A stretch of DNA of 64,000 nt from a virus (Duplodnaviria > Caudoviricetes), in the IMG/VR virus record IMGVR_UViG_3300011952_000001, positions 771-64,770 of that record, one strand, 5' to 3'. Shown piece after piece: positions 1-64,000 of this stretch. Position 1 is the stretch's first letter. Every line of letters begins with the position of its first letter. The position numbers and the translations under genes were made by a program. Under the pieces are notes generated by a model. It ran no database searches, had not been told where the DNA came from, and saw nothing but the letters and a program-made list of their open reading frames with translations.

Positions 1-1534
1 CATCGATGCGAGGACGATTTATTATATTTCGTCTATCAGTATTTCTCAGACGAATCGAATCCGGAAAACGAAGTCAATTTAATTCCGAAAGGACAACGGT
101 ATGAAGATGCTGCAGACTTTCACCGAGAACTTTGCGGATTACTTGACGATATCGCAAAAGGCAAATCATCCTCTAACGTAGCTTGGTCGGTAGGACGTCG
201 ACATGCGAAAACGGCGTACCTCTCAAACGCATTTTTATGTCACCAGGTTGTTTTCCGCAAGCAGCGATATATTATCGAAGTTTCCGAGACTACGGACGTA
301 GCAGCAGACTTTATAAAGTTTACTGCGCAAAATCTAAAGTTTAATGAGCGACTACGTGCGGATTTCGGCGAGCTTTTATTTCAGAAATCGCAAGCTAACG
401 AAGTTGATAACAAGCTCGAATTTATTACGACTAGCGGTACGAAGGTCGAAGCTAAGGGTATGGGTACGCAGATGCGTGGACTCCGCCACTTAAGCGACCG
501 TCCCAGGCCTATTTTTACTGGATGACCTTGAGAGTAACGCTAATACGAATACGCCCGAATTGCGGACAAAAAACCTTCATTGGTTCCGTTCCGAAATGAT
601 GGAGGCGTTAGGTTTCGGCGGTATCTGTATTTACATGGGAACGATATTAGGACCGGACTCCTTGCTTAATCATGTAATAACGCAACGTAAAGACTTTATC
701 TCACGTAAATTCCCTGCAATTCTCGGATGGTCAGAGCGTGAGGATTTGTGGGATAAGTGGCGTGAGATATATAACAGTGACGACGTTGAGGCAGTAAATA
801 AAGCGAACGCATTTTATGAAACTAATGAAAAAGACATGTTGCGAGGCACTAAAACATTGTGGCCACAGATGTACTCGTATAAATACTTTATGGAAAAACG
901 AGAGTCTATGGGAGGTAGAGCGTTTAACCAGGAATACCTCGGAAATCCAACCGATCCCGATTCGCAGATTTTCAAACCAGAAGAATTTACGTACTTCTAC
1001 GAATCTGAATTAGATGGTATTCAAGTCGACTATTATGCAGCAGTCGATTTTGCAATGGGGAAAGAAAAGGGAGACTATTCAGCTATTGTGACGCTCGCTA
1101 GAAACCGCGAAACTGGCATTTGTTATGTAGTCGATACGTATATTGAACGCGTGCATCCAGACATACTGCTTGACAAGGTAGTTGAAAAGGCGCTACATTA
1201 CCAATATACTGGAATTGCTGTTGAGGCGCAAATGGCTCAAGAGTGGTTCGCACATAAAGTAAAAGATGCGTTACAAGCACATGGGTATCCTGGAAGTACC
1301 CGCGTTAAAGAAATAAAGCAACGTATGCGCAAATCCTTAAGAATTGAAGCGCTTCTACCAGATATACAAAACGGAAAAATCCGATTTAATAAAGGGCATC
1401 GGTTACTTATTGAACAACTCGAATTATACCCAAACGCTCGTCACGATGATGGTCCTGACGCACTTGCAATGGCGTTTAGTGTAGCACACAGTGTTCGCAA
1501 AATAGAGCTAATGCAGAAGCCAGCGTGGTTATAA
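1..1534 (+). CDS. terL: Terminase large subunit, 5'-truncated by the window edge and split by a +1 frameshift at ~502-506
   Basis: Frame 1 from base 1 reads ...AWSVGRRHAKTAYLS (Walker A-like)...GTQMRGLRHLSDRP and stops at TGA 523-525. Frame 2 from 506 continues GLFLLDDLES (Walker B) into ORF 560..1534, which has RuvC-like nuclease motifs AVDFAMG and HDDGPDALA. Confidence 0.93.
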
Positions 1535-1579
1535 AATAATTTAATTTTAACGCTAAACTAACGCGAACCTCAGTCGATA

Positions 1580-1687
1580 TATAATATAGGCGGATAGAGG
1601 AAGGGTAGCTCCCAAAATTGACAAGCGCATATCTCGGTGCGTTTCCGCCTTATTTAATGCCGAGAAATCACAACGAGGAGTGATTAA
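1580..1687 (+). promoter_or_regulatory. Promoter (-10 TATAAT) and structured 5' leader of the inserted nuclease gene
   Basis: TATAAT 1580-1585; AGGCGGA 1588-1594 pairs with TCCGCCT 1644-1650; hairpin 1623-1644 whose loop can pair with 1659-1665; hairpin 1666-1685 encloses the RBS. Confidence 0.6.
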
Positions 1688-3091
1688 ATGAAGACTAGAG
1701 TAAAAAGGACGGAAGATAGCGCGATACAGGAATTATTAGCGCACTATGAGAAGTATGGTAGGTTTAATACTACGACTCTAATGGCGAAAAATAGTGGATT
1801 AGAACGTTATCTACGAGTTCATTTCGAGGGATTACGTGGATTCTGCGAACGACACAACATTTCACACGTATTATTAGACGCAAAAGTGACGCAATGGGAT
1901 GATAAAAAGGCAGTTGAGACGATTAAAGAGCTGTACACTAAACATAATCAACCCGTAACATATGCGTTTTTACGTAAGCACAACTACGGAAAGCTTTACC
2001 AATGGATAGTGAAAAGCGGAACAAGCTATCAAGAGTTTTGTGAAAGGTATGAGTTAACCGATATGACTAATTCATACACGCAATGGTCAGATGGTAAAGT
2101 GTACCGCTTAATAAAAGAGCTGTTTATAAAAAACTGCGGGATGATATATCCTGAGATGATAAAAAAAGAAGAAAAGGGTGCGTATAATTACGTTTTTGAA
2201 GTTCATCAAGGGTTTGATACTTTCATAGACTTATTTGATCTACAGGAATTTATAGGGGTATCTATACATCAACTAGTACCTAACTATAACGACGAAAACG
2301 TAGCGAGATTAGTAAAAGAGGCGTACACATTGCGAGGCGAAAAGGTAAACTCAGCATGGCTCAACGCTAATGGATATGGCGGAATCGCATCATATCTAGC
2401 GAACAAAGGTAATGGATCATTCAAAGAAGGAGCAGAATTATTAGGAGTTGCCGAATATATCAACGTACTCCACAATAAATGGACGATAGATGAAGTACTA
2501 GACATAGTGAACACATTATACGACAAGAAACAAGCTCCTATTATGCATAAAGATTTTGCAGAGAATGGTATAATCGGTGTTAGGAGTTGGATCGAGTCTC
2601 GATATGGTAACTTAAAAACATTCTTTGACGAAAATGGAATCTCAGAAAAATACATTAACATGATCGACATTGGAAAAGACTTATGGGCACACGGTATGCG
2701 ATTCGAAAAGTTAGTTAAAGAGATTTTAGATGAATTACGTGACGATGTAATATACGATAAGTGGTTCGAACACTTACACGCAAGACCTGATTTTATCTTC
2801 GGAGACACTGGTGTCTGGGCAGACGCTAAACTTTCTTCACACGCTTATTTTACAAGTGATACAGTACCCAAATATACTGCATTCGAAGATTGTAAAGAAC
2901 TACAGCTAATTTACCTTCGAGGACATGAGTTCAAAGTAGAAAACCCTAAAGTGCGGCTAGTTTCAGTAGATGCATTTATCCCTAAATTAAAATTAATCGG
3001 GCGCACTGACTTAGTGGAGAGAATTTCAGAAATGCGAGAAGAAGTAGATAAACAGGAACAAGAAACATTGTTGAGAGCATCGTCTAATTGA
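1688..3091 (+). CDS. Free-standing homing-endonuclease-like protein: N-terminal ~55-aa helical repeats plus C-terminal PD-(D/E)XK nuclease
   Basis: Four to five repeats starting W/Y-x-D/I-E/D-x-V (WDDKKAV, WSDGKVY, YNDENVA, WTIDEVL); C-terminal GMRFEK...RPDF...WADAK; AT-rich composition unlike neighbours. Confidence 0.72.
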   Translation: MKTRVKRTEDSAIQELLAHYEKYGRFNTTTLMAKNSGLERYLRVHFEGLRGFCERHNISHVLLDAKVTQWDDKKAVETIKELYTKHNQPVTYAFLRKHNYGKLYQWIVKSGTSYQEFCERYELTDMTNSYTQWSDGKVYRLIKELFIKNCGMIYPEMIKKEEKGAYNYVFEVHQGFDTFIDLFDLQEFIGVSIHQLVPNYNDENVARLVKEAYTLRGEKVNSAWLNANGYGGIASYLANKGNGSFKEGAELLGVAEYINVLHNKWTIDEVLDIVNTLYDKKQAPIMHKDFAENGIIGVRSWIESRYGNLKTFFDENGISEKYINMIDIGKDLWAHGMRFEKLVKEILDELRDDVIYDKWFEHLHARPDFIFGDTGVWADAKLSSHAYFTSDTVPKYTAFEDCKELQLIYLRGHEFKVENPKVRLVSVDAFIPKLKLIGRTDLVERISEMREEVDKQEQETLLRASSN

Positions 3092-3141
3092 CGGTGCTTT
3101 TTATATTGAACGCTAATTTAACGCAAAGGAGGGCGATTACA

Positions 3142-4728
3142 ATCGGATTATTTAGAAAAAAAGATGCAGACATGCTCGAAACAGGAACAGTCACATATAC
3201 GTATGACGCATTTAAGCCAGGCGAGCAATTTCCGCCAGCAAACGCAATTGAACGAATTTCAAAATACCGTCGTCTGAAAAAGTTATATGACGGTAAACAA
3301 GCTGAACTGTATGAAAGGGCAACCGCGCTTTTAAAAGATACTCCTCACGCTAAACAGTTACAGACGTTATATATTGCGGCCAATATTGCAGACATAATTG
3401 TAACAAAGCCGTCAGATTTACTCGTTGGTGAACCGCCAATCTTCGATAGCGGATTAGCAGATGACACTCCGCAACAAGAAGCAATTAACTCTTACGTTGA
3501 GGAGAACGATTTATCACAACTAATTCACGAGTCAGCACTTGCTAACGGTTATCGCGGAGATTCTTGGATTAAAGTCCGATATGATTATCGCCAAGACTAC
3601 AGCGCATTGACTTTGAGAGGGTTGCCAATTCCAGATGACGCCGAGATGGAGCCTATTATCGAGCATGTCGCAGCAGATTGTGTATTCCCAATCACGAGTG
3701 ACGGTAACGTTAAGAAGTTTAAGTCAGTTGTTATCGCAAGTGTCGAGTGGGTAGTTTCGCAGAAAGAGGAAACTCCGTACCTAAACGTTGAGCACCACCT
3801 ACCAGGATATATCATTAATGAGCGATATAAACTTACGACCTACGAAGGCGGAGTCGACAACACGTACGGCTATCCAGTACAACTTTTCTTAATCGATAAA
3901 AAGGTAAGCGATAGCGAAATTGTTTCAACTGGCGTTCCGCATTTACTCGTACATCACATTCCGTACAAATCAACGGACGATCAGTGGGAAGGTAAAGGAA
4001 CGTTAGAAGCGCTTGAAACGATTTTAATTGCGATAAATGACCGATTAGCACAGCTCGACTACGTCCTCTGGAAGCACAGTGATCCTACAGCGTATGGTCC
4101 AGAACTAGGTACGGGCAACAATGCACGATTAACCGGCGCTTATATTCCGGTTACTAACGAAGATAAAACGCCAGGCTATATGACTTGGGATGGACAATTA
4201 AACAGCGCCTTTAAGGAGCTGGAAACCTTAATCGGAATGGCGTTCCAAATTGCAGAGACTCCGCAATGGTTATTCGGAACTGTACTCGGCGACCAAAACG
4301 CAGGCGGAACCGGCACGTCACACACGGACGGAGCAGCGATTAAAGCACGCTTTATGCCAATCCTAACGAAAGTTGCACGTATTCGAACGCACTACGACCG
4401 CGCTTTACGAGATGCGCTATATAACTGCCAATTACTCGATATTGCGCATGGTGACGCTAATTTCACGCCAGTATATCCGGTGATTCATTGGCAAGACGGA
4501 CTGCCACATAGCGAGAAAGAACAGGCCGAAATCATGGCGATTCGTACTGGCAACAGACCGACGATTGACCAGGCGACGGCGATTAAGCGTATGGACGGAG
4601 TAGATGATATTCAAGCCGCAGAAATCATGGCTAGAATCGAAGGAGATATGGAGCGAGAGGTTGGCACCGTAACATCATCGATATTTAACGAAGAAGTAGA
4701 GGAAACAATGGAGGAGGCTGACAGTTAA
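3142..4728 (+). CDS. Portal protein (SPP1 gp6-like); start uncertain
   Basis: ORF 3088..4728, position after terL, size ~530 aa. The strong RBS AAAGGAGG (3125-3132) is 9 nt before an in-frame ATC at 3142; next ATG is at 3172. Confidence 0.88.
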   Translation: MGLFRKKDADMLETGTVTYTYDAFKPGEQFPPANAIERISKYRRLKKLYDGKQAELYERATALLKDTPHAKQLQTLYIAANIADIIVTKPSDLLVGEPPIFDSGLADDTPQQEAINSYVEENDLSQLIHESALANGYRGDSWIKVRYDYRQDYSALTLRGLPIPDDAEMEPIIEHVAADCVFPITSDGNVKKFKSVVIASVEWVVSQKEETPYLNVEHHLPGYIINERYKLTTYEGGVDNTYGYPVQLFLIDKKVSDSEIVSTGVPHLLVHHIPYKSTDDQWEGKGTLEALETILIAINDRLAQLDYVLWKHSDPTAYGPELGTGNNARLTGAYIPVTNEDKTPGYMTWDGQLNSAFKELETLIGMAFQIAETPQWLFGTVLGDQNAGGTGTSHTDGAAIKARFMPILTKVARIRTHYDRALRDALYNCQLLDIAHGDANFTPVYPVIHWQDGLPHSEKEQAEIMAIRTGNRPTIDQATAIKRMDGVDDIQAAEIMARIEGDMEREVGTVTSSIFNEEVEETMEEADS

Positions 4729-5552
4729 TGCCCGAAGTACCTCAACCGAACTATGATTATGATGTAAAACGCCTAGTTAAAGCGTTTGAGCAAGCGTTAA
4801 AAGACGTACAGCGAGAACTTGATACGCTATTCCTTACGGATTTCGAACGTGCTCAAATCATCGCTGTAGAAAAGTCTATACGTAACATATTATCCGACAT
4901 GACAAAATATGGAGATGAATGGGCTACCGTCGCGATGACTGCTGCAGCAACCGAAGGTATTGCATCGACCGTATATGCGCTAGGTTTGGTAAGTACGTAT
5001 GAAAATGCACTCAAAGTCGTTAAATTCAATACGGCCAACAAACGCTTAGTCGACGCAGCAATTGCTGATACACAAGCCGACTTGCTCGCAGTAACGCAGA
5101 ACATCGAACGCCAAGCGAAACTAGCAATTCGTAAGGCTACTGCAGAGGCTATGCGTTATAAACTCACACGAGGAATTAACGCAACACAAGATATATCGAA
5201 GGAAATACGCCAGCGAATCGTTAAAGCGACAGACGTTGCGATAATTGATGCGCGAGGCAATCGATGGAAAGTCGGTACTTATGCCGATATGCTCGCACGA
5301 ACCAAAATGATGAACGCTCATCGAGAGGCGTCAATTAACGAGGCACTTTCGGAAGGTTCGCTGTACGGACGTATTAGTCGTCATGGAGCCAAAGACGCCT
5401 GCAGTAAATACGAAGGTAAAATCGTTAAGTTAGTCGCTGATGCGCCGGGAGATTATCCGTATATTGGCGATTTGCCACGAAATGAAATCTTCCATCCAAA
5501 TTGCCGGCATTTGTGCAGCCCTTTACGTGATCCAAGTAAATATAATGAGTAA
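4728..5552 (+). CDS. Minor capsid / head morphogenesis protein
   Basis: Follows portal; C-terminal C...IFHPNCRH motif typical of SPP1 gp7/minor-capsid-type proteins. Confidence 0.82.
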   Translation: MPEVPQPNYDYDVKRLVKAFEQALKDVQRELDTLFLTDFERAQIIAVEKSIRNILSDMTKYGDEWATVAMTAAATEGIASTVYALGLVSTYENALKVVKFNTANKRLVDAAIADTQADLLAVTQNIERQAKLAIRKATAEAMRYKLTRGINATQDISKEIRQRIVKATDVAIIDARGNRWKVGTYADMLARTKMMNAHREASINEALSEGSLYGRISRHGAKDACSKYEGKIVKLVADAPGDYPYIGDLPRNEIFHPNCRHLCSPLRDPSKYNE

Positions 5553-5624
5553 AACACGCCTTACGAAATGGCATTAAACTTTCGGAATAGTCGACGAGGA
5601 CTTAAAACACGGAGGTAATACGAT

Positions 5625-6344
5625 ATGATTAACGATTTCAACGCATTATTAACGCTTAATCTTCAATATTTCGCAGAAGGCGGTGAGCAGGAAGCGCCTG
5701 AGACGAATCCAGACAGACCACCCGCCGAAACGCAAGTCGAATCGCCTGAGAGCGCAGAAAAGACTTTCACGCAAGCAGAATTAGACGATATTATCGCTAA
5801 ACGTATTGAACGTGAGCGTAAGAAGTTCGCTGATTACGATGAAATCAAAGCGAAGGCGTCCGAGTATGAAGCGCAATTACAAGCGCAGCGTGAAGCTGAA
5901 ATGTCCGAAGTAGAAAAGGCACAAGAGCAAGCGAAGCAATTTGAGACGCAGATGCAGGAATTAACGGCACAACTCGAAGCCGAACGCAATAATGCGCGCC
6001 AACAAGCGATTAAGAACGAATTTATTAAGGTAGCATCAAGCGCAAACATTATCGACGTTGACGCAGCTATGGCATTGTCTGATCTATCCGTGGTAGAAAT
6101 CGGCGAAGATGGCAAAGTAAACGGAGTCGATGACGTTATTAAGACGCTTGTTGAAAATAAACCGTACCTGGTAGCGAAGAAGCAGACGCAACCTATCGGT
6201 ACAGCTACAAACGGCGGTGGACAACAGTATCACGATAAGCCTGCCGAACAAATCTTAGAAGAACTCCGAAATAAGGCTCGTAAGAGTGGACGCATTGAGG
6301 ACCGCGTAGCTTACGATAAAGCACGCAAACAATACGGTAAGTAG
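5625..6344 (+). CDS. Capsid scaffolding protein
   Basis: N-terminal LNLQYFAEGG, KTFTQAELDDIIAKRIERER motif, long coiled coil, directly upstream of the capsid gene. Confidence 0.88.
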   Translation: MINDFNALLTLNLQYFAEGGEQEAPETNPDRPPAETQVESPESAEKTFTQAELDDIIAKRIERERKKFADYDEIKAKASEYEAQLQAQREAEMSEVEKAQEQAKQFETQMQELTAQLEAERNNARQQAIKNEFIKVASSANIIDVDAAMALSDLSVVEIGEDGKVNGVDDVIKTLVENKPYLVAKKQTQPIGTATNGGGQQYHDKPAEQILEELRNKARKSGRIEDRVAYDKARKQYGK

Positions 6345-6422
6345 TCGTTGACGTAAAGTTGACGGCTTTTTATATTGCGGAAATTCCGCACAACAATACA
6401 AATATACGGAGGTTTTACCTTT

Positions 6423-7565
6423 ATGAAAACAAACGAATTTAAAGCATTTTTACCATTAGACATTCAATTTTTCGCCGGCATCGATTCTACGTTAATTGTA
6501 GGTAAGCGCGAGGACGTAACGGAAAACTTATTACTTTTATCACCACAAGAAGCTCCAATGCTTGATCTTGTAGGTTTCGGCGAGTCGACTACACAAGATG
6601 AAATCGTATGGTTCGAAGATGAAACTTACGCGACTAAAACGACTGCATCGGCCGAAGCATTAGCGGGCGCAACTACATTATCGGTAGCAGATGGCTCAAT
6701 TTTCGAAGCTAATACCGTAATCAAAGCAGGCGAAGAACTGTTAAAAGTCACAGCGGTATCGGGTAACGACTTAACAGTAGAGCGTGGTTATGCCGATACA
6801 TCTGCAGCAACTATTGCCTTGGGAGATAAAGTCGAATTCCAATTCGTAGAAGGCGTAGAGGGCGCTGACGCTCGTAAAGCGCGATTCAAAAAACGTACGC
6901 GCCACACAAACGTAACGCAAATCTTCGATGGTACTATCACGATTACAGGAACAGCAGCAGCGGTATCACAGCACGGTATCGACGACTTATATGCTTATGA
7001 GAAAGCGAAGAAAGAAAAAGAGTTAGCGCTTCAATTAGAAAAAGCAGTAATTAACGGTGTTCGATATACGTCACCAAACGGCTTAGTACGTCAAATGGGT
7101 GGTATTCGACAGTTCATTAAGACGAACGTACTAAACGGCGCAAGCGTAGCAGTAAATACGGAAATCTTAAACGACGCATTCCAAGCAATCGCGGAAGCTA
7201 CGGGGCAAAACGTGGGCGCTGGATACAAAATCATCGTATCTCCAAAACAAAAACGCGCTATCTCTCGTATGGACGCTGACAAAATTAACTTAACACGCCA
7301 AGATAACGGACGCGGTCAAGTAGTTGATTACTTCGTAGGCGACTTCGGTGAGTCTGAAATCGTAGTTAACCCAAACTTAGAGGCTGACGAAATCTTTATC
7401 GTAGACATCGATCGTATTAAAATCCGCCCATTACAAACTCGCCAATTCGGCCATGAGTATCTAGGAAAAGTCGGAGATTCGTTCACAGGTTCTATCGTAG
7501 GAGAATACACGTTAGAATTCCACGAAGAAAAAGCACACGCTCGTATCAAAGGTCTTAAAAAGTAA
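6423..7565 (+). CDS. Major capsid protein with an inserted beta-rich domain
   Basis: ATG 6423 with GGAGG RBS; N-terminal LDIQFFAG; HK97-like features (N.TQIF, GGI..FI); ~65-aa insert TTASAEALAG...GDKVEF. Confidence 0.88.
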   Translation: MKTNEFKAFLPLDIQFFAGIDSTLIVGKREDVTENLLLLSPQEAPMLDLVGFGESTTQDEIVWFEDETYATKTTASAEALAGATTLSVADGSIFEANTVIKAGEELLKVTAVSGNDLTVERGYADTSAATIALGDKVEFQFVEGVEGADARKARFKKRTRHTNVTQIFDGTITITGTAAAVSQHGIDDLYAYEKAKKEKELALQLEKAVINGVRYTSPNGLVRQMGGIRQFIKTNVLNGASVAVNTEILNDAFQAIAEATGQNVGAGYKIIVSPKQKRAISRMDADKINLTRQDNGRGQVVDYFVGDFGESEIVVNPNLEADEIFIVDIDRIKIRPLQTRQFGHEYLGKVGDSFTGSIVGEYTLEFHEEKAHARIKGLKK

Positions 7566-7643
7566 TTAGCGTAAATGGGGTGGTTTTATCCGCCTCTTAA
7601 CGCTATACTAACGGACTTATAACGAAAGGAGCGCAAATAAATA

Positions 7644-7868
7644 ATGGCGAAATTTACATCGAAATATCCGTCGTACGGCTTTTACGCTAACGGCGAATTA
7701 AAGCGATTCAGTAACGGCATTTACGTTACAGACGATAAAGATGAAATTGTTACCCTATCCGGATTACGAGACGTTGAAATCGTCGTAGATGAACCGAAAG
7801 AAACGAAACAATCGGAGGCAAAGCCCGCAGCTAAGGCGCCAGCTAAACGTACAGCCTCCACTAAATAA
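7644..7868 (+). CDS. Small head-associated protein
   Basis: RBS AAAGGAG; between capsid and neck genes; low-complexity A/K/P tail. Confidence 0.6.
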   Translation: MAKFTSKYPSYGFYANGELKRFSNGIYVTDDKDEIVTLSGLRDVEIVVDEPKETKQSEAKPAAKAPAKRTASTK

Positions 7869-7884
7869 AATGGAGGTGTGACGT

Positions 7885-8271
7885 ATGGATTGGAATTTAG
7901 TCGAAGTTACCGACTATGTTACGTATCATGCGGTTGATAACGAGGACTTTTTAGCGTCCGATGATACGCAGAAGATACGGTTTTTAAATGTTGGCGAGCG
8001 TACCTTACGACGAGCATTTAAAGGCTACGCTATTCCAAACGAAGCGTGCTATTTGTTTGCCTGCGTACTTAACGCTAACTTTAACGATACGACCGTAATG
8101 GCACAGCGAGGCATTGCCGGATTCAGTATCGACGGCATTTCGTTCACCTTCAAGGATTGGGCGAAAAAAGAGCTAGACGACTTAATTACGGATGACATTC
8201 GCGATCTTATTGAAGAAGCTAATCCGGATATCGACAGCAATAATGGCCGCGTAAAGTGGGTGACGCTCTAA
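7885..8271 (+). CDS. Head-tail adaptor (putative)
   Basis: Gene order and size; C-terminal GIAGFSIDGISFTF typical of gp15/gp6-like adaptors. Confidence 0.65.
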   Translation: MDWNLVEVTDYVTYHAVDNEDFLASDDTQKIRFLNVGERTLRRAFKGYAIPNEACYLFACVLNANFNDTTVMAQRGIAGFSIDGISFTFKDWAKKELDDLITDDIRDLIEEANPDIDSNNGRVKWVTL

Positions 8272-8594
8272 TGGCGATTGTACCACTAAAACAAAAGGCG
8301 TTCGTGCGTAAATACATCGCAGACAATAACGATGGATGGGCGACTGATGATTACGCAGAGCCAGTTGAATATGCGGTCAGAGCTACGGAACGCTTCCAAG
8401 TCGTCACGAATCAATTAGGCGAAGAAGTAACAGCGTCAGTTAAGCTGTTGTTCGATAAGATGCCGGATATTAACTACAACGACATTGTTTCGTACACAAA
8501 CGAGCTTGGCGCCACTATTGAGCGCGAGCCAATATCGATTAAACCTACGCGGATGATTAACGGTAAACCAACGTTGACATCCGTTTTCTTGTGA
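8271..8594 (+). CDS. Head closure protein (putative)
   Basis: ATG overlaps previous stop (TAATG); gene order and size. Confidence 0.6.
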   Translation: MAIVPLKQKAFVRKYIADNNDGWATDDYAEPVEYAVRATERFQVVTNQLGEEVTASVKLLFDKMPDINYNDIVSYTNELGATIEREPISIKPTRMINGKPTLTSVFL

Positions 8595-8603
8595 GGTGAC
8601 GAA

Positions 8604-9005
8604 ATGGCGGAGTTTTATTTCGAAGCTAGCGGATTAGGGCAAACAACAGCACGTACAGTCGAAGCTACAGCACGCGGTATGCTGAACGGACTCACAGACG
8701 TTAAGAACGATTGGAAAGCCGAATCGGTCGATATTGCGCCGATTGATACGAGTAATTTACGACAGCAAATAGCTGCAGAAGTGTTTACGGAAGGTAATGA
8801 CAAAGGCGTTGAAATCAGCGCTAATGCTACACGCGGTGAAAGGCGATTTAACTACGCTTACTATATTCACGAAGAAGATGCGGGCGGCGCGAACGTTAAT
8901 GGTGAAAAGAAATTCCTCGACAAGCCAGCGCAACAAAACCAGGAAAAATGGGCGGATTGGATCGAGAGGGAAATCGAATCAGAGCTTAGAAGGGCGGGAT
9001 GGTAG
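8604..9005 (+). CDS. Neck protein, HK97 gp10-like
   Basis: APIDTSNLRQ...NYAYYIHE...KKFLDKP motifs. Confidence 0.78.
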   Translation: MAEFYFEASGLGQTTARTVEATARGMLNGLTDVKNDWKAESVDIAPIDTSNLRQQIAAEVFTEGNDKGVEISANATRGERRFNYAYYIHEEDAGGANVNGEKKFLDKPAQQNQEKWADWIEREIESELRRAGW

Positions 9006-9008
9006 TCT

Positions 9009-9470
9009 ATGGCGGACATAATCAAAGAAATCGATACGATAGGTGATTTACTGGCGACTGTAGGCGTTACTCGCTTTTATAAGCAGGACCTGCCGTTAAA
9101 GTACGTTGCTAATACAATTGGCATCCGATGGCAAGGCGATAGTGACGATGATTTCACGCAAGCAGCATACGAAATCAACCGTATTTACCAAGTTATCTAC
9201 TTCGGAAGTAACGAGGTTGATTGTATAAATAAAGCGAAAATGATCCGTTCGAAATTGAGCGATTATTTATCGAAGAAAGTTAAATTACGAGGCTCTGACG
9301 ACTTTATGACGTTGGAGTCTTTTAATATGTCGGCACCGTTCAAAACGGACACAGATGGCGTTTATGCTGTTATTGGTGTGCTTAACGCATCATTGCTCGA
9401 AGCATATACGAAACCGACATACACGAAAATGAACGAAGTTATCACTACGATAATTGAAGGAGGAAATTAG
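9009..9470 (+). CDS. Tail terminator / completion protein (putative)
   Basis: Between gp10-like gene and sheath; 153 aa. Confidence 0.6.
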   Translation: MADIIKEIDTIGDLLATVGVTRFYKQDLPLKYVANTIGIRWQGDSDDDFTQAAYEINRIYQVIYFGSNEVDCINKAKMIRSKLSDYLSKKVKLRGSDDFMTLESFNMSAPFKTDTDGVYAVIGVLNASLLEAYTKPTYTKMNEVITTIIEGGN

Positions 9471-9473
9471 ACT

Positions 9474-10553
9474 ATGGCAAACGGAGGATCATGGGATGCT
9501 TCTGCACTACCAATTCGCCCAGGGCTGTACGCAAACTTCGTAAAAGCTGCGGGTTTGTCAATTATGGGCGGCGCTAGAGGTATTGTAGCAGTTCCAATCT
9601 TTACTTACACTGGCGGAAAAGCCACGTCCGGAAAGTTTTACACTGTAAACTCGGTTCCTGACGGCATTGATCTCGTAGGCAGCGCAAATGCAACGCCTAT
9701 CACTCGAATTTTAGAAGGCGGCGCTAAAGAAGTTTTAGTTTATGCGGTGCCAGCGCTAGGTGAAGGTACAGCTACGGAGCAATACGCTAATATGCGAGAA
9801 GCTTATTCAGTTCAAGACTTTAACGTCTTTGTATACCCGACAGTTGTCGATGATACAGAGCAAACGGCAACAAAAGCATGGGTGAGCGCGTGTCGCAGTG
9901 AAGGTAAGCACTTTACGTATGTAGCTGGCGGGGACGCTGAAAGTGACGCTGATATCGCATCAGGAAATGCTCGATCAATAGCACTCAAAGACGAGTATAT
10001 CGTGAATTTAGTGACTGGAGTAGTTTTGCCAAATGGAACAGAGGTTCAATCAGCGGATTATGCGCCTTATATCGCAGGACTTATCGCAGGTACTCCGATT
10101 AATAAGTCTACTACTTATGCGGAATTGCCAGTTGTGGACGTTACTTTACGTCTTAAAAACTCGCAAATCGAAACGGCACTTACTTCCGGCTCATTAGTAA
10201 TCGTTAAGGACGGAAATAAAGTACGAATCGAGCAAGGGATTACTACGAATAGTGACGCTACGGAACGAGGTAAGATTCGTACAACACGTGCTAAACAAGC
10301 GGTTGCTACAGACTTACCGTCAGCAGCACGCGATAACTACATCGGCAAAATCGATAACAATCCGAATGGTCAAGCATCGCTAATCGCAGCGTTCAAAGCT
10401 TACTTAGAAACGTTAGCTGGCGAAAATGTCTTAGCTGATCCGCGTGTTGCGCTCAGTCCTAGCTTTAAGTCGGAAGGCGACAAGGTATTTATCGATGTAT
10501 CATACGAGGACCTAGATTCGGTAGAACGTATTTTCCTAACGATTACGCACTAA
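9474..10553 (+). CDS. Tail sheath protein (XkdK-like, compact)
   Basis: RPGLYANF N-terminus; KIRTTRA...YIGKIDN C-terminal sheath motifs. Confidence 0.88.
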   Translation: MANGGSWDASALPIRPGLYANFVKAAGLSIMGGARGIVAVPIFTYTGGKATSGKFYTVNSVPDGIDLVGSANATPITRILEGGAKEVLVYAVPALGEGTATEQYANMREAYSVQDFNVFVYPTVVDDTEQTATKAWVSACRSEGKHFTYVAGGDAESDADIASGNARSIALKDEYIVNLVTGVVLPNGTEVQSADYAPYIAGLIAGTPINKSTTYAELPVVDVTLRLKNSQIETALTSGSLVIVKDGNKVRIEQGITTNSDATERGKIRTTRAKQAVATDLPSAARDNYIGKIDNNPNGQASLIAAFKAYLETLAGENVLADPRVALSPSFKSEGDKVFIDVSYEDLDSVERIFLTITH

Positions 10554-10582
10554 TAGACGACAAATTAACGGAGGTATAACGC

Positions 10583-11014
10583 ATGGTTATGAAATCGACA
10601 GATGCCGTATCAGGTACGTTTGGTAAGTTAATTCTCGATGGCGAGTGGCTTACGAACGTCTACGGCGTAGAAGTTAACGGCGAAGTAAATTACGAGGATG
10701 TAAAGCGCTCAGGCACTCGCTCAAAGGGTAAAAAGGCGATGGACTTCGAATTTACTGGAACGATTAAGTCGTACAAAATGAGCAACGAATTCGCGAAGAA
10801 GATTGGCCAGATTACAGACGACACTAAAGGCGCGTTTGTAACGGAGCTGATCGTCGCATTAGAGGACCCGGAAAATGCGCCAGTTGGTGCGGAGAAAATC
10901 CGAATCAAAGGCGTTCAATTTACGAATATTCCAGTTATCAACTTTGAGCACGGCTCACTCGTTGAGGAAGAATTGCAGTTCGTCTGCGAAGGTTACGAGT
11001 ATATCACTATTTAG
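10583..11014 (+). CDS. Tail tube protein (XkdM-like)
   Basis: SGTFGKL, L.DPEN...E.I.IKGVQF, EEELQF motifs; follows sheath. Confidence 0.88.
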   Translation: MVMKSTDAVSGTFGKLILDGEWLTNVYGVEVNGEVNYEDVKRSGTRSKGKKAMDFEFTGTIKSYKMSNEFAKKIGQITDDTKGAFVTELIVALEDPENAPVGAEKIRIKGVQFTNIPVINFEHGSLVEEELQFVCEGYEYITI

Positions 11015-11088
11015 TTCAAAATGACGCAAGGGCTACGGCTCTTAGCGTCCTTTTAAATTCGAAAATAAACTCAACGGAGGTTTTATAT

Positions 11089-11481
11089 ATGGACGCATTA
11101 CAAGCATTACTAGGCGCAAAGCCAGCGACTGAAATTACGGCACAGGTGAAAATCAAACGCTTAGGTACAGAATTTACGATCAAGGCGCTAACTGGCGAGG
11201 ACATCGATAAGATTCGGGACCAAGCGACTTACCCAACGAAAAACGGTAAAAAAACGGAGTTAAAAGTAAACGAGGAAGAAGTAGCACGACTACTTATCGT
11301 TAAAGCCGTAGTATCACCTAACTTTTCTGATGCGAGCTTACTTAAACATTTCGAAGCCTCAGACGCAGGAGAGTGCGTTCAAAAGGCGCTATTAGCTGGC
11401 GAGGTTGCTGCGTTACAAAACGAAATCTTAATGTTATCCGGCTTTGATGACGAGGAAGAAATCGAAGAAGCAAAAAACTAA
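11089..11481 (+). CDS. Tail assembly chaperone (XkdN-like)
   Basis: Between tube and tape measure; ends GCA AAA AAC TAA. Confidence 0.85.
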   Translation: MDALQALLGAKPATEITAQVKIKRLGTEFTIKALTGEDIDKIRDQATYPTKNGKKTELKVNEEEVARLLIVKAVVSPNFSDASLLKHFEASDAGECVQKALLAGEVAALQNEILMLSGFDDEEEIEEAKN

Positions 11482-11657
11482 TAAAGGCGGGCGGCGAAGC
11501 GTTTTTGCTGCACCGCATATGGCAAGACAAGCACGTCCTTCCTCACGAAATTTACGCATTAGAAAGACGTTATAAAAACTTCGTTTTCGCATCTGAAATG
11601 CTTGTCATCGAGGAAGAAGAAAAGGCAGAAAAAGAACGCCAGAAAGGAGGAAAATAG
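11472..11657 (+). other. -1 programmed frameshift site (A AAA AAC) and frameshifted chaperone extension
   Basis: Slippery heptamer 11472-11478 just before the stop; the -1 frame is open (KKLIKAGGEAFLLHRIW...QKGGK) to TAG 11655-11657, abutting the tape measure ATG. Confidence 0.85.
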
Positions 11658-14063
11658 ATGGCCGTAAATTTAACCGCAGTATTCCGAGTTCGCGATCAAG
11701 GAACTTCGAGGCTTCGTCAAATTACATCGATGATGGACCGCATGAACCGTACAAGCCGAACTACTAGCGATAGTATGTCGCGAGCACAGTCGGCGACTAA
11801 CCGACTTGGCGGAGCAGTGTCGTCAGCAACAGGACGTATGGACGGATTTTCAGCAAGAGTCAGTCGTTTACACGTAGGCTCTAACGGATTAAGCGCCTCT
11901 TTTGGCGGTTTACAAAGTACATTGCTCGGACTGGCTAGTGCGTATTTGACTGCACAAGGGGCGGCTAAAGCTTTCGATATGACAATCGGGGCGGCAGCAC
12001 GATACGAACAAGCAGAAGTCGCGGTAAAGGCGATTTTTAATGATACGAAGAAATCCAGCGCGTATCTGCAAATGGTCGATAAAATGGCGATTGATTCACC
12101 GTTGCTAAATTCTGGTGAGATGCTTAAGTCGTCGAAAGCGTTAGTTGCAATGACAAAAGACGTTGGAGAGCTAGGGAAAGCCTGGTCGATTATCGAACGT
12201 TTAATGGTGCTGGACCCTACCCAGGGAACTGACGGAGCAGCCTTTGCCTTGAAAGAGATGTGGCAGGGGGATGCACTTTCTATGGTTGAGCGTTTTGGGC
12301 TTAGTAAGAGCAAGCTAAACGATATAAAGAAAATGGGCATCGCAGAACAGAACGCTGAACTTAATAAAATGCTTAACAAGATGGGAATAACGCAAAAAAC
12401 CGTAAACTCTATGGGCGAGACGACTCTCGGCTATTGGGCGCAAATACAAGAACGAGTCGATAAGTTCATGCGACAAGTTGGTAATCTCGGAAACTCTAAG
12501 CTTGGTGACACGTTAGGCAAAATCGTTGAAGCCTTCGACAATACGGATTTGGACAGTATTGCAGCGAAACTGGACGCTAAACTCGCAGGGATAGTCGATA
12601 AAGCCATCGCCTTCGGTAAGCTCCTATGGCAGTGGCGAGAGCCTATCACTTACATCGCCGGAGCACTTACCGCAGCATTGGGCGCATTTGCAATCGTAGG
12701 AATCATCGCCGCATTAGTGAATCCAGTAGCGTTAATTGCCGCTGGAATAGCCGCAGCAGCAGTTGGATTTAAAGCACTCTATGACAATAGTAAAACATTT
12801 CGTAGCATTATAACTGGCATAGGTAGTGCTTTTAAAGCTGTATCAACAATATTTAAAAGTGGATTCAAAGGTTATGGTTCAGCAAGAAATGTTCTAGAAG
12901 AAGCTGGATTTAATGAGGGACAGGTAAGACTAGTTATAAAGTTTGCTTATTCTTTAAAAGGCGCGTTCGATAAGGTTAGAGGATCTTTTCAAGCAGTTTC
13001 TCATATCTTTTCGGGAGAGTATAGAGCGGCGAGAGACCTTTTGAAAGCTGTCGGACTTGATGAAACTCAAGTAAAGTCAGTTATAAAATTCTCTTATATC
13101 TTAAAAGGGGCAGTTGATAAGGTAAAGAGTGTATTCAAAGAACTGACTACAGCATTCAACGAAGGCGGCATCGGCGGCGTGTTTGACAAGTTATTCGGAG
13201 AGGGTTCATTCGAAACGCTCAAAACGAAATTCGAAGAGATCAGATCGTATATTACCGAAAAATTCGGTCAACTCAAAGGCGTTTTTGGGCGACTGAAAGA
13301 AACGTTCTCCCAAGCGTTTTCAACTATCGCTGACATCATCTCAAATGTATGGTCGATTATTGAGCCTTATTTGAGCGGATTCTGGAACATTCTGCAGGTT
13401 ATCGGCGATATCGCAATGATTGTTTTTAATAATGTAATTGTTCCGGCATTCTCGTTCTTGATTCAGTTGTTTTCGACGTTATGGTCCATCGCAAAGCCTA
13501 TTTTAACGGCGTTAGGGATTGCTTGGGAGGCTTTGTCTGCCATTATAAAGTGGGCATGGGACAACGTTTTAGCACCGTTAGTTGACTTCATTTTAACTGG
13601 CGTTAAAAATGCGTTAGATAACTTTTCCGGAGCGTTAGCTATCGTTCAAGGATGGTTCGAAACGCTTAGCGGATGGATTTCGACTGCAAAGGGCCATGTA
13701 AAGGACTTTATCGGATTTATCTCTAGCGCTAAGCTGCCGAGCTGGATTAGTAACGGAATTAACGCCGGAGTAAATTTCGTCGGAAATTTAATCGGTGCTG
13801 GCGACGGCAAAAAAGGCGGTAAGAAATCGCACTATAGCGGACTAGATTCTGTGCCATATGACGGTTATTCGGCGCGGTTACACAAAAACGAAAAAGTTCT
13901 TACTGCACGGGAGGCTAAAGCTTATGACGAAGGTCAAGGCAGATTAGGCGGAGGAGTCGTTATCTCTGGCAACAACTTCACAGTACGTGAAGAGGCAGAC
14001 ATACATCGCATAGCGTTTGAGCTAGCGAAATTAATCGAACAGGAGATGGTGCAAACTGGCTAA
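11658..14063 (+). CDS. Tape measure protein
   Basis: 801 aa, Ala/Gly/aromatic repeats; C-terminal GLDSVPYDGY.ARLHKNEKVLT motif. Confidence 0.92.
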   Translation: MAVNLTAVFRVRDQGTSRLRQITSMMDRMNRTSRTTSDSMSRAQSATNRLGGAVSSATGRMDGFSARVSRLHVGSNGLSASFGGLQSTLLGLASAYLTAQGAAKAFDMTIGAAARYEQAEVAVKAIFNDTKKSSAYLQMVDKMAIDSPLLNSGEMLKSSKALVAMTKDVGELGKAWSIIERLMVLDPTQGTDGAAFALKEMWQGDALSMVERFGLSKSKLNDIKKMGIAEQNAELNKMLNKMGITQKTVNSMGETTLGYWAQIQERVDKFMRQVGNLGNSKLGDTLGKIVEAFDNTDLDSIAAKLDAKLAGIVDKAIAFGKLLWQWREPITYIAGALTAALGAFAIVGIIAALVNPVALIAAGIAAAAVGFKALYDNSKTFRSIITGIGSAFKAVSTIFKSGFKGYGSARNVLEEAGFNEGQVRLVIKFAYSLKGAFDKVRGSFQAVSHIFSGEYRAARDLLKAVGLDETQVKSVIKFSYILKGAVDKVKSVFKELTTAFNEGGIGGVFDKLFGEGSFETLKTKFEEIRSYITEKFGQLKGVFGRLKETFSQAFSTIADIISNVWSIIEPYLSGFWNILQVIGDIAMIVFNNVIVPAFSFLIQLFSTLWSIAKPILTALGIAWEALSAIIKWAWDNVLAPLVDFILTGVKNALDNFSGALAIVQGWFETLSGWISTAKGHVKDFIGFISSAKLPSWISNGINAGVNFVGNLIGAGDGKKGGKKSHYSGLDSVPYDGYSARLHKNEKVLTAREAKAYDEGQGRLGGGVVISGNNFTVREEADIHRIAFELAKLIEQEMVQTG

Positions 14064-14730
14064 GAGTCCTATCGCAATATGGCTGAAAGATCGTCATAAC
14101 GTTTATAAGCAATTTCCGGTAAATCCCGAAGTAGTCAGTCGCGAATCTCCTTTCGATTTCACGACGGTCAAAATCGCTAGTCTCGGTGATATCATCATTC
14201 CAGGTGAGCGAGGATTGAAGAAGTATTCGTTTAGTTCGTTCTTTCCTCGCGACTATAATCCGACCTACTGCGAATACGAGAATTTTATGGAGCCGTGGAA
14301 ATGGGTTGAGCAAATCGAAAACTGGCGGGATACACGATTAAACATTCGCTTAATCATTACAGGCACACCGATTAGCGTTCCAGTATTTGTTGAATCATTC
14401 GACTTAGAGCCAGAGAAAGCCGGAGCACCTGGCGATATTTATTATTCAATTACTTTTGTGGAGCATCGCCCATTTACTGCTAAACAGTTGGTTACTGACA
14501 GCAAAGGTAAAACAACTGCGACCGCCCCAAAACAGCAGACACAATCGCAATCAAAAGATATAAAGCCTTCAACTTATACAGTTGTAAAAGGAGATACGCT
14601 ATCTAAGATTGCTAAAGCTGAGTATGGCGATATTTCTAAATGGAAAAAGATTTACGAAGCTAATAAGAAAACCATTGGCAAGAATCCGGACGTAATTAAG
14701 CCAGGACAAAAGTTGGTGATCCCCGTATGA
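14056..14730 (+). CDS. LysM-containing tail/baseplate initiator (XkdP-like); probable CTG start
   Basis: ORF 14215..14730 extends in frame to CTG 14056 (LAKSPIAIWL...FPVNPE) behind AGGAG; C-terminal LysM YTVVKGDTLSKIA...IKPGQKLVIP. Confidence 0.85.
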   Translation: MAKSPIAIWLKDRHNVYKQFPVNPEVVSRESPFDFTTVKIASLGDIIIPGERGLKKYSFSSFFPRDYNPTYCEYENFMEPWKWVEQIENWRDTRLNIRLIITGTPISVPVFVESFDLEPEKAGAPGDIYYSITFVEHRPFTAKQLVTDSKGKTTATAPKQQTQSQSKDIKPSTYTVVKGDTLSKIAKAEYGDISKWKKIYEANKKTIGKNPDVIKPGQKLVIPV

Positions 14731-15809
14731 ATTTACGAATACTCATTAATGGTTCTTTCGATATCTCCGAAATGGTATCTTCTGCAGAGTTATCAGGAGA
14801 CACATCGAAGTTTAATCGGCAGCTAAATGTCAACGCAATTGTAACGAAGGATGGTCGTACGCCTCAATTCCGTGTAAGCGAAGGTAGTCGTATCTCGTTA
14901 CGAATTGATAATAAGCTACTTTTCGTCGGAGTTGTGTTTTCGCATGAAGTAAATAGCGATGGTAACGTCACTTTGACGGCTTACGACAGTAACGTTTATC
15001 TGACGAAATCAAACGATTCGCGAATATTTAAAAACAAAAAGGCGTCTGAGGTCATTACGATGCTTGCTAAAGACTTCGGTATCAAAACAGGTAAAATTGC
15101 AGATACCGGCTACGTTATTCCTTACTTGCGTATGTCTAATAAGACATTATTCGATATGGTCGTAACTGCGCTAAAACTCACGGCTAGTCAGACAGGCAAG
15201 CGATTCTTTATCGGTAACGATGGCGGTAATCTGACGCTAAAAGAAGGCGCAAAATCTGATACAAAGTACGTATTTAAAGACGGAGCAAATCTAATCAGCG
15301 CATCTTTCAAATCGTCTATTGAGGACACCATTACGCAAGTTAAAGTAATTGGCGGCGCAAAAGGTAAGGAGATATCGGTTGTTGCTAAAAACGAAAAGCT
15401 CCGTCAAAAATTCGGCGTAATGCAAGCTTTAGAGACAATGGACGAAAAGGCTACGGCATCTCAGATAAAGCAACGAGCTGACGCCTTAATGAAGCAAAAA
15501 GGCGTAATTGACGAACAGTATCAAGTGGAAGTCTTAGGCATTCCGGAAGTAGATGTCGGCACGCCAGTTTACATTAAAAACGTTATGACAGGCATTTATG
15601 GTGCGTTTTATGTAACGTCAGTAAAGCACACATACGCAGAAAATCATTTGATGTCGTTAGAACTCAGTCGAACTTACGATTTACCAGACATCGAGATTAG
15701 CTCGGATGATTTAAAGCCGGAAGAAGTAAAAGCTAAAGGTTCGAAGAAAAAGAAAACATCTAAGAAAGCGCTAGAAGCAGAGAAGAAAAAGGAGGCGACT
15801 AAACAGTGA
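14727..15809 (+). CDS. Baseplate hub protein (XkdQ/YqbQ-like)
   Basis: LTAYD..VYL.KS.DSRIF.NKKASE, IADTGYVIP motifs; gene order. Confidence 0.85.
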   Translation: MNLRILINGSFDISEMVSSAELSGDTSKFNRQLNVNAIVTKDGRTPQFRVSEGSRISLRIDNKLLFVGVVFSHEVNSDGNVTLTAYDSNVYLTKSNDSRIFKNKKASEVITMLAKDFGIKTGKIADTGYVIPYLRMSNKTLFDMVVTALKLTASQTGKRFFIGNDGGNLTLKEGAKSDTKYVFKDGANLISASFKSSIEDTITQVKVIGGAKGKEISVVAKNEKLRQKFGVMQALETMDEKATASQIKQRADALMKQKGVIDEQYQVEVLGIPEVDVGTPVYIKNVMTGIYGAFYVTSVKHTYAENHLMSLELSRTYDLPDIEISSDDLKPEEVKAKGSKKKKTSKKALEAEKKKEATKQ

Positions 15810-16117
15810 CGATGGAAGGAAGTGGAGCATCTCGACTAAAGCAGATTATTGTAGGCAGTTCCAGTCCATCTGGCGTTGACATTAAACGAGCAATCGTTAA
15901 AACGTTGCCTCCAGAAATATCCGTTCAAGTCGACGGTGATTCAATCGATACGCCTGCGGAAGGCATTATTGTCGCGGAGCACCTAACCGAACACAAACGC
16001 ACTATCAACGGTTCAGAAGTAATATTTAGTTGCGACTTGAAAATTAACGATCCCGTTATTGTAGCGATAGCGAACGACGGTCAGGTCGTATATGTGTTAG
16101 ATAAGGCGGTGATTTAA
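15806..16117 (+). CDS. Baseplate spike-like protein (XkdR/DUF2577-like)
   Basis: Size, gene order, C-terminal LK.ND.V...GQ..YVLDK. Confidence 0.75.
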   Translation: MTMEGSGASRLKQIIVGSSSPSGVDIKRAIVKTLPPEISVQVDGDSIDTPAEGIIVAEHLTEHKRTINGSEVIFSCDLKINDPVIVAIANDGQVVYVLDKAVI

Positions 16118-16118
16118 C

Positions 16119-16559
16119 GTGACATTAACACCGATTGAGTACGAAATCTTAGCAGAAGAAGATGAAAATCTCGACTTAGACTCTGACGCACTGCCTGAAC
16201 TTGAAACGTCTAAAACGTGGCTAATCGACTTAGAAAACGGACGTCTCGGTACTTTTATTGACGAGGAAGAAGCTATTCGTCAATACATTCGAAAAGCGCT
16301 TATGACCTCACGAAATCGTTATCTGATTTATGATGATACGTATGGCGAAGATTTGCGCGATTTAATCGGTCAGAATTTATCGAAAGCGCTAATGGACGTA
16401 GAAATTCCACGAGTGGTCCGTGAAGCTATCGAAGGCGACGACCGTATTGAGGAAGTATCTGACGTAAATGTGACGCAATACAATTCCGATAGCATCTTAA
16501 TCGAAGTAACGGTTATTACAACTACTGGACTATTCTTAACCGAGGAGGTGACGACTTAA
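16119..16559 (+). CDS. Baseplate wedge protein (XkdS/DUF2634-like)
   Basis: EAIRQYIRKAL.T.R.RYLIY...YG motif. Confidence 0.82.
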   Translation: MTLTPIEYEILAEEDENLDLDSDALPELETSKTWLIDLENGRLGTFIDEEEAIRQYIRKALMTSRNRYLIYDDTYGEDLRDLIGQNLSKALMDVEIPRVVREAIEGDDRIEEVSDVNVTQYNSDSILIEVTVITTTGLFLTEEVTT

Positions 16560-17629
16560 TGGCGATAACACCGCGATTTAGCGACCAAACAGAAACAGCG
16601 ATTTTAGACCGATTGCTGGATGCGATTGTTCCCGAAGTAGACAAACGCCAAGGCTCAATAGCCTACGATTTATCCGATCCTGCAGCGCAAGAGTTCGCTC
16701 ATGCTTATATTTCGCTCGACAGGACGCTAAGCTATGCGTTTCTAAACGAAGATATGCCGTCAGATTTATTGACGACTGCAGCGTCAGATTTTGGAGTTGA
16801 CCGCAAGCCGGCCATCAAAGCGAAAGGTGAAGTAACGTTTACCGGTCAAATTGGTCAGTTCATTCCGAAGGATACGCAAGTTCGAACGGACGATGGCGTT
16901 TATTTTCTCACGCTTAATGACGCTGCCTTAACGCAAGAAACGACGAAAGTTCAAGTTGAGGCAGAGATAGGCGGTATCAGCGGAAATGTCGATATTGGAA
17001 AAATTGATACAGTCGTAGGCGATTTAGCCGGAGTGCTTACCGTCACAAACGAATTAGCGTTCGATAACGGCGTAGACGAAGAATCGGACGAATCATTATT
17101 ACAACGTGTTTACGATAAAGTCCGCAAGCCAGCAACGTCTGGCAACGTTTATCACTACGAACAATGGGCGCGTGAAGTATCTGGCGTAGGTGCTGCGCGA
17201 GTTTATCCGACTTGGAATGGTCCTGGCACAGTTAAAGTCGTTTTGTTAGGCGATGACAAGCAGGCGCCTTCTCAAACGGTTATTGACGCAGTGATAACGC
17301 ACATTGGAGAAGAACGTCCAGTAGGCGCTAATGTGACTGTAGTAGGTGCAACGGAAGTGTCAATTAATATTAACGCAGATTTAACGCTTGCTAGTGGCGC
17401 ATCAATAGGCGATGTTAAAGCTGACATCGAAAAGGCCGTTCAAGCTTATTTAGAATCGCTAGCCTTCAACGATACGCTTATTCGATATACGCGAATTGCT
17501 GCGATTCTGCTCGACGTACCTCGCATTATTGACTACGCAAATCTAACGGTCAATGGCGGCGAATCAAACATCGAAGTGACTGACGAGCAAGTTGCGATTT
17601 TAGGGACGGTGACTGTCAATGCCGTATGA
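16559..17629 (+). CDS. Baseplate J-like protein (XkdT)
   Basis: DKRQGSIAYD, G.DEESDE.L..R, SGNVYHYEQWA.EV.GVG motifs. Confidence 0.92.
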   Translation: MAITPRFSDQTETAILDRLLDAIVPEVDKRQGSIAYDLSDPAAQEFAHAYISLDRTLSYAFLNEDMPSDLLTTAASDFGVDRKPAIKAKGEVTFTGQIGQFIPKDTQVRTDDGVYFLTLNDAALTQETTKVQVEAEIGGISGNVDIGKIDTVVGDLAGVLTVTNELAFDNGVDEESDESLLQRVYDKVRKPATSGNVYHYEQWAREVSGVGAARVYPTWNGPGTVKVVLLGDDKQAPSQTVIDAVITHIGEERPVGANVTVVGATEVSININADLTLASGASIGDVKADIEKAVQAYLESLAFNDTLIRYTRIAAILLDVPRIIDYANLTVNGGESNIEVTDEQVAILGTVTVNAV

Positions 17630-18176
17630 TCGTAAATTAATCGATTATGTGCCGCCTTATTACAACGAATTGCTCGAATCTAGCGAACTATTATCCGCAG
17701 AAGATGCGGAGTTTGCGCGCCTGACTGCTAGTATTGACGATTTATTATTACAATTTAACGTTAGTACAGCGACGTGGGGATTGCGTGAATGGGAACGTAT
17801 TTGTGGAATAGTGACCGATACTAATAAAACGCTTGGTGAGCGGCGGAGCAACATTAAGGCGCGACTACGCGGCGCTGGCGTTGTAACTGCGTCTCACATA
17901 AAGAACGTAGCTGACGGATACTACGGTGGCGAGACGGATATAATCGAACGATATTCGGAATATCTAATCGTCGTTAAATTTACGTCAAGCTACGGAGTGC
18001 CTTCGAATCTATCGGACTTGCAAGAGGTTTTGCGCGAGATTATTCCAGCACATTTAGCGATTGAGTACGAGTTCAAATTCGTGACTTACGATATTTTAAA
18101 GAACGCATATAGCACGTATAATGACGTGCTTGCTAGCGGAAATACTTACGATGAAATAATGAATGGAGGCGTCTAG
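17619..18176 (+). CDS. Baseplate protein (XkdU/YmfQ-like)
   Basis: TATWGL..WE..CGI and IIPAHL motifs. Confidence 0.88.
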   Translation: MPYDRKLIDYVPPYYNELLESSELLSAEDAEFARLTASIDDLLLQFNVSTATWGLREWERICGIVTDTNKTLGERRSNIKARLRGAGVVTASHIKNVADGYYGGETDIIERYSEYLIVVKFTSSYGVPSNLSDLQEVLREIIPAHLAIEYEFKFVTYDILKNAYSTYNDVLASGNTYDEIMNGGV

Positions 18177-19454
18177 ATGGCGACACCAAACTATAATTTG
18201 CCAACTATTAGCGGAAATATGACCGCTGATGTAGTTCGGGATATGAACGCTTTGGCGGAGGCTACGGATACCGCGATTAAAGAGGCGATTGATAACGTAG
18301 ATTTGTCTGGAATTAATACGAAGCTCGATAGTCATATCAAAGATGATATAGGGCATGTATGGTATTGTGGTTCTTCTGTTGGTCAAGATGTTTTAGTTTT
18401 AACTGCTAACATGTTACCTATTATGGATAAAAACGCGGAAAAGCCTGTCCCGAAAGTCGGTGTTGCTTTTAGGTTTATAAAAGGTAGTCAGAACAATGCT
18501 GGAAGTGTAACGCTTTCTGTGATAGTGAATGGTAAATCCTCTATCGCGTATCCAGTAATGAAACCCGACGCTACGCAATTAATGGCTGGGGACTTAGTAG
18601 GCGGTGTTATATACACTGTGGCGTTTACAGGTACTTTTTTTGCCTTACAGGGTGAAAGCGGGGTGAAAGTAACTAGAAATAACGCAAGCTACAATACGGC
18701 TGGGACATACGAATTAACCGTCCCTAAAGGCGTTAGCAAAATAACCGCCTACATCTTCGGAGCTGGCGGCGGTGGTGGTTGTTTTAACTCCGCGCTCAAT
18801 AGAGGCGGTGGAGGTGGCGGCGGTGGTGCATTCTTATTAGCTTCAATAAACGTCACGCCTGGTCAGAAACTAACTATTATTGTCGGCAAAGGCGGTAGTG
18901 GTAGCGGAGCTGCGCAACAACACGGTGTTAGTGGGGGCTATTCCTCCGTACGTTCTAATGGAGTAGACTTCATAGCGGGCGGCGGTGGAGGTGGTGCTAG
19001 TGGTGGTAACGGTGGCGGCACTCAAGATAGCGGGCTCGGTGGTGAAGGTGGCGTTTACAATAAAACTTATGTGCCCCCGGGTGGTTCTTATGATAATAAA
19101 GACGGCACATTATACAGCTTTGCAGCTAACAGTGTCGCTAATCTAAGCGAGCGGCTTGTTTCTTTTGGTGGTGGAGACGGTGCTTATTTCACAAACTCGT
19201 CCGACGGAGGCGGTGGAGGCGGTGCCGCTAGTGACGTTTCAGGTGGTAAAAAAGGGTCGTTTTCTTATGGTGGTGCTTATGGTCCTTACGCCACTAACAT
19301 TTACGGCGGTCCGGGAGGTGCGGGAGCAATTTACAGCGCTAGTGCTAAGTCGGGTAATGCGCCCGGTGGAGGCGGTGGCGGTGGCGGATTTGTCAACAAC
19401 GCTTACGTAGGAGGCGCTAACGGAGCAGACGGTAGAGTCATGTTGTATTGGTAA
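18177..19454 (+). CDS. Tail fibre / receptor-binding protein with glycine-rich C-terminal domain
   Basis: N-terminal MATPNYNLP anchor; C-terminal GAGGGGG...GADGRVMLYW glycine-rich domain. Confidence 0.82.
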   Translation: MATPNYNLPTISGNMTADVVRDMNALAEATDTAIKEAIDNVDLSGINTKLDSHIKDDIGHVWYCGSSVGQDVLVLTANMLPIMDKNAEKPVPKVGVAFRFIKGSQNNAGSVTLSVIVNGKSSIAYPVMKPDATQLMAGDLVGGVIYTVAFTGTFFALQGESGVKVTRNNASYNTAGTYELTVPKGVSKITAYIFGAGGGGGCFNSALNRGGGGGGGGAFLLASINVTPGQKLTIIVGKGGSGSGAAQQHGVSGGYSSVRSNGVDFIAGGGGGGASGGNGGGTQDSGLGGEGGVYNKTYVPPGGSYDNKDGTLYSFAANSVANLSERLVSFGGGDGAYFTNSSDGGGGGGAASDVSGGKKGSFSYGGAYGPYATNIYGGPGGAGAIYSASAKSGNAPGGGGGGGGFVNNAYVGGANGADGRVMLYW

Positions 19455-19477
19455 CAACTAACAAAGGAGTGAAGCTT

Positions 19478-19765
19478 ATGATTATCATTAACAATACAGA
19501 GGAAACGAAAGTCAAAGTATTAAGCGTGTTTTCGTTTGGAGAAATCGCGATCGATTATGACATGAGTACTTTTCCGCAACCTGAAAACATACCAGGTAAA
19601 ACGTACGAAATGTTCTACGACAAGGAAACAAAGTCGTTATATTATGAGTACACTGATATTCCTAAAACAGAGATTGAGTTGTTACAAGCCGAGAATGAAG
19701 CATTTAAACAATCTCAAGCAGATCAAGACGAAAATATTATGCTGCTACTGTTGGGAGGTAATTAA
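19478..19765 (+). CDS. Tail fibre chaperone-like protein (XkdW-like)
   Basis: ATG 19478 behind AAAGGAG; C-terminal coiled coil ELLQAENEAFKQSQAD. Confidence 0.6.
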   Translation: MIIINNTEETKVKVLSVFSFGEIAIDYDMSTFPQPENIPGKTYEMFYDKETKSLYYEYTDIPKTEIELLQAENEAFKQSQADQDENIMLLLLGGN

Positions 19766-19766
19766 T

Positions 19767-19913
19767 ATGAGCGCTATATATAATCTATTCTTACGTAATT
19801 GGTGTAATTGCAGAGCGTCCGAGGAGCAAATTGATTTAGCGGCTACAAAAGGTCTAATTACCGAAGATGAAGCCGTTAAAATAAAGGAAACTCCGCAAAA
19901 TTCGCCAGCATAA
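19767..19913 (+). CDS. XkdX-like small protein
   Basis: ATG 19767 behind GGAGG; 48 aa with KGLITEDEA..I motif. Confidence 0.75.
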   Translation: MSAIYNLFLRNWCNCRASEEQIDLAATKGLITEDEAVKIKETPQNSPA

Positions 19914-19934
19914 TCGTTATAAAGGAGGTCGCAA

Positions 19935-20207
19935 ATGAACGATCAATCAGTATTACTTGACGTATATGAACGTCTTGGCGGAATCGACGCGAAGATAGAC
20001 GATTTCAGGACGATACGCGAAACGGCCAATCGAGCGGAAGCAACCGCAGAACAGGCATTAACGCTGAGTCAACGCAATGAAGCCGAATTGAAAGACATGC
20101 GCACAGAGACGAATAACAATAGACGCTGGCTTATCGGTACAGTCATCGGAGGAGTCTTGTCGATGGCATCCGTTATTGTCGCTATCATTGCGGTTTTAGC
20201 TAATTAA
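19935..20207 (+). CDS. XhlA-like lysis/membrane protein
   Basis: Coiled coil plus C-terminal transmembrane segment RWLIGTVIGG; precedes holin. Confidence 0.7.
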   Translation: MNDQSVLLDVYERLGGIDAKIDDFRTIRETANRAEATAEQALTLSQRNEAELKDMRTETNNNRRWLIGTVIGGVLSMASVIVAIIAVLAN

Positions 20208-20229
20208 TCACGAAAGGATTGACGCATAT

Positions 20230-20511
20230 ATGACGCAAATTAACTGGAAAGTGCGCATCAAAAATCCGCAGTTTTGGATTTCGGTAGCTTTATCGCTAGG
20301 CACGCCGTTATTCGCTTACTACGGTATTTCTGGCGCAGAATTAACAACGTGGGGTAGCGTATGGAGCCTCGCAACTGATGCGGTCTCAAATCCGTATGTG
20401 CTGACGTTGATGGGCGCAAGCTTATACGGTTCGTTGAACGATCCTACTACGAAGGGATTCAGCGATAGTCAACGCGCTATGTCGTACCATAAACCGGGTG
20501 AGATGAAATGA
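20230..20511 (+). CDS. Holin (phi LC3-like)
   Basis: INWKVRIKNPQFW and NDPTTKGFSDS motifs. Confidence 0.9.
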   Translation: MTQINWKVRIKNPQFWISVALSLGTPLFAYYGISGAELTTWGSVWSLATDAVSNPYVLTLMGASLYGSLNDPTTKGFSDSQRAMSYHKPGEMK

Positions 20512-21191
20512 GCTATACGTTTAAACAAAACCTATTGCCAGCGAGCAAGTACCCGATTAAGTCGCCGTATTCGATGACGCCTCAATTTATTACGGTGCAC
20601 AATACGGCCAATGATGCGTCTGCAGAGAACGAAATTAAATACATGCTTACGAACGGCAATCAAGTATCGTACCATGTCGCAGTGGATGATAAAAACGTTA
20701 TTCAAGCTATTCCGTTCAATCGTAATGCCTGGCATTGTGGGGACGGACAGGGCAGCGGTAATCTAAAGTCTATCGGCGTGGAAATCTGCTACAGCAAAAG
20801 TGGCGGCGCTAGGTATCTTATTGCCGAGGAAAATGCCGTACAATATATCGCTAGCCTATTGAAGCAATACGGTTGGAGCATCGAACGAGTACGTAAACAC
20901 CAGGACTGGAACGGTAAGTATTGCCCTCATCGTATTTTAGACGAAGGACGTTGGAGCAGCTTCTTAAAACGCATTGAGAACGCATTGAACGCTAAAAACG
21001 AAATAGTCGGAGAGGATGACGATGTTATGCAATTTACAAATGAAACACTTAAAGCTGCAGTACGCGACTACCTCAAACAAGCTGTAGAAAAAAAGCTTAT
21101 TGATAAATCGCACCTCGAAAAATTTGATGCTGGAACATTGACTAGCGGAGACTTCGAAGGATTAAAGATCATCGTTGCACAACGTAGTTAA
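20508..21191 (+). CDS. Endolysin, N-acetylmuramoyl-L-alanine amidase (Amidase_2, XlyA-like)
   Basis: ITVHNTAND, SYH.AVDD, AWHCGDG, SIGVEICYS, KHQDWNGKYCP motifs. Confidence 0.95.
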   Translation: MSYTFKQNLLPASKYPIKSPYSMTPQFITVHNTANDASAENEIKYMLTNGNQVSYHVAVDDKNVIQAIPFNRNAWHCGDGQGSGNLKSIGVEICYSKSGGARYLIAEENAVQYIASLLKQYGWSIERVRKHQDWNGKYCPHRILDEGRWSSFLKRIENALNAKNEIVGEDDDVMQFTNETLKAAVRDYLKQAVEKKLIDKSHLEKFDAGTLTSGDFEGLKIIVAQRS

Positions 21192-21202
21192 TACGATTAA
21201 AA

Positions 21203-21238
21203 GACCGTAGGGCATCGCTGCCTTGCGGTCGATTTTTT
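21203..21238. terminator. Intrinsic terminator between convergent genes
   Basis: GACCGTAGGGCA-TCGC-TGCCTTGCGGTC stem followed by T tract; A tract upstream. Confidence 0.82.
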
Positions 21239-21242
21239 ATGC

Positions 21243-21872
21243 TCAATCTCGCCACTTCATATCGAGAAATTCGTTTACTGCCTCCTTAATTCGCGTCACA
21301 GGGCTTCCGACTTCCTCAATCACATATTCAATCAACGAAGCCCACGAATGGTGCGATTCGCCTTTCTTCGTTACATACCGTAAAATCGCCTGCAGCTCAC
21401 GCATCTGTGAATTAGTCAATTCCTCCGTTAAATACTGTTTGATATACGCATTTACAAATCGGATATTCTTCATTCCTATATCGAGTAATATCGCTACTGT
21501 CCGTGACGGCGTACAATCCAACGCATAGCTCAACAAAGCAACCGATTCAAACTCTTTCTGCGTAAATCTTATCGTCACACGTTCTCCTCTTACTTTTGGC
21601 CGTTTCTCCATCGTCTCGTTCGTTATATGTCCGCGAAACATCGTATGGCCCATAATAAGATCACGCTTGAAATAGACGGATAGTTGTTCGATTACTTTGC
21701 GGTCATGGAGGACAAGCATCGCCATTTGTTGGCATACGTCCTTGACTGGCGTAAACGTGATATAAGAAATACGGTAAAGAACGTCTTTTAAATCCAACGA
21801 GATAGTGGGCTTTACATCTCGCTTCTTATCTGAGCGAGCTAAACGGGCCTTCCCTGCTCTTTCGATTTTCAT
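21243..21872 (-). CDS. Hypothetical protein, possibly DNA-binding (two RHH-like segments)
   Basis: ATG at 21872 behind GGGAGGGAG; RSDKKRDVKPTIS and RVTIRFTQ..F..VA.L.YALD segments. Confidence 0.65.
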   Translation of the reverse strand: MKIERAGKARLARSDKKRDVKPTISLDLKDVLYRISYITFTPVKDVCQQMAMLVLHDRKVIEQLSVYFKRDLIMGHTMFRGHITNETMEKRPKVRGERVTIRFTQKEFESVALLSYALDCTPSRTVAILLDIGMKNIRFVNAYIKQYLTEELTNSQMRELQAILRYVTKKGESHHSWASLIEYVIEEVGSPVTRIKEAVNEFLDMKWRD

Positions 21873-22023
21873 TTTCTCCCTCCCAAAGGCGAAGTTAGCG
21901 TAGGGACACATTCCAGACGTCCCTAGCACGTTTCTATAAAGTATGAGAGAGCGAAGTTGTCCTATTCCTGATTAGATTTTTAATCGGCGGGGCATAATGG
22001 TTTTAAAAGGCGGTGAATTATCG

Positions 22024-22137
22024 ATGGCAAACGAAGATAAAAAACGTTCAATCGTGGAAGGCGTGGCTAAAATGTCTGAGAAGTACGGCTACCCTACTAT
22101 CCCAAAAAAGAAGAAGAAAAAGAAAAAGACCGAGTAG
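22024..22137 (+). CDS. 37-aa peptide with poly-lysine tail
   Basis: MANEDKKRSIVEGVAKMSEKYGYPTIPKKKKKKKKTE; RBS AAAAGGCGGTGA; below the ORF-track cutoff. Confidence 0.55.
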   Translation: MANEDKKRSIVEGVAKMSEKYGYPTIPKKKKKKKKTE

Positions 22138-22163
22138 ACTTTGCGTTGTCCACTCGGTTTTAT

Positions 22164-22355
22164 TTACTTATTATACTTACTATCCAGTTCGGTTACGGAT
22201 TGTAAAAAGTCTAATGTGGCGGCTTGTATCTTTTCGTAATCAAAACCGTGATTTTGACCCATTTGGGAAATTAAGAAAGTCAGTAAATAGTTTTTATCAA
22301 CATTCTCCAACATTTTTCTGATTTGATTTTGTTCCTCAAATGTCAAGGCAGTCAC
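22164..22355 (-). CDS. Small hypothetical protein, third gene of the par operon (start may be TTG 22346)
   Basis: 63-aa ORF downstream of the parR-like gene; RBS AAAGAGGTGA. Confidence 0.55.
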   Translation of the reverse strand: MTALTFEEQNQIRKMLENVDKNYLLTFLISQMGQNHGFDYEKIQAATLDFLQSVTELDSKYNK

Positions 22356-22374
22356 CTCTTTGTGTTAGTTTCAT

Positions 22375-22647
22375 TTAATCGTTATCATATACTCGCTTTG
22401 AGCCAAAGCCGAGTTTTTTCTTCGGTTTCACTTCCTGAGCTATTGGTCCACTATCGCCACGCTGTGCAAGCACCTCGTCCAGTAATCGCTTAACTCTAAC
22501 GTCGAATTGTTCTTCCTCTTTATGTCGCATGTACGCTCTCGCAGCCATCTTAAAAAATGTTGCTCGCTGCAATCCACTTGCTTGCATTTCTTCGATTATA
22601 TCCGCATCTGCTTCCGTTAGTACGACCTCAACGCGTAGCTTCGTCAA
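22375..22647 (-). CDS. ParR-like centromere-binding adaptor
   Basis: Overlaps the 3' end of parM; N-terminal beta-strand/helix pattern of RHH proteins; basic C-terminal tail. Confidence 0.72.
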   Translation of the reverse strand: MTKLRVEVVLTEADADIIEEMQASGLQRATFFKMAARAYMRHKEEEQFDVRVKRLLDEVLAQRGDSGPIAQEVKPKKKLGFGSKRVYDND

Positions 22648-23701
22648 CAGTAGTCACCTCATTTATCAAGCCATATTTGTAATATCCGCGTACATTCGCT
22701 GTTTCACTGCCAGGTACAAAATGCGCTATTTTAATTACGCGATTAAACTCGTCTTTAATAAGAAGATTCGCAGTTCCGCCAGTTACGTATATTTTTCGCA
22801 TACTTGCCATTGCTTTAAACGTCGACTTCACGGATTGTGCTATGTTGCGTGTATATAATTTGCGTTCCTTCATAATCATGTCCGTAAAATCAAGCGTTTC
22901 ACGACCGTTTGGTGACCACGTATAGACCTCTTTATCGTTGCCCTCACGTACAATACGCTCAACCTCATGCTCTGAGATTTTATAGCCTTTATCGATAATT
23001 CGGTTACGAATCTCCGTGAATAGCGAATATGACCCTTCTTCAAGCTGAACGCGATGCTTCGTATCGAGGTTCATATTATCGAATGCGTTGATAATAACCG
23101 TACCGCCACCAACGTCAACCACGCCTACATAACCGTCCTCAATATCGTTATCTTCTTTAATATTGCCTAAAGCGTCAACCATAGCGTCGATTGCTGTGCC
23201 GACAGGCTGCATAAGTACGTCAACTGATCGTACGTGTACGTAATGGTCCACACCGTCAATTTTAGCGCTGTGTACTCCGATTAGTGCGTTGCGAATATGT
23301 CGGATTGTTTCTTCGTTATCATAATCGTCTGTTGGTACGCCTGTTACGACAGCAACATCGATTGCATTCTTAGTTGAATCGCTAAAGTCGCGCGCTAATT
23401 CCGCAAGTGCTAGGTCGGATAACACTTTAAATTCAAGCGTATCATATCGTCTATTGAAGTCTAATGTATCTGTAACACGTTTGCGGTTTACGTCTAAGCC
23501 CGTTCCCCAGACGTATGTAAAGTCGGCATCTCGCCCACTGACGTAATCACTTGTTGTCTGTTCTTCCTTTTTAACTAACGCTAGTACGTCGCGCTTGCCG
23601 TATTCTGCGGCATTAACAAAATAACTAGGTAGGACTTTCGTAGCTTTTTCGCTCATTAACTTAACTTGACGGTTTCCTAAATCTAACGCAAATAATTGCA
23701 T
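22628..23701 (-). CDS. parM: Actin-like partition ATPase (ParM/StbA/Alp7A-like)
   Basis: ALDLGNRQVK (phosphate 1), VVTGVP, MQPVG, VVDVGGGTV (phosphate 2), YVTGGTA (adenosine). Confidence 0.92.
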   Translation of the reverse strand: MQLFALDLGNRQVKLMSEKATKVLPSYFVNAAEYGKRDVLALVKKEEQTTSDYVSGRDADFTYVWGTGLDVNRKRVTDTLDFNRRYDTLEFKVLSDLALAELARDFSDSTKNAIDVAVVTGVPTDDYDNEETIRHIRNALIGVHSAKIDGVDHYVHVRSVDVLMQPVGTAIDAMVDALGNIKEDNDIEDGYVGVVDVGGGTVIINAFDNMNLDTKHRVQLEEGSYSLFTEIRNRIIDKGYKISEHEVERIVREGNDKEVYTWSPNGRETLDFTDMIMKERKLYTRNIAQSVKSTFKAMASMRKIYVTGGTANLLIKDEFNRVIKIAHFVPGSETANVRGYYKYGLINEVTTVDEATR

Positions 23702-23724
23702 TTAATCGCCTCCGATTTGTTTTA

Positions 23725-23807
23725 TACCGTAATTATAACACAAATTTACCGTAATGCAACACTTACCAAAAAATTTACCGTAATTGATTACGTATAATTT
23801 ACCGTAA
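23725..23807. repeat. parC-like centromere repeats
   Basis: AATTTACCGTAA at 23743, 23772 and 23796; partial TACC/TACG copies at 23725, 23764, 23789; directly upstream of parM. Confidence 0.75.
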
Positions 23808-23858
23808 ATTAGATATATACATAAAAATAACGCTACCTCATTTTCGAGATAGCGCGTC

Positions 23859-23918
23859 TGGGGATAAATGAATTTTATGCTTGCATTTCCGTTTTTTGCG
23901 GTGTAAAGTTGTGGATAA
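23859..23918. promoter_or_regulatory. Two DnaA boxes plus putative + strand rep promoter
   Basis: TGTGGATAA 23910-23918 (reverse complement of consensus TTATCCACA); TGGGGATAA 23859-23867 (one mismatch); TTGCAT-17-TAAAGT 23881-23909. Confidence 0.62.
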
Positions 23919-23937
23919 CAAAACAAATGAACGGAAA

Positions 23938-24047
23938 TAGAAAAAAGCCGGCGTGTTAAGAGGTGTACCACCACCCGTTAACCGTCAACCGCGAACCGAA
24001 CTCGCGACCAACACTTTACCGACTTTTTTTCGTTTACATATATAATA
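23938..24047 (-). ncRNA. Putative countertranscribed antisense RNA (~110 nt) in the rep leader
   Basis: Minus-strand promoter TTTACA-17-TACAAT with extended TG (24081-24053); branched stem-loop closed by AGTCGGT/GCCGGCT and followed by a U tract. Confidence 0.62.
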
Positions 24048-24098
24048 TAGACATTGTAGCATCTATTTATGTGTGTGTAAAGCGATTTTAAGTAAAAT

Positions 24099-24141
24099 AA
24101 AGCGTCTGTGTCGTAAGTAAAATGCGATATAGGCGCTTTTT
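24099..24141 (+). terminator. Attenuator-like hairpin just before the rep RBS
   Basis: AAAGCGTCT-GTGTCGT...ATGCGATA-TAGGCGCTTTTT. Confidence 0.6.
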
Positions 24142-24167
24142 CGTTTTCCCTAACGGAGGGTAACGCT

Positions 24168-25121
24168 ATGACTACTAATACATACGCAGAAGAACGTGGA
24201 TATGACATGCTATCTAAATTCGATAGTATACGAGATTTCAATAATCAATTCGAACAAGCTATGCTGACGATAAAATCCGTATTTACTAAATCGGAATACA
24301 TTGCGCTTAATAAGTTGCGCAAATTCGCAGGCAGCGCAATAGCCGGCGTTGCTTGGTGCAAAGCACAAAAAGCCGTAGCTGCTACGCATATGGACGCACT
24401 GATTGGCGTTAGTCGCTCGACTTTCAATCGAATGCTCCGTAAGGCAGCGTCGCATAATCTGCTAACAATTATTCGCCAGGAGCGCAGTAATAAGTATCAA
24501 ACGCATAACGTTTACGTGTTTAATCGTGCTGACGAAGTTGTCGAAATTGTTTCAAAAACGGATACAATTGACGTAGCTGACAACGCGAAAATTGACCAAG
24601 CAATATCTCTTAGTCTTTCCGATCTACCATTACAAAAACAAGTAAAAGAACTTAAAGAGACGCATATAAGCGATTCTGAAAATGAAGCCGAAGTGCAAAA
24701 AGACGTTGAGCAGACGATGACAGTTGAAGAACAACGCCAGTATGTCGAGAAGTACACAACTAACGAATACCAAATCGCTACATTCCGTCTAATTGACTCT
24801 ATGCCAATGGCAAGCGCAATCAAAGCGCAAGCACACGTAATAGCTCTACGAGTAGGCTCAGACGCTACGATTACGGACTTCATTCGTGCTAAAACGGTGC
24901 TCCTAAATATGTCCATATCAGCAGGCGAAGGTGCGTCGTTTAATAACGTCGTAGGAGCGTTTACAGCTTCGTATAACAACGCAAAAGCGCGTCCAAGCTA
25001 TAAGCCTAAACAGGCAGAAAAAGCGTCTGGAACGAAAGCTGTGCCGTTTTACAACTGGCTGAAAGAGCGGAGTCATGCGTCTGGTCGTGCTGTGCGCAAT
25101 TGGATTACCGGAGACAAATAA
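24168..25121 (+). CDS. Plasmid-type replication initiator (winged-HTH), putative
   Basis: wHTH segment GVSRSTFNRMLRKA...LLTIIRQER...HNVYVF; C-terminal VPFYNWL motif; divergent from parM with origin-like leader. Confidence 0.68.
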   Translation: MTTNTYAEERGYDMLSKFDSIRDFNNQFEQAMLTIKSVFTKSEYIALNKLRKFAGSAIAGVAWCKAQKAVAATHMDALIGVSRSTFNRMLRKAASHNLLTIIRQERSNKYQTHNVYVFNRADEVVEIVSKTDTIDVADNAKIDQAISLSLSDLPLQKQVKELKETHISDSENEAEVQKDVEQTMTVEEQRQYVEKYTTNEYQIATFRLIDSMPMASAIKAQAHVIALRVGSDATITDFIRAKTVLLNMSISAGEGASFNNVVGAFTASYNNAKARPSYKPKQAEKASGTKAVPFYNWLKERSHASGRAVRNWITGDK

Positions 25122-25143
25122 AAAAGACGCCTTAATCGGCGTC
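25120..25143. terminator. Terminator between convergent rep and Xre genes
   Basis: AAAAAA-GACGCC-TTAATC-GGCGTC. Confidence 0.7.
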
Positions 25144-25374
25144 CTGTTCGTCATCTCTTACGTATATCATGACGTCCTCCAGCGAGTGTTTTGCGCCAGT
25201 TAGCCGTTCTAGTGCTGGAATTAATCTATCGACCATTTCGATATTTACTCGTTTTACAGTTCCGTGGCACAACTGATGGATAGTCGCTGCTCTAGTGTCG
25301 GATTCTTCTGCAAGTTCTATTTGTTGTATGTCGTATCTATGTAGCGTTTTTGCAAGTGTAAATTGTATTGGCAA
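25132..25374 (-). CDS. Xre/Cro-C1-type HTH regulator
   Basis: QIELAEESDTRAATIHQL..G.VKRVN...DRL pattern. Confidence 0.85.
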   Translation of the reverse strand: MPIQFTLAKTLHRYDIQQIELAEESDTRAATIHQLCHGTVKRVNIEMVDRLIPALERLTGAKHSLEDVMIYVRDDEQDAD

Positions 25375-25388
25375 CGTGTTCCATCTCC

Positions 25389-26072
25389 TTATTGCTTACT
25401 AAATAGCGGATGTTCCCAGTAGTAGTCTGCGATAGTTGGTACGTTCTTGTGTAAAACGTTTTTAAAATCTATTTTCTCGAGCGTGGCTTTACTCATACCG
25501 ATTTCAACGATAACTCCGTCGGATGTTTTTCCGTATGCATCGGTTAACTCCGTATAGAATGATACGTCCACATCGTTTGCACCGTTAAGTAACGATTCTT
25601 CTCGTACTTTTTCAGCGATGTCAAGCATGTCCATGTAAGTACCTTTAAGCATCATATTTTGCGTAAAGTTTCCGGGTGTAGTTACTTGAATCCATAGCGT
25701 ATTATCTTCGAACTTATGTTTGCGATAATTTTCTTTACCGACTACATCAACAACGGCGTCTTTTATCTTTTCGTCAATTGTACGATTAGCCAGACGTTCT
25801 TTTTCAGCCTCTTCTTTAGCTGCTTTTTTCTCTGCTGTAGCTTTTTCCTCAGCTTGCTCTTTCTCTTTTTCTTTGGTTAATTCAGCTTCTATTTTCTTCT
25901 GTTTGGCATCATTTTCAGCTTGTGCTGCAGCCTTTTCTTCTGCCTTTTGAGCTTCTAACTTATCGTTATATCCTGTAAGTTCAGAAACTTTGCCGATAAT
26001 AAACAGTGCCACAAAAACTATCCCAATCCATTTCCATACCTTCTTTTTCTTATACCAAGGGCTATTCATCAA
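25389..26072 (-). CDS. Membrane-anchored extracytoplasmic protein (superinfection-exclusion candidate)
   Basis: WYKKKKVWKW + single transmembrane helix, A/E/K-rich stalk, globular C-terminus; co-oriented with the Xre gene. Confidence 0.65.
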   Translation of the reverse strand: MMNSPWYKKKKVWKWIGIVFVALFIIGKVSELTGYNDKLEAQKAEEKAAAQAENDAKQKKIEAELTKEKEKEQAEEKATAEKKAAKEEAEKERLANRTIDEKIKDAVVDVVGKENYRKHKFEDNTLWIQVTTPGNFTQNMMLKGTYMDMLDIAEKVREESLLNGANDVDVSFYTELTDAYGKTSDGVIVEIGMSKATLEKIDFKNVLHKNVPTIADYYWEHPLFSKQ

Positions 26073-26161
26073 TTTTCCTCCGTTACATTTAATTTCCTTT
26101 TATTTATATACGTATATTTTACGATATAGTTCGTGGGTATTTAGCCTCATTTTATAAAAAA

Positions 26162-26193
26162 GTGATATCGAAAATTAAATTATAGTCGGTACT
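26162..26193 (+). promoter_or_regulatory. Bipartite motif GTGATATC-N14-AGTCGGTACT, copy 1
   Basis: Identical halves and spacing recur at 36104-36135. Confidence 0.72.
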
Positions 26194-26215
26194 TAAGTGT
26201 AAGGAGGTGCTTAAG

Positions 26216-26611
26216 GTGTCCGAAACCAAACTCGTAAGTATCGAATCACAAACGGAACAATCGTTATTATCCGGAAAATCAGAAACGAGAATCTTCGTAA
26301 AAATGTACGTTGATGCTGTTCGAACCGGGCTAATCGCAGATATGGGCGCTAAGAATTGGACGACACTTTGCGTCATCGCCTCGTATATGAACGAGAAGGG
26401 CGAATGTTACCCGACGCAATCGCAAATAGCAAAAGGGCTAGGCGTCAGTAGGCAAACGGCCAGTAAATATATAAACGATTTATTAGCGTATAGATGGCAA
26501 GGTCAGGCGGTTGTTGAAGTCGTGAAGGCTCGCGATAAAGGGCGCTTTGATAACTCTCGATATACTGTAAAATCCGTCAGTAGTCTCGAGATATTCAACC
26601 ATGTCAAGTAG
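26216..26611 (+). CDS. HTH protein, phage replication-initiator-like (HTH_36-type)
   Basis: GTG 26216 behind AAGGAGG; CYPTQSQIAKGLGVSRQTASKYINDL HTH. Confidence 0.75.
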   Translation: MSETKLVSIESQTEQSLLSGKSETRIFVKMYVDAVRTGLIADMGAKNWTTLCVIASYMNEKGECYPTQSQIAKGLGVSRQTASKYINDLLAYRWQGQAVVEVVKARDKGRFDNSRYTVKSVSSLEIFNHVK

Positions 26612-26612
26612 T

Positions 26613-26700
26613 ACCGACACCGTAACCACCGACACCATACGTGTTGACACTAAGAAGAACTATCTTTAACAAGAACTATTATTAACAAGATAAAACATAT
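26613..26700. repeat. Iteron-like repeats followed by AT-rich repeats
   Basis: GACAC at 26616, 26631, 26646 (15-bp period); AAGAACTATNNTTAAC twice at 16-bp period (26655, 26671). Confidence 0.62.
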
Positions 26701-26827
26701 TAACGAGTCTTTATGCTAACGCATAAATCCTCTATGTCGCTATCGCTCCATATCTGATGTTCAATAATCGACATTATCGCAATCTAAAAGAATTACGCCA
26801 GAATATTAAGGAGGTATATATATCGTT

Positions 26828-26989
26828 ATGATCGTTATTATACGTAATCAAAATAACTGTGACCACGTTTTCAGCTTTACAACGCAAGATGGCGTTCATA
26901 TCTTCAAATGCGAGTCATGTGGCGCAGAACATCACTTTGTTAACGAAAACAGTCCCGTTGAAAATATCGCCTTCATTTCGCCTTTATAA
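26828..26989 (+). CDS. 53-aa zinc-ribbon-like protein
   Basis: MIVIIRNQNNCDHVF...FKCESCGAEHHF...; RBS AAGGAGG; below track cutoff. Confidence 0.55.
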   Translation: MIVIIRNQNNCDHVFSFTTQDGVHIFKCESCGAEHHFVNENSPVENIAFISPL

Positions 26990-27068
26990 ACGTGGCTAAA
27001 AACGGTTTTAAATTGCAAGTCGATGTATTTGTCATTCAAAGGCTAGAACGCTTAAAACGAAAGGAGAA

Positions 27069-27953
27069 TTGACGGAAATGGGAAACGAAGTATCAACGTT
27101 ATCATCAGATATAAACGTAATCACAGCCGAGATTAACGCTTACCAACGTGTGGCTGGCGAAGCTATCTTCGAGATTGGTAAACGGTTGAAGCACGTTAAG
27201 GAAAACGATTTGGCACACGGTGAGTATATGTCGTGGCTTAAAACGATGGAAATCGAGCACACGACAGCAACCCGCATGATTAAAGCATTCGAGCAATTTC
27301 GAAATGTTGCGACGTCGCAAGGTTTGAGCGTTGGTAAAATATTCGAAATGCTATCGCTTCCAAGCGAAATTGACCGTCAACAATTCGTAGAACAACCACA
27401 CACAATACCGTCCACAGGCGAGTCTAAGTCGGTTGACGAAATGACTGTACGTGAATTGCGGGAAGTTAAGGCAGAATTGAAGCGCAAGGACGCAATGCTC
27501 GCGGAAAAGGAACGTAGCGAAGAAATACTCACACAACAAAATGAAAGGCTCACGGACGAGTTAGCGTCTGTAACAAAGCTGAAAGAGATCATAGTTGAGA
27601 AGGAAGTCGAGAAAGTCGTTGAAATCGATAAGACAGACTATTTGGTAGTTGAACGTTTGAGAGCATATGAGGAACGCTTCGGAGCGCTAGAGAATTATTC
27701 TGATAGAGTACGTGCTACAAACGTATCGGACGCAACTACTGCGATTGTTTCGTTTAATATGGCTGTTCGAGATTTCATTAAACGTCACGCATTTTTAATT
27801 AAGTACAACGATACAATTCAGTACGTTGACCAAGTGACACAACGCGAATATAACGAGGCTGTACAAGCATTAAAGGAAATATCGGCAGATTTCAGTAAAG
27901 TAACTGGAATCGGGGATTTTGTAGACGTGGAGTATACAGAAGTACAACAATAA
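27069..27953 (+). CDS. DUF3102-domain protein
   Basis: [40 protein letters not shown]; [11 protein letters not shown]. Confidence 0.8.
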
Positions 27954-27973
27954 AAACGAGGAGGAAATTGATT

Positions 27974-28588
27974 ATGGTACGTAAATTCGAGGAGTTTTTC
28001 AATACAAAACAAGAGGAAACAAACGGAAATGAATTGCGACTAGTTATGGAGCAACGATTTGAAGAAAACGCAATCATACAGCAGCAGATGATGCACGTTG
28101 TGGGAGGTCTGTACGAGGCACTAAAAGAGGCGTATGCACATATCACAGAATCGAATGCGTACATTAAACGAGTTGAAGGACAAGTGCTGACAATGCGTTC
28201 AGACATTACTTCGATAGTAGAAAAGGCGAGCGACATACTTTCATTAACGCAAGAGTCCCGCGAAAAGCATTACATCGGTAAAGAAACAGAAGTATTAGAG
28301 GTGGCAAACGATAAGGCAAAGTCAGTCACTTTCAAAGAGGTTCGTACTATGGTGTCGTCAGCTACTCGCCGACAACCGGAAGGTTATCGTGAGTTGTTCG
28401 GGAGGATATATGCAATAACTGGATACGCAGTTTGGGAGGATGAAAAGTTAAGTATTAAAAAGTCTGACGGTCTGATAGATAGTAATGGAAAGCATGCCAA
28501 CGGTTCAACTACATGGATAAATACGTTGTTCCTAAAAGGCTACAAAGAAACGGTGTACCTAGTCGCAAAAGAAATGCTTACAGCATAA
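27974..28588 (+). CDS. Hypothetical coiled-coil protein, possible ORF6C/antirepressor-like C-terminus
   Basis: Long ORF with GGAGG RBS, coupled to the DUF3102 gene. Confidence 0.5.
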   Translation: MVRKFEEFFNTKQEETNGNELRLVMEQRFEENAIIQQQMMHVVGGLYEALKEAYAHITESNAYIKRVEGQVLTMRSDITSIVEKASDILSLTQESREKHYIGKETEVLEVANDKAKSVTFKEVRTMVSSATRRQPEGYRELFGRIYAITGYAVWEDEKLSIKKSDGLIDSNGKHANGSTTWINTLFLKGYKETVYLVAKEMLTA

Positions 28589-28606
28589 AAGGAGGCTAAC
28601 GTAATT

Positions 28607-28915
28607 ATGACGCTAAACATCGAAATATCCGATAAATACCGCATCACATCCGATAGCACGCAAGTCATCGTAAAACGAAAGTATCTCGTCGATCCAACGC
28701 TATCACCCGCATATGACGCAGATAAACACTCGTCAGAACCGCGGGAGGAGTGGCGCAACTGGAAGTATTGCGGAAAAGTAACGCAAGCTATCGATTTAAT
28801 CGCAAGGCAGAACGTATTTGAATCGGATGCAACAAGTCTCGAACAGCTACGCAATGAAATCTCGGCATTCAAACGGGAGATTAGGCGTTTAATAGGCGAA
28901 GATGACTTATTGTAA
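28607..28915 (+). CDS. DUF5405-like protein
   Basis: IEISDKYRITSDSTQVIVKRK pattern. Confidence 0.6.
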   Translation: MTLNIEISDKYRITSDSTQVIVKRKYLVDPTLSPAYDADKHSSEPREEWRNWKYCGKVTQAIDLIARQNVFESDATSLEQLRNEISAFKREIRRLIGEDDLL

Positions 28916-28977
28916 GGGGCGGAGTTAGAACGGTTAAATCGAAGGGAAAAATTAAGCTAAATGAAAGGGGCGTTAAT

Positions 28978-30316
28978 GTGCGATATACTAAGCGAACTTA
29001 TCATGATAGGCCGCCGAGAGAGGGCGATAGGGTTGTAGTAATAAAAAACGTTGGAGGTTATCACGCTGGTGACGAGTTAGTGGTGGTAGACGTTAAGTCG
29101 TTTACAGGTGATTGTATAAAGGCATACAATCCACGCAGTTATTCGTACGAATGTATTCGCTATATTCACGATAATTGGTACCGTATTTTCACCGACATCA
29201 CGTACGTAAAAACTGGCGAACAACATATCGTTAAACGTTTCTTAGGGATACCGTTTTATCGGAAAACTATCGACATTTACGAGGAGGAATTGACGCATGA
29301 CTAACGCAAAAGTGAAAGTATCGAAAGAGGTTGCGGAGGCTATCGAACAACTTCGCAAAAGCAAAAGTGACGACGAAATATTTTATCACGCAACTAGTCT
29401 AATCCTACATCACGATAGATTTAATCGAAAAAACAAAAACGCAATAACAGCTTTGCATGGAATACCGCCTCTGAAACTTGCTACAGTTTTAGCGACTGGA
29501 TATGAAATTGAAGCATCTGCAGAGGAAATCGTCAATAAACGAATTAAAGATATGTTAGCAACAACGGTTAATTTCCTCGATGAAAAGCGTATTCTTGACG
29601 CTGAAATGCGAGGTATCAAACTTGTTGTAGACGCATTTAACATAAAAGGAGTGAACGTCTAATGAACGCAGAACAATTAAACGCAATCAAAGAGCGCGTA
29701 GCAAAGGCAACGCCTGGTCCGTGGAGGTCTGCAGGACTATACGGAGTGCGGACGCAGAATGACGAAGCATTATCGATTCCATTACGTCCAGAAGACGCAA
29801 CATTTATAGCTTCAAGCCGCGAAGATGTGCCGGCACTAGTTACGGAGGTTGAACAGTTACGTGCTTTACTACGACAACGTGACCGTCAGCTAGAAGGTGA
29901 ACGCAAAGGAAGTCAGCGAGTACAAGCGGAAAACGACCGTTTACGCGCAGAGCTTCAAGACATTATCGCAGTAGCAACGGAAGAAGCTTCGTGTTTATCG
30001 TACGAAAGTGGTTACGAAGATATAGTAACAATCGCAAGTTTAGCGTTAGAAACTAATTTGTAAACAATCGCAACTATATCAGACTACAAAACGATAACTA
30101 TTTACGGAAGGAGCGTTATTAATGACATTTGATTACCCGAAGACAGACCGTGAAATTGCGGAATTTTATATGGTGAAAGTCCGTGATATGCGAGATGAGA
30201 ACGCTCGATTGCGTGTAGCACTAGAAGAATGTTCCCAACATTGCGAATCACCACGGACGATAGTAGACATCGTAGAGGAGGCGCTATCAATTGGCGAAGA
30301 AAGCAACGCACTATAG
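28978..30316 (+). CDS. Cluster of four small hypothetical genes (28978-29304, 29297-29662, 29662-30063, 30122-30316)
   Basis: Overlapping starts/stops and RBSs; 29662-30063 resembles Ead/Ea22-like N-termini (KATPGPW...DATFIA..REDVPAL..EVE.LR). Confidence 0.65.
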
Positions 30317-30677
30317 CGATACACCAATCGAAAAGTGGAACGCAGCACACTTTCAAGCGTATCTGGCGGACGAACACGTTAAACATTACGGAATACAATA
30401 CGCAAGCGCTGGCGGCACTTTAGCAGAGCGCAATTTAATCGCTAAATATATCGGAACAGCACGCAAGCCAGGCCAATATCGCAAAGAGACGTTGAAAGCA
30501 TTCATTGACGCATGTTTCACGCAGTATAAACCGACGCAACAATATCCAGGCTTGTCGTTTTGGTTTATGACGCAATATATGACGCGATGGCTACAACAAG
30601 CGGAATTGGCGAGTAAGAGGGCGAAGGCTGAGCGTGAGGCTACGGATAATATCGAGGAGGTGGCGGATTGGCTTTAA
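30291..30677 (+). CDS. Hypothetical replication-module protein
   Basis: TTG start behind GAGGAGG; KWNAAHFQAYL motif; upstream of the DnaC-like gene. Confidence 0.6.
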   Translation: MAKKATHYSDTPIEKWNAAHFQAYLADEHVKHYGIQYASAGGTLAERNLIAKYIGTARKPGQYRKETLKAFIDACFTQYKPTQQYPGLSFWFMTQYMTRWLQQAELASKRAKAEREATDNIEEVADWL

Positions 30678-31661
30678 GGCATAAAATAACGTCGTTGTTA
30701 CTTCTATCCGTAATTCTAGCGCTATCAGCATTATTTTTAAGTTGGTGCTCGTCGTTGCCCGTCGGGGGATATTGTGTAAAAGATACAACAAAGTCGGTTG
30801 TAAAAGAAGTCGAGGGTCAGATAATTATCGAACAAGGGTACACAGTGTGTTACGACGCAAAAGGAAATGTTAAGGAGGAGTCAGAATGAGCGAACATATT
30901 TACAACGTATCGGTAGAAAACGGTAAGTATAACGTAGTATTGACGCAAGATTACCACGTAAAGTATCTACGCAACGGCGAAGAATGGGTTAATAATCCGC
31001 CAGGTAGTAAGATGATGATTGCGCTTATGGACAAAGTAGAACGTTTAGAAAATGGACTTAAATCGGCTTGTGACGCACTAGGCGCAGATGTGAACGACTA
31101 TTACGAGGAGCGATAATATGACGAAACTATCTGTTAAAGGATTGACGGTATGTACGCCGGAATTTCACGTAATAGCAAAGCGTGGCGAACGTGAGTATAT
31201 CGATAATAAACTATTGGAAATTGAACTCGAGACTGGATACTACTTAGCCGAAGAAGAAATCGAATATATGGCGGAAGAACTCGGATTAATATGAATCGAA
31301 AGGATGATGCATATATGACGCAAGAACAAATCAACGAAATTGTCGAGGAGTATCGACGTTGTAAAAAACTTCTGAATGACGAAACAATGCCGCGCATCAA
31401 CCGTAAATTTTATTCAGGAAAAATTAGCGGAATTAAATTTACGCTGGAAGTCGCAGGAGTTTACGTAGAGGAGGTTGCTTTGTTGTTATGAAGACGTATC
31501 GTATTAAGTATTTTCTACGGTATACGCCACATAGAGAACGTACACGACTTTGCTGGCAGATTACTACAGTAACAGCAATAAATAAGCGAGAAGCTAGGCG
31601 TAAAATGATGGCGAATAGAAACGCAATATTTGTATTAAATGTAAAGGAGGTAACGAAATAA
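30668..31661 (+). CDS. Cluster of five small hypothetical genes (30668-30889, 30886-31116, 31118-31294, 31291-31491, 31488-31661)
   Basis: Translationally coupled ORFs with RBSs; the first has an N-terminal hydrophobic segment; two are below the track cutoff and were read manually. Confidence 0.6.
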
Positions 31662-32425
31662 TGACGCAAATTTGCATATTAAACGAACGCAATCGCAATG
31701 GCTGCGCAAGCTGTCCGCCAACATGCCCGCATAAAATCGCTATGCAGGGCCTTAACGGAAAAGGTGGTCGATTAGTAAGCGCAGGCGTGCCGTCAGAATA
31801 TCGAAATGTAACGATAGCTAATTCGGCAGCACGCGAGGATCAAGCCAAAGCATACGAAATTATCGAGCGATATGTCAGCGACTTTAACGGCTCGCTATAT
31901 CTATTCAGCCAAGCGACTGGCACTGGCAAAACGACAACAGCTTCGGTGGTGCTTAACGAGTATATTATTCGCGATTATCTTGGCGCACTAAAGCGAGGAG
32001 AGCAGCCAACGCAAAAACCCGCCTATTTCCTAGATGTGAACGAATGGCAGACGTTATATAACGGATTCAACCGTAAGAACATTCCGCAAGATGTAGCTGA
32101 GCAATACAGCCGTCCATATTATTCGATGATGGAACGTGCTAAACATGCGCCATTTGCCGTCCTTGATGATATTGGCGTAAGGTCAGCGAGCGAGGCGTTT
32201 CGAGGCGACTTGCATACGATTATTAACTACCGAGTGACAAACGGATTGCCGTCGGTATATACATCGAATATTCCGATGGTTAATAGTACACCGCCAGATA
32301 AGCGAGTAGAGGCCGCAAAGCCGTACGATTTATACGACGTGTTTGACGTAAGATTGCTCGATCGTGTACGTGATAACTGCGAGTTAGTGAATTTCGAAGG
32401 TAAATCGAAAAGGGGGAGACGGTAA
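31661..32425 (+). CDS. DnaC/IstB-like helicase loader ATPase
   Basis: N-terminal C..C...C.H zinc motif; Walker A TGTGKTT; VLDDIG; YTSN. Confidence 0.88.
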   Translation: MTQICILNERNRNGCASCPPTCPHKIAMQGLNGKGGRLVSAGVPSEYRNVTIANSAAREDQAKAYEIIERYVSDFNGSLYLFSQATGTGKTTTASVVLNEYIIRDYLGALKRGEQPTQKPAYFLDVNEWQTLYNGFNRKNIPQDVAEQYSRPYYSMMERAKHAPFAVLDDIGVRSASEAFRGDLHTIINYRVTNGLPSVYTSNIPMVNSTPPDKRVEAAKPYDLYDVFDVRLLDRVRDNCELVNFEGKSKRGRR

Positions 32426-33146
32426 TGATGCAGAAACCAATAATTAAAATAATCCGCAAAGTTGACGAAGATAACGAAATGAGACGCGTTTTATTAGCCG
32501 AACAGGATTACGAATTAGCTTCGTTAAGTGCTGCGATGTTGCAAGGAGAAGTGATGGAGATTGAACGCAGTAAGAAACGTTTATCCGAAATTCACCTGGA
32601 ATTGGCGGAGTTGTCATGACGGAATTTCAAAACGGAACAATCGTTGTTAGTCGTAACAGTGACGCTATCGGAAGAATAGTAGTAGGCGACGTAGGATTTG
32701 CGAAGGTTAGCGGAAAGCAACGAGTCGGCAATCGAGATGTATCGTTTAGTACGTTCTACGAACCTATTACGGAGATTGAGCGACATTGGCGACTAGCAAC
32801 AGACGAGGAGGTTCGACGCTATTTTGACGCTGATTAGTAGTGCTATCGAGGTGATATTCGGAGGGATTGCGCTTGCGATATTGGTTGCGGGCGAATGGAT
32901 GAATTATAAGGATAAACGGAGGTGGCGTAAGTGAGCGGAAAACTATGTTACACATGCTATGACGATGTGACGTTTCAATATCACGGGTATGTGCCAGAAG
33001 CGTTTAATCGAGAAATTAAACGATATGTAGAATCTATTTACGAAGACTTAACGATTAAATGTGGGCTATGTAATCGAACAGTCATATTTAATCGCGACAA
33101 AGAGACGGGAAAATGGGTACAAAACGAGGTGACCGCGAATGAGTAA
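32425..33146 (+). CDS. Three small hypothetical genes (32425-32619, 32616-32837, 32931-33146)
   Basis: Coupled ORFs; the last has two CxxC pairs. Confidence 0.6.
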
Positions 33147-34482
33147 CAACGGAACATTACTGTTATCGAAAATCATTGACGATAACGACGTACAAGCGCT
33201 TGCACGTCACAATATAACGGCTGACCACTTTAAAGTCGCAGTTGATCGTAAGGCCTACGAGTTTATTCGCCAATATGCTGAACAGAATCGAGGGCAGGCG
33301 CCAAGCTATGCGACAGTAGTCGAACAAGTACCGGAGTTCTTTTATGCGCCGCAAGTGAGCGATAGTTACGAATGGTTAACGCGTCGTTTGTTAAATGACG
33401 CTGGACGTTCGGAGTTTATCGACGTGGTGCAAAACGATATACAACAATTGTTTGCTGAACACCAAAATAATGTCCCAGTTCTCATTGACAAGGTTCTAGA
33501 AAAGTTCGATAATATTAAACAACGAACAGACGTTCGTGAAAAAGTGGGAACAGACGTTAAAAACGATACTTCAAAGTTCCTTGACGAGTTCGATCGCCGG
33601 AAGAAGGGCGAGTCATTCAAGACGTGGAAATCGAACTTTTCAAATATCGGCGAATATGTCAGCGGAAATATGTACGTATTCTATGCAAAGTCTGGTCGGG
33701 GTAAATCGGTCATAGCATCGATTGAAGAAGCGCTCAACATGGCGATTCAAGGTGCTAATGTGCTTATATGGTCGATGGAAATGCCGTGGTTCGAGGTGCT
33801 TGTGCGCTTATATGTAGCGTTATCAGGACGAAAAGGCTTGACGCAAGTTAATGTAGCTGGGCTCGATTTGAATGGCGGATTTGATGCGAATGATGTTCGA
33901 AGTGGCAAGATGTCGCAAGAATTCGAAGTAGCGTTTAGAGCGTTTTTAGACATGCTTAACGACGAGATTCCTGGCAACATTATCGTTCGTGGCGTAGATG
34001 ATGATGATTTTAGCAACCGAACGCTTCGCCAATTAGAGGCCGATATCATACAGACTAAAGCCGATGTAGTCGTAGTGGATCCGTTTTACTACCTCGATTA
34101 CGAAAAGAATACGTCCAAAACGGCTGGCGGAGATGCTGCAGAAACTTCGAAAAGACTTCGTAGGCTTACCGGAACCCGACAAGTAGTAACGTTGGCAATT
34201 ACGCAAGCAGATGAAGGTAAGGAGTCAAAAGACGAAGATGGCGAGCGCGAATTAGCGTTGCCAGAACGTGAAGCCGTTAAGAAAACGAAGGCCTTGCTCG
34301 AAGATGCTTCGATGCTGATTGCGATTGATACGGACTATAAGCAAGGGCGAGGATTGGTCGGAATCAATAAAGGGCGTAACGGCGGAGAAGGAGAAGTTGT
34401 AGAAATAATTTACGTTCCGCAAGTTGGATATGTAAAGGAAATTCCAAAAGGCGGGGACTCAATATCTCAATTCGATTTTTAA
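33139..34482 (+). CDS. dnaB: Replicative DnaB-like helicase
   Basis: Walker A AKSGRGKS, WSMEM, VVVDPFY, ITQA, KGRNGGEG. Confidence 0.9.
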   Translation: MSNNGTLLLSKIIDDNDVQALARHNITADHFKVAVDRKAYEFIRQYAEQNRGQAPSYATVVEQVPEFFYAPQVSDSYEWLTRRLLNDAGRSEFIDVVQNDIQQLFAEHQNNVPVLIDKVLEKFDNIKQRTDVREKVGTDVKNDTSKFLDEFDRRKKGESFKTWKSNFSNIGEYVSGNMYVFYAKSGRGKSVIASIEEALNMAIQGANVLIWSMEMPWFEVLVRLYVALSGRKGLTQVNVAGLDLNGGFDANDVRSGKMSQEFEVAFRAFLDMLNDEIPGNIIVRGVDDDDFSNRTLRQLEADIIQTKADVVVVDPFYYLDYEKNTSKTAGGDAAETSKRLRRLTGTRQVVTLAITQADEGKESKDEDGERELALPEREAVKKTKALLEDASMLIAIDTDYKQGRGLVGINKGRNGGEGEVVEIIYVPQVGYVKEIPKGGDSISQFDF

Positions 34483-34710
34483 ATTATTTCTACTTAAAAT
34501 GTTATATTTCAGTATCAATCGACATAGAATGTGAACAAGCATAACTATAAAAATATTAACGTAGTAAATTTTAATGGTGAAAATGCACAAGAAAAAACTT
34601 TTTTAGTAGAGTACTGTAAGGCTCAACTTTTAGTAAAGTCCCATCGAACAACGACTGTTGATAGTTGATTCAAACCGAACATAGGAAATGCTATAATTAA
34701 GGAGTGGTTA

Positions 34711-35721
34711 ATGTTGCCAAACATAAAAATCCGAGGTCATGACGTCAATATAGATGTACAAGCCGAGCTAGAAGAATTCGAGTGGTATCGTGCAAAATGG
34801 TCGCACAACAAACTCATTGCAGCGTCACCATTTCGATATGATCGCTCACCTTCGTTCTTTGTCTTACTTGAAGAAAACGGAGAATATCCGGCTGGCTCAT
34901 GGGGCGATTCGGGCGCATATGATGACGAGTGGAAGTCCGGTGGTATAGTAAAGCTCCTGTCATTCCTACGTAATGAAACGTATGAGGAAACGCAAGAATA
35001 CTTGTTGTCGAAATATAGCGAATCGTCGAATAACGGTGACATAATGCTCATTTTACCGAGATTACGGCGAGATGCATTTAAATCGTTTTTACATCATGAT
35101 ATTATCGAGAGAAGTATATCTCCATATTTAACTAAGCGAGGAATATCCCGAGAGGTACAATCGGAGGCAAAAGTTGGAAAGTCGCGTCACTACGGCTTTG
35201 TTGCCATTCCTTGGCAATCGCCAGATGGTCGGTTGTCTAACGTAAAATATCGCGCTACAAAGGGCAAAACGTTTTTCTACGAGCGTAACGCAAGGCCTAT
35301 TCGCGAGTTAGTTTTCGGAGCAGATTTATACAATCGTTCCTATGACGATTTGATTATTTGTGAGGCGGAGATCGATGCTTTGTCGTGGCGTGTCGCAGGA
35401 TATAACGCTGTAGCAGTAGGTGGCGTTTCATTTACGCAGCAGCAAGCCGATATAATACGAAGATTGCCATTCAAGCGATTAGTTGTGGCGGGAGATAACG
35501 ATAAGGCGGGCTCCAGATTCAACTCGCAGATTGTACAAGCGTTAAAAGGACGTAATTTAGCCGTCATACAGTGGCGTAATAGCACGTCTAAAGATGCGAA
35601 TGAAGTTTTACTAGCGAAAGGAGTAGGCGGTCTTAGAGAAGCGTTTGAGGACGCATATGAGCTACCGACATTGCCAACGATTAATCTGCCTCATATTCGT
35701 ATGGATCGTAGTATTCGATAA
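34711..35721 (+). CDS. dnaG: DNA primase (TOPRIM)
   Basis: ICEAEIDALS, VAGDNDKAG, KDANEVL. Confidence 0.9.
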   Translation: MLPNIKIRGHDVNIDVQAELEEFEWYRAKWSHNKLIAASPFRYDRSPSFFVLLEENGEYPAGSWGDSGAYDDEWKSGGIVKLLSFLRNETYEETQEYLLSKYSESSNNGDIMLILPRLRRDAFKSFLHHDIIERSISPYLTKRGISREVQSEAKVGKSRHYGFVAIPWQSPDGRLSNVKYRATKGKTFFYERNARPIRELVFGADLYNRSYDDLIICEAEIDALSWRVAGYNAVAVGGVSFTQQQADIIRRLPFKRLVVAGDNDKAGSRFNSQIVQALKGRNLAVIQWRNSTSKDANEVLLAKGVGGLREAFEDAYELPTLPTINLPHIRMDRSIR

Positions 35722-35905
35722 TTTCGTCAACGGGCACGTCGAAATATTCGCAGAGCAAGTCGATTGTCTCGAGCGAAACGTAGCCAGTATCGTTTTTCAT
35801 GCGAGTTGTGTAAGTCGAGTGAATATCGAGTTCTGCGCGCAGTTGGCGGTATGATACCTTATGTTTCTTCATTAAGTAGCGTAATGGTGCGTACGAAATA
35901 GCCAT
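35681..35905 (-). CDS. Xre/Cro-C1-type repressor
   Basis: ISYAPL...VSLETIDLLCEYFDVPVDEIIEY. Confidence 0.88.
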   Translation of the reverse strand: MAISYAPLRYLMKKHKVSYRQLRAELDIHSTYTTRMKNDTGYVSLETIDLLCEYFDVPVDEIIEYYDPYEYEAD

Positions 35906-35987
35906 ATATATGTATAAACCTCCTATCGTACAGCCTATAACAATAGGAGATTACTAGTGGAACAATTTTTGTGCCAATATAATTACG

Positions 35988-36016
35988 TTTACAGTATTTA
36001 ATTTATTAGTTATAAT
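35988..36016 (+). promoter_or_regulatory. Sigma-A promoter divergent from the repressor
   Basis: TTTACA-17-TATAAT. Confidence 0.72.
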
Positions 36017-36103
36017 TACTATATGTATCTATTATTGCTAAAATTGGCTATAAAAGCGCATTATACGTAATTTACGGAGAAAAAAGAAAAAAGTTTCAAA
36101 AAT

Positions 36104-36135
36104 GTGATATCAAACTAGGTAATTCAGTCGGTACT
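36104..36135 (+). promoter_or_regulatory. Bipartite motif GTGATATC-N14-AGTCGGTACT, copy 2
   Basis: Matches 26162-26193 in sequence and spacing. Confidence 0.72.
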
Positions 36136-36155
36136 ATATATTAGGAGGCGATAGT

Positions 36156-36704
36156 TTGAAAGAGTTAATTGTTATTTATAAGAATCCTTGGATACTAAAA
36201 TATATTCAAAGAAGAGTTGGAGATGTTTCGCATGTAGTAACTAATACAGAAAAATTAGAGTTAAGTATTTACAAAAAGATAAGTAGATATATTGAATACC
36301 AAGGAGAAAATAAAATTAGTAATTTTAGGGTAAGGAAGTTGGTAGAAAAAGAAATATCAGAAGCAATAAAAAAGTTCAGGTTACAAAAAACAACTTCGTA
36401 CAGTGAGTTGGCGGTCACAAACGGTTTTGGCGAATCGTTAGAGTACGAACCCGAGGATGAAGTAACAGATGTGGAAAAAGACGTAGAGCAAAGTGCTTTA
36501 CAAAGAAAAATCGCCCGATTGGCGTCGGACGATTTTGAGAGATACGTGTTAACGGCTTGGTCGCGTGGTGAGCGATCAATAGACATCGCAAAGGACTTGG
36601 CGGTCCTGGGTACTCACGATGTTGCATACTTTAAACTAAAAGTAGCCCGTTTCAAATCACGTTGCAAGAAACGTTGGACTAAAGAGACTTTCGTTTCTTG
36701 TTGA
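36156..36704 (+). CDS. Sigma-factor-like / HTH transcriptional regulator (degenerate)
   Basis: YEPED..TDVE..V then helical C-terminus ERYVLTAWSRG....DIAK.L resembling sigma region 4; divergent from repressor. Confidence 0.55.
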   Translation: MKELIVIYKNPWILKYIQRRVGDVSHVVTNTEKLELSIYKKISRYIEYQGENKISNFRVRKLVEKEISEAIKKFRLQKTTSYSELAVTNGFGESLEYEPEDEVTDVEKDVEQSALQRKIARLASDDFERYVLTAWSRGERSIDIAKDLAVLGTHDVAYFKLKVARFKSRCKKRWTKETFVSC

Positions 36705-36993
36705 AAGCGTCAATGTAAGTTAACGGCTTAGCATCGACATATTATTAAGTTACTTTTCGGTTAGATTATTGGCGGCTGTCATCCAGCCGTCGATACGCTT
36801 AACCATTGCGCACATACAGGCGATCTTTATAGACGTCGTATGTATCTCTATATAAGTCTATTATTTGGCGGGCTTATTTATGTATTGTAATAATTTTTAT
36901 TGCCTATAGTCAACCGCCTTTAATAGGAATTATAGCACGACTTTGCTAGTTATAAACCTTAAAAGCTTAAAATCATACGAGGAGCGATGCAAA

Positions 36994-37167
36994 ATGGGAC
37001 AATCTTACGATATATGTGAGAACATTTCACAGGAAAATATTACACATTTTAACTTTTATGCACCAATTGCACAAGTATACGCAGATTACCACGGCTGCTT
37101 ACCGGAAAACGAAGACTCAGCCGACTTAATCCGACCAATGCGAATCCGCGCAATCAAGGTTAGTTAG
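36994..37167 (+). CDS. Small hypothetical protein (57 aa)
   Basis: ATG 36994 behind GAGGAG. Confidence 0.6.
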   Translation: MGQSYDICENISQENITHFNFYAPIAQVYADYHGCLPENEDSADLIRPMRIRAIKVS

Positions 37168-37181
37168 GAGGTAACGTAAAA

Positions 37182-37742
37182 ATGACGCAAAAATTAAACG
37201 TAAGTCTACACGCAATTGAGCGAGCGCGAGAACGCCTTGATGTAAAAGGTACTAACGACAATGTATCGCACACAATTCGCCAATGGTATACGCGAGCAGT
37301 ACGAAAAGGCCGTGATAATGCCAGCGGTATCATCTTCGATAATGTCGCAAAGGACGTCCGCATGATATTAGATGAAACTTGCCAGACGGTTATCACAATG
37401 TACCGCCTAAGTACTGTCGATGAATACGTAGCGCAGAAACTAGCGCCTAAAGTTACGGTTGGCCGTCTTAAGTCTGCGATCCTACGAGAGCTATCACGTA
37501 TGACGACGCAACTTCGACGCGAAATCGGCAAGCTGACGGAACAGCAAGCGCAACTTAACGTAAGCGCCGCAGAACTGACGCTAAACAAGATAAGGTGCCG
37601 AGCACCTCATACGCAAGAGCTAATTCAAACTCGCATTGACGCTATTATAACGCAAGTTGACGACTTAGCGCAAGAGATTGACGCAAAATTAACGCAGATT
37701 AAAAATGCAGAGCGAGAAGTTAACGAGGTGGTTGGCGAATGA
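37182..37742 (+). CDS. Hypothetical protein (possible RelE-like N-terminus plus coiled coil)
   Basis: VSLHAIERARERL motif; C-terminal heptads. Confidence 0.55.
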   Translation: MTQKLNVSLHAIERARERLDVKGTNDNVSHTIRQWYTRAVRKGRDNASGIIFDNVAKDVRMILDETCQTVITMYRLSTVDEYVAQKLAPKVTVGRLKSAILRELSRMTTQLRREIGKLTEQQAQLNVSAAELTLNKIRCRAPHTQELIQTRIDAIITQVDDLAQEIDAKLTQIKNAEREVNEVVGE

Positions 37743-37808
37743 CAGACGCGCAAAAGGCGATTATTGCTGCGACAAATGCAGTAACGTATCACGGGAAGAA
37801 ACGCAAAT

Positions 37809-37920
37809 AAAAAAGCCTCGCTATAAGCGAAGCCTTTGTGCGGACTATAATATGTACCGCCACTGAACGATATACAACGTTACGTATTGCTACGTTCGAC
37901 TAACGTGTATATTGCGATGC
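37809..37920 (-). ncRNA. Putative small antisense RNA (~110 nt)
   Basis: Minus-strand TTGATT-17-TATAAT with extended TG (37955-37927); terminator GCTTCGCT-TAT-AGCGAGGC + U6 whose G-U pair works only on the minus strand; central hairpin 37868-37914. Confidence 0.65.
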
Positions 37921-38027
37921 AAACATATTATAACACGATTCAAAATCGAAATCAAGGCGGTAGATTCAACGTTAGGTTAATGCGAATAGAAAGGCGGTGA
38001 TAGTCCGCTAGATTACTAGGAGGGGAA

Positions 38028-39359
38028 ATGAGTATGGCACGTAGAAAAACGCATGAAGAGTTTGTTGCGGAGGTTAGGGCGCTTGTTGGCGATGAATACA
38101 CAGTGTTAGGGACTTATATAAAAGGTAGTACGAAGATAAAAATGTTACATGAAAATTGTAGGAAAGAGTATGATGTCACGCCGCACGGTTTTTTAACAGG
38201 AAGACGTTGCCCTAATTGCCGCACAAACGCAAAAAAGACAACAGAAAAGTTCCGAGAAGAAGTAAGAGCATTAGTTGGGGAAGAGTATATTGTTTTAGAT
38301 GAATATGATGGAGCTGACACAGCAATAAAGATAAAACACATGTTTTGTGGGGCAGTAAACTTGCAAAAACCATCAAACTTCTTAAGTGGAAAAAGGTGCA
38401 AACAGTGTGCAAAAGGAAAGGCAGCGAAAACAAGATTAAAAAATACAGAAAAGATATTTCTTGAAAAAATGAAAACCACAGAGTTTATAGTGGTATCAGC
38501 TTATCGAGGAAGCGACATGCCAGTAACTTTAAGGCATAAGTGCGGACGAGAAGTTGTAGTTAATGCAGCGTACACTTCGAAAGTGTTATGTCCGAGATGC
38601 ACAATAAGTCATTCAAAAAAACTAAATTCAAGTGATTTTAGAGAGTATATAAAAGAGACTAGAGGATCTGAGTATGAATTACTTGGTGAGTACACTAATG
38701 CGCACGAAAAAACAGCTATAAGACATATAAGTTGTGGATTTGTATGGCATGTCACTCCAAGTAAATTTAAAGAAGGTACTAAGTGTCCAAAGTGTGCTAA
38801 AGTTCTACCGTTATCCTCAGATAGATTAAAAGAATTCATCAAAGAAGTAGGGTTGTCAGATGAATATCAGGTTTTAAATGAATTTGATAGTGGGAAAGTA
38901 GAGGCGATTTTATACCACAATACTTGCGGAAGTTCATATAGCACAAAGGCGATCTATTTTAGAAGAGGAAGCAGGTGTCCGGTTTGTAATGAATCTAAAG
39001 GAGAACGTGCTATAAGAGTGTTTCTACAGAGGAACTACGTAAAGTTTAAAGCGCAAGAACCATTAGAAGGATGCGTTGATAAACAACCTCTTCCGTTTGA
39101 TTTTGTTATTAAGAACCACAATCAGATTTTAGCGATAGAGTTTGACGGAGAGGAACATTATAAACCTATAGAATTTTTTGGTGGACTTAAAAAATATGCA
39201 GACAGAACGAGAAAAGACGCAATAAAAACGCAATATTGCGCCGACAACGGAATACCTCTCATACGCATACCGTATTGGGATTTCGATAATATCGACGCAA
39301 TATTAACGGAGAAATTGTTGCCGTTAATTAAACATACCACGAATCGTAAAATCGCTTAA
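38028..39359 (+). CDS. Zinc-ribbon-repeat protein with C-terminal Vsr-like / PD-(D/E)XK nuclease (homing-endonuclease-like)
   Basis: Five ~60-aa repeats (EY..LG.Y......I...H..C......P..F..G.RCP.C); C-terminal SKGE..I...L, LPFDF, IEFDGEEH, LIRIPYW. Confidence 0.82.
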   Translation: MSMARRKTHEEFVAEVRALVGDEYTVLGTYIKGSTKIKMLHENCRKEYDVTPHGFLTGRRCPNCRTNAKKTTEKFREEVRALVGEEYIVLDEYDGADTAIKIKHMFCGAVNLQKPSNFLSGKRCKQCAKGKAAKTRLKNTEKIFLEKMKTTEFIVVSAYRGSDMPVTLRHKCGREVVVNAAYTSKVLCPRCTISHSKKLNSSDFREYIKETRGSEYELLGEYTNAHEKTAIRHISCGFVWHVTPSKFKEGTKCPKCAKVLPLSSDRLKEFIKEVGLSDEYQVLNEFDSGKVEAILYHNTCGSSYSTKAIYFRRGSRCPVCNESKGERAIRVFLQRNYVKFKAQEPLEGCVDKQPLPFDFVIKNHNQILAIEFDGEEHYKPIEFFGGLKKYADRTRKDAIKTQYCADNGIPLIRIPYWDFDNIDAILTEKLLPLIKHTTNRKIA

Positions 39360-39972
39360 TAGCAGTGTATCCAACTACGTTTATAATCGTATCAATTTCA
39401 CGGTGAGGATATTCAGTAGTGTCATATTTAGCACTAATTATTTCATGCGTATGTTTGGACGTTGTACCGAATTTATCGTAAATATCCCGCAATAATCTGG
39501 CAAGAAAGTCAGGACTTAGTTTCATAATACGATCTGCTAAAGTCTTTTCTTGAAATTCATTCCTAGGCTTACTGCTTCTGCGAGACTTTAATTTATTTTT
39601 TCGTATAAGAAATTCGTCATAAGATTTGATATCTCCTTTGATTATCTCTTGCCTTAAACTCTCGTCAGTTGTTGGGCTTATTACAGCATAGCGAAGATTG
39701 CCCCCTAAAGAGTCAAGGCTCATCTGGACGTCAAAAGGTAAAGAGTAATAATTATCAGCGTACTTTCTAAATTTTAAAGCTCGATTATTCGGAATGTTAG
39801 TCAACTTAACGAATTCGTCATACCTATCCGGAATTTCCTCAAAAACTTGATTTAATATTCGTCCAAGGAGGATATGGTCAGATTTATCGGATTCTAAAAA
39901 TATGTTGTATAAATTATCAAACATAACAAAACCCCATATTCGGTTAGTAAAATGTGGTGTAAGGATGGTCAA
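39328..39972 (-). CDS. Hypothetical accessory protein, weak DUF3102-like N-terminal pattern
   Basis: AT-rich ORF; ILLGRILNQV...YDEFVKLTNIPNNRALKFRKYA; likely ATG start at ~39924. Confidence 0.55.
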   Translation of the reverse strand: MTILTPHFTNRIWGFVMFDNLYNIFLESDKSDHILLGRILNQVFEEIPDRYDEFVKLTNIPNNRALKFRKYADNYYSLPFDVQMSLDSLGGNLRYAVISPTTDESLRQEIIKGDIKSYDEFLIRKNKLKSRRSSKPRNEFQEKTLADRIMKLSPDFLARLLRDIYDKFGTTSKHTHEIISAKYDTTEYPHREIDTIINVVGYTAIKRFYDSWYV

Positions 39973-39984
39973 TAATCAAGAAGA

Positions 39985-40359
39985 TCAATTCTCGAAATGT
40001 TTGCGAATTTTAGCAGGTAACTGCGTAGTATCAGCAGTATCGTAGTAATTAAACGTGTCAGCTAATAGGGATGCAAAGTCTTTGTAAGAATCTAGGATTT
40101 TGTTAAAAGCCATAACATCGACTTGAGGGTAGGACTGTATTAGCTTAAACGGTAAAAGTCGCGAATACACAATTAAATCGTATTCTAAATCAATAAGATC
40201 TTGCTTTCCAGGGTCTTGGTTTTTCTTAAACGCAGTAGCGTACTTCTCTAGTCTTTCCAAGATAGAACCAATAAATTCAATATCTCGTTTTTCCGAAAGC
40301 AAAATAAGCGCATCTCGCATTACAGTGTCTTGGTTATGGTCGTGGATCATTTTAGTCAT
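39985..40359 (-). CDS. Hypothetical accessory protein (helical)
   Basis: RBS GGAG; own promoter TTGACA-18-TATAGT at 40433-40404. Confidence 0.62.
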   Translation of the reverse strand: MTKMIHDHNQDTVMRDALILLSEKRDIEFIGSILERLEKYATAFKKNQDPGKQDLIDLEYDLIVYSRLLPFKLIQSYPQVDVMAFNKILDSYKDFASLLADTFNYYDTADTTQLPAKIRKHFEN

Positions 40360-40559
40360 CTCCGTAAATTAGTTTTGGCACAGCGCTGTTGTCCTTGCCT
40401 AAAACTATACGCAGACGATTTTCAGAATGTCAAGCGATAATTTTAATCGAATTTACGCAGTAAATTTTACCATGCGCATACACACGTATAGGCGAGTAAT
40501 AACGCAATGCTGACGCTAATTTGAATTTCGTAATGGCTACGAAGATATTCCGCACAAAC

Positions 40560-40970
40560 TTCGTCCGTCCTATCGAGCGCAGACCGTGTCGCCCGTTAGT
40601 AAGTCCGCCGCCTGGTGCGGATTTGAAAGCGGTCGGCATCCGGAACGGTTTCTGATTGCCTCGACGCCAGTCTACGGAAACGCAACGGTGAGAACGACTG
40701 ATAATCGTTCAAGATACGTTCGGGCTGTCGTAGAGGAGCGCGCCAATCGGACGCTCGATAGGGCGGTACGAATCGTCCTTGACGCCGATCCAGTCATCGG
40801 CAACTGACGCCTTCAGGCGGTTTCACTTATCAACTGACAGCGGCGAGTTGACGCTGTCAGTCGGTAAATGCGTCCGTTATGCCCATTCGCTTTAATGCGG
40901 TCATCATTCCGACTGCACCTACGAAAAGGCAGCGAGGGCTCGTACGGTAACGGGCGCATTTACGGACGGT
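40560..40970 (+). ncRNA. Large multi-domain structured RNA (unidentified family)
   Basis: 18-bp helix 40562-40579/40752-40770; 15-bp helix 40865-40879/40948-40962; perfect 10-bp hairpin 40833-40861; several nested hairpins; G-U pairs favour the + strand; GC-rich with no RBS-backed ORF. Confidence 0.78.
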
Positions 40971-41028
40971 GATTAAGACGTTGCGTAACGCAAACCATCC
41001 GAAACAATTACGAAGCGAGGCGGTACAA

Positions 41029-41259
41029 ATGGCGAATACAAAGGCAGAGGTATTAGCGGAGATTATCGCTTATAGTGGCGAAATTTATCGCGCAAATGAA
41101 AGTATCGAACACCTCTTAGAGCAACTATTTATGGCGAAGGAACAAGTCGCTAATATTGAGCAGAACATCGAAGAAAAGGAATCGGCAAGTGAGCGAGCAG
41201 AAGCGCTGTTAGGTGTAGCTGCAGCGCAATTAGCGAAATTAAACGCAGAAGGAGCGTGA
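41029..41259 (+). CDS. Small coiled-coil protein
   Basis: ATG 41029 behind GAGGCGG; first gene after the ncRNA. Confidence 0.65.
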   Translation: MANTKAEVLAEIIAYSGEIYRANESIEHLLEQLFMAKEQVANIEQNIEEKESASERAEALLGVAAAQLAKLNAEGA

Positions 41260-41263
41260 TTGA

Positions 41264-41368
41264 ATGAGATTTATCGACCATGTACGGAAAGTAACGGCGG
41301 AGACTCCGCAAAACAAACTGACGAAGGCGCAGCAAAGACTGATTCGTGCGGTAGCTAACCGGAAATAG
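41264..41368 (+). CDS. 34-aa basic peptide
   Basis: MRFIDHVRKVTAETPQNKLTKAQQRLIRAVANRK; RBS AAGGAG. Confidence 0.5.
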   Translation: MRFIDHVRKVTAETPQNKLTKAQQRLIRAVANRK

Positions 41369-41426
41369 TGCAAAAACAAAAAGTGTGCAAGCCCACGAAT
41401 AAAAACGAAAAGGGGACGATTTATTA

Positions 41427-42170
41427 ATGACTCAATTTACAAACGGAATGGACGCATTAAACGCACTTAACGAAACGAACGATGGCGGAAGCAGTCGCGA
41501 ATTTACTTCGCTTAAATCTGGCTCGAAATATATCGTTCGTGTAATCGATAAAGCTGCAGTTCAAATGGCGTATAGCTACGGAATTTTTAAGCAAATCAAT
41601 TCATTTGTCGCAAAGGAGCCGTCAACTAAATCGCAGAAAGGCTACCCAACAGCGAATTTGACGCCGTGGGATAAAGCGTGGAAGTATCACAAGGATTTAT
41701 CGAACGACTTTAACGATGAACACGGACAAGAGGCGAGCAAGTATCGCGCTAAGGTTCGATTTGCTATGGCGTTCTTTGACCTCGATCAAGGCGAATATAT
41801 CATCGTTGATGTATCGAAGAAACAGGCGCAAGCAATCGCTGCAGTCATCGCCAAGAACGAGAAGAAGCTCGGCAATAAAGCGTTCGAACTCGAAAAGGTC
41901 GGTACGGGAACGTCAACGAGCGTAATGCTGTCGCCATTAGACCTTGATGATTTAACGGACAAGCAACGCGCTAACTTCGATAAAGCGCCAGCCGAATTTG
42001 ACCACGCTATATTTGACGGCATTTGGTACGAGCAGGACGAAGCACAACAAGTCGCTCTACTCCGTCAAGCGGGCTTCGATGTAACGAAGATTGGTTATAG
42101 CGCTGCGCCGGATGCGGCTGAAACTGGCGAAGATACTCCGAATGAGGACGAAGAACCTTTACCGTTCTAA
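41427..42170 (+). CDS. Single-stranded DNA-binding protein (T4 gp32-like, putative)
   Basis: FTSLKSG...VRV pattern; acidic C-terminal tail ending EDEEPLPF. Confidence 0.72.
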   Translation: MTQFTNGMDALNALNETNDGGSSREFTSLKSGSKYIVRVIDKAAVQMAYSYGIFKQINSFVAKEPSTKSQKGYPTANLTPWDKAWKYHKDLSNDFNDEHGQEASKYRAKVRFAMAFFDLDQGEYIIVDVSKKQAQAIAAVIAKNEKKLGNKAFELEKVGTGTSTSVMLSPLDLDDLTDKQRANFDKAPAEFDHAIFDGIWYEQDEAQQVALLRQAGFDVTKIGYSAAPDAAETGEDTPNEDEEPLPF

Positions 42171-42190
42171 TCCGAGGAGGTGACGCAGTT

Positions 42191-42601
42191 ATGACGCAAA
42201 ATGCAGAAAGCGCACAATTAAGCACAAGCACAATCGGACGTCACTCGGAACTACTCGCAATGGCTGCGTTATTAGCGGATGGCTGGTCGGTATCAGAGCC
42301 GACCGTGCCGGAAGCGCACGATTTGCTGGCGGTAAAAGGCGAGCAGTCATTACGGATACAAGTCAAGACGATTAAAATGCGCGAGAAGTCAGGGCGTCCG
42401 TATTACGTTATACGCGGTCTGAAAAATAGTGGTCAAGCATACGACACTACGGATTGCGACGTATTTATCGGAGTTGTAGGCGAACACGTCTATATGACGC
42501 CATGTACGGGATTGACGGATTACTGGTGCGGAACTGACGAAGCAAGCGAGAAGTGGCGTTACTTACCATTAAAAATTACGGAAAAGGGAGCGATTAATTA
42601 A
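42191..42601 (+). CDS. PD-(D/E)XK endonuclease (PDDEXK_5 / I-Ssp6803I-like)
   Basis: GRHSEL...G..VS.P......DL......RIQVKT...Y...DCDVFI. Confidence 0.8.
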   Translation: MTQNAESAQLSTSTIGRHSELLAMAALLADGWSVSEPTVPEAHDLLAVKGEQSLRIQVKTIKMREKSGRPYYVIRGLKNSGQAYDTTDCDVFIGVVGEHVYMTPCTGLTDYWCGTDEASEKWRYLPLKITEKGAIN

Positions 42602-42602
42602 T

Positions 42603-44006
42603 ATGGCGAAATTAAACGTTAAAGTTTTAGATATGCAAAACGGAGAAATTACGAAGGTTGCGTATGAAGGTGCGGAGTATGCGAAGGTCGAGAGTAATGC
42701 TTTAATCGGAGATTTAGCGCTTTGCGTAAATGAGACGCCGTTCTTTACAGTCGGAGAATTTTATTTAGCGTGGGATTTATACGAAAATGGCGAACCTCGA
42801 ATGAAAGACGATGCTGACGATAACTACCAAATGAGACAAGGAACGTACGTATTATTCCGCAAAATCTCCGCAGACAAGCCAACGTTAGAGCAGAGAGTAG
42901 AGACGTTGGAGAGCGATGTTGCTGCGTTGAAGGGCGAGAAGGAAGCATCGTCTATTCTTGCAGTAGGTGAACGGGTTTATACTAGCGGAAGTTCAAAGTG
43001 GGGACGTGACTGTGACGGTAAAACAGGCACAATCGAAGAAAACGACTTAAATAACGGTCATTACTACGTGCAATTAGACGATGGTCGGGGCGTTTATTTG
43101 AAACCGACGCAAGTTAAGAAGTTCGAAGAAACTATCGAATTTGAAGGCGCAACATATTGCAAAGTTGAGCGTGAGGCTCGCGAAGGGGATGTCGTGATTA
43201 GTAACGCAAAATCATCTAGTTTTGTAACTAAAGGAAAACCGTACAAAGTTACGAGTAGCGATGGAGATTTGATTCTAAACGGAGGCACCTCGCATGCAAT
43301 CGATCTTTATAATGTAGGACGCACACGTGAAACTGTCGACGTTTATGAGCCGATTGAGCAGGCGAAATATGTTCCGAAAGAGGGCGATATTGTCGTGATT
43401 ACGGGGAATACGTCTAGTCACACAAATAGCATCGGAGATATCGGAAAAGTCGGCAAGGAGGAGCCGTTAGATGACGGTGGAGTTAAAGTTTATGTACCCG
43501 GAGGTCCGTTGTGTGCAATCCGAACAAAACCTTGCGATATCCGCAAAGCAACGCCAGCAGAAGTCGAAAAATACGAGCAGGCGATGAAAGACGCAAACAA
43601 GCCGAAATTAAAGGCGGGCGATTACGTTAAGATTACACGCGAACTTTCACATTACGACAATAACGGAGCATATGAAATTGTAGAGAAAAACGGAAACTTA
43701 GGCGTAATTGATGAAGATGGCGACTTTAACAGCGGCGCTATTACTGCAGGCGAATACGAAATTGTTGATGCTGAAACGGCAAAATGGGCGAAGATTGGTC
43801 GTAAGCCTAACGAGTTTAAGAAGGGCGATGTTGTGCGAGTGCTAGGCGTATGTAGTGGACATGAAATCGCTGGTCAGTTAGGAGAAATCGTAATCGCAGA
43901 CGGAACAGATCAACCGTCAGTACGCGCTGTATATAATGACGAATTAATCGAGTTATGGACTCGCGTAGAACTTGTAGCGCCGGTAGAATCGCTATTCAAC
44001 GCATAA
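42603..44006 (+). CDS. Multi-module hypothetical protein with repeated SH3/KOW-like units
   Basis: Repeated (K/V)xGDxVx(I/V) units: VGERV, REGDVV, KEGDIV, KAGDYV, KKGDVV. Confidence 0.65.
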   Translation: MAKLNVKVLDMQNGEITKVAYEGAEYAKVESNALIGDLALCVNETPFFTVGEFYLAWDLYENGEPRMKDDADDNYQMRQGTYVLFRKISADKPTLEQRVETLESDVAALKGEKEASSILAVGERVYTSGSSKWGRDCDGKTGTIEENDLNNGHYYVQLDDGRGVYLKPTQVKKFEETIEFEGATYCKVEREAREGDVVISNAKSSSFVTKGKPYKVTSSDGDLILNGGTSHAIDLYNVGRTRETVDVYEPIEQAKYVPKEGDIVVITGNTSSHTNSIGDIGKVGKEEPLDDGGVKVYVPGGPLCAIRTKPCDIRKATPAEVEKYEQAMKDANKPKLKAGDYVKITRELSHYDNNGAYEIVEKNGNLGVIDEDGDFNSGAITAGEYEIVDAETAKWAKIGRKPNEFKKGDVVRVLGVCSGHEIAGQLGEIVIADGTDQPSVRAVYNDELIELWTRVELVAPVESLFNA

Positions 44007-44037
44007 ACAACGCTAAATGAAAAGGAGGTGAGGCGGT

Positions 44038-46155
44038 ATGAAGCTCGATATTAAACTGAAAAGCGCAACGGCTTCCGCCTCAACCGAAGCCTTGCGTGAG
44101 GCAAGCAAACGGAAAGCTAGCGCTAATGAAACGATGGAGGACGCTTGGGCGCGTATATTAAAGCAGAAGAATAGCGATGCTGACTTGCGAAAGTTGCGAG
44201 AGGTTAAGCGTGCTATGGACGCAGGGCTAATCGGAAGGGAAGCAGATAAAGCGACTAAGCGATTTAGCAAGGCGGAGGCTATTCGATTGTATGCGGTACT
44301 ATTCGAACAGCAACGCGAAGGAAAGCTGGCGGAATTAGTCGCAAATACTCCGAGCAATTACGTGTTAGTTACCGATGAACAAGCGTTAAAGCAAGTCGTA
44401 GCCGACGCATTAAAAGAGCCGATCATTGCGGTTGATACGGAGACAACCGGATTAGACGTATATGTTGACGTGATTGTCGGTGTATCGCTGACGCTTCCTT
44501 CTATCGATAAGCACTATTATATTCCGTTTGAGCCGACGCAAGATGAACGCGCTTTGCCTTCGGAAAAGATTGACGAGCTTAAGCCGTTGATGGAATCGCA
44601 GTCTGTTGCGAAGGTATTGCATAACGCGCTGTACGATAAGGCGATGTTTGAGCGACATGGAATAAAGTTGAACAGCGTTGTTTGGGACACAATGAGCGCA
44701 ATGCACGTTCTTAACGAGAACGAAGCGTCCTATGCACTTAAAAACTTAGCTACAGCGTATTTAAACGAGCCAAGCGATACATTCTCGGAACTATTCGGAC
44801 GTGACGCGAAGTTCGCTGAGGTTCCACTAGATGTTGCGCTAGTATACGCAGCGAAAGATACGGATTTAACCTGGCGCATGTATCAGTTCCAGCTAAAACA
44901 CTTATCGAAAATGCCGACGGTGCTGGATTATTACAGACGCGTTGAAGTTCCGCTGATGTACGCAGTATACGATATGGAGCGTACAGGCTTCGTAATTGAC
45001 GCAAAATATGCGGAAGAATACGGCAAGCAAATGAGAGAGGAGATTGACGTTCTAGAGGCAGAGTTAACGACGGAGTTAAACGTCGAAAACATTAACTCGA
45101 ATCAGCAGCTTAAGCCAGCGCTTGAAGCGTATATAGGCGAGCAGTTGCCAAATTTAGATGCTAAGAAAACGTTGAAACCACTAAAGAAAAAGCACGCGAT
45201 CATAGCGAAGTTGCTTCGTTATCGTGAATTAGCGAAGTTGTACTCGACGTATATTAGCGTTTTACCTGAAAAGATTCATCCAGTTACAGGCCGACTTCAC
45301 GCCAGATTCAATCCGAACGGGGCGAGAACTGGTAGATTTTCAAGTGGAGGTAACGGCGTGAATTTGCAAAACCAACCGCATGCAGCACGACGATTATTCA
45401 AAGCACCAGAAGGATGTGTCATTATAGGCGGAGATTTCAGTCAACAGGAAGTGCGATGCGCAGCCTATTTTACGAACGAACCAGTATTAAAGACAGCATA
45501 CGCAGAAGGCAAAGACGTCTACTCTTCGCTAGCAAGCGAGTTTTACGGAAAGCCGTACGAGGAATGTGGCGATGGAACTTCGGAACGTAAAGCGATGAAA
45601 GTCGTTGTACTTGCGGTTATGTACGGCATGGGACCGGGTGCACTGGCAGATATGCTCGATATTCCAATAGACGAGGCTAAACGATTCATGGCTGATTTCT
45701 TCGCTAAAATGCCACGCATTCAAGCATGGATTAACGAGACTCAAGCGTTCGCCAAAAAACACGGTTATGTATGGATGGATGGTGAACAGCGAAAACGTCG
45801 ATTACCAGAGGCAAAGCGCAAGGTAAGAGGCTATGATCCAGAAGTCAGCAGAGCATTACGGCAAGGCCCAAATGCACAAATACAAGGAACTTCCGCTATA
45901 CAAGGGAAGGTTACGTTAATAAACTTGCATGAATTTTGTAAGCGCAAAGGATGGCAGCTATTCTGTGTAGTCCATGATGAAACTTTAGTCCTAGCTCCGG
46001 AGGATTTCACACGAGAGGATTTAGCTGAGTTCGAACGAATAATGCTTGAAAGCTATACGTTTGGTGATGTTAAGAATAAAACAGATATCGAGGTTTCACG
46101 AATTTGGGGTGAAGGTGTTTCGCCAGAGGAGTGGTTCAGTGTCGAAGGAAATTAG
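44038..46155 (+). CDS. polA: DNA polymerase family A with 3'-5' exonuclease
   Basis: AVDTETTGL, HNALYD, YAAKD (exo I-III); GRFSS..NLQN, GGDFSQQE (A), KVVVLAVMYG (B), VVHDE (C). Confidence 0.96.
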   Translation: MKLDIKLKSATASASTEALREASKRKASANETMEDAWARILKQKNSDADLRKLREVKRAMDAGLIGREADKATKRFSKAEAIRLYAVLFEQQREGKLAELVANTPSNYVLVTDEQALKQVVADALKEPIIAVDTETTGLDVYVDVIVGVSLTLPSIDKHYYIPFEPTQDERALPSEKIDELKPLMESQSVAKVLHNALYDKAMFERHGIKLNSVVWDTMSAMHVLNENEASYALKNLATAYLNEPSDTFSELFGRDAKFAEVPLDVALVYAAKDTDLTWRMYQFQLKHLSKMPTVLDYYRRVEVPLMYAVYDMERTGFVIDAKYAEEYGKQMREEIDVLEAELTTELNVENINSNQQLKPALEAYIGEQLPNLDAKKTLKPLKKKHAIIAKLLRYRELAKLYSTYISVLPEKIHPVTGRLHARFNPNGARTGRFSSGGNGVNLQNQPHAARRLFKAPEGCVIIGGDFSQQEVRCAAYFTNEPVLKTAYAEGKDVYSSLASEFYGKPYEECGDGTSERKAMKVVVLAVMYGMGPGALADMLDIPIDEAKRFMADFFAKMPRIQAWINETQAFAKKHGYVWMDGEQRKRRLPEAKRKVRGYDPEVSRALRQGPNAQIQGTSAIQGKVTLINLHEFCKRKGWQLFCVVHDETLVLAPEDFTREDLAEFERIMLESYTFGDVKNKTDIEVSRIWGEGVSPEEWFSVEGN

Positions 46156-46768
46156 ACTAGGAGGAAAGTACGGAGAAGGTCGCGTCGCTATAGTCGATGA
46201 CGATGATTATGAGCGTGTTTCTAAATATAATTGGTGGTGTAATAACGAAGGATACGCAGTCGCTAAGCGTAGAATCAACGGAAGATTTAAGCAAATTAAA
46301 ATGCATCGATTTATACTGTGCGAGCCGGAAGGTAAGATAGTAGATCATGCGAATCGAGATAGGCTAGATAATCGCAAAGTGAATCTGCGTATAACAGATA
46401 AAAGTGGCAACGCATGGAATAAAAAGAAAGTTCATCAAAGTCCTTACAAATATAAAGGTATTGGAATTGAAAAACGCGGTCCAACACCAAGATACAAAGC
46501 ACGTGTAGCAGTATACAACGAACGAATCTCATTAGGAGCGTATTCGACGGAAATTGAAGCAGCTAAGGCGTATAACGTAGCCGCAGAGTTTTTCCAAGGA
46601 GAATATGCGCTACTAAACGATGTGGATTATAAAGGATTTGTAATTGACATAAGTGGGCCAAGCGTCGTATTCGAAAAGATTGTCGCTAATGATATGTATC
46701 GACGATTATTCGACGCAAGACTACTTTCGATTAACGGAGTAACTAGAGATACGGAGGAAATAGCATGA
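46139..46768 (+). CDS. HNH-AP2 homing endonuclease
   Basis: GTG 46139 behind GAGGAG, overlapping the polA end; VDHANRDRLDNRK.NLR; AP2-like LGAY.TE.EAA.AYN.AA. Confidence 0.9.
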   Translation: MSKEIRLGGKYGEGRVAIVDDDDYERVSKYNWWCNNEGYAVAKRRINGRFKQIKMHRFILCEPEGKIVDHANRDRLDNRKVNLRITDKSGNAWNKKKVHQSPYKYKGIGIEKRGPTPRYKARVAVYNERISLGAYSTEIEAAKAYNVAAEFFQGEYALLNDVDYKGFVIDISGPSVVFEKIVANDMYRRLFDARLLSINGVTRDTEEIA

Positions 46769-47061
46769 CAGACGCATTAATGACGCAAATTGAAATCATC
46801 AAACTCGAAAAGGACGGATGCCCACCGTGCAAATGGCTAGGCAGAACTTTAGCTGATAACGCACAACGCCTTGAATCGGAAGGCGCAACGATAACAACGC
46901 TGAACATTAGCGAGAATCCATCGCTAGTCGACGAATACAACATCACTAGCGTGCCAGTCCTCGTATTCAAACGAAACGGCATCGAAATAACGCGAGTTCC
47001 CGGCAATGTCAACTTTGACGACGTGTTAGCTGCGATTGAGTTTGCGAAATTTAAGAAGTAG
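46765..47061 (+). CDS. Thioredoxin
   Basis: CPPC active site; ITSVPVLVF cis-Pro motif. Confidence 0.88.
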   Translation: MTDALMTQIEIIKLEKDGCPPCKWLGRTLADNAQRLESEGATITTLNISENPSLVDEYNITSVPVLVFKRNGIEITRVPGNVNFDDVLAAIEFAKFKK

Positions 47062-47073
47062 GAGGCGAGCAGT

Positions 47074-47259
47074 TTGTACTTAGATTCGGTATGGGTAGTT
47101 GTCGATAAATCTAACGGAAAGATTTACGCAGGATATAAGGCACAAAACGCATATACGACAAAGGGGCGTGCGATTGCTCGATTAAAGGCTCGCCATAAAG
47201 ATAGATGGACGGACTACTACGATGTAGTCAAATTAAAATTACCGAAAGAAGGCGATTAA
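47074..47259 (+). CDS. Small hypothetical protein
   Basis: TTG start behind AGGAGG. Confidence 0.55.
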   Translation: MYLDSVWVVVDKSNGKIYAGYKAQNAYTTKGRAIARLKARHKDRWTDYYDVVKLKLPKEGD

Positions 47260-48336
47260 TTGACTACTAATAACGACGCACTAACCACCCTATATGGCGA
47301 TTCAAACGAAAGACGCCTTACAGAAATACACGAAGAAGGCGCAGAACTAGCGCAATTATTCCAAGCGCAAATGGACGCTTATTACGCAAGTCCGCAATCA
47401 TCGTTCTACGATAACCGAATCGAGCGTAAATTCCTCGAACAGAAACTCGTACATCTCAAATTTACGCCGTATCCAAACGACGGACTTGTAACGTTCGGAG
47501 CGTCTGGAACAGCGAAATGTGATCGTGAAATCGTCTTTAAAAACGCTAAAGTAAGGACGGAGAAAACGCCAGATTTACCACATCGCAGCCGTCAACGTCG
47601 CGTAGGTACTGCGGTCATCGATTACGTACAGCTCGACATCTGCCACGTGCCGAAACGTCTTGGTAAAGACGCTCTATTCACCTTCGCAACGTTACCAAAC
47701 GATGAGTGGGCGTTCGAGGATGCGATGCAAGTACGCCAGGTAATCGAACATAACGGAGTCAAATTCGCTATCACCGTTAAGCCAGACGGAATACTTAACC
47801 ACGCAAAGGACGCTGAACGACGTTTTATCTTCGAATATAAAACGAAAGCATCCGGAGTAGTCGAAATGAACGGCAAGCTCGATTTCAGCGGAGCACAGGC
47901 GGATCACTTACGACAGGTAACGGCAGAGGCGATAGTCTATGGCATTAACGAAGGGTTTATCGTCTATGAATCGATGCATAAGCCAGCGTGGTTTAGCGAT
48001 GAAGAACGCAAGAATGTTCCGAAAACGCGCAAGACATGGCGCAATGGTGAACCGATGCCAGATATGCGTATGGTGTACTTCTATATTACCGAGGAAATGA
48101 AAACGGCATTGCTGGACGATTTAGCGCGCCAAGCCGAATTAGTATACAACGGCGAGATTCCGCCGATGACAGCAGAGTTTACGAGCAAATGCGGATTCTG
48201 TCCGTTCAAAGCGCATTGTAAGTCGATATTGACTAACGCAGAGTTGACGCAATTGCACGAGGTTGAGAGCGCGATGGCTACGTCGAGTATGGCGGGCAAA
48301 CGAGAACATACGGATTTGCTTAATTATTTAGCGTAG
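47260..48336 (+). CDS. Cas4/AddB-like PD-(D/E)XK exonuclease with four Cys
   Basis: GASGTAKC, KPDG, FEYKTK, RQ, KCGFCPFKAHC. Confidence 0.8.
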   Translation: MTTNNDALTTLYGDSNERRLTEIHEEGAELAQLFQAQMDAYYASPQSSFYDNRIERKFLEQKLVHLKFTPYPNDGLVTFGASGTAKCDREIVFKNAKVRTEKTPDLPHRSRQRRVGTAVIDYVQLDICHVPKRLGKDALFTFATLPNDEWAFEDAMQVRQVIEHNGVKFAITVKPDGILNHAKDAERRFIFEYKTKASGVVEMNGKLDFSGAQADHLRQVTAEAIVYGINEGFIVYESMHKPAWFSDEERKNVPKTRKTWRNGEPMPDMRMVYFYITEEMKTALLDDLARQAELVYNGEIPPMTAEFTSKCGFCPFKAHCKSILTNAELTQLHEVESAMATSSMAGKREHTDLLNYLA

Positions 48337-48411
48337 ATTGTCCCAAAACAGCGCGCTTTAGTGTGCAGTATAGAGTAGGAAGCAAATAAAACTAATAAAT
48401 AGGAGGTTATC

Positions 48412-49494
48412 GTGAGTATGGCGACGAAAACAACGTATAAAGTGGGCGATAAGGTTCGAATTTTAGGTACGGAGAATATCTTTCTTGGCGAAGAAATCAA
48501 AATAGTAGGTGGGTACGCGGAGGTTGAGAGTGTTAGTAACGAAGGGTATCCGCGCTTAGCTTGTCGAGATGGAGCTCCTCTTATTAATACGAAATCTGAA
48601 CTGAAATACATTGAAAAAATCGAGGAGAGTGACGCTAAGATGACGCAATTTAAAGTTGGTGATAAAGTACGAGTTATTGCAGACGAGGGCGATATTGCAG
48701 GGGTAAAAATTGGTACAATCGCAACAGTGACGGAGGTTGATTCCGATGGTGATGTTAGATTAGACGTCAACAATAAAAACGGAGTGCCAGCATTTTTCTT
48801 AGCGCGAGAAGTCGAACTAGTATCGCAGAAATTAACGAAGAATCAACGCATTTCATCGTTAGAACAAGCAGTCGAAGCGTTACAAGCTGAAGTTGAGTCG
48901 TTAAAGGCTGCGCAAAAGCCGCCAGTAACTGTTATTGCAGACGCAATTCAACGTTATAACGAGCGCACTCCGAACGAGCAACGCAAAGCGATCATTGACG
49001 AGGCAAAGGCGTTTGTTGAGGCGACATTAGCGGAAGTAGACGAACAGATGGGCTGGCAGACGACTAAAATTCGAACTTATAAGGAGCACGGACGTCTTCG
49101 TATTGAATTTATCGTAAATACAGAAAAACGCACAGTTGTAGCGCTAGCTCGATACGGTAATATGACAGAACTTCCGGATGTGATCGCAAAAGGCATCGCA
49201 AAATGCAATCCTTCTGATGTATTCAACGCTGATATCGGCAAGGCAATTGCGCTAGGTCGTGCGCTTGGGCTAGACGTTAAGCGATTCGAAAAGGCGGTGC
49301 AGCCTGGCGAGGTTGTTGTCGGTCATATCTTTGATACAACACCAGGAGGCGGAAATTGGACGGCTACTGTGACGAAACTAGGCGACTCAAGAGCGCATGA
49401 TCTTTACGGAAAGGCATTCCAACATTCGCACGATTCTGGGTGGTTAGGCGAAAAGCAAGTTAAGGTAATTGACGACTCAGAGGCGCAATATTAA
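48412..49494 (+). CDS. Multi-module hypothetical protein (KVGDKVR repeats)
   Basis: YKVGDKVRI, FKVGDKVRV; GIAKCNPSDVFNADIGKAIALGRALG module. Confidence 0.65.
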   Translation: MSMATKTTYKVGDKVRILGTENIFLGEEIKIVGGYAEVESVSNEGYPRLACRDGAPLINTKSELKYIEKIEESDAKMTQFKVGDKVRVIADEGDIAGVKIGTIATVTEVDSDGDVRLDVNNKNGVPAFFLAREVELVSQKLTKNQRISSLEQAVEALQAEVESLKAAQKPPVTVIADAIQRYNERTPNEQRKAIIDEAKAFVEATLAEVDEQMGWQTTKIRTYKEHGRLRIEFIVNTEKRTVVALARYGNMTELPDVIAKGIAKCNPSDVFNADIGKAIALGRALGLDVKRFEKAVQPGEVVVGHIFDTTPGGGNWTATVTKLGDSRAHDLYGKAFQHSHDSGWLGEKQVKVIDDSEAQY

Positions 49495-50084
49495 TGAAAG
49501 CTGGCGCTGCACGAACAACTAAAACGAAGCCAAAACGCCTTCTAGCAATCGACACGTCAGCATCGCCAGGATTCGCAGTAATCGAATATGGCGGAAATAA
49601 GCCGGCAAGCCTAGTTTACACTGACGCATTTCCGACGGATACTTCGTTATCAGACGCTGAGCGCTTCGAGGTTGTCCGTTCAGCTACCGCCTTAATCTGC
49701 TATCAGCACGGACCATTTGACGTTGTTGTCCGCGAGCATTTCATTAAAGGCGGAAGCAAGCGCGGCACTCAGTTAGTATTCGGCGGATGGGCTGCCGTTG
49801 ATATGGCGCTTAAAGCGTTTGGCTATACGATCGATAGTGCGAATGAGATTCCACCAACCACCGTCAAAAAGGCGGTAGGCATTTCGGGCAAGGCGGTCAA
49901 GACGGAAAAGGACGCAGATTTAGAGGAACGTAAGACTGGCAAACGTCCACCAAGCGTTGAGAGAGGCGTTAGAGAGACGTTAGGCTTACCGGACGATTAC
50001 GTATTTCCGAATAACAAAGGCGGGGACGCCTCGGATGCGGCGGCTATTGGTATCGCCTATCTTAAGCGCGAAGGCGCTATTTAA
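49494..50084 (+). CDS. ruvC: RuvC-like Holliday junction resolvase
   Basis: LAIDTS, VVREH, PTTVKKAV, DASDAAAIG. Confidence 0.82.
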   Translation: MKAGAARTTKTKPKRLLAIDTSASPGFAVIEYGGNKPASLVYTDAFPTDTSLSDAERFEVVRSATALICYQHGPFDVVVREHFIKGGSKRGTQLVFGGWAAVDMALKAFGYTIDSANEIPPTTVKKAVGISGKAVKTEKDADLEERKTGKRPPSVERGVRETLGLPDDYVFPNNKGGDASDAAAIGIAYLKREGAI

Positions 50085-50103
50085 AACGAGAGGAAGCGAT
50101 TGA

Positions 50104-50642
50104 ATGAACGACAAATTGACGCTATTTGATATTACGTTGAAAGATACTTTACGAGTTATTAACCACGATGAAATTGAGTACGGACACGATTTAACTAACG
50201 GTAAAGAGTACACGATTTTAGGTATTTTCGCAGATTCAGACGAAGTTCATCCATCAGTGTTAGTAGTAGATGATGTTGGCGAGGGGACGTATATTCTGGA
50301 ATCCGAATTTGCAGCAGTTGAATTTGTTAAGGCGGTGAATAAATGACGCCAAAGCAACGCAAGCCAGCAGGCTTTATCGCAACTAGCCTCGCAATTATCG
50401 CATTAGTACTGACTATCGTTTTAGCATTCGCAGCAATGCCGTTATTGGCACTGTTAGTCGGAATGGGCTTCGGCTATGTGCTCGAATTGTTTACGGGCGA
50501 TTACGTAGTGCAGGCGTTCAATGCGCTAGGGCTGACGAAGGTTGATTCGGGAGATTTGCCGAAAGTGTTCGGATTGTTGGCGCTGATTGCCGTTATTTTT
50601 AGAGGAACGTTATACGGGACTAAACGTAAGGGAGACGATTAA
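50104..50642 (+). CDS. Two small hypothetical genes (50104-50346; 50343-50642 membrane protein)
   Basis: Coupled ORFs; the second has 2-3 hydrophobic helices. Confidence 0.6.
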
Positions 50643-52889
50643 TTGATTAAATTACTGACTGACGAATTTTTAGCGCAATATCCTGACTTTCCAGCGCACA
50701 TGAACGCGCTCGGGCAGTTCGTATTCTACCGCACTTATTCTCGATATATACCTTCCAAAGAACGTCGTGAAACGTGGAAGGAGACTGTAGCGCGTGCAAC
50801 GGAATATAACGTAGGGCTAGGCGTTAAGCATTTACAGAAGATCGGATATGAAGTGGATTACGATGAATGGCGACGAGAAGCCGAGCAGATATTCGATAGC
50901 ATGTTCAATCTACGCCAATTTCTATCAGGCCGTACGTTATGGGTTGGCGGTGCAGAAGGCGGAGTAGCCGAGAAGTATCCACTTTCTAACTTCAATTGCT
51001 CATTCTTGAACATCCGTTCCTGGGCGGATTTAGGCGACATGTTCTACTTACTACTCGTCGGAACTGGTGTCGGCTTTAAATGTACAAAAGAGTTTGCGTC
51101 AAATCTAGCACCAATTCGTACCGATATTGAAGTCGAGCATAAACCGTATACGCAAAGGTATCCACTAACGAAGGAACCCAACACAACGGTTCACTTAATC
51201 GACAGCGGAACAAAAGCTGTTATTCATGTAGGCGACAGTAAAGAAGGTTGGGTCGAAGCGTTACGTCAATTCTTCGACATTCATACGGACGCTGCATACA
51301 ACAACGTTAAATCAGTTGCAATCTACTACGATTATGTACGTCCTAAAGGTGCTCGATTGAATACATTCGGAGGAACGGCGTCGGGGCATGAACCACTACG
51401 CGACATGTTCGTTGGTATCGAAAAGGTTATCCGAAATGAAATTGATCTTTCGTTAGAACCGTTAGAGAAAGTCGGAGAGAATCGCGTAAAAGTACGTCCA
51501 GTACACATATTAGATATCGGAAATTTAATCGGTAATAACGTTGTTGTAGGGGGAGTGCGCAGGACCGCAGAAATATTCTTATTCGATGCAGACGACTATG
51601 AGTCTATGCTTGCTAAGTACGGAATCAACGGTATCTGGAACGAGGAACAGCATCGTAAAGTAATAGCTAGCTTACGAAAAGTAGGACTTGACAATCAAGC
51701 GAATTATTTAGAAGAACTGCCGATGTTCAATGCGACAGCACGTCCGTTATTCCATCGTCGTATGTCGAATAATTCGGTTGCATTTACGAAACAGCCATCG
51801 AAGGACTTTCTCGATTTAGTATTCGATATCATGCAAGCAGAAGGCGAGCCTGGATTCATTAACTTAGAAGAAGCTAATCGACGCAGACCTAACGCAGAAG
51901 GTCTCAATCCATGTGCGGAAATCCTTCTCGATAGTTACGGTGTTTGTAACTTAACAACGATCAACCTTGTGCAGTTCGTTAAGGACGGTAGTCTTGATTA
52001 TCAAGCACTTTACCAAGCGCAAGAGTTATCTGCACGCGCTGGCTTACGTATGACACTCGTTGATTTAGAGATTCCACATTGGAACGCAATTCAGCAGCGA
52101 GATAGATTACTAGGATTATCGCTGACTGGCGTTAAAGACGCAATGGATTTACTAGGCTACGAGAGTATTGACGAAGAAGAACTTTTAGCGGATTTACTAA
52201 TAGCTGGCCGTGGTGAAGCTGACGATTACGCTAAGAAGATGCGCGTATCCTCACCGTTACTAACTACGACTGTAAAGCCAGAGGGTACGATTTCACAAGT
52301 AGCTGGCGGAGTATCTAGCGGGCTCCACTATTCACACTCACCGTACTATATTCGCCGAATCCGTATCAACGCAAACGATCCGTTAGCAAAAGCAGTAATG
52401 TCGCTAGGTTGGCAAGTACATGCGGAAGTAGGAACGTTAGGCTATAACGAAGAAAGCGACTTGGCAAAGCCAGAAGCAATCGCAGCAGCTAATACGTTAG
52501 TTATCGACTTCCCTGTCGCAAGTGGCTCGAAACGTACGAAATCTGACGTAGATGTGACGGAACAACTTGCGAACTACTTCGCTTATCAAAAGCATTATAC
52601 GGAGCATAATTCGTCTAATACGATTAGTGTAAAGCCTGATGAATGGCAACAAGCGTCTGACATCGTTTACGACAATTGGGATGATTTCGTAGGTGTATCG
52701 TTCCTGGCAGATGATGGCGGCTCATATCGTTTAGCACCGTATGAAGCGTGCGACAAAGCAACGTACGAGGCGTTAGTAGCGAAAATGAAACCGTTAGAAC
52801 CTAAGACTTTATCAATCTACGATACAAGCGTAGGAAGCGATTTAGACGGAGCAGACGGTTGTGAAGGTGGCGTTTGCCCGATTCGATAA
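50643..52889 (+). CDS. nrdJ: Class II (AdoCbl-dependent) ribonucleotide reductase
   Basis: LSGRTLW, FNCSF, GGVRRTAEI, NPCAEI, TTVKPEGT, C-terminal CEGGVCPIR; no beta-subunit gene seen. Confidence 0.92.
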   Translation: MIKLLTDEFLAQYPDFPAHMNALGQFVFYRTYSRYIPSKERRETWKETVARATEYNVGLGVKHLQKIGYEVDYDEWRREAEQIFDSMFNLRQFLSGRTLWVGGAEGGVAEKYPLSNFNCSFLNIRSWADLGDMFYLLLVGTGVGFKCTKEFASNLAPIRTDIEVEHKPYTQRYPLTKEPNTTVHLIDSGTKAVIHVGDSKEGWVEALRQFFDIHTDAAYNNVKSVAIYYDYVRPKGARLNTFGGTASGHEPLRDMFVGIEKVIRNEIDLSLEPLEKVGENRVKVRPVHILDIGNLIGNNVVVGGVRRTAEIFLFDADDYESMLAKYGINGIWNEEQHRKVIASLRKVGLDNQANYLEELPMFNATARPLFHRRMSNNSVAFTKQPSKDFLDLVFDIMQAEGEPGFINLEEANRRRPNAEGLNPCAEILLDSYGVCNLTTINLVQFVKDGSLDYQALYQAQELSARAGLRMTLVDLEIPHWNAIQQRDRLLGLSLTGVKDAMDLLGYESIDEEELLADLLIAGRGEADDYAKKMRVSSPLLTTTVKPEGTISQVAGGVSSGLHYSHSPYYIRRIRINANDPLAKAVMSLGWQVHAEVGTLGYNEESDLAKPEAIAAANTLVIDFPVASGSKRTKSDVDVTEQLANYFAYQKHYTEHNSSNTISVKPDEWQQASDIVYDNWDDFVGVSFLADDGGSYRLAPYEACDKATYEALVAKMKPLEPKTLSIYDTSVGSDLDGADGCEGGVCPIR

Positions 52890-52907
52890 CTTGATGAGCG
52901 TTACATT

Positions 52908-52937
52908 GCCGAGCCTTAACGGGCTTGGCGCCATTTT
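52908..52937 (+). terminator. Terminator-like hairpin after nrdJ
   Basis: GCCGAGCC-TTAAC-GGGCTTGGC followed by a short T run. Confidence 0.5.
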
Positions 52938-52961
52938 ACTATAGACGGAGGTCGATGCGGA

Positions 52962-53893
52962 ATGTCGTTCACGGTGGTAACTATTATTATAGTGATGCTA
53001 GCGTTTATACAAGGCGTATCTATATTTGTCCACGTAAATAGAAAGCAGAAAGACGACGTTCCATTACGCATCATCCTTTCGGCAGTTGGCGTTATATCAA
53101 TTCTGTGCGGAATCTTATTACTACAATACGTTTAGGAGGCGATTAGATGGAGATAATAGCGACTCACACAGACATTGCAGCGAAGGTTGTAATCTTAGTA
53201 TTTATCGGATTAATAACACTATTGCTTTGGCTATACGCTTGGTTAGAAGAAGATTCCACTTCTTTTGTTGGCGCAATTATAGTCACACTAGTATTCTTCG
53301 CACTATTTAGTTTGGATACAACTATTTTCTACGACGTAATTGTAACGGACTGGAACGCTGTTTACGATCAAGGTTACGAAGTAGTCGAACAGAACGGTAA
53401 AATCGTAACTCTACGAAAGGTTGGCGATTAGAATGGCGAAAGACATTGAGCATCCCGATATAACTCACGCAATTCAAACGGGCTATGACCGTGAAACCTG
53501 GCGTATTATCCAAAACGCAAAGCCGACAGAATCAGCGCCTAGAGATTACTACGGAGACATTATCGATTTGGAGAACGATCATTACGTTGTGATTCCGACA
53601 GGCTATAAGATACTGCACCGGAATCTGCAGCGTTATTTGGAAGAGAAGAAGAATTTCGAGTTTAATTACGTATTTAGCGATTAGGAGGCGATTACTTGCC
53701 GAAGTTAGATATTCGAACGACTAACGGTAATTGCTACTCGGCTACGATTGACAATGCTACGGCTTCGTACTTATACACGCAAGTAGTCGCTAAAGATCCC
53801 GATAAGTTTTTAGAAATTACTGACATAACAGACGGCACTTACTTTGCAATTAAGGCGGATTTAATAGAATCAATACTGACATGGGAGGCGTAA
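52962..53893 (+). CDS. Four small genes (52962-53135 and 53147-53431 two-TM membrane proteins; 53421-53684 YqaI-like; 53696-53893)
   Basis: Each has a GGAGG-type RBS; the first was read manually. Confidence 0.58.
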
Positions 53894-54549
53894 TTATGGG
53901 ATTACCGAAAGATACGATGTTATTCGGATTTGCTGACAAGTTGACGCAAGAACAACGCATATATGTCGATAGTATTTTTGATAATCAAGTAACGATTGTG
54001 AACGCAAAAGCCGGTTCGGGCAAGACTACACTCGCGGTTGCCTGTGCTGCATTACTCGAAAAACCTCTCGTATATATCTTCGCTCCAGTCGAGGAGGGCA
54101 AAATGGGCTTCCGCCCAGGAACTCAACGTGATAAAGAGGCGGAATATTATCAGCCATTAATTGATGCGCTATATGAAATCGGAGAGAATCCGTCCAAAGT
54201 AATTTATGATGCTGAAAATATCGAAACACAAAAGCGAGGCGATGTTTGGGTATATCCGCGAAGTCACATCTTCGCTCGAGGTACGAATATCAAGGATTCA
54301 ACGGTAATTATTGCGGAGGCACAAAACTTTACGCGAGGCGAACTAAAGAAGGTGCTTACGCGAATTCATGATAGCTGTACGGTAATTATCGAAGGACATG
54401 ACGGCCAGAACGACTTGTCAAATCCGAATAAGAGTGGATTTGTACCGTATATCGAACATTTGTCAGTTTATGAATTTGTAAATATCGTGCAATTAACGAA
54501 AAACTTCCGAGGACGATTATCTACAGTGGCGGATGAACTGACATGGTAA
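53881..54549 (+). CDS. phoH: PhoH-like ATPase
   Basis: AKAGSGKT, ARGTNI, IIAEAQN, LTRIHD.C.VII.G...Q.D. Confidence 0.92.
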   Translation: MGGVIMGLPKDTMLFGFADKLTQEQRIYVDSIFDNQVTIVNAKAGSGKTTLAVACAALLEKPLVYIFAPVEEGKMGFRPGTQRDKEAEYYQPLIDALYEIGENPSKVIYDAENIETQKRGDVWVYPRSHIFARGTNIKDSTVIIAEAQNFTRGELKKVLTRIHDSCTVIIEGHDGQNDLSNPNKSGFVPYIEHLSVYEFVNIVQLTKNFRGRLSTVADELTW

Positions 54550-55028
54550 AAGTCATAACGCTATCGAGCGGTCGTGAGTGTTTGGTTGATGATGAGGATT
54601 ACGAATTACTTTCTAAAAATAAGTGGTCGGATGATAGACGAGGTTACGCTATACGTTCAGCTTTAAAGTCTGACGGCTCTAAAACGACGGTGAAAATGCA
54701 CCGACTTTTAGTAGGCGCCAAGCCGGGTGAGATAGTCGATCATATAAACGGAAATCCATCGGACAACAGGAAATCTAATTTACGAATCGTAAGTGATGCA
54801 GCAAACGCTAGAAATTCGAGAAAATATTCGACTAATACGACAGGTTATAAAGGCGTTGCGCCTTACACGAAAGGCAGATTTACCGCACAGATAACTGTTA
54901 ACTACCGAAAGATACACTTAGGTGTTTTCGAAGATAAGGTCGAGGCGGCGAAAGCGTACAACGTAGCAGCCGTCAAGTATTTTGGAAAGTATGCGAAACT
55001 CAACGAAATCGAGGAAAATTCCGCATGA
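54543..55028 (+). CDS. HNH-AP2 homing endonuclease
   Basis: VDHINGNPSDNRKSNLR; TGYKGV; HLG.F....EAAKAYN.AA. Confidence 0.92.
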   Translation: MVKVITLSSGRECLVDDEDYELLSKNKWSDDRRGYAIRSALKSDGSKTTVKMHRLLVGAKPGEIVDHINGNPSDNRKSNLRIVSDAANARNSRKYSTNTTGYKGVAPYTKGRFTAQITVNYRKIHLGVFEDKVEAAKAYNVAAVKYFGKYAKLNEIEENSA

Positions 55029-55106
55029 CAAGCGACGTAATTCTAACTGCTCTTACCGTAGTCTGTGCCTTATTATTCTTCAATAGAAAAAAGGGAGGAC
55101 GATTAA

Positions 55107-55319
55107 ATGAAAAGATACATCATCGGCTTAAACGTAAACGACAGCAGTGAATTACCACAAGCAGCTACGGACATTCAAGCGTTCATCGACACGCTAGGCG
55201 TCGCAAGCGAAATGGAAATCCAAGTAAGTGTTAATCCGTTATTGACGCAGCCTGTGAGTACGCACGCTATCGGATTTGTGACGGAAACTGAGGAAGATTA
55301 CGAGGAGGATGACGAATGA
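55107..55319 (+). CDS. Small acidic hypothetical protein
   Basis: RBS GGGAGG; coupled to dut. Confidence 0.55.
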   Translation: MKRYIIGLNVNDSSELPQAATDIQAFIDTLGVASEMEIQVSVNPLLTQPVSTHAIGFVTETEEDYEEDDE

Positions 55320-55942
55320 CGAAAAAATACGATGTTGAGTTAGTAAAGGATGGTCGAGTTATCGCACAATTACAAAGCATGGAGTTATCTCCGAACATAA
55401 TCGAGAAAGAGGCGCAGAACATGCCGTTAGAAATCGGATTTAAACGTTTATCAGATAACGCAATATTGCCGACAAAGGCGCACGCTACAGATTCAGGCTT
55501 CGATTTATTCGCAGCACAAGACGTTATCATTGCGCCAGGCGAGACGGTAGTTGTTCCGACTGATATTGCGATACAACTTCCGCAAGGCTACGAAGCGCAA
55601 GTGAGACCGCGTTCGGGGATTACGAGTAAGACGAAATTGCGCGTTCAGTTAGGGACGATTGACGAAGCGTATCGTGGGAATATCGGAATTATCGTTGATA
55701 ATATCGCACATACGCATCATCACAACGATTCAAAGAATGACACGCCATATGTAAAGTTATTAAACGGAGATTCGATGCTATCGGACACATGGCGTAAAGA
55801 ATACGCTTATCTAATCCGTAAAGGCGACAAAATCGCTCAACTTGTAGTACAGCCTATTCCTGCGACAGTTGCCGTTGAGATTACGGGAGAGTTGGAGGAT
55901 AGCGATAGAGGTGCGAACGGCTTCGGGAGTAGTGGCGTATGA
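55316..55942 (+). CDS. dut: Trimeric dUTPase with phage-specific insert
   Basis: SGFDL, RPRSG, GTIDEAYRGNIG, GDKIAQLV, RGANGFGSSG. Confidence 0.95.
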   Translation: MTKKYDVELVKDGRVIAQLQSMELSPNIIEKEAQNMPLEIGFKRLSDNAILPTKAHATDSGFDLFAAQDVIIAPGETVVVPTDIAIQLPQGYEAQVRPRSGITSKTKLRVQLGTIDEAYRGNIGIIVDNIAHTHHHNDSKNDTPYVKLLNGDSMLSDTWRKEYAYLIRKGDKIAQLVVQPIPATVAVEITGELEDSDRGANGFGSSGV

Positions 55943-56103
55943 TTTTATGGTGGAACGTAATTATAGCGATTGGGTTCGGTTTTATCCTATACGTCGTACT
56001 AGTATTAGCAACTAACTACGTCACACTTTTCGGAGCACTGAGCGCTCATAAACGGCATGAAATACTGATTAAAGCGAAGGAGGAAAATAATGACGCAAGT
56101 TGA
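55939..56103 (+). CDS. 54-aa membrane peptide
   Basis: MILWWNVIIAIGFGFILYVVLVLAT...; overlaps dut stop and thyX start; read manually. Confidence 0.5.
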   Translation: MILWWNVIIAIGFGFILYVVLVLATNYVTLFGALSAHKRHEILIKAKEENNDAS

Positions 56104-56884
56104 ACGCAAAGTAACGTTATTAGCACATACGCAATTATCAGAAGGGTTTATATCATCGTTATTATACGAACAGGATTTAGATACGGATATATTTTCGAAG
56201 GTAACAGACGGGCAAGCGACGGCTCTTACCGCAATCAGAACGTGCTATTCACCGGGCAAACCTAGCGAAATTGTCGCTAAAGAAGGCGCTCGCTATTTCG
56301 GCAAGAAAGCGACAGACGGCGGAAAAGGTACGGACGCTGACCGTTTAATCCGGATGATACAATCGTCGGGTCATACGAGTACGCTTGAAGGGATAACGTT
56401 TAATTTCGCAGTAGAAGGTGTTAGTCGGGCGTTACTTGCGCAGCTCACACGCCATCGCGTCGGCTTCTCGTTCAGTGTGCAGTCGCAACGATACGTTAAA
56501 TTCGGTAGTGACGATCGTAGTGGAGGATTTGATTACGTTGTTCCGGATAAGATTACCGATAAAATCGTAACAACCGAATTTGACGGAAACGAATATACGG
56601 CAAGCGCGAAAGGAATCTTCGAAGAAACTATGACGTACTTACAAAACGCTTATGACGCATTACGTAAGGCAGGCATTCCAGCCGAGGATTGTCGCGCAGT
56701 CCTACCGAATTCTGCAGCGTGCAATCTCGTATTAACTGTAAACCTACGCGCACTACTCGACTTCTACGCTAAACGTAAAGCCGGACGAGGCGCACAGTCT
56801 GAAATCGCAGGACTGGCGGAGGACTTACGCAAAGCAGTCGAAGCTGTCGAGCCCTGGACATCGCAGCTATTCGAGGCTGTCTAG
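56090..56884 (+). CDS. thyX: Flavin-dependent thymidylate synthase
   Basis: RHRVGFSFSVQSQRY signature; NLRALLDF; AQSEI. Confidence 0.95.
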   Translation: MTQVERKVTLLAHTQLSEGFISSLLYEQDLDTDIFSKVTDGQATALTAIRTCYSPGKPSEIVAKEGARYFGKKATDGGKGTDADRLIRMIQSSGHTSTLEGITFNFAVEGVSRALLAQLTRHRVGFSFSVQSQRYVKFGSDDRSGGFDYVVPDKITDKIVTTEFDGNEYTASAKGIFEETMTYLQNAYDALRKAGIPAEDCRAVLPNSAACNLVLTVNLRALLDFYAKRKAGRGAQSEIAGLAEDLRKAVEAVEPWTSQLFEAV

Positions 56885-57531
56885 TGAGGCGTATCACAGC
56901 GTCAATTATGGCGCTATTAATCGCAATAACACTATTTATCAACGTATATAAGCCGTCAAGTCACGAACAGCTTGCCGAAAGTCCCACCGGACGCACGCTA
57001 GAGCAAACAGAATATAACGGATTCAACGCAATCTACACGCAAGCTAGCGAAAATAAACGCCAACAAATCGAGCAAGAGCGTCAGCAAGCGTTAGAAGATG
57101 CGCACGGGCTATATGAGGCTAAGATTGCGGAAAAACAGCGTAAACAGGCGGAAGCTAAAAGGCAAGCCGAGCGTCAGCAAATCAGTCGAAGCAACAACGC
57201 TAATCTGACGCAATTAACGATGGTAGCGACTCACTATACTGCACGATGCGAAGGCTGCTCCGGCATTACTGCGACCGGTATCGATGTAACACGCACTATC
57301 TACGCAAATGGACTAAGAGTTATTGCGGTTGATCCAACGGTAATTAGCTTAGGCTCGATAGTACGCGTTGAATATGCGGACGGCACAACGTTTAAGGCAA
57401 TTGCGGGTGATACTGGCGGAGCTATAAAGAACCGCAGAATTGACGTACTTGTTGCGTCAGAGACTGAGGCATATCGATTAGGAAAACAAACGGTAACAGT
57501 AACGATATTAAAGAACGGAAAGGGACGATGA
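56884..57531 (+). CDS. Secreted/anchored 3D-domain cell-wall protein
   Basis: N-terminal signal/TM, coiled coil, ATHYT...IAVDP.VI.LGS...A.DTGGAIK..RIDV. Confidence 0.9.
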   Translation: MRRITASIMALLIAITLFINVYKPSSHEQLAESPTGRTLEQTEYNGFNAIYTQASENKRQQIEQERQQALEDAHGLYEAKIAEKQRKQAEAKRQAERQQISRSNNANLTQLTMVATHYTARCEGCSGITATGIDVTRTIYANGLRVIAVDPTVISLGSIVRVEYADGTTFKAIAGDTGGAIKNRRIDVLVASETEAYRLGKQTVTVTILKNGKGR

Positions 57532-57534
57532 TAT

Positions 57535-57981
57535 ATGGCAAAAGCGCAAGTGGGCGATTTGATTCGGATTATAAAAGAGAAACGATTTAACGACGAAGGT
57601 ACGCTAGACTTTTTACTCGGAGATATTTACGAAGTAATCGAAGTCGACAGAGATGGAGACGTTAATTTTCACGATGCTGACGGAGAGACAAGGTATATTA
57701 ACGACCAGTCAATTTACGAAATCCACCGCAAAGCTGGCGAGGAGGATACTCCTAAAACGCCATCAGACGCAGTTAATCCGCAACATTACAAGCAAGGACG
57801 CACGGAAGTAATCGATATTATCGAAGACGCAGTCGAAGGAGCTGATCCGTTCGAAGCCGTATGCCAAGCGAATGTACTTAAATACACGCTGCGTTATCGA
57901 CATAAGAACGGCGTCGAGGACTTGAAAAAAGCCGTATGGTACGCAGAGAAACTTATTGCATATTTAGAAGAAAATAAATAG
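57535..57981 (+). CDS. DUF3310 protein (T7 gp1.7 nucleotide-kinase-like)
   Basis: DAVNPQHYKQG..EVIDII...NVLKY..RY..KNGVEDL.KA.WY. Confidence 0.88.
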   Translation: MAKAQVGDLIRIIKEKRFNDEGTLDFLLGDIYEVIEVDRDGDVNFHDADGETRYINDQSIYEIHRKAGEEDTPKTPSDAVNPQHYKQGRTEVIDIIEDAVEGADPFEAVCQANVLKYTLRYRHKNGVEDLKKAVWYAEKLIAYLEENK

Positions 57982-57990
57982 ACGCCTTAT

Positions 57991-58200
57991 TCAGACGTCT
58001 TTTGGAGCACTAATTGCGTTTTCATCTCGTAAAAACCCTATAACATACGTACGTGCACAGGATATGCAGTTGAGTGAAACTTCGTGTCCGAAACCAGAGC
58101 CTTCACCGGCTTGACTATCCCACTCAGCACCAGTATATCCGACATTAAGATTTAATTCATTATTACATGAAACACAACGTAGACCATTAAAATCCGCCAT
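57991..58200 (-). CDS. Small CxxC...CxxC protein with its own promoter
   Basis: CVSC and CISC; RBS AAGGAGG; TTGACC-17-TAATAT at 58250-58222. Confidence 0.68.
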   Translation of the reverse strand: MADFNGLRCVSCNNELNLNVGYTGAEWDSQAGEGSGFGHEVSLNCISCARTYVIGFLRDENAISAPKDV

Positions 58201-58336
58201 AATATCTCCTCCTTATGGATTATATTAACAGATAACTTCTGGTAGGTCAACGCAGAAATGACGCAATTAAAACATTCAAATAGCAAAAAGCCTACCTAGC
58301 GGAATATTACCGTGATGGTAGGCGAGTTTTCTCGTT

Positions 58337-58918
58337 TTATTGACGGAAGATAACGACATTACCGCTAAGTGACGCAGTATCAGCGTAAAACGTCTTACCT
58401 TCGTACTTATCAAGCTTGAATTGGCGGAAAAGCTTCGCTGCAGTGACATCTTTCTTCGCACTAACAAAGTAGCCAGCAGAACGCATTTCGTCCGTAATTG
58501 ACGGCGCAGACGGCTTAACGATAGCAAACGCCTTTTCAGCAGGATTGAACGCAATAAGAACGCGTGAGCGCGGTTTAATGCCAAGCTGCGTTAGTACGTC
58601 GCCTTTCAGATACAGTCGATTACGCTTACCTACGTAAACTTGCGACATACCTTTGTTCGGAACAAACGTAAAACCAGCTAGCAATTGCGCTTCTTCATCG
58701 TCAAATAGAGGCTTAAAGTGATATTCAAGCGAGCGATCAAGCTCCGCACAATAAGCGTCAGCTTCACCAGCCTCTTTAATAGTAGCCATCGGGAATAATT
58801 CGTTATTAAATTCGATGCCAACGACGTAAGTATCGGCAACAGATTCGCAATATGAGCGTGCTGATTCGTTGATTATCGGCAATAGTTCTTCTAGCGTATA
58901 AAATTTCGCAACAGTCAT
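58337..58918 (-). CDS. Hypothetical protein with AbrB-like C-terminal segment
   Basis: NRLYLKGDVLTQLGIKPRSRVLIAF pattern; promoter TTGATA-17-TATAAT at 59008-58980. Confidence 0.6.
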   Translation of the reverse strand: MTVAKFYTLEELLPIINESARSYCESVADTYVVGIEFNNELFPMATIKEAGEADAYCAELDRSLEYHFKPLFDDEEAQLLAGFTFVPNKGMSQVYVGKRNRLYLKGDVLTQLGIKPRSRVLIAFNPAEKAFAIVKPSAPSITDEMRSAGYFVSAKKDVTAAKLFRQFKLDKYEGKTFYADTASLSGNVVIFRQ

Positions 58919-59044
58919 AAGTCACACCTCCGTGTTTTTATATGTGAAAGAACGTCATATTTTCGTTAATGATAATGATATTATAACAGATAAGAAACGC
59001 AATATCAACGCAAAAGGAAAATAGACATTAGGGAGGGAATTTAT

Positions 59045-60607
59045 TTGTTTAACGCAGACTTTTATCCAACACCTGACGAATTGATTCGTGATCTACTCGC
59101 GCTTAGTTTCAGTGGAAACTTTGCAAATATGCGAGATATTGAACGCTTCACATTAAAAGGGCGTGTACTAGAGCCTAGCGCCGGTAAAGGTAATATTATT
59201 GACTACATTCTCAAAAGAAATAAATTGATAAAAGTCGATGCTATCGAAAGTGACTCGCAACTAGCGAACTTCTTAATGGGTGCCGGACATACAGTAGTGT
59301 GGTCAGATTTCCTCACATACGAGACATACCGTGAATATAACGCCATTGTTATGAATCCACCATTCAGTTCAGACGATAAGCACTTATTACACGCAATACG
59401 GCTTGCGAGCAAACAAATTACGAAGGATTGCGAAATATATGCGATTATCAACGCAGAAACAGTCAAAAATCCTTTTAGTACAAGTAGGAAAGAGCTCGCA
59501 CGATTACTTGACGCATATGGCGCAAGAATTGAATTTGTTAGTAACGGATTTAGTGCTGCAGAGCGTAAAACTAATGTAGAAGTAGCACTCATTTACCTTA
59601 ATGTCACTCGTGTCGATGATAGCGAGGAATTGTACAGACGCACAGTCGACGCAGTTCGTAGCACAAATGAGGTAACAGAGCAAGCAAGTGATATATCAAC
59701 AGCATTAAGTACATTTGTAAAACAAAATGAAGTTCAAGAACGTGTCGACGATATAACACGCCTCGTGTACGAATACGAGCAAGCCGCTAAGTTTACGCGA
59801 GAGGCATATGAAACGCACGTTCAAAAGATGAGATTCCTTGAATACATTTCAAACGTAAATGGTGGCAAAATGTATACTCCTCGTGATGGTGCAGCAGAGG
59901 ACTATGAAGGCGAATTGCAACGATTGCGCACGTCCTATTGGACGCTAATACTTCGCACAGACGAATTTATGAAGAAATTAACAACACAAGCACGCGAGAA
60001 GTTAAGTCGACAAATAGAAGCATCAGCTGACTTAGAAATCAATACTACAAACGTCTATATGCTGTTACAGGCAATTATGGCGAACTCGTCCGATATGCTG
60101 ATTAGTAGTGTCGTTAGCATGTTTGAGAAAATCACGTCATTTAGCCGTCGTGATTACTCTGATAACATCCATTACTATAACGGGTGGTATACGAATGAGG
60201 CATATAAAATCGGAAAGAAAATTATTTATCCATTCTACAGCACGTTTAGTTCATGGGATATGGGCGAACGTGATGGATTCACTAGCGTCGATTATCGTAT
60301 AAAAGGATTTATCCTCGACCTACTAAAAGCGTTCGAGCCGTTTCGAGTGGTTGATTACGAATTTAAAATGACAGCGATTGGTGAATTTGAGAACGATATA
60401 ATGCGCTTTAAAATGTTTAAAAAAGGTACAATCCACGTTTGGTTTAAAGATTTAGACACGCTTAACAAGATTAACTTCGTTTGTGGTCGCCATTTTAACT
60501 GGCTGCCTACGGAGGATGACTTACAAAATGACGCTGCAGCACGCGAATTTGTTGCGAAGGAGTTCGGTGGTATTGTAACGGATGTTAGCAGACTACTTAT
60601 CGCCTAA
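59045..60607 (+). CDS. Orphan N6-adenine DNA methyltransferase with DUF4942-like C-terminus
   Basis: DFYPTP, VLEPSAGKG (motif I), NPPF (motif IV), FKMFKKGTIH.WF. Confidence 0.85.
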   Translation: MFNADFYPTPDELIRDLLALSFSGNFANMRDIERFTLKGRVLEPSAGKGNIIDYILKRNKLIKVDAIESDSQLANFLMGAGHTVVWSDFLTYETYREYNAIVMNPPFSSDDKHLLHAIRLASKQITKDCEIYAIINAETVKNPFSTSRKELARLLDAYGARIEFVSNGFSAAERKTNVEVALIYLNVTRVDDSEELYRRTVDAVRSTNEVTEQASDISTALSTFVKQNEVQERVDDITRLVYEYEQAAKFTREAYETHVQKMRFLEYISNVNGGKMYTPRDGAAEDYEGELQRLRTSYWTLILRTDEFMKKLTTQAREKLSRQIEASADLEINTTNVYMLLQAIMANSSDMLISSVVSMFEKITSFSRRDYSDNIHYYNGWYTNEAYKIGKKIIYPFYSTFSSWDMGERDGFTSVDYRIKGFILDLLKAFEPFRVVDYEFKMTAIGEFENDIMRFKMFKKGTIHVWFKDLDTLNKINFVCGRHFNWLPTEDDLQNDAAAREFVAKEFGGIVTDVSRLLIA

Positions 60608-60624
60608 ATAGGAGGAATTAGAAA

Positions 60625-60975
60625 ATGACGCAAATTAAACGTAAATCGACCGCAAAAGCAATATTATCGAACTTACACGCACTAAGAGAACGCCGTTATG
60701 TCGGAGATTTAGACGCCAGTGATACGCTAATCGACTTTGAGCGTGCGCTAGGTATGGCGAAACTAACGAAAAGGCAGTCGGAGGCTATTCGGCTTGTATA
60801 TAACGTAGGATTGACGCAAAAGCAAGCTGCGAAGGAGATGGGCGTTGGCCAAGACGTAGTAAGCGAACACATTCGTAAAGCTACCGAAGAATTAGACGAA
60901 GTTTACGAAATGTGGGCGTGGAAAGACGGGGAGTTGAGCGCTAGTGATTTCGTAGAAGAAACGGAGGCCATTTAA
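60625..60975 (+). CDS. Sigma-70 region-4-like HTH protein
   Basis: LTKRQSEAIRLVY..GLTQKQAAKEMGVGQDVVS. Confidence 0.8.
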   Translation: MTQIKRKSTAKAILSNLHALRERRYVGDLDASDTLIDFERALGMAKLTKRQSEAIRLVYNVGLTQKQAAKEMGVGQDVVSEHIRKATEELDEVYEMWAWKDGELSASDFVEETEAI

Positions 60976-60976
60976 T

Positions 60977-61438
60977 ATGACGGAAACGAGAACTACAATT
61001 CACTCGGAAATTACCGCAGAATTTAATCGATATAAGACGGAGAAAACATCTTACGAGCACCGCAAGAAGTTTGTAGAGGACGTAGCAGAACGACACTTCG
61101 CTAAATACGGGAAAATGCCTGGACATACGATATTGGAGCGTTTAGCGTCGTTACTGCTTCGAGAAGATTCATCTGATAACGCTTCGAATAAGGTTCGAAA
61201 GGAAGAATATCCGGTTTTAACAGAGAATCAATACAGACGTCGAACAGAAGGGCGACATAGAGGCCGCTTGTCCTCGGACGGCAAGTTACAACCACTCCAC
61301 CGAGAAGTTCCGTTTTCTCTTGCTGCGACCGTTGCTTCTGATGGCCGAAATTATGCATATCCTACTCGACGCAATATCGACGTAATTGAGCAGATGGATA
61401 TTGAATATTACGGAAAGGATGGTGTATCAAATGATTAG
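60977..61438 (+). CDS. Hypothetical protein
   Basis: LERLASLLL.E...D....KV..EEYP.L.E.Q..RR pattern; coupled to the region-4 gene. Confidence 0.6.
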   Translation: MTETRTTIHSEITAEFNRYKTEKTSYEHRKKFVEDVAERHFAKYGKMPGHTILERLASLLLREDSSDNASNKVRKEEYPVLTENQYRRRTEGRHRGRLSSDGKLQPLHREVPFSLAATVASDGRNYAYPTRRNIDVIEQMDIEYYGKDGVSND

Positions 61439-61988
61439 TATAAAGTTACCAGAACTCTCCGCATCGCTTACCGTTGATAGTCTGGGAAAGAATCGAGAGA
61501 AATTAGAAAACATGCCGGGCATATATTACCTATATGACAGGAATAAGAATCTACTTTATATAGGTCAAGCGAAAAATTTATATAGCCGCCTAATACAACA
61601 TCGTAGTGGTCACAATAACTCTCGGACTTTTTACGAGGATATCGCATATATAGATGTGTCATTCGTATACGATGAATACGAGCGAGAAATATATGAAACT
61701 CACGCCATTCATGAGTTAAGACCCTCATGTAACCGTAGTAAATCGTTTCGCAGAGCGAAAAGTGACGCTGAAGTAGAAGCTGAAGATCGTATTTCAACCT
61801 TGAGAGACGAGCGCAGATTGCTAGTTGAGGAAGTTGTACGCTTACGAGAATCGTTCGGTGAAGCTGAATATTTCTCAGAGAGCGAAATGGATCCCGAAGA
61901 TTTGGCGGATTGGGGTACGATTTTGCATAACGAGAAACTTATCGAAGAAATCGAGGAGGAAATTAAGGAATTAAAACGTGTTAGGTAG
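61431..61988 (+). CDS. GIY-YIG nuclease-family protein
   Basis: PGIYYLYD....LLYIGQAKNLYSRL..H; E.YE...I..L.P.CN. Confidence 0.85.
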   Translation: MISIKLPELSASLTVDSLGKNREKLENMPGIYYLYDRNKNLLYIGQAKNLYSRLIQHRSGHNNSRTFYEDIAYIDVSFVYDEYEREIYETHAIHELRPSCNRSKSFRRAKSDAEVEAEDRISTLRDERRLLVEEVVRLRESFGEAEYFSESEMDPEDLADWGTILHNEKLIEEIEEEIKELKRVR

Positions 61989-62100
61989 CCATATTTTTTA
62001 GTGAAACGTATCTAGCCTAAGAGTACCAAGGATTGGGTTGCGCAGTTACTTACGGGTGCTGCGTCTTTTTATTATTTACAACGAAAAAGGAGACGATTAT

Positions 62101-62502
62101 ATGACGGACAAATTGTCGCGTGGATTATCGGCCATGCAGCTAAAAGTAGACGTAGATGTATCGGAGGCACTTACGGGATTAAAGGCGTTACAACGCGAAG
62201 CTAAGAAGGCTACGCAAGATTTACGTGAGTTAGAAACGGCATTTACGGATATGGCGGACAACAAGCGTTATTTCGTGCGCTGGAAACAGTCGGAAGATGA
62301 CGAGTGTACCGATATTTGTGAAGTATGCTTAAGCGATATTCCTACGAAGTATTTACAGCGCGAACTTGCTAAACGAGAAGGCGTTACTACTTATGAAATT
62401 GCTCCGCATGGTGCAAACGCTAAGTTGACGATAGATAATGTTAATACTGGACAGACGGTAACTATCGAAGGTCCTGCGATTGTGACGGTAAATAAAGACT
62501 AA
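62101..62502 (+). CDS. BC1881-like hypothetical protein
   Basis: LSDIPTKYL..EL.KREGV..Y.I.PH ... EGPAIVTVNKD; ATG 62101 behind AAAAGGAG. Confidence 0.62.
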   Translation: MTDKLSRGLSAMQLKVDVDVSEALTGLKALQREAKKATQDLRELETAFTDMADNKRYFVRWKQSEDDECTDICEVCLSDIPTKYLQRELAKREGVTTYEIAPHGANAKLTIDNVNTGQTVTIEGPAIVTVNKD

Positions 62503-62527
62503 TTTAATTAAACGGAGGCTAAATCGA

Positions 62528-62707
62528 ATGAATAGTTATTATTACGCATACTCACCGAATTTATATCGACATTTAAAAGCGTTAGGATTCCGTTATATCT
62601 GTACGGGACTTAACGAATCAACTATGCGTCAGTTTTGGCAGTATGAAAGAACGCCGGAATTAAGCGCAGCTCTTACGTCATACGCGGAGAATAAGCCGTC
62701 TAAGTAG
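62528..62707 (+). CDS. 59-aa DUF5659-like protein
   Basis: MNSYYYAYSPNLYRHLKALGFRYICTGLN...FWQYERTPELSAAL..Y; RBS CGGAGG; read manually. Confidence 0.62.
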   Translation: MNSYYYAYSPNLYRHLKALGFRYICTGLNESTMRQFWQYERTPELSAALTSYAENKPSK

Positions 62708-62727
62708 GCGATAGGAGGTTAAGTAGA

Positions 62728-63201
62728 ATGACGATAAATCAAACGAAAAAGAGCGGATTTGTTATGGTATCTAACGCATTATTGACGCACTACAACTTTT
62801 ACCCGAAATTCAACGGAAATACACTGCTAGTGTACGCTTATCTATCGAAGTTAAATAATGCCGAATGGGGCTACGCTTTCCCTTCGCAAAATCAAGCGAT
62901 GTCAGACTTGGGCATATCGGACACGACGTTTAAGGCGCAAACTTCGATATTACAAGATTGCGGATTGATTACCATTAAGGATAACGGAGAGGGAGCGTTC
63001 GCCAACAAGGTTTACTACGTACATGATCCGATAGAAAGTGCGGAGTTATTTTACGAAAAGTATCCGCAAGCAAGGGCGGAGTACGATCGTAAGCAGTCGA
63101 TAGCCACGAAGGTTGGCCGTAGCAGACGTAAAGCACGCGAAGAATTAACGAGTAAGATGGCAGAAGATAAGACAATTGACGACGTAGAGTCGTGGTTATA
63201 G
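62728..63201 (+). CDS. HTH protein, replication-initiator-like (HTH_36-type)
   Basis: LLVYAYL...WGYAFPSQ......LGISD.T.......L...GLI...N.YYV. Confidence 0.75.
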   Translation: MTINQTKKSGFVMVSNALLTHYNFYPKFNGNTLLVYAYLSKLNNAEWGYAFPSQNQAMSDLGISDTTFKAQTSILQDCGLITIKDNGEGAFANKVYYVHDPIESAELFYEKYPQARAEYDRKQSIATKVGRSRRKAREELTSKMAEDKTIDDVESWL

Positions 63202-63206
63202 CGTAT

Positions 63207-63429
63207 GTCACAGTAGTTTCTGCTGTGTGTCACAGTAATTTCTACTGTTACGTCACAGTAGTTTTTACTGCGTATATATATTTACTTATATATATTTACT
63301 ATAAATACTTACTATTAACGTCTAAATGCTATCGCATTAATCCGTTGTCTATCAATGTATATTTAATGATGGTATTAATCTAAAAGATTACGACAAAGAA
63401 ATACTTGTCACAGTAATTTCTGCTGTGAC
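63207..63429. repeat. Four ~20-bp imperfect palindromic repeats plus AT-rich tract
   Basis: GTCACAGTARTTTYTRCTG at 63207, 63229, 63252 and 63407; TATATATTTACT twice after copy 3; copy 4 is a full GTCACAG-N9-CTGTGAC palindrome next to the terS RBS. Confidence 0.85.
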
Positions 63430-63448
63430 AGAAAGGAGAGCGATATAA

Positions 63449-63823
63449 ATGGCGAAACTAAACGATAAGCAATACGCAGCTATTGCGATATTATCACAGC
63501 CGAAACGTGGTGGATTAACGTATAAGCAAGTCGCAGAAGAAGTCGGAGTAGCCGAGTCAACATTGCATCTATGGCGTAAAGATGACGGATTTAATGACGA
63601 ATTAAAACGCACTATTATGCGTGATACGATCGATAGACTACCGGAAGTAATGGCAGCAGTACCGGATTTAATTATTAATGACGGAAATGCAGCGATGTTC
63701 AGAACGCTATTACAAGCGCAAGGACTACTGACGGAAAAGGTTGAAGTTAATACGAAAGAATCAGCGTCAGACATCGATTCTATTAAGGCAGATATTGAAC
63801 GACTCCGAAACGGTAATAAATAG
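63449..63823 (+). CDS. terS: Terminase small subunit (phBC6A51-type HTH)
   Basis: LN.KQYAAIAIL..P..GGLTY.QVAEEVGV...TL..WRK...F..EL pattern; precedes terL in the circular gene order. Confidence 0.8.
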   Translation: MAKLNDKQYAAIAILSQPKRGGLTYKQVAEEVGVAESTLHLWRKDDGFNDELKRTIMRDTIDRLPEVMAAVPDLIINDGNAAMFRTLLQAQGLLTEKVEVNTKESASDIDSIKADIERLRNGNK

Positions 63824-64000
63824 CCGTATTATATAGGAAGAAACTACGAATATTGAACGGAATAACGTGCGAGTAATTCGGAGTATGTAACGCGTTTTAT
63901 CGGGCAGAAGCCGTAAATGGACGTGCGCCTGGAACACTTCGGGATATAGGGCGTATAAGGTCGATATATTAGCCGTATTAGTATGCAGTATTTTATGCAT

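Follow-up and report, generated by a model that had tools for sequence, protein, structure and literature searches.

A conserved, strand-specific folded RNA element absent from Rfam lies upstream of a predicted gp32-like SSB gene in phages

The window analysed here, a stretch of 64,000 nucleotides, makes up approximately the whole of a 64.8-kb IMG/VR virus record. It contains a GC-rich block of ~410 nt (positions 40560–40970) that had been singled out, from the sequence of this phage alone, as an unidentified multi-domain structured RNA heading an SSB/polymerase operon. Does this block form a conserved RNA, of what units is it built, and what might it do for the genes that follow it?

Locus and fold of the block

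The block lies within a 670-nt gap that has minus-strand ORFs on its left and the first plus-strand ORF (41029) on its right. Its GC content is 0.54–0.58, against 0.33–0.41 for the AT-rich genes on the left and 0.40–0.53 for the moderately GC-rich genes on the right; the GC contrast is thus one-sided, and the AT-rich neighbourhood described in the original prediction exists to the left of the block but not to its right. The two ORFs left of the gap (39328–40359, minus strand) are served by a strong leftward promoter (TTGACA-18-TATAGT, 40433–40404, minus strand), which was detected by promoter scan. This promoter belongs to a divergent regulatory region (40360–40559) recognised from that scan and from reading of the sequence, and the region is ~95% identical in two related loci, L002 and L009. 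No convincing plus-strand sigma-A promoter reached the threshold of the scan in 40360–40560. By eye, a weak rightward candidate was found (TTGAAT at 40521–40526 and GATATT at 40544–40549, separated by 17 nt), which would put the RNA start ~3–5 nt 5′ of P1, the first helix of the block. The ORF at 37182–37742 of the window is homologous to the gene of Sporosarcina phage Lietuvens that lies just before the leader gap of that phage, indicating that an HNH endonuclease gene and two minus-strand genes are inserted between this ORF and the element; because of these inserted genes, the rightward transcript must begin inside 40360–40560. Since the upstream genes are encoded on the minus strand, the element stands at the head of the rightward unit.

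On the plus strand, the block is followed by an ORF of 76 aa with no known family (41029–41259), which is inserted in comparison with L002 and L009, and by an ORF of 34 aa (MRFIDH..., 41264–41368), read from the sequence, that is also found downstream of the element in L002, L009, and L115. Next comes a replication/recombination operon encoding a 247-aa gp32-like ssDNA-binding protein (SSB; phrog_6883, 41427–42170), a PD-(D/E)XK nuclease (42191–42601), a 467-aa protein (42603–44006), and a family A DNA polymerase (PolA, 44038–46155). No intrinsic terminator was predicted between the element and the downstream ORFs. The claim that the block heads an SSB/polymerase operon therefore stands as far as the gp32 fold and the downstream PolA are concerned, with the correction that two small ORFs precede the SSB gene.

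The 247-aa protein was assigned by a PHROG match and by fold comparison. Its AlphaFold2 model (pLDDT 78) was matched best by Foldseek to the gp32 cores of RB69 and T4 (2a1k and 1gpc; probability 1.0, E 2e-4, TM ~0.4). The protein has no Pfam match, and its profile gave no significant match to PDB sequences; hence, the SSB is identified by fold comparison only. The protein has an acidic tail that ends in LPF, and the terminal Phe is invariant. Judged from the modelled fold, the product of 41427–42170 is a gp32-like SSB. Relatives are encoded by the phages Sporosarcina Lietuvens and Bacillus phi18-2 and 268TH002/007, by Listeria P70-like phages, by prophages of Lysinibacillus capsici (74% identity), Psychrobacillus, Lederbergia, Oceanobacillus, Virgibacillus, and others, and by many IMG/VR and metagenome contigs.

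The plus strand of 40560–40970 has a minimum free energy (MFE) of −188.2 kcal/mol (z = −6.4), and none of 100 shuffled sequences folded equally well; the corresponding values of the minus strand are −171.6 and z = −4.9. The plus-strand fold comprises 140 pairs, 12 of which are G.U, in line with the G-U pairs previously pointed out on this strand, and the mirrored structure of the minus strand is 15 kcal/mol weaker. A coding explanation was rejected: none of the ORFs within the block (73, 69, 48, 44, and 43 aa) is matched by a PHROG or kept in L002, whose first domain (D1) is 48 nt shorter. At the gathering score, Rfam 15, whose families include GOLLD, ROOL, OLE, HEARO, c4, 6S, Y RNA, and riboswitches, gave no match in the whole window or in 11 related loci. 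In E-value mode, the search of 40300–41100 returned only noise, the best match being mir-9198 with 23.9 bits against a gathering score of 92. ARAGORN found no tRNA or tmRNA gene in the 64 kb. These searches agree with the earlier failure to match the block to tRNA, tmRNA, GOLLD, or ROOL. A blastn search of the intergenic region against 50,697 phage records also gave no match.

In the MFE and RNAalifold predictions, D1 (40560–40773) is a three-way junction. It is closed by P1 (40561–40579/40752–40771), a helix of 15+4 bp with one bulged U and one U.G. P2 occupies 40582–40650, and its apical helix is formed by 40600–40608/40617–40625 instead of the originally proposed 40597–40604/40617–40624; the GAAA tetraloop proposed for this domain is not formed in the predicted fold. 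In L002 and L009, the flanks of P2 are near-identical to those in the window, but P2 itself is exchanged for a hairpin that is equally long and unrelated. P3 (UCUGAUUG/CAAUCGGA, 40651–40658/40744–40751) bears a variable branch with a hairpin at 40692–40710, in which GAACGA pairs with TCGTTC (40692–40697/40705–40710) as predicted. A palindromic hexamer, GCGCGC (40738–40743), lies in an asymmetric bulge just 5′ of the 3′ strand of P3; the aligned site reads GCAUGC in L009 and GCGCGC in Lietuvens, and the hexamer might, purely as a hypothesis, serve as a self-complementary contact.

D1 is followed by a linker with three small hairpins (40784–40861), located at 40784–40801, at 40808–40819, and at 40833–40842/40852–40861, the last being a perfect stem of 10 bp. 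The linker is not conserved: its register is shifted in L002, and in L009 the stretch is wholly replaced, together with the second domain (D2), by other sequences that again form long helices. D2 (40860–40968) is a hairpin module with a closing helix of 17–21 bp (40860–40880/40947–40967) that carries a G.G mismatch (GUC-G-GU / AC-G-GAC) and encloses two small hairpins. Its 7-nt bulge, UCGUACG (40940–40946), includes the palindrome CGUACG. P1, the small hairpins, the 10-bp stem, and the second closed domain had thus been recognised correctly apart from small shifts in coordinates. Also as described, CGTCCGT occurs twice (40562 and 40871) and ACGGACG once (40962); however, there is a third copy, CGTCCTT, at 40773, and it is this copy, not either CGTCCGT, that is paired with the partner in the MFE fold.

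Between D2 and the first start codon lies a weakly structured spacer of 60 nt (40969–41028) that contains a small hairpin (UUGCG-UAA-CGCAA) and the ribosome-binding site (RBS) of the first ORF. These 60 nt lead to the 76-aa ORF in the window, and 53 nt lead to the 34-aa ORF in L002 and L009; in these three loci and in L115, the next start codon after the element is that of a small ORF. A similar distance is found throughout the family described below, as the last module ends 34–62 nt (median 43) before a start codon in ~30 loci; in the other relatives counted, this start is that of the SSB gene. Family-wide, the spacer is A-rich, with a mean AU content of 0.58 against ~0.44 in the modules and a folding energy of −1 to −12 kcal/mol.

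The module family and its distribution

Homologues of the element were detected by nhmmer in L002 (E 2e-124), L009 (2e-71), and L238 (7e-11), and a part of D2 was detected in L003. The homologues share the same plan, namely a domain closed by a long helix, a linker, and a second closed domain, with z = −5.3 in both of those tested. At the corresponding position of Lietuvens, ~800 nt are unannotated and contain three or four hairpin-closed domains; the arms of these domains are 19-mers of nearly the same sequence, which occur four times in forward and three times in reverse orientation within 700 bp. Related elements precede a gp32-like SSB gene, with position and strand unchanged, in IMG/VR phages, in Lietuvens, and in prophages of Lysinibacillus, Psychrobacillus, Oceanobacillus, Bacillus, and others. 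At ~60 loci upstream of the SSB gene, the elements consist of modules of three related kinds (A, B, and C). As judged from these sequences, what is conserved is a hairpin-closed module, of which a locus has one to four, and not the 410 nt as a whole; conservation does not extend to the hairpins of the linker or to much of the module interiors. The most conserved part is the core of the module, 5′-CGUC-G-G / C-G-GRCG-3′, with a conserved U.G and usually a G.G mismatch. The interior varies from ~17 to ~200 nt, and the whole module measures 50–215 nt.

Type A modules have the closing helix 5′-GCGUC-G-GCUA.../...UAGC-G-GRCGC-3′, in which the G.G and the adjacent U.G are conserved and the distal stem covaries freely. 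A strict descriptor of this helix matches almost exclusively at the leader position and on the plus strand. A covariance model (R1), built from 10 short type A examples, yielded 24 plus-strand matches, and the minus strand scored 13–25 bits where the plus strand scored 60–79. In the alignment fitted to this model (A6, two minus-strand rows included), 95.4% of the cells are paired, compared with 31–40% in slid controls; 12 of the 18 pairs are changed on both sides, and none of 500 shuffles reached the covariation score. The family helix in A6 is at least 18 bp long. The U.G wobble was found in 13 of 22 sequences, and both the wobble and the G.G position are conserved on the plus strand only.

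Type B modules, in which D2 of the window is included, are closed by CCGUCCGUAAAUG.../...CAUUUACGGACGG-UGA and have C-G or G.G at the mismatch position. D2 (40850–40979) is matched by R1 with 24.1 bits (E 6e-7, filters off, over 1.2 kb) and with 21.3 bits in the large search. When D2 was aligned with seven type B hairpins (eight sequences), RNAalifold predicted 15 pairs, of which seven are changed on both sides. Type C modules are domains of ~115 nt with P1 (carrying the G.G), P2, P3, and a conserved internal loop, GUUARGUAA; in 14 sequences, 33 pairs were predicted by RNAalifold and 23 of them covary. The model of this type (R2) matched 28 relatives on the plus strand with 27–140 bits, and the lone minus-strand match was marginal (13 bits, E 0.42). 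In several leaders, a type C module is followed by a type A module. Membership of the window in type C was rejected, given a best R2 score of 3.4 bits (E 1.1, filters off), and the 'GUUAGUAA' that P2 of D1 has in common with type C is probably either a coincidence or a remnant.

D1 is matched only marginally by R1 (4.7 bits, E 0.25, filters off). Its P3 and the AUCGGACG junction are shared with domain B of Lietuvens and with L101, both of which are R1 matches, and the motif GAGCGCGCnnAUCGGAC is common to D1 and domain B, whose P1 sequences differ compensatorily. Tied to the family by P3 and the AUCGGACG junction, D1 is, on the evidence of sequence, a diverged copy of the hairpin-closed module. 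Among the D1 sequences of the window, L238, L002, and L009, RNAalifold predicted 36 pairs covering P1, P2, and P3, and 11 of them are changed on both sides.

How widely does the element occur? R1 found a single place per bacterial genome of 4–5 Mb and, within the Lietuvens genome, only the leader region; R2, applied to 151 Bacillales genomes without prior reference to the gene, gave one match, at the already known L068 locus. These scans indicate that the element is rare, phage-borne, and locus-specific. Nearly all loci were gathered via the SSB gene, so part of the association with that gene stems from ascertainment. The module of many relatives comes straight after the stop codon of the upstream ORF and is therefore intercistronic rather than 5′-terminal. 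Exact scans of IMG/VR with two specific 18–20-mers returned the L002 and L009 contigs only, and a 21-mer scan of the metagenome collection returned none. Shorter probes were uninformative: GAGCRYGCNNATCGGACG matched 45 IMG/VR loci, all by chance save the known one, and the 14-mer TTTACGGACGGTGA gave at least 120 matches there, mostly by chance; among those listed, L154 and L207 have a short similar stem that R1 did not confirm. A rough tally of long helices in the SSB upstream regions was almost equal for the two strands (0.93 vs 0.92 per kb); strand specificity therefore rests on the covariance models and the G.U pairs.

The original prediction had proposed covariation among homologues as a check, and the helices do covary in A6, in the type B and type C alignments, and in that of D1. 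Taken together, these results show that the block is a real, conserved, and strand-specific folded RNA element whose family is absent from Rfam. The homologues, the covariation, the strand specificity, and the lack of an Rfam match all support the initial reading of the block as a new phage ncRNA or a cis-regulatory leader.

Possible functions of the element

Plus-strand-selected pairing, orientation in the sense of the operon, and the fixed distance to the RBS point to an RNA that acts in cis. On balance, we lean towards the view, drawn from sequence comparison, that the block acts in cis as the leader of the SSB/PolA operon, with control over translation, processing, or stability. The leader RNA would extend from ~40556 to the start codon at 41029 and would form the folded 5′ end of a rightward early operon that comprises the two small ORFs and the genes for the gp32-like SSB, the PD-(D/E)XK nuclease, and PolA; the virus itself would be a temperate phage of Bacillales. 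The fixed wobble and mismatch give the conserved core the look of a site recognised by a protein, and the module may, through such recognition, act on the mRNA in cis and set the expression of the SSB operon. One point against a leader is that no convincing plus-strand sigma-A promoter is predicted.

Such a leader could work in two ways. It may be an operator of the gene 32 type, in which the stable structure nucleates or bounds cooperative binding of the SSB to the unstructured, RBS-bearing spacer, the outcome being autogenous translational repression. The gp32 proteins of T4 and RB69 are autogenous translational repressors that act on an operator in which a structured part precedes an unstructured tract, and operators of this type diverge in sequence between related phages while their structure is kept (PMC535899). 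Against this mechanism, two small ORFs and ~460 nt lie between D2 and the SSB start codon in the window, so an operator acting directly on the SSB RBS would not fit this phage without translational coupling. A second point against it is size, since the operator of T4 is a small pseudoknot and the domains here measure 100–400 nt. Alternatively, the module may be a processing or stability site, its ~20-bp mismatch-punctuated helices being substrates of Bacillus RNase III or barriers to RNase J1. The B. subtilis RNase III is an enzyme of narrow specificity that cuts sites in SP82 phage mRNA, and the early mRNAs of T7 and SP82 contain conserved hairpins that are cut by RNase III (PMC4838370). As a full account, this mechanism is weakened by the conservation of P3, the AUCGGACG junction, and the palindromic bulges, which would be superfluous in a simple RNase III site or exonuclease barrier. 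In our assessment, the two mechanisms fit about equally, and our confidence in a cis-acting leader module is split roughly evenly between them.

The same conserved interior bears on a different explanation, namely that the modules are excised, for example by cuts in the ~20-bp helices, and work as stable trans-acting or self-assembling RNA particles; we regard this as unlikely, though worth weighing. Exposed palindromic hexamers would then give symmetric RNA–RNA contacts, leading to dimers or larger assemblies as in OLE, ROOL, and GOLLD. Conserved features of the interior are P3, the AUCGGACG junction, and the 'CGUAAAGG' motif, and the P2 hairpin is swapped between the window and L002/L009 inside near-identical flanks. 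Moreover, type B modules switch the palindrome at an aligned or equivalent unpaired site (GCCGGC, GCUAGC, and GUGCGCAC), the D1 site switches between GCGCGC and GCAUGC, and the 7-nt bulge of the D2 type has CGUACG in the window and CCGCGG in L003. Palindrome switching is the signature that was used for the symmetric kissing loops of OLE and GOLLD (PMC12286853). However, the palindrome argument is post hoc and draws on few independent lineages (rough p ~2e-4 with positional slack), palindromic hexamers are not enriched in the elements (17 seen, ~16 expected), and the structural alignment of the window and L003 bulges is not reproduced by MAFFT. D1 of L002 and the loci L115, L059, L087, and L250 have no such hexamer, and interiors that range from ~17 to 200 nt would be unusual for a particle of defined architecture. 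The absence of a predicted terminator and the conserved spacing to the next start codon favour a leader over a free ncRNA. Self-association might also take place within a leader: each module would expose a covarying palindrome of 6–8 nt through which copies pair symmetrically, a reading of the sequences that we consider doubtful. If it were true, the two modules of each window RNA could link molecules into chains or closed assemblies, transcript concentration might be coupled to expression of the phage SSB and polymerase, and the leader would be a small mRNA-embedded relative of the OLE, ROOL, and GOLLD assemblies in kind, not in ancestry.

Two further explanations draw on the repeated arms. 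The block could act as DNA, whether as a replication origin, as a plus-strand site that folds in ssDNA, or as a set of repeated binding sites for a phage protein. The element heads the replication module, the 19-nt arm of Lietuvens recurs in iteron-like fashion (four direct and three inverted copies in 700 bp), and G.T pairs are tolerated in DNA hairpins. We nevertheless hold this improbable. The two closing helices of the window differ in sequence and each covaries with its own partner, which indicates selection for pairing and not for a repeated protein site; the U.G wobble and the G.G are conserved on the plus strand only, the minus strand scoring far lower; an AT-rich unwinding tract is absent; and the element is always oriented as the downstream genes are, at a conserved spacing to the start codon. 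Less probable still, and to our minds rather remote, is an immunity or relay switch of the P4 CI / P1 c4 type, in which arms of the leader pair in mutually exclusive ways and either a processed leader piece or an alternative fold terminates or blocks expression of the replication operon. The alternating forward and reverse arms of Lietuvens can chain mutually exclusive hairpins, ACGGACG(G) at 40962 can pair with 40562, 40772, 40860, or 40871, and the element adjoins a divergent promoter region. Several relatives have an upstream GCCGRC that could pair with the 5′-arm core GUCGGC, making use of the G that is mismatched in the long hairpin, but this GCCGRC is missing in many members, including the window. 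The alternative pairings amount to 6–8 bp against main helices of 17–30 bp, no terminator-like structure hinges on them, and the fold bears no likeness to an RNase P substrate.

Relation to known systems

Structured leaders and phage ncRNAs are known kinds of RNA; what is new here is a family that Rfam lacks and whose conservation lies mainly in the closing helix. Its design is unusual in combining a fixed wobble and G.G position with interiors that grow from ~17 to ~200 nt and with tandem duplication of modules. With the P4 CI and P1/P7 c4 RNAs, the element shares repeated complementary segments in the leader of a replication or antirepressor operon, next to a divergent promoter of the immunity type; the c4 family, in contrast, is represented in Rfam and has no match to the element. 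GOLLD and ROOL RNAs are typically found near phage tRNA islands and are 500–800 nt or more in length. The element has no covariance-model match to them, measures ~410 nt with units of 50–215 nt, has the position of an mRNA leader, and lies in a window without tRNA genes. It resembles them in being phage-borne, large, and multi-helical, and possibly in palindrome covariation (PMC12286853). If that covariation reflects RNA–RNA contacts, natural RNA self-assembly would be extended to an mRNA leader.

The likeness to the RNase III hairpins of phages (T7 R sites and SP82) lies in helices of ~20 bp with a conserved mismatch or internal loop at leader or intercistronic positions. Such helices span about two turns, often with a mismatch, and both P1 (15+4 bp) and the closing helix of D2 (17–21 bp with the G.G) are of this form. 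Related copies within one phage and a Firmicute host with a narrow-specificity RNase III are further points in common (PMC4838370 and references 19 and 20 therein). The modules differ in enclosing large, partly conserved interiors and in being confined to one locus per genome instead of being dispersed over the early region. The family could serve to test whether a conserved class of substrates of Bacillus RNase III exists in phages, and cultivable members are available in Lietuvens, in the Bacillus phages 268TH002 and phi18-2 (type C), and in the prophages of sequenced strains.

The gene 32 operator of T4 is a small pseudoknot. The element has neither sequence nor structural homology to the T4 operator and is built of modules of 50–215 nt, often in several copies. 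In T4 and RB69 as in the family described here, however, a structured RNA upstream of the gene for a gp32-fold SSB is followed by an A/U-rich, weakly structured stretch that leads to the RBS, and the tie to a gp32-fold SSB in temperate phages of Gram-positive bacteria offers a test of gene 32 autoregulation outside the T4-like phages.

Insertions and hairpin exchange around the element

Compared with the corresponding region of Sporosarcina phage Lietuvens (MT104122), the window carries an insertion at 38028-40359, which separates the ORF56-like gene (37182-37742) from the leader. Besides two minus-strand ORFs of no known family, the inserted stretch contains a gene for an HNH/homing-type endonuclease (38028-39359, phrog_559), and the same spot in the related loci L002 and L009 is occupied by other minus-strand cargo. 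On the 3' side of the element, the 76-aa ORF (41029-41259), whose product is predicted to be helical from a by-eye reading of its sequence, has no counterpart in L002 and L009; in those two loci the 34-aa ORF lies directly 3' of the element. Short repeats flank this second insertion: TACGAAG..ACAAA, found at 40538 and again at 41009, and GGCGGTACRAAT, with copies at 40762 and 41019.

Within the element, the P2 hairpin of module D1 (window 40588-40637) and its counterpart at L002:3459-3507 are unrelated hairpins of equal length, while the flanking sequences are about 95-100% identical among the window, L002, and L009. The cassette-like replacement of P2 among the three loci, inside near-identical flanks, suggests recombination or diversifying selection on this hairpin. 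Unpaired palindromes of 6-8 nt were also found at equivalent module sites (window 40738-40743 and 40941-46; L009:1706 and 1922; L071:2911; L238:1378-1385; L241:153; the L003 bulge GCCGCGG), and their identity switches from one palindrome to another. Such switching may be a mark of RNA molecules that contact each other symmetrically.

Hairpins upstream of the modules and the Lietuvens leader

Upstream of the modules, the motif GCCGRC is present at L060:2848-2868, L003:2818-2840, L008:3740-3760, L013:2687-2708 (Lietuvens), and L101:2396-2418, frequently in the form AAGCCGGCA immediately past a stop codon. GCCGRC is complementary to GUCGGC, the 5'-arm core of the type-A hairpin, so that a small alternative hairpin is possible, in which the G that stays mismatched in the long type-A helix would be paired. 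A long perfect hairpin with the loop GUUUAGGCAUUAC is common to two divergent phages (L004:3148-3185 and L005:3428-3476), directly 3' of the ~210-aa gene that precedes the leader and bears a sigma-factor annotation in 268TH002; this hairpin might terminate transcription or have a regulatory role.

In Lietuvens, L013:2652-2905 is an exact tandem duplication of 127 bp that takes in one module arm together with the end of ORF57 as annotated. ORF58 is annotated to start at 3357; similarity to the SSB family begins at 3501, 144 nt further downstream, and the intervening stretch (L013:3357-3500) covers the last RNA module. Because of this offset and overlap, the true start of ORF58 probably lies downstream of the annotated one.

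A type-C RNA domain in related leaders

The leaders of Bacillus prophages and phages, 268TH002 among them, carry a type-C RNA domain of ~115 nt (L014:3355-3484, L089:2856-2984, L107:2859-2987, L005:3849-3966, and about 24 further loci), located 34-40 nt upstream of the SSB start. Its well-conserved architecture comprises three helices, P1 (which contains a G.G mismatch), P2, and P3, together with the internal loop GUUARGUAA, which is invariant, and 23 of its 33 pairs covary (RNAalifold). The domain has no match in Rfam. It resembles a self-standing motif, a candidate for an aptamer or for protein binding.
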